From IMG/VR virus record IMGVR_UViG_3300033406_000027, positions 1-33,969 of that record: a stretch of DNA of 33,969 bases; one strand, written 5' to 3'. The translations under genes were made by a program, and so were the position numbers. Source of the DNA: a virus (taxonomy: Duplodnaviria; Caudoviricetes). Below are positions 1 through 33,969 of this stretch, piece by piece. The notes under the pieces were generated by a model, which saw only the letters and a list, made by a program, of their open reading frames with translations, did no database searches and was not told the origin of the DNA. The first letter of the stretch is position 1; each line of letters starts with the position of its first letter.

Positions 1-42
1 TTGTAAAACTTTAAATTTGCATTATGAGTGAGGAGAACCGGT

Positions 43-456
43 ATGATTAAATTTACAGTTTTCGGTGAAGCGGTAGCGCAAGGCAGGCCGAGATTTACCA
101 CAATAGCCGGCCATGCCAAGGCGTATGATCCGCAAACGTCCCGGAACTATAAGCAAATTGTCCGGGATGAGGCATTAAAACATAAACCGCCGATACCACT
201 ACAAGAGGCAATAAATCTGCGGGTGATTATTTATAAAGGCATACCAAAATCATTTAGTCAGAAACGGCACAAGTTGGCTAGTGATGGGAGCCTAAGACCG
301 GTAACTAAGCCGGACGTTGACAATGTGGTTAAGGGAATAAAGGATGCCCTGAAATCGGTAATATGGCGCGATGACAGCCAAGTGGTGGCCTTGATTGCAG
401 AAAAGTATTACTCAGATACGCCGCGAGTAGAAATTGAGATTAGTGAAGTAGTGTGA
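43..456 (+). CDS. rusA: RusA-family Holliday junction resolvase
   Basis: GEAVAQGRPRF, KPDVDNVVKGIKDAL and WRDDSQVV motifs; ATG at 43 after GAGGAG RBS. Confidence 0.92.
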   Translation: MIKFTVFGEAVAQGRPRFTTIAGHAKAYDPQTSRNYKQIVRDEALKHKPPIPLQEAINLRVIIYKGIPKSFSQKRHKLASDGSLRPVTKPDVDNVVKGIKDALKSVIWRDDSQVVALIAEKYYSDTPRVEIEISEVV

Positions 457-478
457 TCCTTGAATTTTAAATGGGAGA

Positions 479-1546
479 GTGAATGAAATGACAGGAAGAG
501 TAAGACAAGCCGGTTCGCCGGTACCGAAAGTATCCGACACGGAACCAGTACCTAGCCCGGTGGTTACACGTAAAATGACTTTTGTTGAAGCGTTAGATAT
601 AGATATGCCGGTACGTGATGCCTTTGAAAAATGCGACCCGGCAAGGTTTAAAGATATCACGTATGATCGGTTAAATATATGTGTCGACGGTGGACTCAAT
701 AGGGATGAAATCATCCAGGCGTTTGGTACTACGAATAGCAGCCTGGTAAAAGCAGCTAGCAAAGTTAAGTTTAAGTTTAGTAAGATAAAACCGGGACCGG
801 AGCCAGTTGAGTTGCAACCGGAAATAGTACCAGAACCAGAGAAAACTGAGCCAGCGTCGGTGATTACGGAACCAGACGTTAGCGAATTAGCTGAATCCGT
901 ACAGGAAATGCCCGAAAGCGTAATTGAAACTGTAGAAAACGTGATTGAAACCGCTGATCCTGTGATTGATGCCCCTGGGATTATGTATGAAGCGTCGGAG
1001 TCGGAGGCAGCGCCCGATCAGCTGGTGGACAAGCAACTAGAACAGGTAAAAGAAAAACCACCATTGTTGCCGGTTGAGCTCGTTTTACTTAACGGCAATA
1101 AAATTAAAATTGAACTGCCAGAGCGCATGGTCAAAGGTATATTTGATGAATTAAAGCAACACCAGCGACAGTACCGTGGCATTTTTGCAAATCATGTTGA
1201 TGGTGAGCTTATAGCGGTAGACTTGCAAGAGGTTGTGATGATGGAGGTTCACGGACTTGATATGAAAAATTTTACCACAAAAACATCTATCGAACAGGAA
1301 CGGTACAAAGTAGATTGTCAGTGTGGTGCTGCGTATTTTTGCATACTGGGGGCAGGAAGGATTAGGGCCAGGTGTCGGGTTTGTAATGACGTAGTCATTG
1401 CAGATCGCAACGCTGAAACGGTCACTGACCAGAGAGACGGAGTGCCGGCAACGTTAATGACCAACAAATATTTTGTGGAGTCGTATACGCCGTTGGCGCA
1501 GAGATGTGATCATGAGCACGGTGGCTCGTGCCAGTCTTTGGGTTAG
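479..1546 (+). CDS. Hypothetical phage protein with a P/E-rich linker and C-terminal Cys cluster (CQCG...CRVC)
   Basis: 355-aa ORF in the operon; no family recognised. Confidence 0.75.
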   Translation: MNEMTGRVRQAGSPVPKVSDTEPVPSPVVTRKMTFVEALDIDMPVRDAFEKCDPARFKDITYDRLNICVDGGLNRDEIIQAFGTTNSSLVKAASKVKFKFSKIKPGPEPVELQPEIVPEPEKTEPASVITEPDVSELAESVQEMPESVIETVENVIETADPVIDAPGIMYEASESEAAPDQLVDKQLEQVKEKPPLLPVELVLLNGNKIKIELPERMVKGIFDELKQHQRQYRGIFANHVDGELIAVDLQEVVMMEVHGLDMKNFTTKTSIEQERYKVDCQCGAAYFCILGAGRIRARCRVCNDVVIADRNAETVTDQRDGVPATLMTNKYFVESYTPLAQRCDHEHGGSCQSLG

Positions 1547-1556
1547 GGGGCACACG

Positions 1557-1715
1557 ATGCAGACATGTAAAGATTGTGTGGAGATACAGCCTCGGAATCA
1601 TAAACTTTTGGCTCGAAATACCAAGCATCGTTTTGATTGCAAAAAACGGAATAAGCTAAGGCAGGGCACGGAGTTGCCTTGCCTGTACTTCACGGCGAAG
1701 GGGGTTGGGCGGTAA
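1557..1715 (+). CDS. Small Cys-rich hypothetical protein (MQTCKDC...)
   Basis: AGGGGG RBS, ATG 1557; TAATG stop/start coupling with the next gene. Confidence 0.6.
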   Translation: MQTCKDCVEIQPRNHKLLARNTKHRFDCKKRNKLRQGTELPCLYFTAKGVGR

Positions 1716-2104
1716 TGGTTGAATGCAAACATGATTTTTCAATTGATGGAAGATGGCCGTCATGTAGAAAATGCGGTATTACCCTTATTAACTATATACA
1801 TTCACTGTATGGGGAAAAAGAATCGCTAAAGAAGCAACTCCAGCAGGCGGAGGCTAGGGTGGCTGAGCTGGTTGGGGCGTTGGAAATTGCGCTACATGAT
1901 TTAGCCACTAGTCACAATCTATTAGCGACTGACAGACCAGATTTGGTAGACCTAAATAATATTATTAGCCGCGGTAGAGCGAAAATGGAGCCGATTAAAA
2001 CCGTCAGTGGCAAGGACATTATGTGGATGACCGACAATAGCAGGGCTATAGATATTGTTACCAAAGCCCTAGCCAAGGCAAAGGAGGGTGAGTGCAATGC
2101 CTGA
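1715..2104 (+). CDS. Hypothetical phage protein (N-terminal C/H cluster, coiled coil)
   Basis: TAATG coupling at 1713-1717; CKH...CRKC followed by LKKQLQQAEARVAEL. Confidence 0.7.
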   Translation: MVECKHDFSIDGRWPSCRKCGITLINYIHSLYGEKESLKKQLQQAEARVAELVGALEIALHDLATSHNLLATDRPDLVDLNNIISRGRAKMEPIKTVSGKDIMWMTDNSRAIDIVTKALAKAKEGECNA

Positions 2105-2387
2105 TATTAAGCCTTGTACTAAATTTTTAAACGCTATGCCAAGGGAACAAATGAAGCATATTGCAGAGGAATTTCAGGAAGTAGCGGATCAGTTTTATTA
2201 TATTTGGCAATTCCCATCCGACCCTAAACCGCTTGGTTACGATGAGGCAATAGCGCAATTAGCAGAGGAAATAGTTGACCTGCAAACAGCCTGTGAGACG
2301 ATGCTGGCGATCATGAAAGTTGATGTTGATGTGGCCAGACGGCGGGTAATTGATAAGAATATGGCGAGGGGATATTACAATGAATAA
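2097..2387 (+). CDS. MazG-like all-alpha NTP pyrophosphohydrolase
   Basis: HIAEEFQEV and LAEEIVDL acidic motifs; AAGGAGGG RBS. Confidence 0.65.
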   Translation: MPDIKPCTKFLNAMPREQMKHIAEEFQEVADQFYYIWQFPSDPKPLGYDEAIAQLAEEIVDLQTACETMLAIMKVDVDVARRRVIDKNMARGYYNE

Positions 2388-2472
2388 CCCATATACATGC
2401 CAATCATGTGACGGCCGTAAGTGCGTCAACCCCGAGGCCAGACGGCTGGGAATGTGCGAGCCGAAGAAATAA
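2380..2472 (+). CDS. 30-aa Cys-rich micro-ORF MNNPYTCQSCDGRKCVNPEARRLGMCEPKK (not in the ORF track)
   Basis: GAGGGG RBS; overlaps the end of the upstream gene; four Cys. Confidence 0.4.
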   Translation: MNNPYTCQSCDGRKCVNPEARRLGMCEPKK

Positions 2473-2592
2473 CAAAATACGAAATAAACTTAGATTAGGG
2501 GTGAACCACGATGACCGGAAGGAAAATGGCGATAAAAATAAAAGCGGCTTAGTAACGTATTTTAAGCATTGCTGGTGGATCGGAGGTATATA

Positions 2593-2886
2593 ATGCGTAA
2601 GCCATGGTTTTGCCAAGAATGCCGAGTTGTAATGGAGTACATTGAAAAATTTGATTATCATAAATGCCCTGAATGTGGTACAGAGGTTTGGCCAGCTGAT
2701 CAAATTAATACAGTGGACGAGATAACGGAATTAATGGCGGATCGTGCTTTAGCACATAAGCCGCGCGAAATTCCACCGGCAGGGGAGGCGTTACTTGGTG
2801 GCGGTAGTAAGAATAGGGTGAAGAAGGACAAAAATAAAAAAGACTCACTGGCAAAGGTAAATGATAAGTTATACATTGAAACGTAG
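2593..2886 (+). CDS. Zn-ribbon protein with a basic C-terminus; candidate late-gene regulator
   Basis: CQEC...CPECG; GGAGGT RBS; last gene before the late promoter. Confidence 0.7.
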   Translation: MRKPWFCQECRVVMEYIEKFDYHKCPECGTEVWPADQINTVDEITELMADRALAHKPREIPPAGEALLGGGSKNRVKKDKNKKDSLAKVNDKLYIET

Positions 2887-2894
2887 CAATAATA

Positions 2895-2923
2895 TTGACA
2901 GATTTGACAAAATGATTTAAACT
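2895..2923 (+). promoter_or_regulatory. sigmaA promoter TTGACA-N17-TAAACT, putative late promoter
   Basis: -35 at 2895-2900, -10 at 2918-2923; second TTGACA at 2904-2909. Confidence 0.65.
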
Positions 2924-2953
2924 CAAAAATGGATTACTTACTCTATACGCAGG

Positions 2954-2990
2954 TAACCGCTCTCATTACGAGGGCGGTTATATTTATTTT
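2954..2990 (+). terminator. Intrinsic terminator directly after the putative late promoter
   Basis: TAACCGCTCTC-ATTAC-GAGGGCGGTTA (11 bp, one GU) followed by TATTTATTTT. Confidence 0.7.
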
Positions 2991-3018
2991 GCAGGAAAAT
3001 AAATCCTTTTTGTCGAAA
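2991..3018 (+). promoter_or_regulatory. sigmaH-like promoter (AGGA-N18-GAAA) for the membrane-protein moron
   Basis: GCAGGAAAAT...TGTCGAAA; a near copy precedes the 4200 moron. Confidence 0.5.
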
Positions 3019-3050
3019 ATATGTTTAAAATGGTAAAAAGGAGAATTAAT

Positions 3051-3326
3051 ATGATAGCTAACTTTCTTGATTGTAACATTATTGCAAATGCTCTACTTTA
3101 TTATGGAGCCATATATCTAATGAAAGCGAGTAATTATGCTTGTAAAATAAGGGTTTGTGGGTTCATAATAGTTACTATTGCTGTTGTGCTTCAAATGCTT
3201 GCGACTTGGACAATGCAATTATTTTGCTCAGCGATTTTTGCGGGTATATTGTTTAGGCTAGTTGTTTCAATGCCGGTTCGGTGGGCAGAATTTATTGAGC
3301 GTAATATTAAACGGCTTATAAATTGA
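3051..3326 (+). CDS. AT-rich moron, small multi-pass membrane protein
   Basis: AAGGAG RBS, ATG 3051; about 3 hydrophobic segments; own promoter and terminator. Confidence 0.7.
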   Translation: MIANFLDCNIIANALLYYGAIYLMKASNYACKIRVCGFIIVTIAVVLQMLATWTMQLFCSAIFAGILFRLVVSMPVRWAEFIERNIKRLIN

Positions 3327-3330
3327 TTAA

Positions 3331-3353
3331 AGAGCGTCCTTCGGGGCGCTTTT
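3331..3353 (+). terminator. Intrinsic terminator
   Basis: AGAGCGTCC-TTCG-GGGCGCTTT(T), UUCG tetraloop. Confidence 0.75.
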
Positions 3354-3419
3354 ATAATATACAAAAATAAGCAAAGGTAGTGATTGTGCAGTAAAAATAT
3401 TATAACTGAGGTGGTTAAT

Positions 3420-4154
3420 ATGCTGACTTTCAACGCAGTTCATCAGGGAAATTGTTTAGATTTAATGCAGCAAATTGATGATAAATCAATCGACTTAATT
3501 CTATGTGACTTGCCATATGGCACAACGGATTGTAAATGGGATATTGTTATTCCGTTTGAACCATTATGGGCACAGTATAGCCGAATCATTAAAGACCATG
3601 GAGCGATATTGCTGTTCTCACAACAACCATTTACAACGGACTTAATCAACAGCAATCGAAAGTTTTTCAGGTATGAAATTATCTGGGAGAAGGCTCGAGC
3701 GGTTGGTTTTCTTAATGCCAATAAAATGCCGTTAAGGTGCCATGAAGTTATATTAGTGTTTTATAAAAAGCTGCCGACATATAACCCACAATTCAGTGAG
3801 GGCAAGCCTTATAAGAAAAGTAACAGTATATCGACGACCAGTATTTATAGATCATATAAACCAGTCAGGCATAGTAATAACGGCACAAGATATCCGAGAG
3901 ATGTGATCCGGATCAGTGGCGGCAATGAAGGCCATTGGCATCCAACCCAAAAGCCAGTGTATTTGCTGGAGTATCTGATTAAGACGTATACGCATAAGCA
4001 CCAGATAGTGCTTGATAATTGTTGCGGCAGTGGAAGTACAGGCGTTGCTTGTATGAATACTGACCGCAATTTTATTTTGATGGAGCAGGATGAAGCGGTT
4101 ATGGCTATAGCAAGAAAAAGAATTGAGAGTAATAAGTTGCTTGCAGGAAAATAG
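3420..4154 (+). CDS. Orphan N6-A/N4-C DNA methyltransferase (beta class)
   Basis: DLILCDLPYG catalytic motif, HPTQKP and VLDNCCGSGST SAM-binding motif; GAGGTG RBS, ATG 3420. Confidence 0.93.
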   Translation: MLTFNAVHQGNCLDLMQQIDDKSIDLILCDLPYGTTDCKWDIVIPFEPLWAQYSRIIKDHGAILLFSQQPFTTDLINSNRKFFRYEIIWEKARAVGFLNANKMPLRCHEVILVFYKKLPTYNPQFSEGKPYKKSNSISTTSIYRSYKPVRHSNNGTRYPRDVIRISGGNEGHWHPTQKPVYLLEYLIKTYTHKHQIVLDNCCGSGSTGVACMNTDRNFILMEQDEAVMAIARKRIESNKLLAGK

Positions 4155-4169
4155 TACCATTTGCCGAAG
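4143..4169 (+). promoter_or_regulatory. sigmaH-like promoter (AGGA-N17-GAAG) for the 4200 moron
   Basis: GCAGGAAAAT...TGCCGAAG. Confidence 0.45.
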
Positions 4170-4199
4170 TGTGGGACAAAAAGGTAAATGGGAGATTAA

Positions 4200-4907
4200 T
4201 TGTATATGACAATAAAGTTACCAAATGTATTATATAAATACATGAAGCCATATCGTCTGGCAAAGTTAAAAAATACAAGGGCAATTTATATTAATTATCT
4301 TAATAATTATCCTCAAGACAAATTAGGAAACTATGTTGGTGACGATAATGAAGGTAAAATAGCTACTAAATGGGAAATAGGAAATTATATATTTAATAGT
4401 GGCGATGTGAAAAATCCTGCATTTGAAACGGCTTTTCATACTATGCAACATGCAATTTTTTTGGGTAAGAACTCTAGAAATATTACGATAGCTAATTGTA
4501 CGATTGAAGATCAAATTGATGAAAGCAATTATTATGTTTTATGTTTTTGCTTAAATAAAGATGATCGAATGAAGGAAGAGTTCGGTAGTTCCATGCTTAT
4601 TGTTCGTGATACAGTTAGGTTTTTAGATGAACTAAATGTGCAGATGAATAAAAAAGGCTTAATGTTTGTAACAGCAGGTAAATGTTTTTATATTAATAAT
4701 CGCGTTCGGAAATATACGGAACATGATGATAAGTTTATAACCCGACGTTATCTATGCCCACCTTACTTATTAAAGGATAATAGTTATTCGTATCAAAATG
4801 AATTTAGGATTATTTGGAAAAGAGTGGATAATAATAAAATCATTGAGCCTATTAATATCAGATGTTCAAAAGCATTAAAATATTGTTCATTTAGTTATGC
4901 GCCTTAG
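4200..4907 (+). CDS. AT-rich moron, DUF2971-like protein; candidate defence gene
   Basis: LYKYM N-terminus, GDDNEG, YVLCFC and LKDNSYSYQNEFRIIW; very low GC. Confidence 0.6.
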   Translation: MYMTIKLPNVLYKYMKPYRLAKLKNTRAIYINYLNNYPQDKLGNYVGDDNEGKIATKWEIGNYIFNSGDVKNPAFETAFHTMQHAIFLGKNSRNITIANCTIEDQIDESNYYVLCFCLNKDDRMKEEFGSSMLIVRDTVRFLDELNVQMNKKGLMFVTAGKCFYINNRVRKYTEHDDKFITRRYLCPPYLLKDNSYSYQNEFRIIWKRVDNNKIIEPINIRCSKALKYCSFSYAP

Positions 4908-4922
4908 GGCGTTTTTATTTTA
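4899..4922 (+). terminator. Weak intrinsic terminator
   Basis: GCGCC-TTAG-GGCGT followed by a T-rich tail. Confidence 0.5.
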
Positions 4923-4943
4923 TTAAAAAAGGAGGCGAGGACG

Positions 4944-5150
4944 ATGCCAACTGTAGACTGTGACTGTACCGAATGCGAGCGCCATGGCATAGAGATATGC
5001 ATAGCCAGGCGCGTGACATGGAAGGACGGCGGTTGTTCAGAGTATAGGCCAAGGGTAGGCAAGGATATGCTTAACCAGCCATTTAATTCGCAATGTTATA
5101 AGCGAGGCGGGAAGTACAAGAGCAGTAAGGTGACTGGGGTGTTGAAGTGA
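4944..5150 (+). CDS. Small Cys-rich phage protein
   Basis: CDCTEC...C...C; AAGGAGG RBS; abuts the HNH gene. Confidence 0.7.
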   Translation: MPTVDCDCTECERHGIEICIARRVTWKDGGCSEYRPRVGKDMLNQPFNSQCYKRGGKYKSSKVTGVLK

Positions 5151-5573
5151 ATGCCAGCACGACTACCGCGACCATGTAAGCAGCCTGGCTGTAGCTCATT
5201 AGTGAGCAGCGGTTACTGTGATCAGCACAAGAGTACACCAATCAAAGATAGTAGGCCATCATCAAGCAAGCGTGGATATAACTCACGATGGCAGAAGTAT
5301 CGTACTAAATACTTGAGACAACATCCTCTATGTATTGAGTGCAATAGACATGGTAAGCTACGACCGGCTACAGTTGTTGATCACATCGCGCCTCACAAAG
5401 GTGATAAGAATTTGTTTTGGCTACCATCTAACCATCAACCACTATGCAAAGAGTGTCACGATGCAAAGACGGCGCGCGAAGATGGCGGGTTTGGCAATAA
5501 TCCCAGACAGGGTAGGGGGGGAGTAAATCCATGGAGCCTTTCCGACCTAGACCGCGTGTGGCCTTTTCTGTGA
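5151..5573 (+). CDS. HNH endonuclease (terminase-associated, gp74-like)
   Basis: CIEC, ATVVDHIAPH and NHQPLCKECHDAKT; immediately upstream of terS. Confidence 0.93.
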   Translation: MPARLPRPCKQPGCSSLVSSGYCDQHKSTPIKDSRPSSSKRGYNSRWQKYRTKYLRQHPLCIECNRHGKLRPATVVDHIAPHKGDKNLFWLPSNHQPLCKECHDAKTAREDGGFGNNPRQGRGGVNPWSLSDLDRVWPFL

Positions 5574-5590
5574 ACAAAATTCGTTTTTTG
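5510..5590 (+). other. Candidate cos packaging region
   Basis: G-run, AAATCC and GACCGCGTGTGGCC between the HNH core and a P27-type terS, the usual cos position. Confidence 0.45.
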
Positions 5591-5606
5591 AGATAGGTGA
5601 GATGAA

Positions 5607-6149
5607 ATGGGAGGACGAAATGCAAAACCAATTGCGCTGCACTTAGCAGAAAAAAATCCAAATCGGCTTACAAAAGCTGAGATTGAACGCAGGCAGAAGT
5701 CTGAAGTTAAATTGGGTGATCAAAAATTAAAGTGTCCTGGTTTTGTGAAGGCAGATGTTAACGCCTACGCGAAATGGAAAGAAATTATCAAGATTTATAA
5801 GGACCTTGATTTTGTATCTTCTGGTGATATTGGGCTTCTTGCTCGTTACTGCATGACGTTTAGCGAATACCTGCAATTATTGGAACATCGAAAACGAGTG
5901 GGGCAATTTAATGCCGACTGGTCAGAATATGAGGACAGGTTGCCAGAAGAGTATATCGATTGTCTGAATCGATATATGCGACTGAATGTTGACTTGCAAA
6001 TAGACAACGCAATTAATAAAAAAATGGACCAGCTTGTTAAGATGGAGGATCGCCTATTCCTAAACCCATTGGCCAAGGTTAAGAACGTACCAAAAAAAGA
6101 ACCGAAACAAGAAGATCCGCTGGCTAATAAAGGGTTTGGTAATGTATGA
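5607..6149 (+). CDS. terS: Terminase small subunit (P27 family)
   Basis: MGGRNAKP...LTKAEIERR, LARYC and LFLNPLAKVK; overlaps the terL start. Confidence 0.88.
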   Translation: MGGRNAKPIALHLAEKNPNRLTKAEIERRQKSEVKLGDQKLKCPGFVKADVNAYAKWKEIIKIYKDLDFVSSGDIGLLARYCMTFSEYLQLLEHRKRVGQFNADWSEYEDRLPEEYIDCLNRYMRLNVDLQIDNAINKKMDQLVKMEDRLFLNPLAKVKNVPKKEPKQEDPLANKGFGNV

Positions 6150-7825
6150 GCCTGCTAGACGAATTAATCCGGTATTCGGATGAGGTTATTGGTGGTCGCA
6201 TTATCGCTTGCCAAAAACATAAATGGGCCTGCATACGGTTTCTTAGAGATTTGGATCGCGAGAATTTCGATTATGTATTCGACGAGGAAAAGGCCGTGCG
6301 ATTTCTGGATTGGATGCGACTATTTAAGCATCGAAAGGGCGTGCTAAAAGGCCAATACATCGATCCGCATATCATCCAAAAATTTATTTTCGGCAATGTT
6401 TATGGTTGGGTGCATAAGGTAACAGGATATCGGCGATTTAATAAATTTTATTGGCAGGTTGGCCGTAAAAATGCCAAATCCCAGTCACTGGCAGCGGTAG
6501 GCAGTTATGAACTAATGGCGCTTGGCGAGGGTGCCAGCGAAGTATACTGTGCTGCAGTTAAGACCGAACAGGCGAAGATTGTTTGGGATGAAACCGTGGC
6601 CATGTTGGATAACTCAGAATTAAAAGGCCGGTATAATGTATCCTACGGTAAGATACAACATAAAAAAACCGGCTCATTTATGAGGGCGCTCAGCAAGGAA
6701 GATCGCCGATCCGGTGACGGGCTAAACCCTCAATGCGGGATAGTTGACGAATATCACGCCCACGATACTAGCGAACTGTACGATGTGCTTGATTCTGGCA
6801 TGATTGCCAGGACTCAGCCGCTACTTGCAATTATAACTACGGCTGGATTTAACTTGGCAAACCCATGCTATTCCGTCGAGTATCACCTGGTGGCAAAAAT
6901 ACTTAATCCAGCCCTGGATTTCAACGTCGACAGCTATTTTATTATGATAAATGAGCTGGATAAGGACAAAGAAGGGAATCTGGTTGATGATATTCGCGAT
7001 GAATCGGCCTGGCTAAAGGCTAATCCAATCGCCTGTAGTTACCCGGAAGGTATCGAATCCATTCGAAAACGCTTGCAATTGGCACTAGAAGCGCCGGAAA
7101 AAATGCGAGATTTTCTCACCAAAAACATGAATGTCTGGGTAAATCAGCGTGAAAACGGCTATATGAACATGGATAAATGGGCATTATGTCGGGGGGAAAT
7201 ACCGAATTTAACCAGCATTGATTGTTTTGTCGGCGTTGACTTGTCAGCAAAGATTGACTTAACGTCTGTTAGCTTCGAATTTTTGGTCAATGATAAATAT
7301 GTTGTATTGTCGCATTCATTTATGCCGGAAGATACGTTGGCCGCTAAACGCAAGACGGATAAAGTTCCCTATGACTTATGGATTTCGCAAGGATGGATAA
7401 CCGCAACGCCTGGCGCGGTGGTAGATTACCGTTTTGTCGCTGCATATATCAAATTGCAGGGATATAAAATCAAAGAAATTTGTTTCGACCCGTACAACTG
7501 CAGCCAGTTTGCTCAGGAACTGCAGGATGACGGGTTTTTGTGTGTAGAAATCCGCCAGGGTATTCCGACGTTATCAGAGCCGACAAAATCTTTTAGAGAA
7601 TCGGTCTATATGAAAAAAGTTATCCATGACGGAAATCCAGTTTTAGGATGGGCCGTAAGTAATGCAGTAACTCGGGCAGACGACAAGGACAATATTATGC
7701 TAGATAAATCAAAATCCACGGAACGCATTGACCCGATAGCAAGTACAATCAACGCCCATGTTAGGGCGATTGTAAACGAAAATAACGAATCTGTTTATGA
7801 AAAACGGGGCATGCGAAGCCTGTGA
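6146..7825 (+). CDS. terL: Terminase large subunit
   Basis: Walker A VGRKNAKS, Walker B GIVDEYHAH, nuclease GVDLSAKIDL and RIDP. Confidence 0.97.
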   Translation: MSLLDELIRYSDEVIGGRIIACQKHKWACIRFLRDLDRENFDYVFDEEKAVRFLDWMRLFKHRKGVLKGQYIDPHIIQKFIFGNVYGWVHKVTGYRRFNKFYWQVGRKNAKSQSLAAVGSYELMALGEGASEVYCAAVKTEQAKIVWDETVAMLDNSELKGRYNVSYGKIQHKKTGSFMRALSKEDRRSGDGLNPQCGIVDEYHAHDTSELYDVLDSGMIARTQPLLAIITTAGFNLANPCYSVEYHLVAKILNPALDFNVDSYFIMINELDKDKEGNLVDDIRDESAWLKANPIACSYPEGIESIRKRLQLALEAPEKMRDFLTKNMNVWVNQRENGYMNMDKWALCRGEIPNLTSIDCFVGVDLSAKIDLTSVSFEFLVNDKYVVLSHSFMPEDTLAAKRKTDKVPYDLWISQGWITATPGAVVDYRFVAAYIKLQGYKIKEICFDPYNCSQFAQELQDDGFLCVEIRQGIPTLSEPTKSFRESVYMKKVIHDGNPVLGWAVSNAVTRADDKDNIMLDKSKSTERIDPIASTINAHVRAIVNENNESVYEKRGMRSL

Positions 7826-7838
7826 AGGAGGTGAGATA

Positions 7839-9086
7839 TTGGGGTTATTAAGAAAATTTAAAAATTCCTTGGCCGATTATATTAGTAAATTTCTTGCTGG
7901 CGATGATGTTAGCGAATACTCTGGGATTGGTGCTATTAATGTTGATCGAGAAGTAGCAATGAAGTATTCCGCGGTGTTTTCTTGCGTTCGGGTGCTTAGT
8001 GAGACATTCGCTACCTGCCCGGCTATACTGTACCGGAAAAACAAAGACGGTACACGGGGAGTTTCAACAGACCTGCAGGTGTACGACATTTTGCATAATC
8101 AGCCAAATGATATGATGGCTCCATTTGGGTTTAAAGAAACCCAGCTTATTAGCTTAAACACAGGTGGCAATTCTGTATGTTTAAAATTGGTAAATAAGTA
8201 TAATGATTTGGTTGGGTTATGGCCTTTAGAGTGGACAAAACTTCAGATCAAAAGCGAGAATGGGCAAATATCATACAAGTATCAGGATGGGGCCAACGAA
8301 AAAACGTATTCAAGAAGCGAAATATTTCATATTCCTGGTCTTAGTTTTGATGGGTTAATTGGTGTTTCACCTATTGAATACATGGCGAGTGCCATTACAT
8401 TAGGGTTGTCATATGAGAAATTTGGGGTTAGGTTCTATCAAAACGGCGCGAATGCAAGCGGCGTTTTTTCATTTCCAGACGTTCTGGGAGATGTGGCGTA
8501 TGAACGACTCAAGAAAGATCTGACAAAAAACTATACTGGTCTAGCTAACACTGGGAAACCAATATTATTGGAGTCCGGTGGTTCATTTAATCAGCTAACA
8601 ATCAAGCCTGTTGATGCACAACTTTTAGAATCGAAAAAATTTCAGATTGAAGACGTTGCTCGATGTTATCGGGTTCCGCTCCATTTGATCCAGAACTTGG
8701 ATAAGGCAACAAACAACAACATTGAGCATCAATCCTTGGAATTTATCATGTACACCATGCTTCCTTGGTTTAAGAGATATGAGGAGAATGCCAACGCCCA
8801 GTTATTGACGCCGAAAGAGCGAAAAGCTGGGTATTATATTGAGTTCAAAATGGACGGTCTGTTGCGTGGTGACATGGCGTCTCGATCAGCTGCTTATGCT
8901 GCCGGACGACAGTGGGGTTGGTTGTCGGTCAATGATATCCGCCGATTGGAAAATATGCCGCCGGTTGAAAATGGCGACATATACTTACAGCCGTCAAACA
9001 TGATTGAAGCCGGGAAACTGCCACAACAAAATGGATCCCAAGCGTTAGCAGCAGAAATCCATGAACTGATAGGGGAGAGGAGGTAA
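7839..9086 (+). CDS. Portal protein (HK97 family)
   Basis: AVFSCVRVLSE, GVSPI, NNIEHQSLEF and LLRGD; TTG 7839 after AAGGAGGTG. Confidence 0.96.
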   Translation: MGLLRKFKNSLADYISKFLAGDDVSEYSGIGAINVDREVAMKYSAVFSCVRVLSETFATCPAILYRKNKDGTRGVSTDLQVYDILHNQPNDMMAPFGFKETQLISLNTGGNSVCLKLVNKYNDLVGLWPLEWTKLQIKSENGQISYKYQDGANEKTYSRSEIFHIPGLSFDGLIGVSPIEYMASAITLGLSYEKFGVRFYQNGANASGVFSFPDVLGDVAYERLKKDLTKNYTGLANTGKPILLESGGSFNQLTIKPVDAQLLESKKFQIEDVARCYRVPLHLIQNLDKATNNNIEHQSLEFIMYTMLPWFKRYEENANAQLLTPKERKAGYYIEFKMDGLLRGDMASRSAAYAAGRQWGWLSVNDIRRLENMPPVENGDIYLQPSNMIEAGKLPQQNGSQALAAEIHELIGERR

Positions 9087-9089
9087 GTT

Positions 9090-9842
9090 ATGAAAAAGAA
9101 AAAGTTTTGGGAGTTTAAGGCTCAGGCTGATAATGCCGGGGAATTATTGCTGTATGATGAAATCAGCGATTCGAGTTGGTGGGGTGATGAGGTAACACCG
9201 AAGCAGTTTAAAAAGGACATGGATGCATTAGGCGATATATCGTCGCTAAATATTTATATTAATTCAGGCGGCGGCGACGTATTTGCCGGGCAGGCTATTT
9301 ATTCAATGCTCAAACGTCATTCTGCCACAAAAAATGTGTATATTGACGGTCTTGCGGCTAGTATGGCATCGGTAATAGCCATGGTCGGTGACAATGTGTA
9401 TATGCCTAGTAACGCTATGCTGATGGTCCATAATCCATGGACCATTGCTATGGGTAATGCCAACGATTTCAGGGCCATGGCCGACACGCTTGATAAGATC
9501 CGCGAAAGTTCAATTGCTGTCTATCGCGACAAAACCGGCATGGAAGACGATGAGATAATTAAATTACTGGATGCCGAAACATGGATGACCGCGGAGGATG
9601 CTGTTGCTATGGGGTTTGCTGATGAGATTGAAGGAGGAAAACAGGTTGCTGCATCGATATCAGATGGTCAGCTTATTTTGGGCAGCATGGCGTTTGACTT
9701 GTCGAGGTTTAAAAATATTCCGGCGGCTAAAATTCAATTTTATGCGCCGCCACCAGAACCCGATCCCCCGGGTGTAATCCCGGTTGATATATACGCAGAA
9801 AAATGCCGGATGAATGAAAGGAGATTAAAACATGGATTTTAA
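9090..9842 (+). CDS. ClpP-like head maturation protease
   Basis: INSGGGDVF, GLAASMAS, MVHNPW and ETWMTAEDAV. Confidence 0.95.
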   Translation: MKKKKFWEFKAQADNAGELLLYDEISDSSWWGDEVTPKQFKKDMDALGDISSLNIYINSGGGDVFAGQAIYSMLKRHSATKNVYIDGLAASMASVIAMVGDNVYMPSNAMLMVHNPWTIAMGNANDFRAMADTLDKIRESSIAVYRDKTGMEDDEIIKLLDAETWMTAEDAVAMGFADEIEGGKQVAASISDGQLILGSMAFDLSRFKNIPAAKIQFYAPPPEPDPPGVIPVDIYAEKCRMNERRLKHGF

Positions 9843-11106
9843 GAAAATGCTCAAACAAAAGATGGATGCCCAGGCGGGTATCGTTAATACCGCTATAGCT
9901 GCTAATAGGGGTATGACTGTAGAGGAAAAGACGCAATTTGATGCCTTGGAAACCGAAATTGCAAGTCTGGAGGCCACCATCGAGGCACAGACGAAAATTG
10001 ATGCCAGAGAAGTTGCCATTAATACGCCAGTCAATCAGCCTCCTCCAAACATCGAAGTCAATGAAAAGAAATGGAATAGCCTTGGTGATTTTTTAAAAGC
10101 TGTTCGAGTGGCCGGTGTACCAGGCGGGGTAATTGACAATCGTCTACTCCATGGTGTAAAAGGTGCGGCCAGTGGTTCCAGTGAGGCTGTTAACTCTGAC
10201 GGTGGTTTTTTAATTGACGAGCAATATGTAGCGGAGCTGTTGGCTAAGGTCCATGATGCCAGCGCAATTGCCAGCCGGTGCCGGTCAATTCCAATCGGCC
10301 CAAATGCCAACCGAATCAGAATGAACGGGATAGATGAAACCAGCAGGGCGAACGGCAGCCGCTGGGGTGGTGTGCAGGCTTACTGGACGTCGGAGGCGGA
10401 AACAGTCGCGTCCAGCAAACCGAAATTCAAAAAAATCGAACTCACCTTAGATAAGCTGATGGCCTTGTGTTACCTTACTGACGAGCTAATGGAAGATGCT
10501 GTGGCACTCGAAGCCGTAATCCGCCAGGCGTTCGCGGAAGAAATGGCGTTTAAGCTAGATGATGCACTTTTAAATGGCAGTGGCACAGGGATTCCCCAAG
10601 GAATTCTAAAGGCGGATGCGTTGGTCACGGTGGCGAAGGAAACTAGCCAAACTGCAACCACGGTCAACCACTACAACATCCTGAAAATGTACAACCGGAT
10701 ATATGCCCGGTCGCGTGGCAATGCCGTTTGGTTTATTAATCAAGAGGTCGAGCCTCAACTCGAAAATATGACAATTACCGTCGGTACCGGTGGCGAATTG
10801 TCTCCGTATACGCGCGAGTATATCGAGCGTGGGACCATTAAGGGCTTACCCGTTATCCCGGTCGAGCAATGCGCAGCCCTGGGAACGGTCGGTGATATCA
10901 TACTGGCTGACATGAGCCAGTATATGATAATTGATAAGGGCGGCATTAATGCCCAGTCTTCGGTGCATGTTCGATTCCTGTATGATGAAAATGTCATGCG
11001 GTTTACTTATCGCGTTAATGGTATGCCGCTTTGGGATATGGCTATGACACCGTATAAGGGAAGTTCCACCTATTCGCCATTTGTCGCACTCGCGACCAGA
11101 TCGTAA
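9832..11106 (+). CDS. Major capsid protein (HK97 fold) with N-terminal delta domain
   Basis: Coiled-coil N-terminus, DGGFLI, AYWTSE and LLNGSGTGIPQGI. Confidence 0.96.
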   Translation: MDFKKMLKQKMDAQAGIVNTAIAANRGMTVEEKTQFDALETEIASLEATIEAQTKIDAREVAINTPVNQPPPNIEVNEKKWNSLGDFLKAVRVAGVPGGVIDNRLLHGVKGAASGSSEAVNSDGGFLIDEQYVAELLAKVHDASAIASRCRSIPIGPNANRIRMNGIDETSRANGSRWGGVQAYWTSEAETVASSKPKFKKIELTLDKLMALCYLTDELMEDAVALEAVIRQAFAEEMAFKLDDALLNGSGTGIPQGILKADALVTVAKETSQTATTVNHYNILKMYNRIYARSRGNAVWFINQEVEPQLENMTITVGTGGELSPYTREYIERGTIKGLPVIPVEQCAALGTVGDIILADMSQYMIIDKGGINAQSSVHVRFLYDENVMRFTYRVNGMPLWDMAMTPYKGSSTYSPFVALATRS

Positions 11107-11119
11107 GGAGGTAATAACT

Positions 11120-11602
11120 ATGTCAATGATTTGTGTACCTGAAACCTATAAAGTTGTCCAAGCTCTAAACCCGGCAACCGATGCCGCTGGGCGAACCGGG
11201 ACGTATGTCAGTCTGAAAAATGTTAATCGGGCGTATATTGTGTGTAATATCACCCAAGGGGTGGCAACAACCATTGCCTTGACGCCTTACCAAGCCACTG
11301 CTGTCGCAGGGACTAGTGTTAAAGTTTTGACCAACAATATTCCAATCTGGATTAATGCTGATACTTCAACGTCTGATACATTGACCAAACAGAGTGACGC
11401 CTTGACGTTTACCACTGATTCCGGTATTAAAAACAAGGTAGTTGTATTTCAAATTGATCCACAAAAATTGGATATTAATAATGAATTTGATTGCATAACA
11501 ATCGTCACCGGCGCGTCCAGTGCTTCAAATATCACTTCGGCAGTGTATTTGCTAGATATGAAGACTCAAAAATCTACTCCGCCGAGTGCGATTACTGATT
11601 AA
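11120..11602 (+). CDS. Capsid-associated (decoration-like) protein
   Basis: AAGGAGGT RBS, ATG 11120; beta-rich; lies between the capsid gene and a terminator. Confidence 0.6.
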   Translation: MSMICVPETYKVVQALNPATDAAGRTGTYVSLKNVNRAYIVCNITQGVATTIALTPYQATAVAGTSVKVLTNNIPIWINADTSTSDTLTKQSDALTFTTDSGIKNKVVVFQIDPQKLDINNEFDCITIVTGASSASNITSAVYLLDMKTQKSTPPSAITD

Positions 11603-11606
11603 TGCT

Positions 11607-11629
11607 AGGGGACGGAAAAGTTCCCTTTT
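11607..11629 (+). terminator. Probable terminator after the capsid genes
   Basis: AGGGGAC-GGAAAA-GTTCCCT followed by TTT. Confidence 0.5.
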
Positions 11630-11641
11630 GGCGGTGATTAA

Positions 11642-12208
11642 ATGGCGATAAAAATTATAACCGAGCCGACAACGGAGCCGGTGACATTGGATGAGGCGAA
11701 AGCCCACTGTAGGGTAGACGGCACAGACGAAGACGATCTGATTACGACGCTTATTGTTGCCGCCCGACAATATTGTGAGCAGCGTCAAAACCGGGCGTAT
11801 TTAACGCAGACATTAGAATTGACGCTTGATCGTTGGCCACGCTTTCCGGTAAATATCCCACACCCGCCGCTCGTTAGCGTGGAGAGCATCAAGTATTACG
11901 GCACTGATGACACTGAATATATTTGGTCTACAACTGAGTATTTTGTTGATGCTGATTCTGAGCCTGGCCGGGTGTCTTTAAGGTATGCCAAAACAACACC
12001 GACAGTGACACTCAGACCAGTAAATGGGGTGAAAGTTCGTTATGTAGCTGGCGCTTCTGAGGTAGCGCAGACCGTGAAACAAGCTATGCTGCTCCTAATT
12101 GGCCACTGGTATATAAATCGTGAATCGGTACTAACTGGGGTGACGTCAAAGGAAATAGAGTTTGCCGTATCTGCGCTTCTTGGCATTGATCGGGTGTGGC
12201 CGACGTGA
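11642..12208 (+). CDS. Head-tail connector (phiE125 gp8 / HK97 gp6-like)
   Basis: EPVTLDEAKAHCRVD and AMLLLIGHWYINRE. Confidence 0.92.
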   Translation: MAIKIITEPTTEPVTLDEAKAHCRVDGTDEDDLITTLIVAARQYCEQRQNRAYLTQTLELTLDRWPRFPVNIPHPPLVSVESIKYYGTDDTEYIWSTTEYFVDADSEPGRVSLRYAKTTPTVTLRPVNGVKVRYVAGASEVAQTVKQAMLLLIGHWYINRESVLTGVTSKEIEFAVSALLGIDRVWPT

Positions 12209-12537
12209 TCGGCGCTGGGAAGTTAAACAAACGGGTTATGATCCAGGAGTTAACTACATCTATTGATGCTGGCGGCGGTGCGGATGAATCATGGACAACT
12301 TATGAAACAGTTTGGGCGAATGTGAAGCCGATTACTGGCAAAACGTTGTACTATGCGCAGCAAATCGAAAGCACAGTGGACCATGAAATTAGAATCCGCT
12401 ACTTGTCCGGTGTGAAAACTGACATGCGGGTTACTGTTGACAGCCGAACATTTGAAATAAAAAACATTCTGGATTATGATGGCCGAAAGCAGGAGCTTAC
12501 GCTACTTGCCCAGGAGGTCTCTGCTGATGAAAGTTGA
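12196..12537 (+). CDS. Head closure / head-tail adaptor (SPP1 gp16-like)
   Basis: AGKLNKRVMIQ, VWANVKP and IRIRY. Confidence 0.9.
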   Translation: MADVIGAGKLNKRVMIQELTTSIDAGGGADESWTTYETVWANVKPITGKTLYYAQQIESTVDHEIRIRYLSGVKTDMRVTVDSRTFEIKNILDYDGRKQELTLLAQEVSADES

Positions 12538-12949
12538 GATTGAAATTAAAGGCGTTGATGACGTCATCGGCAAGATAAACCGTTTCAATTATAGAGTTGT
12601 TCATGGCGTTGAAATCCAGATGGACACTACTACGAAAAATATTCGCAACAGGGAACGGCAAGCCGCCCCAGTACGGACAGGAAAATATAAAAAATCAATT
12701 AAGCGGTCACTAAAAAAATCTGACTTAACGGCTACGGTTGGACCGCAGTGGCATGGACGATTGCATCCAATTGCCCATTTGCTGGAGCGAGGGACAAAGG
12801 CCCACCCTATTCACCCATATGGTAACAAAAAAGTCACAGTACAGCATCCTGGTACTAAATCTGATCCGCATATTGAACCGGCCTGGGATGCCGAACAGAA
12901 CGATTTTGTAAATGGTATTAAAAATGTAATTGAGGGGGCAGCACGATGA
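12527..12949 (+). CDS. HK97 gp10-family neck/tail protein
   Basis: APVRTGKYKKSI, HLLERGT and HPGT..PHIEPA; ATG 12527 after GGAGG. Confidence 0.88.
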   Translation: MKVEIEIKGVDDVIGKINRFNYRVVHGVEIQMDTTTKNIRNRERQAAPVRTGKYKKSIKRSLKKSDLTATVGPQWHGRLHPIAHLLERGTKAHPIHPYGNKKVTVQHPGTKSDPHIEPAWDAEQNDFVNGIKNVIEGAAR

Positions 12950-13350
12950 GATCCCCGGCATGGCCGCTTCAAGTGGCGATCTATAATAGGCTAACCGCTG
13001 AGATTAGTGATTACTCGGTATTTGATAAAGTGCCGGAAAACGAGGTTCCTAACTATATAACAATCGGCGAGTTTGATTTTTCGGACTGGTCGACTAAGAC
13101 TACGAGCGGTGTGGAAATAACCCATACCGTTTTTTGCTGGTCAAAATATGGTGGAACAAAGGAAGTTTGCGCGATGCTGGATGCAGTAACGGAGGCACTT
13201 TACGGCTTTTTTCCCGACTTATCCGCTGACAAATTTAATGCCGCGATCGTAAAAATGGAATCTGGGAAAATTGCTAGATTCGAGCGCGATGGGCTAATTT
13301 ACCGCTATAGCTCGTTAGCAATTAGCTATAAAATTCAGGATTTGGGGTGA
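12946..13350 (+). CDS. Tail completion/terminator protein (DUF3168-like)
   Basis: LQVAIYNRL, VFDKVP...YITIGE and WSKYGG. Confidence 0.85.
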   Translation: MRSPAWPLQVAIYNRLTAEISDYSVFDKVPENEVPNYITIGEFDFSDWSTKTTSGVEITHTVFCWSKYGGTKEVCAMLDAVTEALYGFFPDLSADKFNAAIVKMESGKIARFERDGLIYRYSSLAISYKIQDLG

Positions 13351-13355
13351 TATAG

Positions 13356-13727
13356 ATGGCGGATGAAACCACGGATACTACTAGTACGGATACCACAACC
13401 ACAACGACGGATACCACTACAACTAACTTGCTGGCCACGGCAGTGACAGCCCGGCTTACAGCGATAGGCATCGATGCGACAGCTGTGACGCTGAATTTTG
13501 ACGACGTGGTCTATCAGCAGGGTGCAATTGTCCAAGGAACAATAACTGCCTATGCGGATAGTGTCAGAGACTTTACTGACGAAATTATTGCCGCGCAAAC
13601 AGCAAGTGAATTAGAGGTGACGACTGGCTATACGGCAAAAGTCCATGCCATTGGCGATAAAAAATATTATGCTGATAGGTCAGTTTTTGTGTATTATTAT
13701 GAAATTGAAAAGATCGAGGAGGAATAA
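13356..13727 (+). CDS. Tail-region protein with a Thr-rich N-terminus; possibly a diverged DUF3168 paralog
   Basis: GGGGTGA RBS; LATAVTARL parallels LQVAIYNRL. Confidence 0.6.
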   Translation: MADETTDTTSTDTTTTTTDTTTTNLLATAVTARLTAIGIDATAVTLNFDDVVYQQGAIVQGTITAYADSVRDFTDEIIAAQTASELEVTTGYTAKVHAIGDKKYYADRSVFVYYYEIEKIEEE

Positions 13728-13730
13728 TTC

Positions 13731-14138
13731 ATGGCTGCTGTAACAGGCGTAGGTTTTTTAATTAAGGTTAACACAGGGACAACTGCGTCCCCAGTTTATA
13801 CAACCGTGGCGGGACAACGCAGTGCTACGCTGGATTTAAGTGTTGACGAGGCTGATACTACAAGCAAAACGTCATCGGGTTGGCATGAAGGTTTGCCGAC
13901 AATAAGATCCTGGTCAATTGATGGTGACGGGCTGATACTTGAAACCGACACCGGCATGGTGTTGCTCGAAACCTGCTATATGAACAATACCCAGGTATAC
14001 GTCCAGGTTTATACCCCCGCGGCGCATACATACACCGGGCTGGCTACTCTTACCGATTTTAGTTATGATGCCTCTTATGATAGTGAGGCCACTGTATCAT
14101 ATACGCTGACAGGTAGCGGCGCACTGACGAAGGTATAG
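13731..14138 (+). CDS. Major tail (tube) protein, TP901-1 family
   Basis: VAGQRSATL, DTTSK...GW, RSWSIDGDG and YTLTGSGAL. Confidence 0.92.
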   Translation: MAAVTGVGFLIKVNTGTTASPVYTTVAGQRSATLDLSVDEADTTSKTSSGWHEGLPTIRSWSIDGDGLILETDTGMVLLETCYMNNTQVYVQVYTPAAHTYTGLATLTDFSYDASYDSEATVSYTLTGSGALTKV

Positions 14139-14148
14139 GAGGTATAAC

Positions 14149-14475
14149 ATGTCGCTAATAACTAAACAGCAAACTACCACATCGGGACTGACCACCACCC
14201 TTGCTGCCGCTGCATCAGGGGATTATTTTGTGAACACCGGTAAATCTGCTTTGCGTGTGAAAAACGCCAGTTCGGCGGCTGTTACTGTAACGGTAGCGGC
14301 TCAGACCGCGTGCCCACTTGGCACGCTCCACAATGTCGCGGTGTCTGTTGCGGCGGCTGGTGATGTTTTAATCGGCCCGTTCCCACCGGCGTACTATAAC
14401 GATGCGAGTGGGTATGCTTATATAACATATTCTGCCGTTACGTCGGTGACGGTGGCTGTGGTCGAAGTCCCATAA
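14149..14475 (+). CDS. Small beta-rich virion accessory protein
   Basis: AGGAGGT RBS; LRVKNAS...VTVTV and IGPFPP; shares a terminator with the tube gene. Confidence 0.65.
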   Translation: MSLITKQQTTTSGLTTTLAAAASGDYFVNTGKSALRVKNASSAAVTVTVAAQTACPLGTLHNVAVSVAAAGDVLIGPFPPAYYNDASGYAYITYSAVTSVTVAVVEVP

Positions 14476-14479
14476 TAAA

Positions 14480-14512
14480 AGCGGTCTGTTAAATTCAGAC
14501 CGCTAAATTTTT
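14480..14512 (+). terminator. Intrinsic terminator
   Basis: AGCGGTCTG-TTAAATT-CAGACCGCT followed by AAATTTTT. Confidence 0.6.
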
Positions 14513-14525
14513 AATGAGGTGGATT

Positions 14526-14885
14526 ATGAATTACGTTGAGATTGAGCTTGGCGGTAAAACCCGTAAACTGAAATTTGATTATAACGCATTATGTGAGGCT
14601 GAGGCTAAAGCTGATAAACCAATAATGCAGTTGCTGAGCTCCGATAACTTGGGAATGGCTTCAATCCGGGCGTTGTTGTACGGTGGATTAGTTTGGCAGG
14701 AACGAGGTTTGACACTGCTGCGTACTGGGCAAATGCTCTCCGAATACCTGTGCAGTGGCGGCGAAATCGGTGATTTGATGGCCAAAATATCTGAGGCAAT
14801 TAATTTAAGTGGATTATTTAAGAAAGTGGCGGTAGAAGAGCCAGGGGATGATAATGCGGGAAACGCGGAGGGGGCGCTGAATTAG
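14526..14885 (+). CDS. Tail assembly chaperone (gpG-like)
   Basis: IELGGKTRKLKFDYNALCEAE; GAGGTGG RBS, ATG 14526; lies between tube and tape measure. Confidence 0.88.
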   Translation: MNYVEIELGGKTRKLKFDYNALCEAEAKADKPIMQLLSSDNLGMASIRALLYGGLVWQERGLTLLRTGQMLSEYLCSGGEIGDLMAKISEAINLSGLFKKVAVEEPGDDNAGNAEGALN

Positions 14886-14892
14886 CGCCCCT
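14858..14892 (+). other. -1 programmed ribosomal frameshift: G GGA AAC slippery heptamer plus 3' hairpin
   Basis: In-frame heptamer at 14858-14864; GGGGCGCT-GAATT-AGCGCCCC hairpin at 14871-14891; -1 frame open to 15199. Confidence 0.85.
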
Positions 14893-15199
14893 GACTTTTG
14901 TCGAAAAATACGATAATGATAAAAAAGTAGCAATCGGGATATTGGGATTAAAGCCTTGGGAGTTTGACCGGTTAACCCCTGGCGAATTTACTGACATACT
15001 GGAAGGGTTTAACACCCGGCAGGAAATGGAGTATCAAAGAACAGCCTGGCTGGCCGCTAATTTGATGAATTTACACCTTAAACGAAAGGTTACCGCGGCT
15101 AAATTACTAGGTAAGCATAAGAAGAGAGATACCCGGACCAAGGAACAAAAACGTGCGGAACTTGATGAGGTTAAACGGTTGCTCGGGGAGGTGAATTGA
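14864..15199 (+). CDS. Tail assembly chaperone extension (gpT-like), read through the -1 frameshift
   Basis: RGGGAELAPLTFVEKY...LGLKPWEFDRLTPGEF, open from the slip site. Confidence 0.82.
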   Translation, partial: RGGGAELAPLTFVEKYDNDKKVAIGILGLKPWEFDRLTPGEFTDILEGFNTRQEMEYQRTAWLAANLMNLHLKRKVTAAKLLGKHKKRDTRTKEQKRAELDEVKRLLGEVN

Positions 15200-18100
15200 T
15201 GGCAACAACATTAGCGGATCTGTTAATAAAATTGGGGGTAGACACGAGCGACTTCCAAAAAAATTTACGCAATGCACAAAAACAATTAAGGACAGCATTT
15301 GGATCTGATGCAATTGACCTATCAAAAGACATTTCGGTAGGATTTGCAGGGATTGCTGCAGCTGCCTTAGGTGTAGGTGTGGCATCGATAAAAATGGCGT
15401 CAGACATGGCTGCAACCAAAAAGTCATTTACCACACTGATTGGTAATGCCCAGGATGCGCAACAGTTTTTGGACGATTTGACGAGTTTTGCAGCACAAAC
15501 ACCGTTTCAGTTAACGGGATTAACGGATGCTAGTAAAAAACTACTCGCCTTTGGATTTGCGGCTGAAGATATTATTCCGATAATGTCCGCAATAGGTGAT
15601 GCGGCGGCATTGTTAGGAGTAGGTCAGGAGGGCATTGATCACATAACATTAGCAATTGGGCAGATGAATGCTAAAGGCAAAGTCAGTGCCGACGAAATGA
15701 ACCAACTTGCCGAAACCGGCATACCCGTTTGGAAGATGCTTGCAGATGCAATAGGAACCGATATACCAACAGCCATGAAACAAGCGGAGACGGGATCAAT
15801 TAGCGGCGTTACTGGGATTAACGCCATTTTAACTGGAATGCAGACAAAATTCAAAGGCGGCATGGCCGGAATGGCGACTGAGATCTCCGGTATCTGGAGT
15901 AACATCGTTGATAATACCGAATCGGTTATGCGTAAAATTGGCGATGCAATAACTGACGGGCTGGATCTAAAAACAAAGTTGTCTGGTTTGTCGGATGCTT
16001 TATCGGCCTTTGCCACAGATGTACAAAATTCGGGGATTAAACAGGCGATTATAGATATAGTACCGCCGGAATTAACGGCGGCTATATTTGTTATGGCTGG
16101 AGCGCTATTGGGTGCGGCGGTACCCGCTATGATTGCATTTGCTATATCGGCATGGGCCGCAGTGGCACCGCTTATACCATTTATCGCGATTGGCGCAGCG
16201 GTTGGTGCTTTAGCTTATGAGATATGGAAAAATTGGGAGCCTCTTGGTGAATTGTTTAGCACCCTGTTTTCAACTATATCGAGCATCTTTAGCGAAGCTT
16301 GGGATGGAATTATATCCGTTATATCACCGGTTTGGGAGACAGTTGTATCTATAATAAGCACAGCATGGAATACGGTTTTGTCCGTTACGTCCGCTGTGTT
16401 CGATGCCATTACGCCGATTGTCAAAGCGGCAGCACTTGTAATCGGCGCGGTACTACTAGCGGCAGCCACCCCTGTTATTGCCGCTGTCGCCCTACTCTAT
16501 GCGGCATGGTGTACGATTGCTGATGTTGCAGATGTAATTTACTCGAACTGGGATAAAATCGGTCAGTACTTCAGCGAATTGTGGGATGGATTAGTGGCTG
16601 AGGTTACGGCGGTTTGGGATGAAATAACGAGCTATATCAGCGGGATTGTGGATGGAATCGTCGCAACGATCACGACAGCCTGGGATAATGTGGTGACCGT
16701 GACCACGGATATCTTCGGTGGCATTTTTTCAACCTTATCTGATATATGGTATAGCGTAGTAAGCTATATCAGTTCGGCGCTGGATAGTATTGTTGGTTTT
16801 ATTAACAGTGAATGGGATACGGCGGTTGATCTAACTAACAGTGTGTGGAACGGCATTACTTCGAAAATCAGTGAAGCCTGGGATAGCATCTGCAGGATAG
16901 TGTCGGATGGCGTTAATTGGGTCTTGAGTAAAATGCAAGCTCTCCTTGATTTGATTGGTACCGCATTACCGGACGGGTTAAAAAACTTCGTAAGCACATT
17001 CACAAGTGGAATTAGTAAGATTTCTAGCGCAGCCTCAAAGATTAGTCTATTCGGGGGCGGTGCAACTTCTCAAACGTCTGCAGCAAGCGCCGGAATCGAT
17101 AAGACCTTTACAGGCCTTCATAATGCCGCATCAAGCGCAGCGAGCGGGTCAGGTTCAAGTAGTAAAACGAGTGCTGCCGATAAAGAGGCTAAAGCTTACG
17201 AAAAGCTGGAAAAACAGGCGGACAAAACCGGAGAATCCATTGAAAAAGAATGGCTTAGCTTGACTAATACCCAAATGGCTTCTTTGGATAATTGGTATAA
17301 CGACGAAATAAAAAAACTAGATGAATCGAAAGATGCAAATGCGGATTACACGACAGATAGAGAAAGGCTTGATGAAATATACGCTGCCAAGGCCGCTAAG
17401 ATTTTGCAGGAACAACAAAAGGAATCAAACGCTGTTTGGGACCAGGCTTATGAGGATGTGGCGGACTATAAAAAACGGGAAGCGCTACTACTGGCGAAAA
17501 CTGATGTTGAGAAGCAAAAGATTGAAATTGAGTCCAACGCCGAGGAAGAAATCACCAAAATACAAAATAAGTATCGCGACTTAGCTCTTGATTTTGCAGG
17601 AAAAACCGATGAGATGAAACTCCAGCAGATTGAGGCATGGAATTCGGTTGGGGAATCTTTTACGTTAATGGTCAATGGTCAGATCGTGGATGCGAAACGA
17701 TTTGCCGATGAAAACAAAAATAATGCTGCTGCCATGAAAAATACTTCGGTCAGTTTTGCAGAACTAACGCAGAAAGAGATTCTTTTAGTTAACAATGAAA
17801 CAGCCCAAAAGCTAAAGGATCTGAAATATGATGAAACGCTGTATAAGCAGAAGCTTGACTTGGCTTATGCAGAAGGTAATATCTCCGCGTATCAATCGTT
17901 ATATAAAAATCAACAGGGGCTACAGCAACAAGATTTAGCGGGTAAGCAGGCATATATGGACACCTATTTGAAACTTTGGAAATCCGCTACTCAGACAGCA
18001 CAGGAGCTATGGGCCAATGCCGTTGATGGTATGACGGATAACCTGAGTTCCTTCTTAACCGACACATTCAGTTTTACTTCCAGTATCGACGATGCATGGA

Positions 18101-18924
18101 AGGACTTGGGGCAAAATCTGGTTAAAACAATAGTAGGCATTTATGCAAAAATGTATGCCAGTCGCATTGCATTTTCATTAACAGGCAAGACTCAGAATGA
18201 TGTAGACGCTGCTAATACAGCGGCGGCACAAGCCACGGCAACGGCGGCAACAGTATCGGCATATACTGCCAGAACGGCAGCGGCAACCGCTTATTATTCG
18301 GCGGTAACAGCGGCACAAGCAACATCAATGACTACACAAACGACGGTTGCATCTACGGCGATGGCAACTTTACTTGCTGCCTCTACGGCGATGGCTGCGG
18401 CAATAGCAGCCGCATGGGCACCGGCTGCAGCTATGGTGTCTTTAGCCACTATGGGGGCAAACTCTGAAGCAGCGATTGCCGGGATGACGGCGGCAACACT
18501 AGCTGCCACGGCTTTAGCTGTACCTAAAATGGCAACCGGCGGTATAATTTCTGGTCCAGGGACTGGAACAAGCGATAGCATACTGGCGTGGGTTTCGGCG
18601 GGAGAATCTGTTTTGACTGCTAAGGCTACCAATTTGCTAGGATCATCCGTAATAAACGGCCTTAACAATGGTCAGTTGCAGGGGTTTGCTTCCGGTGGCA
18701 TTGTTGCAAGCCCGACCATAGCAGAGATCAGTCAAGGACGTTACCAAGACACGGTGTCGATTGATAAGGGGAACTCGGTAAGCACAGATAACGCGGGTAA
18801 CGGAAGCTCTAGCCCAATCATCACGACTAATATGTACGGCGATATTAATACAGAGACAGATGTCGATAAGGTGAGTAAGAAGATCGCCAATAAAGTCAAA
18901 TATGCGCTGATGGGGGCGTCGTAA
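15199..18924 (+). CDS. Tape measure protein
   Basis: ~1240 aa; FAAQTPF tape-measure domain, periodic W/F helical repeats, MATGG/FASGG C-terminal motifs. Confidence 0.95.
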   Translation: MATTLADLLIKLGVDTSDFQKNLRNAQKQLRTAFGSDAIDLSKDISVGFAGIAAAALGVGVASIKMASDMAATKKSFTTLIGNAQDAQQFLDDLTSFAAQTPFQLTGLTDASKKLLAFGFAAEDIIPIMSAIGDAAALLGVGQEGIDHITLAIGQMNAKGKVSADEMNQLAETGIPVWKMLADAIGTDIPTAMKQAETGSISGVTGINAILTGMQTKFKGGMAGMATEISGIWSNIVDNTESVMRKIGDAITDGLDLKTKLSGLSDALSAFATDVQNSGIKQAIIDIVPPELTAAIFVMAGALLGAAVPAMIAFAISAWAAVAPLIPFIAIGAAVGALAYEIWKNWEPLGELFSTLFSTISSIFSEAWDGIISVISPVWETVVSIISTAWNTVLSVTSAVFDAITPIVKAAALVIGAVLLAAATPVIAAVALLYAAWCTIADVADVIYSNWDKIGQYFSELWDGLVAEVTAVWDEITSYISGIVDGIVATITTAWDNVVTVTTDIFGGIFSTLSDIWYSVVSYISSALDSIVGFINSEWDTAVDLTNSVWNGITSKISEAWDSICRIVSDGVNWVLSKMQALLDLIGTALPDGLKNFVSTFTSGISKISSAASKISLFGGGATSQTSAASAGIDKTFTGLHNAASSAASGSGSSSKTSAADKEAKAYEKLEKQADKTGESIEKEWLSLTNTQMASLDNWYNDEIKKLDESKDANADYTTDRERLDEIYAAKAAKILQEQQKESNAVWDQAYEDVADYKKREALLLAKTDVEKQKIEIESNAEEEITKIQNKYRDLALDFAGKTDEMKLQQIEAWNSVGESFTLMVNGQIVDAKRFADENKNNAAAMKNTSVSFAELTQKEILLVNNETAQKLKDLKYDETLYKQKLDLAYAEGNISAYQSLYKNQQGLQQQDLAGKQAYMDTYLKLWKSATQTAQELWANAVDGMTDNLSSFLTDTFSFTSSIDDAWKDLGQNLVKTIVGIYAKMYASRIAFSLTGKTQNDVDAANTAAAQATATAATVSAYTARTAAATAYYSAVTAAQATSMTTQTTVASTAMATLLAASTAMAAAIAAAWAPAAAMVSLATMGANSEAAIAGMTAATLAATALAVPKMATGGIISGPGTGTSDSILAWVSAGESVLTAKATNLLGSSVINGLNNGQLQGFASGGIVASPTIAEISQGRYQDTVSIDKGNSVSTDNAGNGSSSPIITTNMYGDINTETDVDKVSKKIANKVKYALMGAS

Positions 18925-18926
18925 AC

Positions 18927-20312
18927 ATGCACATCAAATCTGACAATCAAACAGCGACATTTGCCCGCGAATCCACAGCTTATAAGATTGATGGCACGGA
19001 AGTAGCAAGCGGCGTGGCACGTTTTGAGGACGACGGAATAACAATAAGCGCGGATGCAGAAACGCTGACATTGCCGTCCGGTACACTTTTGGCCACTAAG
19101 GGCACAATTATCTTTGATTTTACACCTGGCGATTCGGGGACCTTGCGCTATCTTTTCGACTGTGGAGGTGCGACTAATGCCAATCTGCTACTATATCTCG
19201 ACCCGAAGGGCTACCCAGTGCTGATATACGGCACCGGATCATCAGAGATGACGGTCATCGGTAGCGATGCAGTAACAGCTAAAAGCCGGTTCGCAATAAA
19301 ATATAGTTCGGCTGGCGTTGGTTTATTGATTAATGGCAAAATAGTCATGACCGACTGGGTAAACGGTACGCCGATAACAATCACGACAACCGCCCCGTCA
19401 CTCTCGCTTGGTACAGCATATGTAGGCTCCAAGCAGGACGGCACATTGCAGGCTGGCGGTCAATTTTCTAACCTCTACATATCAAATATTGCACAGACCA
19501 ATGACTGGTTGGCCACTAACGGCACAACGGGGACGACCATTGAAACCGATAAATACGCTACCTATTATGCCGACCTCTTGGCTGATCTGATGGATATTGA
19601 TTATGCTTTACCGAAATACGTGGTTTTATCTGCAGCAGATTTGAGCAAGCGGGTAGACGCTACCTCGAAAATGTTTGCTCACGGCGGTATTAACACCGCC
19701 GATAACAAAGTTGATTACCGTGAAATTGAAATAGTTATTACGATCAATCAATCGACCACAGCAGAGTATTTTGCGGTGGTCGATTTGCTTAAACGGTACC
19801 TGTCGCAATCGGATTACAAGCTCTATATCACCAGCGACAGGTATATAAATATCTCTAATCTATCCAGCATATCAGAGACTTATATTGACGGCTGGTATCT
19901 GAAAAAAGCAGAACTGACCATTACCCTGTTGGCGCTCGATCCGTTCTGGTATACCGGGACGGCCACATCAATGACAACGATCACGGCAACGGGACAATCA
20001 TTCAAAGTGACCAATTCCGGCAGTATCGACAGCCCGGCGACAATCACGATCACGGCGACTGACGCCTGCACATCAATATCGCTAACCAACACTACTGACA
20101 GCGGTCGCATATTCTCGTATGCGGACGTGAGTTTTTTGTCTGGCACGGTATTAGTGGTCAATACCACGGACGGCACAGTCGAGTTAGACGGTACCAGCAC
20201 GATCAATTATTTAACAGGTACCTTTTTATCATTGCTCCCAGGGAACAATGTGTTTACCTACACCGGCGGTACCTGTACTATTGAAATCTCCTATCCGGTG
20301 AGGTGGTTATAG
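18927..20312 (+). CDS. Distal tail protein (Dit) with an inserted LamG/concanavalin-like domain
   Basis: Follows the tape measure; LALDPFWY, NSGSIDSP and LLPGNN Dit motifs; extra ~220-aa beta domain near the N-terminus. Confidence 0.8.
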   Translation: MHIKSDNQTATFARESTAYKIDGTEVASGVARFEDDGITISADAETLTLPSGTLLATKGTIIFDFTPGDSGTLRYLFDCGGATNANLLLYLDPKGYPVLIYGTGSSEMTVIGSDAVTAKSRFAIKYSSAGVGLLINGKIVMTDWVNGTPITITTTAPSLSLGTAYVGSKQDGTLQAGGQFSNLYISNIAQTNDWLATNGTTGTTIETDKYATYYADLLADLMDIDYALPKYVVLSAADLSKRVDATSKMFAHGGINTADNKVDYREIEIVITINQSTTAEYFAVVDLLKRYLSQSDYKLYITSDRYINISNLSSISETYIDGWYLKKAELTITLLALDPFWYTGTATSMTTITATGQSFKVTNSGSIDSPATITITATDACTSISLTNTTDSGRIFSYADVSFLSGTVLVVNTTDGTVELDGTSTINYLTGTFLSLLPGNNVFTYTGGTCTIEISYPVRWL

Positions 20313-21544
20313 TGAATTTTATTTCAGGCCGCTCCTTAGCTGGACGATATATTTTGGCTGGAATAACCAAAACTACGTCGTCGTCGGACGATTCATCAAC
20401 AGTAACATATCCTGTTATTGATAATGCTTTTTATATCGCCCTGTACAATTCAGCCGGCCAGATTACAAAATACCTGGCCAGCGATATATTTGATTCGCCG
20501 CTGGTCTCTGTCGAATTCAAGCTGGAAGAAACCGGCTGCAGTGATTTTACGCTAACCCTTAATCGCGAATATGCCGATCTAATATTCATCAACCAGCGCA
20601 TATCAATTTACCTATTTGGGGAAACGTCGCCGCGCTATACGGGGTATGTCAATGCAAGGGCCTTATCCGGGACAACAACTGAGACGATAGAGGTATCAGG
20701 GTATGGTTATTTTGGCAAATTTGAAAAAATAATCATCAATGAAACATATGAAAACATTGAAGTTATGGCAGCTGTTTCTGATCTGATCCAGAATACTGTA
20801 GCGGCCAAAACAGGAATTACCTATAATTCACGTAAAATGGTATCCACCGACTTTACTTTGACTGGTCAGCAGTTTGCGTATGCAACAGCCAAGGACGTAC
20901 TGGAAGATCTGGCGGGCTATGCGGATGATTATGTGTACGGTGTGGATGAGCTAATGGAGTTTTATTTCAAGCCGCGCACGACCACCATTAACGAGGACTC
21001 CCGCCTTTGGGTTGGTACCCACTTGACCACATTTGAGCCGGAAGAAGACATGTCCGACCTGGTTAACTATTTCTATGTTAAATACGGCGAGGAGCAGGAC
21101 GATGGCAGCTACTATTATTTAGATGACGACAGCGAGCCAGTGGCGTTTTATGATCAAACCAGTATTGATACCTATGGATATTACGAGGATGTTTTGACTA
21201 TGCCGACGGCAATAACCAGCACGGATGTAATCAGGTGGGCACAGAATAAGCTGGAGAATACAAAAAGCCCAACTGTGTCTGCCAAGCTTAGTGGTTTCAC
21301 GTTGGATGTTATTAAACGTAATATCAAGCCGGAAGGTTTGGCCGTCGTAAATTGCGATGATGGCACCCAATACCAGTACCAGGTGACTGAGGTTGATTAT
21401 AAAATATCCGGTGATGATGGCATAACGATGGAAATAACCCTGGGAAGTAAGCCGGATCGGTTAGATAAATACATCCGCAAATTAATTAAAGCCCAGGATG
21501 ATGCAGACGCCTTTGCCGATCTGAGCGATACATCGTCCAGCTAA
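20312..21544 (+). CDS. Baseplate hub / Tal-like tail protein
   Basis: Follows Dit; GCSDFTLTL, YGVDE..FYFK; GTG 20312 after GAGGTGG. Confidence 0.75.
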   Translation: MNFISGRSLAGRYILAGITKTTSSSDDSSTVTYPVIDNAFYIALYNSAGQITKYLASDIFDSPLVSVEFKLEETGCSDFTLTLNREYADLIFINQRISIYLFGETSPRYTGYVNARALSGTTTETIEVSGYGYFGKFEKIIINETYENIEVMAAVSDLIQNTVAAKTGITYNSRKMVSTDFTLTGQQFAYATAKDVLEDLAGYADDYVYGVDELMEFYFKPRTTTINEDSRLWVGTHLTTFEPEEDMSDLVNYFYVKYGEEQDDGSYYYLDDDSEPVAFYDQTSIDTYGYYEDVLTMPTAITSTDVIRWAQNKLENTKSPTVSAKLSGFTLDVIKRNIKPEGLAVVNCDDGTQYQYQVTEVDYKISGDDGITMEITLGSKPDRLDKYIRKLIKAQDDADAFADLSDTSSS

Positions 21545-21556
21545 GGAGAGGAAAAC

Positions 21557-22987
21557 ATGGCAACAGATTATAGGTATGACCAATATAATGACGTTTTGCA
21601 GGCATTGACCGTAACGGATTCGATATACGTAATACCATCAGTCACGCCATATACATTAAAATTATACGAGGTGCCGGAATACGATAGCCCATCATCAATG
21701 TCAATGAGGGTTTGTGATATCCTAACGGCAGCGATTGCCACGACTACGGTCACGACAATCACGGTTGCGAATGGCGATTGGTTTGATGTAGGGAAAACAA
21801 TTACGATTGATTCTGAAAAATTGTATGTCTCGGCGATATCCGACAACATCCTGACGGTTACCCGTGGGTATTCCAGCACGACTGCAAGCGTCCACTCGTT
21901 AGGTGCACAAGTGTTTATTGAGGGTAGCATGACGGAGGTGTCTGCCACGCCAGCGTCCGGTCAGTTTTACCCGGACTATAGTTGCTCGGTAACGGACGAT
22001 TCGACATGGAATACTGGCACAATATTGTTTAATTCAGGGGATGCTGGTAAGATGGTGGCCGTCTCGTATAAGGGCACTGGGACGCTGGTCGATTCTAGGT
22101 TTATTAATTTTAAGTATCCGCCGTGGCTGTATAATCTTGGTTCCGGCGCGGATGGGGATTACTTTGCGACGGGTAATGTGTCGCTCGGCGGCGAGTATAA
22201 CTACACTAATTTCTATTTAGGTGAAAAAATAGATTATTTAGCAACAGCGATCACTTCCACTACGGCTACGACTATTTACGCTTCAACTGCAATTTTTGCC
22301 GTTGGCGATATCCTTACAATCGATTCCGAGCAACTGTATGTTTCAGCAGTATCAACGTTAACCCTGACGGTTACCCGTGGGTATAATAGCACAACGGCGG
22401 CGACGCACGTAATAAGCTCAACAATAACTTCCGATTGCACTTTGACGCTGAGTAGTAACTATCTGGTTATTAGGTGTACCGGTACGGCTATTATTAACGG
22501 TAGAATCATTAGCAAAGGAAAAGGGACAAGTACACCTACTTATAGTAGTGGATCATATATTGGTTATGGCGGCGGAGGTGGCGGGGGTACTTCATCCACC
22601 GCTGGCGTATCCTATATACCGTCATTATACCCAAGAGTTGCTGCAGCAGTAGTTTCTACGCCAAGTGCTGAAAATATTGCAATGGCATTAAATTATGGCC
22701 CAGTATATTATGGAGCTAGTGGATATACCAACGTCACTGGCTATAATGCCGGCGCTGGTGGTGGCGGAGTAGTGATTCTTGCTAAAAAAATTGTTTTTAC
22801 AGGAACAATAAATGCAAACGGCGCAGATGGTGGAACTACTAGTTCAACTTATGCAGTTGGTGGCGGCGGCGGTGGTGTAGTCATTCTAGCTGCAAATGAA
22901 GTAACTAATGCTGGAACTATTACTATTGCAGGTGGATCTGGTTCTTACACTGGGGGAGCCGGTTGGTATAAAGTCCTTACCTTGTAG
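21557..22987 (+). CDS. Tail fibre / receptor-binding protein with a Gly-rich C-terminus
   Basis: Two copies of an IDSE.LYVSA...LTVTRGY module; GGGGG repeats. Confidence 0.8.
   Translation: MATDYRYDQYNDVLQALTVTDSIYVIPSVTPYTLKLYEVPEYDSPSSMSMRVCDILTAAIATTTVTTITVANGDWFDVGKTITIDSEKLYVSAISDNILTVTRGYSSTTASVHSLGAQVFIEGSMTEVSATPASGQFYPDYSCSVTDDSTWNTGTILFNSGDAGKMVAVSYKGTGTLVDSRFINFKYPPWLYNLGSGADGDYFATGNVSLGGEYNYTNFYLGEKIDYLATAITSTTATTIYASTAIFAVGDILTIDSEQLYVSAVSTLTLTVTRGYNSTTAATHVISSTITSDCTLTLSSNYLVIRCTGTAIINGRIISKGKGTSTPTYSSGSYIGYGGGGGGGTSSTAGVSYIPSLYPRVAAAVVSTPSAENIAMALNYGPVYYGASGYTNVTGYNAGAGGGGVVILAKKIVFTGTINANGADGGTTSSTYAVGGGGGGVVILAANEVTNAGTITIAGGSGSYTGGAGWYKVLTL
21850..22384 (+). repeat. 22-bp exact direct repeat CCTGACGGTTACCCGTGGGTAT (21850-21871 and 22363-22384) inside a duplicated fibre module
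   Basis: Read directly; offset 513 bp, in frame. Confidence 0.85.
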
Positions 22988-22996
22988 GAGGGTAAA

Positions 22997-23332
22997 ATGA
23001 TTATTGAACTGCTTAAATCTGACGGTACGGTATTTACCAAAATTGAGGGTGTAATTGATGCAGAAACCGAATTTAAAAACGAGTATTTGCCTATGTATAA
23101 ATCGGAAGGTGTAACATCTTGGCAGGAATATACTGAGCCAGTTTTGACGACTGATGAAAAAATTGCTGCTCTTGACTTGGAGTACGAGTCGTCGTTTTCT
23201 ACTGTAACGCAGGCATATTTAACGGCGCTGACGGCGGGAGATACCACAACGGCGACCGCTAGGCAAACTGATTATGCAACACTAGTAACTGAGTATAAAG
23301 CTGCATTAGAGGTGATTGAAAGTGGCAGCTAA
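22997..23332 (+). CDS. Tail fibre-associated (assembly-like) protein
   Basis: GGAGGG RBS; EKIAALDLEY helical C-terminus; follows the fibre gene. Confidence 0.65.
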   Translation: MIIELLKSDGTVFTKIEGVIDAETEFKNEYLPMYKSEGVTSWQEYTEPVLTTDEKIAALDLEYESSFSTVTQAYLTALTAGDTTTATARQTDYATLVTEYKAALEVIESGS

Positions 23333-23438
23333 ATATTGTTTTATTTGTGGGGCTACTAACGATACCACAACCGGGAAATGTACGAATACTAATTGCCCAC
23401 GGTATGTCGCGACAACTACGACCACAACCACAAGCTAA
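23322..23438 (+). CDS. 38-aa Cys4 micro-protein MAAKYCFICGATNDTTTGKCTNTNCPRYVATTTTTTTS (not in the ORF track)
   Basis: GAGGTGA RBS, GTG 23322, TAA 23436-23438, followed by a terminator. Confidence 0.7.
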   Translation: MAAKYCFICGATNDTTTGKCTNTNCPRYVATTTTTTTS

Positions 23439-23463
23439 GACGCCTTGAGCGTCTATTTTTATT
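23438..23463 (+). terminator. Intrinsic terminator
   Basis: AGACGC-CTTGA-GCGTCT followed by ATTTTTATT. Confidence 0.55.
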
Positions 23464-23477
23464 GGGAGGGGTAAGAA

Positions 23478-23945
23478 ATGATTGAAAACATGGCGCCAGC
23501 ATCAGGTCGTATGTACCGAGAAACCGACACAATAATTAATCTTGCTGATCGCTTATATGTTTGCGGCACGCAAATCGGTTCAGAATCAAGTGTAACATTC
23601 GCCAATTCTGCGACGGCGAATACCCAGAGTACAATTACGTTTTCATTGCCTACGAACGTACGAAAAAGGTATTTGTTAGTTTGCTACAATCCTAGCACCG
23701 CGACCGCACTAACGGCAAAAGTTATGGCGGCCAGGACGATCAACAGCACTACGGTTAACTCGCTTCTAACTACGCTTACGGTGGCGGCATCTTCTACTAT
23801 ATCCGGCACGACAGTATCCGCATACTCGTATTTAATTGAGGGTGTCTTCGTGGGAGTTGGGCTGTCGCTTATCGTTAGTAATAACACGGCAATTGGTAGT
23901 TCGGGTGGTTATAGCGCGTATTTTGATTTATTGGAGGCGGATTGA
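23478..23945 (+). CDS. Ser/Thr-rich beta-sandwich protein, probably a virion component
   Basis: GGGAGGGG RBS; 155 aa. Confidence 0.7.
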   Translation: MIENMAPASGRMYRETDTIINLADRLYVCGTQIGSESSVTFANSATANTQSTITFSLPTNVRKRYLLVCYNPSTATALTAKVMAARTINSTTVNSLLTTLTVAASSTISGTTVSAYSYLIEGVFVGVGLSLIVSNNTAIGSSGGYSAYFDLLEAD

Positions 23946-23947
23946 TT

Positions 23948-24169
23948 ATGGCATATCCTCAAAGCTACGTTGCGGTACCGGAAGGTAAAACGATTGCGGA
24001 CTTGGCAACTACGCCTAGTTTGGCTTATCAGTATAGCGATGATAACACGGTCGAATTACCAAGCGGTTACGAATGGATTTCTAACGACATAACTGCGCTG
24101 GAGGCGGCAATTGCGGCGGCTGAAACGACCACAACTGATACAACTGATACCACGGAGACTACGACCTGA
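23948..24169 (+). CDS. Small acidic protein with a Thr-rich tail
   Basis: GGAGG RBS; ends AETTTTDTTDTTETTT; TGATG coupling to the next gene. Confidence 0.65.
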   Translation: MAYPQSYVAVPEGKTIADLATTPSLAYQYSDDNTVELPSGYEWISNDITALEAAIAAAETTTTDTTDTTETTT

Positions 24170-25383
24170 TGGGCGCGCTGGTATCGCCGGTGGTGACGCT
24201 GGTTCGGCCGGCAATAATTTCGCCACTGGGTAATAGCTCATATAGTAACAATAATTATGTGGGGAGCGTGATTGACACGAGTTTATTTACATTTACACGA
24301 GACAGCACGGCGTATTTGGGGTCGCTATTATATGCGTCTGGTGTGGCGCGAACCGGGACGGACAGCACCTGGGGGCAGTATATCGAGGTTGAGGAAAGTA
24401 CCACTAATTTAATTACCAATACAAGTGGTTGCCCTTCAGTTGCTACGTCGAATGTTGGTGGTACTTATCCACCGACACTATCCCTAGTAACGGATTCAGA
24501 TAATCCTTTTGGCAATAATGCCGCTGAGATAGTTTTTCCAATAGCTACCTCGGGCGGATATACAACAGGACACGCTAATTTAAATAGTTGGTTTACTATA
24601 ACGAGTGGATTAACTTATTCGGGCAGAATGTGGGCAAAAGGCGATTTGTCATATGTCACGTTTTATTTCACGGGCGGTTGCGGAATGAGTGCTTTTGCTA
24701 AAACTGGCAAGACAAATGGCGATTGGTATGAATATACAATGAAGAATAATCCCATATCAACACCTGGGTCAGATACTTTATTTATTTATCGAGGTCTCTC
24801 TCATACTGTTGCAATTACTGTATATGTTGGTTTTGTACAAGCTGAAAATAAGATTTATCCTACGTCGCTGGTTAATGGCACACGCGCCGCCGAAGTCATC
24901 TATGCACCAAACAGCTATATAACAGCCAGTAAAGGCACAATTGCCGCCCGGTTCAGCGTTGATGTGCTGACCAGCTCAATACAGGTAATCGGCGATGCCG
25001 CCGGGCTAAGTAGTACGGGCTTGGTGCTGTACGTCAATGCCAGCGGATATTTGGAAGCAAGTTATGGTTCTGGATCCGCGCAGGTCACGGTAACCAGCAC
25101 CCTGGCGGTAACTGCAGACACTGTGTATGACGCTATTTTGACCTGGAGTAGTTCTGGCGTGAACCTCTATTGCGCGGCGTCGGCGACCGGCACAGTGTAC
25201 ACCGCAACGAGTAGCACCGTGCCAAGCATATCGCTGAATACCAATATGTATTTCGGGAGCAACCAGGGGACGCAGTACTTCCTCAATGGGAAATTATACA
25301 ATGTGGTGGGCATAGGCCGGGCGCTGAGTAGCACGGAAGCCGCCGCGCTGATGGGGACAAGCTGGGGCGTGAATTTGATTTGA
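24169..25383 (+). CDS. LamG/carbohydrate-binding virion fibre-like protein
   Basis: FTFTRDSTAY...VEESTTNL, GTRAAEV and RALSSTE LamG end; resembles the Dit insert. Confidence 0.72.
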   Translation: MGALVSPVVTLVRPAIISPLGNSSYSNNNYVGSVIDTSLFTFTRDSTAYLGSLLYASGVARTGTDSTWGQYIEVEESTTNLITNTSGCPSVATSNVGGTYPPTLSLVTDSDNPFGNNAAEIVFPIATSGGYTTGHANLNSWFTITSGLTYSGRMWAKGDLSYVTFYFTGGCGMSAFAKTGKTNGDWYEYTMKNNPISTPGSDTLFIYRGLSHTVAITVYVGFVQAENKIYPTSLVNGTRAAEVIYAPNSYITASKGTIAARFSVDVLTSSIQVIGDAAGLSSTGLVLYVNASGYLEASYGSGSAQVTVTSTLAVTADTVYDAILTWSSSGVNLYCAASATGTVYTATSSTVPSISLNTNMYFGSNQGTQYFLNGKLYNVVGIGRALSSTEAAALMGTSWGVNLI

Positions 25384-25400
25384 TAATGGGAGGGGATGAC

Positions 25401-25577
25401 TTGGATAACTGTTTCCAACATAGTGGTCATCAGGCCCGCATTGAGCAATGCGAAAAGAATGAGGCTGATATTTTTAAGAGGCTACGTGAACTGGAAATGG
25501 CGGTATGGAAGGCTGCAGGAGTAAGCGGAATAACTACAGCCATTTTGGTGGTGCTGTTGGAAAAATTGATTAAGTGA
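25401..25577 (+). CDS. Holin-like protein (XhlA-type: coiled coil plus one C-terminal TM segment)
   Basis: GGAGGGG RBS, TTG 25401; RLRELE followed by a hydrophobic helix; directly upstream of the amidase. Confidence 0.7.
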   Translation: MDNCFQHSGHQARIEQCEKNEADIFKRLRELEMAVWKAAGVSGITTAILVVLLEKLIK

Positions 25578-25578
25578 G

Positions 25579-26136
25579 GTGAGAGTAATGCAGTTAACTG
25601 ATATTCGAGAACTTGCCAAAGCAGCCGCTGGTCAAATTGGTCACGTTTACGTCCATTGGACAGCGGCGCATTATGGTCAGAAGTTTGACGATTATCACAT
25701 CTTGGTAGATAAGGATGGCACAATCTACACTACGGTCAGCGATTTAACAACGCATCTAAATCACACTTATATGCGAAATTCAGGAGCGATTGCTATTGGG
25801 ACACTATGCGCATATCAGGCCCATTCTACCGATAACCTTGGTCCGGAGCCGCCGACTGATGCGCAGATCGAGGCGATAGCCCAGGTGATGGCGGTACTCA
25901 GCGAAGAGTTAGAATTGCCGATCGATATTCAGCACTTTATGACTCATGCTGAAGCGGCTGACAATATGGATAATTGGAATCCAGGTTATGAGCCGAATGG
26001 TTACCCGGATGGAAAGTATGGTCCAGCGAACTCAGTAGAAAGGTGGGATTTTTGGGTGGCGCGTGCAAAGGATACGCCTGGATCCGGCGGAGGGCTATTG
26101 AGAGGTAAAGCGATTTGGTATCTGCATAATGGTTAG
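25579..26136 (+). CDS. Endolysin, N-acetylmuramoyl-L-alanine amidase (Amidase_2) with no cell-wall-binding domain
   Basis: VYVHWTA, YHILVDKDG, HTYMRNSGAIAI, PTDAQIEA and MTHAE. Confidence 0.9.
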   Translation: MRVMQLTDIRELAKAAAGQIGHVYVHWTAAHYGQKFDDYHILVDKDGTIYTTVSDLTTHLNHTYMRNSGAIAIGTLCAYQAHSTDNLGPEPPTDAQIEAIAQVMAVLSEELELPIDIQHFMTHAEAADNMDNWNPGYEPNGYPDGKYGPANSVERWDFWVARAKDTPGSGGGLLRGKAIWYLHNG

Positions 26137-26140
26137 TATT

Positions 26141-26175
26141 GGCCGCTGTTATTAAGACAGACGGCTATTTATTTT
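26141..26175 (+). terminator. Probable terminator
   Basis: GGCCGCTGT-TATTAAG-ACAGACGGCT followed by ATTTATTTT. Confidence 0.45.
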
Positions 26176-26189
26176 GATAAGGAGGACTT

Positions 26190-27065
26190 ATGAATGTAGT
26201 CGAACTCGAAAAACTGGTGCTACCGTACCTCATAAAACTTGCTGAATCGCCGCCAGTGCAGGCTGAAATTGAAGCCGCCAAGGTGGCGATTTTTAATATT
26301 GTTGAGGCAGAAGCGGCCAAAGCCATACCTTACGGTTTAAGGACTATCACCCGCTTTTTGCGGTGGATATATAAAAAATTTAAGGGAGATGTTTTTATGT
26401 CAGACGAAACCACAGTAACCACAACTTCGGAGGAAACCACAACTACTGTAACGGATGATGCTACTACCACTGATACCACGGGCACCACTACCGAAGATTC
26501 CGAAACCACTACGGAAGAAACCGTCACCACTGGCAGCGCAACGATTACGGTCCAGAATAGTGCCGGCACAGCACTAGAAGGCGCAACTATTACCTACGCT
26601 GTAAGTGCATTATCTTGTGATGTCACAACTGATTCTACTGGTCAGGTGACCGTTGAGGGCCTAGACGCTGGCACGTATACATTTACCGCGGCATTGAACG
26701 GCTATGCGGATGGCACTGTCGATGTTACTGTGACTGCCGGGGGAACTGCTACCGGAACCATTACTTTAACCGCAACTACAACTGAGGAGGAATCTACCGT
26801 GTCAACTATTACCGATACCGCTACCGAGGCCGCAGAAGCCGCCGTTATTACTAGTCTTGTAACCACGTCAACTTCGACTACTACTGGTATTTCTGATGCT
26901 ATCACAGCCAAGATCAAAGAGTTAACCGCCGAAATTGGCACTACTGACAGCGTATGGGTTAAGGCTCGTAATAGCGTAGAAATTGCGGCTATGGCTGGGG
27001 CATTGGCTGGTCTTGTTGCTGGAATGAAGAGTGGATTAGAAGAACTCAAAGATAAAATATCCTAA
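26190..27065 (+). CDS. Lysis-region modular protein: amphipathic N-terminus, Thr-rich linkers, carboxypeptidase-regulatory-like beta domain, C-terminal helical/hydrophobic domain
   Basis: AAGGAGG RBS; ATITVQNSAGTALEGATI...GLDAGTYTFTAALNGY; internal in-frame RBS plus starts at 26397 and 26799. Confidence 0.8.
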   Translation: MNVVELEKLVLPYLIKLAESPPVQAEIEAAKVAIFNIVEAEAAKAIPYGLRTITRFLRWIYKKFKGDVFMSDETTVTTTSEETTTTVTDDATTTDTTGTTTEDSETTTEETVTTGSATITVQNSAGTALEGATITYAVSALSCDVTTDSTGQVTVEGLDAGTYTFTAALNGYADGTVDVTVTAGGTATGTITLTATTTEEESTVSTITDTATEAAEAAVITSLVTTSTSTTTGISDAITAKIKELTAEIGTTDSVWVKARNSVEIAAMAGALAGLVAGMKSGLEELKDKIS

Positions 27066-27073
27066 TGATAATC

Positions 27074-27107
27074 GGCCCGGTCTTAATTGATCGGGCCTTT
27101 CTTTTTT
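27074..27107 (+). terminator. Intrinsic terminator
   Basis: GGCCCGGTC-TTAATT-GATCGGGCC followed by TTTCTTTTTT. Confidence 0.8.
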
Positions 27108-27126
27108 ATATGGGAGGGAGATTTAT

Positions 27127-27420
27127 TTGGCTAAAATTCGTTGTATTAAAAATGAGCATAACCCGGACCGTGAAGAATACGTGTTCCGCTGTCCAGGATG
27201 TAATGATTTGCATGTGATCAATAATACTTGGACGTTTAACGGTGACGTTGGTAAACCGACATTTAACCCCTCGGTATTGGTAAACCGTAATAAACTTAAC
27301 CCGGCTATGCCAGTGTGTCACAGCTTTATTCGTGACGGTAAAATCCAATTTTTAAATGATTGTACCCATGGACTTGCAGGCCAAACCGTTGATTTAGATG
27401 ATTTTATTGGAGGGGATTAG
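27127..27420 (+). CDS. DUF6527-like metal-binding protein
   Basis: FRCPGC..H, WTFNGD..KPTFNPSVL and CHSFIRDGKIQFLNDCTH. Confidence 0.75.
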   Translation: MAKIRCIKNEHNPDREEYVFRCPGCNDLHVINNTWTFNGDVGKPTFNPSVLVNRNKLNPAMPVCHSFIRDGKIQFLNDCTHGLAGQTVDLDDFIGGD

Positions 27421-27421
27421 T

Positions 27422-27886
27422 ATGGCAAAGGTAAATGTGTTATTTTCCTATCCGGTTACCGAATTTGGCAAAATAATTGATTGGGCAGAAGGTCCCGGCT
27501 CAGACCCAAGTCACGCCGCTATTATTATGCTTGGTGGAATATTAGAAGCGCTTGATAATGGATTTGTGAAGTCGCCGCTAACTGCCTATGATGGATTTAA
27601 GACGACGATATTATCCGTTGATGTGCCGAATATAGCAGAGGCGGAAAAAGAGGCACAGAAATTATTGGGTACTCCTTATGGATATCGGGCATGTCTCGAC
27701 GGCGGTCTACACGATCTTTTAGGTGTGACTGTGCCAGGTGATGGTGAAAAGACGGTTGACTGTTCGGAGGCAGTATGCAGAATTCTACAGGCAGGTGGAT
27801 TGGAGATATTTACGGATTTTTCAGCAGATAATGTTACGCCGGCGGATTTGCTGAAGAAGTTGCAGACGTTGGCGGTGGGATTATGA
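27422..27886 (+). CDS. Permuted papain-like (YiiX/YaeF, NlpC/P60-related) peptidase or amidase
   Basis: His (SHAAI) precedes Cys (DCSEAV); GTPYGY and VTPADL; ATG 27422 after GGAGGGG. Confidence 0.8.
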   Translation: MAKVNVLFSYPVTEFGKIIDWAEGPGSDPSHAAIIMLGGILEALDNGFVKSPLTAYDGFKTTILSVDVPNIAEAEKEAQKLLGTPYGYRACLDGGLHDLLGVTVPGDGEKTVDCSEAVCRILQAGGLEIFTDFSADNVTPADLLKKLQTLAVGL

Positions 27887-27954
27887 AGATACCAGATTTT
27901 AAGTTTACGGTGGATATAATTCCGTTCTTGAGGAAATGGTTTGGTAGGAAATAA
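27883..27954 (+). CDS. 23-aa cationic amphipathic peptide MKIPDFKFTVDIIPFLRKWFGRK (not in the ORF track)
   Basis: ATGA overlap with the upstream stop; GGTGGGA upstream; ends just before the operon terminator. Confidence 0.45.
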   Translation: MKIPDFKFTVDIIPFLRKWFGRK

Positions 27955-27976
27955 CCAGTTTTTTGTGATAATAAAT

Positions 27977-28008
27977 AACCCTTCCATCATTCAGGACGGA
28001 GGGGTTTT
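27977..28008. terminator. Terminator between convergent units (end of the late operon)
   Basis: AACCCTTCC...GGAGGGGTT followed by TT. Confidence 0.6.
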
Positions 28009-28102
28009 GGAAGGTTTACAAGTAGTCATCGAACTAATACGTGGTTAATGTCATTTAAATTTTATTGTTCTTCTTATACTACTTTCTTCATTATAAATTA
28101 AA

Positions 28103-29575
28103 TTAACCTTGCGTTGTCGAAAACCATATACTTACATCATCATCCATACCTTTCCATGCCATATGCAAATTACCCTTATATTCCGCTAAGGCGGGAGAGT
28201 CGCTTGTACCCCGCCCTTCTCCCGCTAACTGTTGAGGCATCCATGGTACCGAAAAATTATTATTATAATAAGAAACCCACATTCTTGTGTCGCCGCCACA
28301 ACCTTGCCAAGCCATATATAATTTGTTGTGAAAGACTGCCAACGCAGGTGCGTGACTAGTGCATATATCTCTGACTTTGCCTGGTATCTTCCATAATGAT
28401 CCATCAAAATTTGAATAATATATAGCAGGATCATCACCTATACTTCTCCAAGCCATGTATAGTTTCCCATTCCAGGATGCCAAGGTAGGTGCCTGGCTTG
28501 TACCTTGTTCTCCGATTGCTATTTGTTGTGGTTTCCATGATGCTCCATCAAAATAAGAAAACCATATTTTTGTATCGCCGCCACAACCTTGCCAAGCCAT
28601 GTAAAGTTTACCATTATAAAAGGCTAAGGCAGGCACATGACTTGTTCCAAAATCCCTAGCTTTTTGTTGTGGTTTCCATAATGACCCATCAAATTCTGAA
28701 TAATATATAGCAGGATCATCACCTATGCTTCTCCAAGCCATGTATAGTTTCCCATTATAAGTTGCCAAGGCAGGAGCATTGCTTTTACCAAAATCACCAA
28801 GCGCTCTTTGTTGTGGCGCCCATAAGTCTCCATCATAATAGCTAAACCACATACCATCATCGCCACAACCTCGCCAAGCCATGTATAATTTGTCTTTATA
28901 GACAGCTAATGCAGGGGCATTGTGTGAGCCTCCAGATATCTCAGTTGCTTTTTGTTCCGTCCAGGAAATCTCTAGTGGAGCAACTTCTAAGTTTGACTCT
29001 ACCCAATAATCAGAATTATCTCCACAAAACGATGGTGATTCGGAACCAGGGTAATGTAAATTATATGATTTAGTGTGATTTTTAATATCAGAAGATTTGA
29101 AGGTTAACGTATCAGCAGCGACTATCCCATCGCAGCGGCCTGGCTTAAAGTAACTACCTAAGATATCAATTATTATACCTGTAGCTACCCCAAGAATTGT
29201 ACCTATTGGTCCACCTAAAGACCCGATAGTTGCGCCAGTTACTGCTGAGCTCGCTGCTTTTGCGGCTAACTGAGTTGCAGCTTGTTCGAGAATAACAAGA
29301 TCACCATCATTAACATTTGCGACGATGTATCCAAGAGAGATATTCTGATCTGAATCAGGGCCAACAAAAAATTCAATACTATGCTGGTTATCAATATTTT
29401 GTTGATCTAAATCATAATATCCGCTTTTCCGGTCCCCTAGGTTAAACGAAGTTTTCGACACTTCTGTACCATTTATGGTAGCTACTATTGAAACACTTAG
29501 TGTATCATTTAATGCAGAACGTAATTCATTGATTTTTATTGCTTTCATAGTAAATTTATATTTTTCTTTATCCAC
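28103..29575 (-). CDS. Moron: N-terminal glycine-zipper-containing domain plus six-bladed beta-propeller (fucose-lectin-like repeats)
   Basis: Six P(A/T)LA.....L(Y/H)MAW repeats; GATIGSLGGPIGTILGVATG; AT-rich; opposite strand. Confidence 0.8.
   Translation of the reverse strand: MDKEKYKFTMKAIKINELRSALNDTLSVSIVATINGTEVSKTSFNLGDRKSGYYDLDQQNIDNQHSIEFFVGPDSDQNISLGYIVANVNDGDLVILEQAATQLAAKAASSAVTGATIGSLGGPIGTILGVATGIIIDILGSYFKPGRCDGIVAADTLTFKSSDIKNHTKSYNLHYPGSESPSFCGDNSDYWVESNLEVAPLEISWTEQKATEISGGSHNAPALAVYKDKLYMAWRGCGDDGMWFSYYDGDLWAPQQRALGDFGKSNAPALATYNGKLYMAWRSIGDDPAIYYSEFDGSLWKPQQKARDFGTSHVPALAFYNGKLYMAWQGCGGDTKIWFSYFDGASWKPQQIAIGEQGTSQAPTLASWNGKLYMAWRSIGDDPAIYYSNFDGSLWKIPGKVRDICTSHAPALAVFHNKLYMAWQGCGGDTRMWVSYYNNNFSVPWMPQQLAGEGRGTSDSPALAEYKGNLHMAWKGMDDDVSIWFSTTQG
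28290..28756. repeat. 285-bp-period internal duplication (two-blade unit)
   Basis: 28412-28471 vs 28697-28756 differ at 1 nt; 28290-28315 is identical to 28575-28600. Confidence 0.9.
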
Positions 29576-29747
29576 GTATTTTCACTCATTTCTAAAGTTT
29601 TATTAGCATGTTTATATAAATGTACGAATCTTCCCAATGAAATTATTGTATCCAACTGTAGATGGTTTATTCATAATAATACTAAATCAAAAATAGTCAG
29701 TGTTGATAGGGGTTTTTACTTTTCTCGAACATTTTTACCCTTTTTAC

Positions 29748-29776
29748 TTGATTTGTTACCCGCCTAGAATTATAAT
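29748..29776 (+). promoter_or_regulatory. sigmaA promoter TTGATT-N17-TATAAT
   Basis: -35 at 29748-29753, -10 at 29771-29776. Confidence 0.7.
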
Positions 29777-29783
29777 GATTATA

Positions 29784-29797
29784 CGAACAAATGTTCT
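29784..29797. promoter_or_regulatory. Firmicute LexA/DinR (SOS) box CGAACAAATGTTCT
   Basis: GAAC-N4-GTTC palindrome at the predicted transcription start. Confidence 0.8.
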
Positions 29798-29814
29798 CTT
29801 GAGGGCGGGTACAA

Positions 29815-30045
29815 ATGGGTAAAACATTCGTTGAGATAACAGCAATGCATTGTGTGGATGGCTCGGTTCGTCCTCTGACTCTGAAATGGCAAGATGGCCG
29901 AGTGTTCGAAATTGATCGGCTTATTGATGTACGCAAAGCTGCTTCTCTAAATGCTGGTGGCTTGGGGATACGATACACTTGCAAGATAATGGGTAAGCAG
30001 ATTTATTTGTTTGATGAAGAAGGCCGTTGGTTTATTGAGAAATGA
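29815..30045 (+). CDS. 76-aa conserved Firmicute protein, predicted SOS-inducible
   Basis: PLTLKWQDGRVFEIDRLIDVRKAASLNAGGLGIRYTC; own promoter, SOS box and terminator. Confidence 0.85.
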   Translation: MGKTFVEITAMHCVDGSVRPLTLKWQDGRVFEIDRLIDVRKAASLNAGGLGIRYTCKIMGKQIYLFDEEGRWFIEK

Positions 30046-30048
30046 GCG

Positions 30049-30077
30049 AACCCCCTGGCATGTGGCCAGGGGGTTTT
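30049..30077. terminator. Terminator between convergent genes, possibly bidirectional
   Basis: AACCCCCTGGC-ATGTG-GCCAGGGGGTT followed by TT. Confidence 0.85.
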
Positions 30078-30081
30078 GATG

Positions 30082-30672
30082 TCATAATGAAGATGTATCT
30101 ATCGTTAGTTCTTGTAGGGCTTTTTCAAGCGCTTCGTTATATGCTTTATCAAATGATGGTACTCCGGCGTATATGGCAGTGCTCTTACCATCCTTAATAA
30201 TCTGCTTGCTAACGACATATTCGCCTGTAGCAATATTTAATAACCGCACATCGCAGGTAACGGTTGTTTTAAAAGATACGGAAAGTAAGCCAGAACTGAC
30301 TCTTGGAGGACCGTTTGTTATTATAATAAATAACGCATAGTCAGCGTTGAGCGATTGGCCGATCTGCTGAATATCTTTCCGGTTTACAGGCTGTGAGTAG
30401 TATTGATTTACTATCATTCGATTATCTTCCTTATAAGTACGTAAAGCCATATCGGTTTTGTCATATGGAAGAATATCAAATTTGAACTTCGGAAAGATAG
30501 CTCGTACCTTTTCGGGAACCATAGTTCTTACTATTTCATTATTAACATAGGACATTGGGGCTTCAAGAAATATACCAACGGTTTTAGGTTGGTATTCTGT
30601 ATCAAAATTATCTGCGTATGCAACTGCTGTGAAAGAAAATATAAGGAGAAGAAATAACAGAATCCTTTTCAT
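30082..30672 (-). CDS. Exported alpha/beta protein (CsgG/TolB-N-like flavour), moron
   Basis: Signal peptide MKRILLFLLLIFSFTAVAYA; IGQSLNADYAL and VRLLNIATGE; GGGAGG RBS. Confidence 0.8.
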   Translation of the reverse strand: MKRILLFLLLIFSFTAVAYADNFDTEYQPKTVGIFLEAPMSYVNNEIVRTMVPEKVRAIFPKFKFDILPYDKTDMALRTYKEDNRMIVNQYYSQPVNRKDIQQIGQSLNADYALFIIITNGPPRVSSGLLSVSFKTTVTCDVRLLNIATGEYVVSKQIIKDGKSTAIYAGVPSFDKAYNEALEKALQELTIDTSSL

Positions 30673-30754
30673 TTTAAACCTCCCAAAAAAGGTATTTTTT
30701 TATATATTATAGAATTACCATAATATACCATGATATTCCTGCAAGGATGATAAT

Positions 30755-30967
30755 ATGTTGAAAAATAAATTGAAACTGATAAGATTAGAATTTGCTGTTA
30801 AGCATGGACACGACGTGTCACAAACGGAGTTTGCTGATTATTTAGGAGTAAAAATATCACAATATAATCGATATGAATTGCAAAAACAACAGCCGGAAAT
30901 TGAAACTGCTTTTCGGATATCACGCAAATTAGGCTGCAAAGTTGATGACTTATTTGATTACGAATAA
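30755..30967 (+). CDS. XRE-family HTH regulator
   Basis: SQTEFADYLGV..SQYNRYE...QPEIETAFRISRKLGCKVDDLF. Confidence 0.92.
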   Translation: MLKNKLKLIRLEFAVKHGHDVSQTEFADYLGVKISQYNRYELQKQQPEIETAFRISRKLGCKVDDLFDYE

Positions 30968-31063
30968 GTCTATTTTTTCATCTATATTATTCCCTAGGAC
31001 ATACATTATTTATACTCTTAAGCAATAGATATATACCAAGAAGTTGAAGGAGGTATATACCTA

Positions 31064-31258
31064 ATGGCACAACAAATAACGGTCAAATTACCTGACGCGG
31101 TGCACGCATATTTGTTACGGCAAGGTGATCCAGAGGAGCATTTAGTGACTTTAGTTACCCAGGATATGCTTATGAATAATGCTCGCAATTTCATGGGCAT
31201 TGACGAACCAAAACGTCGCCGCCGGAGCGCAGCCAGTTCAGGAAGTGATGACGAATGA
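31064..31258 (+). CDS. Small ribbon-helix-helix-like protein
   Basis: AAGGAGGT RBS; QITVKLPDAVHAYL strand-helix pattern; ATGA coupling to the FtsK gene. Confidence 0.6.
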   Translation: MAQQITVKLPDAVHAYLLRQGDPEEHLVTLVTQDMLMNNARNFMGIDEPKRRRRSAASSGSDDE

Positions 31259-32391
31259 GTGAATCGAGTCTACTGCAACCGCTACTTAATCGGGCAAAAA
31301 AGAAGATCGCTCAAATGGTTGGGCGTGAGACTCCACTAATTGTCCGCGAAGTTATTGATGCACTGTGGGAGGAAAACCGTAGGCCACTGATCCACAAGGA
31401 AGAAAAAACAGGGGCGGGGTGGGACTTTGTTATTACCCTGCCCCCATCCCTCTCTCACCAGGACTTTATTAAGAAGCTAGACTATTTCAAAGACCATACC
31501 GGGATACAAAACATTGAAGTCAAACGCCAAGGCAAAGGCATTTTTATGCGCTTTATCGATGACACTCTACAGGACTACTACGAGTATGATTGGCAATATC
31601 CAAAGAAAGGTACTCTGCCGATCCCTCTAGGCTATACGCCTCAGGGACTGGTCACAACCGATCTGGCCGACATACCCCATGTACTGGTGGCCGGCACGAC
31701 TGGCGGGGGAAAAAGTAATATGCTGCATGTTTGGATTAACTCATTATTAAATCTGCCGGCCCCGCCGCTGATGGTTGTTATCGATTTGAAAATGGCTGAG
31801 TATGCTTATTTAAAAAATCACTTGGCGCTGATTGTAGATCCCGACAATGCTAGGAATATGCTTGCGTCAATGGTCCGCGAAATGCGCCGACGGCAAGAAT
31901 GTTTTATGGCCACACTAACCGTCAACATCAAAAAATACAACAGCCATTATCCCAATGAGGCAATGCGGCACATTGTATGCATCGTTGACGAACTTGGCGA
32001 GTTAGGAGATAAAAGAGCATTGGGGCATTTAGATAGTTTGCTCCGGCTCTCCCGATCGGCAGGGTTTTCTTTTGTGCTGGCAACACAACGGCCCAGTAGC
32101 ACGTTTTTGGCTGAAAAATCATTCGGGGATTTAAAGGCTAATCTACGTGGTCGCTTGGCGCTGGGCGTGACGGACAATATCAATAGTAAGATTATTCTCG
32201 ATGATACTAGGGCCGCAACTATGGCCGATTTGCCGGGCCGGGCGATGTGGAAGTTAGGAAATAAGTTCACCGAAATACAAACGCCTTATCTGGATCCAGA
32301 GAGCGTGGAGGTAAGAAAAAGATTGACGGCGCTACCAAGGCAGGTGATATTTGATGAATCACCAACAGCAATCCAAAGCCCGCGATTTTGA
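31255..32391 (+). CDS. FtsK/SpoIIIE-family DNA translocase ATPase (motor only)
   Basis: PHVLVAGTTGGGKS, IDLKMAE, CIVDELGEL, LATQRPS and LPGRA; no TM segment or gamma domain visible. Confidence 0.93.
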   Translation: MSESSLLQPLLNRAKKKIAQMVGRETPLIVREVIDALWEENRRPLIHKEEKTGAGWDFVITLPPSLSHQDFIKKLDYFKDHTGIQNIEVKRQGKGIFMRFIDDTLQDYYEYDWQYPKKGTLPIPLGYTPQGLVTTDLADIPHVLVAGTTGGGKSNMLHVWINSLLNLPAPPLMVVIDLKMAEYAYLKNHLALIVDPDNARNMLASMVREMRRRQECFMATLTVNIKKYNSHYPNEAMRHIVCIVDELGELGDKRALGHLDSLLRLSRSAGFSFVLATQRPSSTFLAEKSFGDLKANLRGRLALGVTDNINSKIILDDTRAATMADLPGRAMWKLGNKFTEIQTPYLDPESVEVRKRLTALPRQVIFDESPTAIQSPRF

Positions 32392-32884
32392 AATAGTAAA
32401 GGCTTTAGAGTCATGGCGAGCGCTATCGACGCGGCAGTTACAGGTGATGTTTTTTCCATCGCTAAGAGTTGCTCGCCGTAGATTGAGTATTTTAGCCGAG
32501 CGCAATAAGATAAAGTTTATCCGCGAATATGATAACCCTGCATGGTATTTCATTAGTAAAGAGCCTAAACAGATTGAGCGATACATCACACTTAACTGGA
32601 TTCGTTTATGGCTTTATAAAAACAAGAAATGCCAGGAATGGATATATGATATCGAAACCTATAGTTCACAGGCACGAGCCTTTGACCCGTGGGAAGGTAA
32701 ATGGACTGAAATTAGTGTTGAGTATAATCCGGCGGGTAATTTTGAAAATGAGACGGAAAGTGCATGGAGCTTCGGAACAATTATAAAGGAAGAAAAAGAA
32801 AAAATAAAACGGCTAATGGTAGCTGAAACACCAAAAAAAGGTGTCCTTACCATGGCCGAAATTATGGAGGCTTTTGCGTTATGA
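32351..32884 (+). CDS. Replication-relaxation (Replic_Relax)-like winged-helix protein
   Basis: RDFEIVKALESWRALSTRQLQVMFFPS.RVARRRL N-terminus; overlaps the FtsK 3' end. Confidence 0.72.
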   Translation: MMNHQQQSKARDFEIVKALESWRALSTRQLQVMFFPSLRVARRRLSILAERNKIKFIREYDNPAWYFISKEPKQIERYITLNWIRLWLYKNKKCQEWIYDIETYSSQARAFDPWEGKWTEISVEYNPAGNFENETESAWSFGTIIKEEKEKIKRLMVAETPKKGVLTMAEIMEAFAL

Positions 32885-33168
32885 AGGTTGTTGTTATGGT
32901 ACTTACAGCAGTTTTTGTTCCGGCTCTAGCCTTTGCCGGGCTTGCCAGCGTGATTGGTGAAACGTTTGGACCAGGCGGCCCAGCGCATCCGGTGGTTTGG
33001 TTGATAGGGTTGTCCGTTGGTCGCTGGCTGATCAAGACGGTTGTCTCTATTACGGGAGGTTCGTCCGGGCAGTGGATTGATATGATTGTGCGCTGCGCGG
33101 AGATCGGGATTGTTATAGCGGCGGTCTATGCCTTGCTAAATACGGCTTTTAACCTACTGGGGTTGTAG
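32881..33168 (+). CDS. Small membrane protein with a SpoIIIAC-like helical hairpin
   Basis: ATGA coupling; GGAGG RBS; WLIGLSV..LIKTVV...G...GQWIDMI pattern. Confidence 0.7.
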   Translation: MKVVVMVLTAVFVPALAFAGLASVIGETFGPGGPAHPVVWLIGLSVGRWLIKTVVSITGGSSGQWIDMIVRCAEIGIVIAAVYALLNTAFNLLGL

Positions 33169-33280
33169 TTTTCCTTGTACCTTTACCTGTACCCATTATT
33201 GGGGAGGGGGTGTATAGATAAAGCCTCTCCAGTCAGCGAAAAACCTGGAACCTACGAAATGTAAGGGGGGTTATAATGGG

Positions 33281-33646
33281 GTGTATCGAATCATATTGTT
33301 GGTAATGATTTTTTTAATAATTTTTTCGGGCGTTGGGGAATGCTTAAAGAATCCTGTTGATGCGGCGGGTGATACAATCAGGCGTAATATTAACACAGCA
33401 ACGGACGATGTTATTTCGGACTTTAAAGTTTCAATGCATAACACTTGGATGGAAATTAAAGCAGCAATTAGGTCGCTGTTAGGATTTATATTAGAGGTTG
33501 TTACGGTGCTGGCTGTTGGGTGGGCGTTTAGTTTTTTGGTCGATAAGCGCACGGCTAAGATGATTAAGTTAGTGGTTGTGCTGTGCGCGTTTACGGAACT
33601 GATAAGATTGCTAGGTAAGTTTATCGGGTTTGTTGGTGGGAGCTAA
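33281..33646 (+). CDS. Membrane protein (N-terminal TM, helical linker, C-terminal TM hairpin weakly SpoIIIAC-like)
   Basis: AAGGGGGG RBS; three hydrophobic segments. Confidence 0.7.
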   Translation: MYRIILLVMIFLIIFSGVGECLKNPVDAAGDTIRRNINTATDDVISDFKVSMHNTWMEIKAAIRSLLGFILEVVTVLAVGWAFSFLVDKRTAKMIKLVVVLCAFTELIRLLGKFIGFVGGS

Positions 33647-33687
33647 GATTGTTGTTAATTTTTATGAAAGATAAAGTGGTTTATCCG

Positions 33688-33810
33688 GACTACTTTTGAC
33701 TACCTTTTGACTACTTTGTTTGAAAATATATCAGGACGAAACGGGGCGAAAAAGGGCGACCAATTTGCCAAAAACCTAGCTGTGTCGAGGGCCGGAGCGG
33801 AAGTAGTCAA
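33688..33810. repeat. Integrase arm-type sites: three tandem GACTAC(C)TTT (33688-33717) plus an inverted copy AAGTAGTCAA (33801-33810)
   Basis: Read directly; about 35-155 bp from the att core. Confidence 0.75.
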
Positions 33811-33843
33811 GGCTGAGCTTACACTGCCAAAAACGCTAAAATG

Positions 33844-33899
33844 AGACTTAGGATCTGGCGCCGCAAGGTGTGGAGGTTCAAGTCCTCTCGCCCGCACCA
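33844..33899 (+). other. attR: 3' portion of tRNA-Leu(TAG), not an intact tRNA
   Basis: AGA-CTTAGGA-TCTGG anticodon arm, long variable arm, GGTTCAAGTCC T-arm, ends ACCA; no 5' half upstream. Confidence 0.9.
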
Positions 33900-33949
33900 A
33901 AATAAAGCGAGACTTACAAACAGCTAGTTTGTAAGTCTCGCTTTATTTT
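33899..33949 (+). terminator. Host tRNA terminator, 23-bp perfect inverted repeat
   Basis: AAAATAAAGCGAGACTTACAAAC-AGCTA-GTTTGTAAGTCTCGCTTTATTTT. Confidence 0.9.
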
Positions 33950-33969
33950 GTAACTTTTTGTGTAAATTA

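Follow-up and report, generated by a model that had tools for sequence, protein, structure and literature searches.

The core of the locus described here, an FtsK-type motor paired with a Replic_Relax (RR) protein, is already known as the functionally unexplained 'DNA translocation operon' of phages 0305phi8-36, SPO1, GBSV1 and Gamma/Fah/WBeta (Pathria et al., 2012, PMC3357382). That operon and our cassette share a MobC-family gene adjoining a coupling-type ATPase without membrane segment, separate membrane proteins and residence in a virion-making phage. They differ in that the membrane partners of our cassette are SpoIIIAC-family hairpins and not VirB6 or MreB, its nuclease appears dead and its promoters are apparently of the mother-cell type. 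The word stem 'spor' is absent from the main text of Pathria et al. (PMC3357382). The presence of phage DNA inside spores has long been known, e.g. for CP-51 (PMC4113786), and phages of spore-formers show an enrichment of spoIIIE homologues, which have been proposed to promote phage DNA entry into spores (PMC10294663). In the literature searched, no phage machine was demonstrated to carry DNA into spores. What is new here are the SpoIIIAC-family membrane hairpins, the mother-cell-type promoters, a host range linked to spoIIIAC and the loss of nuclease residues across a clade of RR proteins.

The window, i.e. the whole 33,969-nucleotide stretch of viral DNA that was analyzed, carries six genes between positions 30755 and 33646 on the plus strand, exactly where an earlier note on this DNA had placed them (Table 1). 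The arrangement described there, four overlapping genes preceded by an XRE gene and followed by a membrane gene, was confirmed: the 64-aa gene overlaps the FtsK gene by 4 nt, FtsK and RR overlap by 41 nt (38 nt if RR starts at ATG 32354, the likely start in view of its better ribosome site), RR and M1 by 4 nt, and M2 lies downstream of M1 after a 112-bp gap. Comparison with the closest relative, L082, gave pN values of 0.06-0.18 against pS values of 0.57-0.75 for all six genes, a substitution pattern which indicates that they are under purifying selection and that none is a decaying relic.

Table 1. Features of the cassette and its flanks, in coordinates of the window
Feature	Position	Strand	Characteristics
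XRE/Cro-type HTH regulator, 70 aa	30755..30967	+	HTH_3 E 3.3e-11
Conserved non-coding block with candidate sigmaE-type promoter	30984..31045	+	56/62 bases identical to L082
64-aa small protein	31064..31258	+	possibly ribbon-helix-helix; pN 0.09, pS 0.57
FtsK/TcpA-type ATPase, 378 aa	31255..32391	+	PF01580 E 3e-19
RR: Replic_Relax/MobC-derived protein, winged helix kept, nuclease residues lost	32351..32884	+	family HMM E 5.4e-21
M1: signal-like leader and two-helix membrane hairpin	32881..33168	+	distant SpoIIIAC-family member
M2: M1 paralogue with longer leader	33281..33646	+	M1/M2 alignments match at 92.5%
3' half of tRNA-Leu(TAG)-like gene, then hairpin	about 33846..33901	+	weak Rfam tRNA match, E 0.81

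The cassette occupies an accessory slot 3' of the lysis genes. Terminase-, head-, tail- and lysin-type genes were read from the ORF translations, and the tape measure, distal tail and endolysin genes also matched Pfam or PHROG families; the integrase end is missing from the window. The proposed attR is the 3' tRNA half, a probable right attachment site whose core occurs once in the window with no duplicate; no full tRNA was found. The host is likely a spore-forming Negativicutes bacterium. A survey of related loci bore out the co-conservation of the module genes; Atlas searches yielded sub-threshold leads only, and a search of six genomes of the class added nothing.

The ATPase has a motor domain of the FtsK/SpoIIIE type, with the Walker motifs A (GTTGGGKS) and B (IVCIVDE) intact and the invariant residues G147, G152, K153, D245, E246, Q278-R279-P280 and G328-R329. 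The motor domain with its Walker A/B, QRP and GR motifs is shared with the SpoIIIE/FtsK translocases. In contrast to these, the cassette protein has neither membrane domain, linker nor gamma domain: no transmembrane or other hydrophobic segment precedes the motor and the protein ends about 30 residues past it, such that anchor and DNA recognition would be contributed by separate genes. Among solved structures, the top match was a 'DNA translocase coupling protein' (6O1W-Z, E 2e-53), which we take to be TcpA of C. perfringens pCW3, with FtsK next (8e-42); by this comparison, the motor resembles FtsK less closely than it does a conjugative coupling protein. Systems made up of a coupling protein and a MobC relaxase (CloDF13 MobB/MobC; TcpA of pCW3) share this closest solved ATPase and an adjacent PF13814-family gene with the cassette, which differs from them in lacking a membrane segment in the ATPase, catalytic PD-(D/E)xK residues and mating-channel genes. 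TcpA and MobC were never found together in streptococcal elements (PMC5357655). Hairpin genes accompany 32 of the 36 modules with segment-less motors versus three of ten whose motors have a membrane segment. Clostridium-type motors have a membrane hairpin at the N-terminus, which shows no homology to the M1/M2 family (hhalign 1% or less).

The RR protein was recovered by the family HMM and keeps a winged helix, and to this extent the earlier Replic_Relax assignment stands; however, it scored 16.8 bits against Pfam Replic_Relax, below the cut-off of 25.3 and over the N-terminal part only, and its nuclease residues are lost. All nine rows of its clade (the window protein and eight relatives) lack the conserved His and the R-x-D motif, which all 12 other rows have, and the window protein does not provide the catalytic residues of a PD-(D/E)xK nuclease. 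Since the loss extends to the whole clade, the protein is not expected to be a working MobC relaxase. Its structure model reached pLDDT values above 90 for residues 1-80 and below 50 for residues 130-154, and a fold search returned winged helices only, with E above 0.001. The B. cereus-group member of the RR alignment matched GBSV1 and 25 other records, with an FtsK-type neighbor wherever annotated; besides Geobacillus GBSV1, isolates carrying a module include the B. subtilis phages phi18-2 and 268TH007. An intact Peptococcaceae-type RR as query found no isolate phage.

The two membrane proteins had been described as SpoIIIAC-like. An HMM trained exclusively on 47 phage hairpins and run against 16,568 ORFs, including 374 small two-helix decoys, retrieved host SpoIIIAC proteins as the best non-module matches (E 1.9e-8 and 1.5e-6); the phage family aligned with host SpoIIIAC at 87% in hhalign, and one relative (L130) passed the PF06686 cut-off with 25.7 versus 24 bits. 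M1 and M2 of the window had no direct match to the SpoIIIAC models PF06686 and TIGR02848, and the hairpins of their clade reached 3% with SpoIIIAC directly, compared with 94% and then 84% via the Clostridia group. By profile comparison the hairpin family is therefore homologous to SpoIIIAC at family level, while the two proteins of the window are linked to it only through their relatives. With SpoIIIAC/AD of the SpoIIIA-SpoIIQ channel the cassette shares this homology and a similar sigmaE-type promoter; its hairpins differ in being very divergent, equipped with leaders, located outside a spoIIIA operon and paired with a DNA motor. The modeled helices of mature M1 span residues 2-10, 17-39 and 44-74, and a fold search found generic hairpins only (best Z 7.6); the VirB2/TrbC pilin profile matched one relative at E 0.64. 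In relatives, the M2 counterpart is joined to an M23 peptidase; all four fusions checked have the HxGxD and HLH motifs.

Upstream, a terminator-like hairpin (30947-30970) spans the stop codon of the XRE gene, which from this arrangement is probably transcribed separately from the module. HTH genes of similar type adjoin the module in many relatives. The non-coding block that follows is conserved in L082 although synonymous sites are near saturation. It contains a candidate promoter about 40 bp before the first gene, with a CAT-ending -35 element at 31000-31006 and a -10 element at 31023-31031. Both host-trained matrices chose this site, with scores of 3.3 and 5.4 bits that equal background (control medians 5.2 and 5.1); the corresponding site of L082 scored 5.7 and 9.4 bits with the same two matrices. 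An alternative -10 element at 31000-31007 was not preferred, its last base being lost in L082. A GGACA element might be read as a SpoIIID box by the B. subtilis consensus. We do not claim it as such; the C. difficile consensus KRTAACARK differs (PMC5025042). The ribbon-helix-helix identity proposed for the 64-aa protein was not supported: no family matched in Pfam, PHROG or NCBIfam, a weak HMM made from 20 diverse same-slot genes did not recover the protein even with E values up to 20 allowed, and the Atlas held sub-threshold look-alikes only. Relatives carry ParR-like genes in this slot.

Across the family, module promoters such as GGACAGGCAA-17-CATA have the geometry of host sigK promoters, TG(A/C)CAGGCAC-17-CATAnnnT (33 sites). 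A matrix trained on spoIIIAA promoters identified sites in 21 of 63 module versus 17 of 174 control upstream regions when all loci were considered, and in 14/24 versus 3/53 for Clostridia-like loci; for the latter, the sigK-trained matrix gave 10/24 versus 4/53 controls (p 8e-4). These figures come from hand-chosen first-gene zones, which replaced the fixed 500-nt zones of a first, uninformative scan (5/57 top-ranked versus 2.1 expected), and from loci that are related by descent and in which the motif was first noticed by eye. No enrichment was seen for Bacilli-like modules (0/20 and 1/20), and neither Negativicutes-like loci with the sigK matrix (4/12 versus 6/42, p 0.14) nor seven blind modules (2/7 versus 4/27, p 0.18) reached significance. 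In part of the family, module promoters thus appear to match the sigmaE promoters of the host mother cell, with the window's own site at background.

The suggested restriction to phages of endospore formers agrees with the genomes searched, among which the module occurred only in those bearing spoIIIAC. In the class Negativicutes, it was found in 4 of 65 spoIIIAC-positive and none of 185 negative genomes (centre excluded, p 0.004), or in 3/64 without the genome seen earlier (p 0.016). All seven new modules of a phylum-wide sample sat in spoIIIAC-positive genomes, although 7/311 versus 0/89 is not significant (p 0.17). Weak RR matches without an adjacent motor of the family (G008, G022 and ten phylum-sample genomes) were not counted as modules, and G291 was excluded as its module is cut by a contig end. 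Even among spoIIIAC-positive Negativicutes genomes, only 5/66 carry the module.

The reading that in our view fits best, which we put forward tentatively and as somewhat short of probable, is that the cassette pumps phage DNA from the mother cell into the forespore. The operon would be transcribed in the mother cell, likely by sigmaE. Tethered by the SpoIIIAC-related hairpins to the membrane that engulfs the forespore, the motor would drive into the forespore the phage DNA chosen by its nuclease-less winged-helix partner. The beneficiary would be unintegrated phage DNA, stemming from fresh infection of a sporulating cell or from excised copies, because an integrated copy already travels on the chromosome. 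The analysis established which genes are present, that they are under selection, that the nuclease residues are lost, that the hairpins are homologous to SpoIIIAC at family level and that promoters are enriched in part of the family; timing in this phage, all protein contacts, substrate, direction and use of the SpoIIIA-SpoIIQ channel are inferred. We also count in favor the host range, the association of hairpin genes with segment-less motors, the actin-like partition genes and metal-motif-bearing M23 peptidases of relatives, the enrichment of spoIIIE homologues in phages of spore-formers (PMC10294663) and the finding that lytic growth does not require a related operon (PMC3357382). Against it stand the control-level score of the window promoter, the proximity of the motor to a coupling protein, the 3% direct alignment of the hairpins, the presence of the module in just 5/66 genomes, the missing enrichment in Bacilli and the non-significant blind set and phylum sample. 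Strand-biased octamers did not stand out either in this partial 34-kb genome (largest skew 9 versus 6-10 in 20 shuffles), and phage Fah expresses its FtsK gene as one of the delayed genes during ordinary lytic growth (PMC4113786).

The earlier note had offered TraB-like cell-to-cell transfer as a second option. Here, the coupling ATPase, a MobC relaxase and pilin-like hairpins would move phage DNA between cells, alone or via a borrowed plasmid or ICE channel. We consider this unlikely, yet the strongest competitor: the nearest ATPase of solved structure is a coupling protein, C. perfringens plasmids make up 49 of the 69 plasmid matches by genus, and the leader and hairpin layout of M1 is presumably pilin-like. 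In addition, PF13814 represents MobC in mobilizable elements (PMC5357655), a TrbC/VirB2 gene is annotated beside the pair in Bacillus pumilus phages (PMC9658697) and Pathria et al. suggested propagation through translocation in biofilms (PMC3357382). However, the RR gene is under selection with its nuclease residues gone in 9/9 clade rows, and no VirB4- or VirB6-like gene was recognized around the module. The Streptomyces TraB/Spd system shares an FtsK-like motor, small membrane genes and the lack of relaxase activity, but the TraB model scored only 32.6 of 800 bits on our ATPase, under the NF041214 cut-off, the motor has neither membrane anchor nor C-terminal winged helix, and the hosts are endospore formers. 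Cell-to-cell transfer also leaves unexplained the SpoIIIAC homology, the mother-cell promoters and the absence from 185 non-sporulating Negativicutes genomes. Co-conservation, SpoIIIAC kinship, host range and mother-cell-type promoters thus favor the forespore option of the two.

A general partition aid would have no special link to spores: in plasmid-like states, extrachromosomal phage DNA at division septa would be cleared or segregated by the motor, which in some lineages would work with ParM/ParR. This appears rather improbable. An actin-like ATPase and a small ParR-like gene do lie upstream in several relatives (L004, L005, L009, L164, L166, L173-175, L178), the pair has been interpreted in this way (PMC9658697; PMC11526630) and Fah expresses it in lytic growth (PMC4113786). 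The window, though, lacks a partition ATPase and has at its end a tRNA half, as expected of an integrated prophage, and a vegetative role needs neither SpoIIIAC-family hairpins nor sigmaE-type promoters. We give a low probability to interference at the sporulation stage, by which the hairpins would modify or obstruct the SpoIIIA-SpoIIQ channel, or the motor would act on DNA of the host or of rival phages in the mother cell, with changed spore yield or abortive defense as the outcome and no carriage of phage DNA. The same promoter and SpoIIIAC evidence fits, as do the accessory slot after the lysis genes and the intact nucleases of other RR clades, but a conserved ATPase motor with partition partners exceeds the needs of sabotage and the dead nuclease in the window's clade speaks against DNA destruction. 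Finally, a non-functional relic of a mobilization module, which the lost nuclease residues and the laboratory dispensability of a related phage's operon (PMC3357382) might suggest, is largely refuted by the pN and pS values of the six genes, their intact frames and the conserved promoter block, and is very improbable.

Extended to phages across the endospore-forming Firmicutes, pumping into the forespore would amount to a spore-entry machine: a conjugation-derived motor on a mother-cell program would use captured SpoIIIAC-type subunits to dock on the feeding-tube channel and would inject phage DNA across both forespore membranes, with the relaxase reduced to a DNA-recognition adaptor that serves as a gamma domain in trans. 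In this full form the proposal is on balance doubtful. Whether a phage machine carries DNA into spores is directly testable with the cassette, whose genes are named, whose promoter class and location are predicted and of which a nuclease-dead variant exists in nature. Such a role would explain the lack of a plaque-assay phenotype for a widespread operon. The full form, if true, would mean that phages encode an active route of their own into spores and that the feeding-tube channel has its first macromolecular cargo.

The six open reading frames of the module, their overlaps and their place downstream of the lysis genes were re-read from the window and agree with the earlier note (table), and both the XRE and the FtsK assignments pass the Pfam cut-offs. 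Direct searches of Pfam, PHROG and NCBIfam gave no family match for the 64-aa protein or for the two membrane hairpin proteins, M1 and M2. The record begins within the early region and stops immediately past a 3' tRNA half, so the right attachment site proposed at this end is probable and its partner lies out of view. The window motor is 86-87% identical to that of the closest relative (L082, in genome G001), and comparison of all six genes with this relative gave pN values of 0.06-0.18 and pS values of 0.57-0.75.

Coordinates of the module genes and of neighbouring or comparable features
Feature	Position (strand)	Observation
XRE gene	30755..30967 (+)	
64-aa gene	31064..31258 (+)	
FtsK motor	31255..32391 (+)	
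Replic_Relax-like gene (RR)	32351..32884 (+)	
M1	32881..33168 (+)	
M2	33281..33646 (+)	
M1-M2 gap, 112 bp	33169-33280	no indels vs L082; second possible mother-cell-type -10 box inside; no conserved ORF recognised by eye
490-aa gene	28103-29575 (-)	tandem Trp-rich repeats; lower GC (0.40); absent from L001/L082 relative; no family match over cut-off; a moron
76-aa gene	29815-30045 (+)	close look-alike near module in L164 (9077-9340); no family match (Pfam, PHROG)
DUF6527 gene and 162-aa gene matching phrog_1128	27127-27886	past lysis genes; relatives of both recur close to other modules
Large membrane gene after spoIIIAD	L145:273-1463	hairpin HMM match (E 0.0013); probably SpoIIIAE; hint of AC-like repeats in the predicted product
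In-frame fusion of intact RR and M1 (316 aa)	L088:7007-7957	Pelosinus MAG; single case, indel possible
Module-bearing prophage (L164, L276, L277)	G029:C1 ~2582400-2629500	between intact host sigE and sigG; serine recombinase ends on sigE stop codon; module directly adjoins sigG; the two stretches compared share no core of at least 10 nt

Motor and RR are conserved together: in a set of loci retrieved for the most part with motor queries, a motor gene adjoins 81/85 RR matches, which make up 61 distinct modules; of 242 loci with an FtsK-type match of any kind, most lack an RR gene. Gene order varies: in Negativicutes- and Peptococcaceae-like loci the hairpin genes are placed downstream, and Bacilli-like loci have them upstream. 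Hairpin genes accompany 32/36 motors without a membrane segment versus 3/10 motors with one. This count leaves out 15 of the 61 modules, which lie near an edge, and most of its membrane-bearing motors that lack hairpins belong to a single clade. Several modules are preceded by genes for an actin-like ATPase and a small adaptor, and in relatives with M2-M23 peptidase fusions the motifs were intact in 4/4 checked. Upstream of the hairpin gene in B. cereus-group-like loci (L034, L035, L040-L043, L046), the promoter is separated from the first gene by short direct-repeat arrays, candidate binding or origin sites. Other elements of spore-forming Firmicutes (L343, L344, L345, L349, L350, L354, L355) have a membrane-bearing protein of 600-780 aa next to one or two RR-like genes, some also with actin-like and small adaptor genes and none with a motor of the module's family.

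Restriction to spoIIIAC-bearing genomes was seen in G001's class, in a comparison that ignores shared descent, as do those of the phylum and of isolated phages: all five modules fall within the 66 of 251 genomes with spoIIIAC, two weak matches that belong to other elements not being counted. Without the centre genome the module occurs in 4/65 spoIIIAC-positive versus 0/185 spoIIIAC-negative genomes (p 0.004), and in 3/64 when a genome met beforehand is also removed (p 0.016). In the phylum sample, 312/401 genomes have spoIIIAC and 7/7 new modules are among these, a pattern that does not reach significance (p 0.17). An RR of the B. cereus group matches 26 records of isolated phages, 23 of them Bacillus, Geobacillus or Cytobacillus; two are of SpaA1, described as almost identical to Bacillus phage BceA1 (PMC4113786), and one, labelled Stenotrophomonas, scores the same as a Bacillus phage. 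The named motor relatives, at 47-48% identity, are from Sporomusa sphaeroides, Anaerospora hongkongensis and one Negativicutes MAG; G001, with a Pelosinus genome in its class sample, encodes SpoIIIAC/AD, SigK and SpoIIID. We therefore infer from these sequences that the host is probably a spore-forming member of the Negativicutes. G001 contains two different module-bearing prophage regions (L082, L083), RR being nuclease-dead in both.

M1 and M2 are paralogues (their alignments match at 92.5%). A first comparison of the hairpins with five host SpoIIIAC sequences was weak (34% and 23%). An HMM whose training set was 47 phage hairpins, with host sequences kept out, was run against 16,568 ORFs, and its best matches outside modules were host SpoIIIAC proteins (E 1.9e-8 and 1.5e-6), with three more at E 0.2-0.5. 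In hhalign, phage hairpins matched host SpoIIIAC at 87%, but the window's clade by itself reached only 3%, the link running via the Clostridia-like group; one hairpin relative passes the PF06686 cut-off. The description of these proteins as SpoIIIAC-like thus stands for the family, which either descends from SpoIIIAC or has an ancestor in common with it, and not directly for the window's clade. The hairpins may mimic SpoIIIAC.

The Replic_Relax-like assignment holds only for the N-terminus of the 177-aa protein, with a score under the Pfam cut-off. PF13814 is described as a member of the PD-(D/E)xK superfamily (PMC3424549). This fold's His, R-x-D and E-x-D/E residues are kept in 12 of 21 matched rows of the RR alignment; in the window RR and eight relatives, His and R-x-D are gone, together with the bulk of the C-terminal portion. 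In the structure model a winged helix is predicted with confidence and the tail is disordered, and selection is maintained in both halves of the gene (window versus L082). Hence RR does not qualify as a working relaxase and may rather be a DNA-binding adaptor. Walker and family motifs of the motor are invariant. Among solved structures its best match, ahead of FtsK, is 6O1W-Z, a 'DNA translocase coupling protein' that we take to be TcpA of pCW3; this points to a conjugation-type origin.

A spaced motif ending CATAnnnT, first noticed by eye, precedes the first gene in many modules. Host sigK promoters, fetched independently, share its geometry (33/33 sites anchored on CATA), and a search of 40 host spoIIIAA upstream regions, seeded with CATA, gave G(T/G)CAT-15/16-CATATCTA. 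In C. difficile, sigK and spoIIIAA are reported as sigmaE targets, and this -10 box as common to mother-cell promoters (PMC3789822, PMC7438776). At thresholds of at least 8 bits, the sigK matrix found sites in 10/24 module versus 4/53 control upstream regions in Clostridia-like loci, 4/12 versus 6/42 in Negativicutes-like and 0/20 versus 1/52 in Bacilli-like loci. The corresponding values for the spoIIIAA matrix (at least 9 bits) were 14/24 versus 3/53, 4/12 versus 6/42 (rank test p 0.026) and 1/20 versus 4/52, with 2/7 versus 4/27 in previously unseen loci and 21/63 versus 17/174 overall; the Bacilli blank is weak because some zones there are probably misplaced. Plain CATAnnnT occurs in 26/56 module versus 32/147 control regions. 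In the window both matrices pick one site about 40 bp upstream, which scores as background and sits in a block 56/62 identical to L082.

Most of these observations are covered by a mother-cell pump that would deliver unintegrated phage DNA into the forespore, a reading from sequence that we hold tentatively. Conjugation-type spread of phage DNA, akin to the TraB-like transfer also offered earlier, would account for the ancestry but leaves the dead nuclease, the SpoIIIAC link and the promoters unexplained, and we consider it unlikely. Partition, which would account for the actin partners, seems improbable, and sporulation interference or defence, whose timing fits but for which the motor does not, more doubtful still. 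A relic is all but ruled out by the selection on the genes.

Cassettes of this class were earlier named 'DNA translocation operon' and reported to be dispensable for plaque growth, the main text of that report proposing transfer in biofilms and leaving spores unmentioned (PMC3357382); subsequent annotations treat them as plasmid-segregation genes (PMC9658697, PMC11526630). SpoIIIE homologues have been described in 21 Bastille-like Bacillus phages (PMC4528723, PMC3601020), and a further report, which suggests entrapment, finds them enriched among phages that infect spore-formers (PMC10294663); the FtsK gene of Fah is reportedly expressed during lytic growth (PMC4113786). A full-text literature search, with most subscription journals outside its scope, found no link of the cassette to SpoIIIAC or sigmaE. 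The module is real and conserved, and represents a new variant within a known but unexplained class of phage cassettes.
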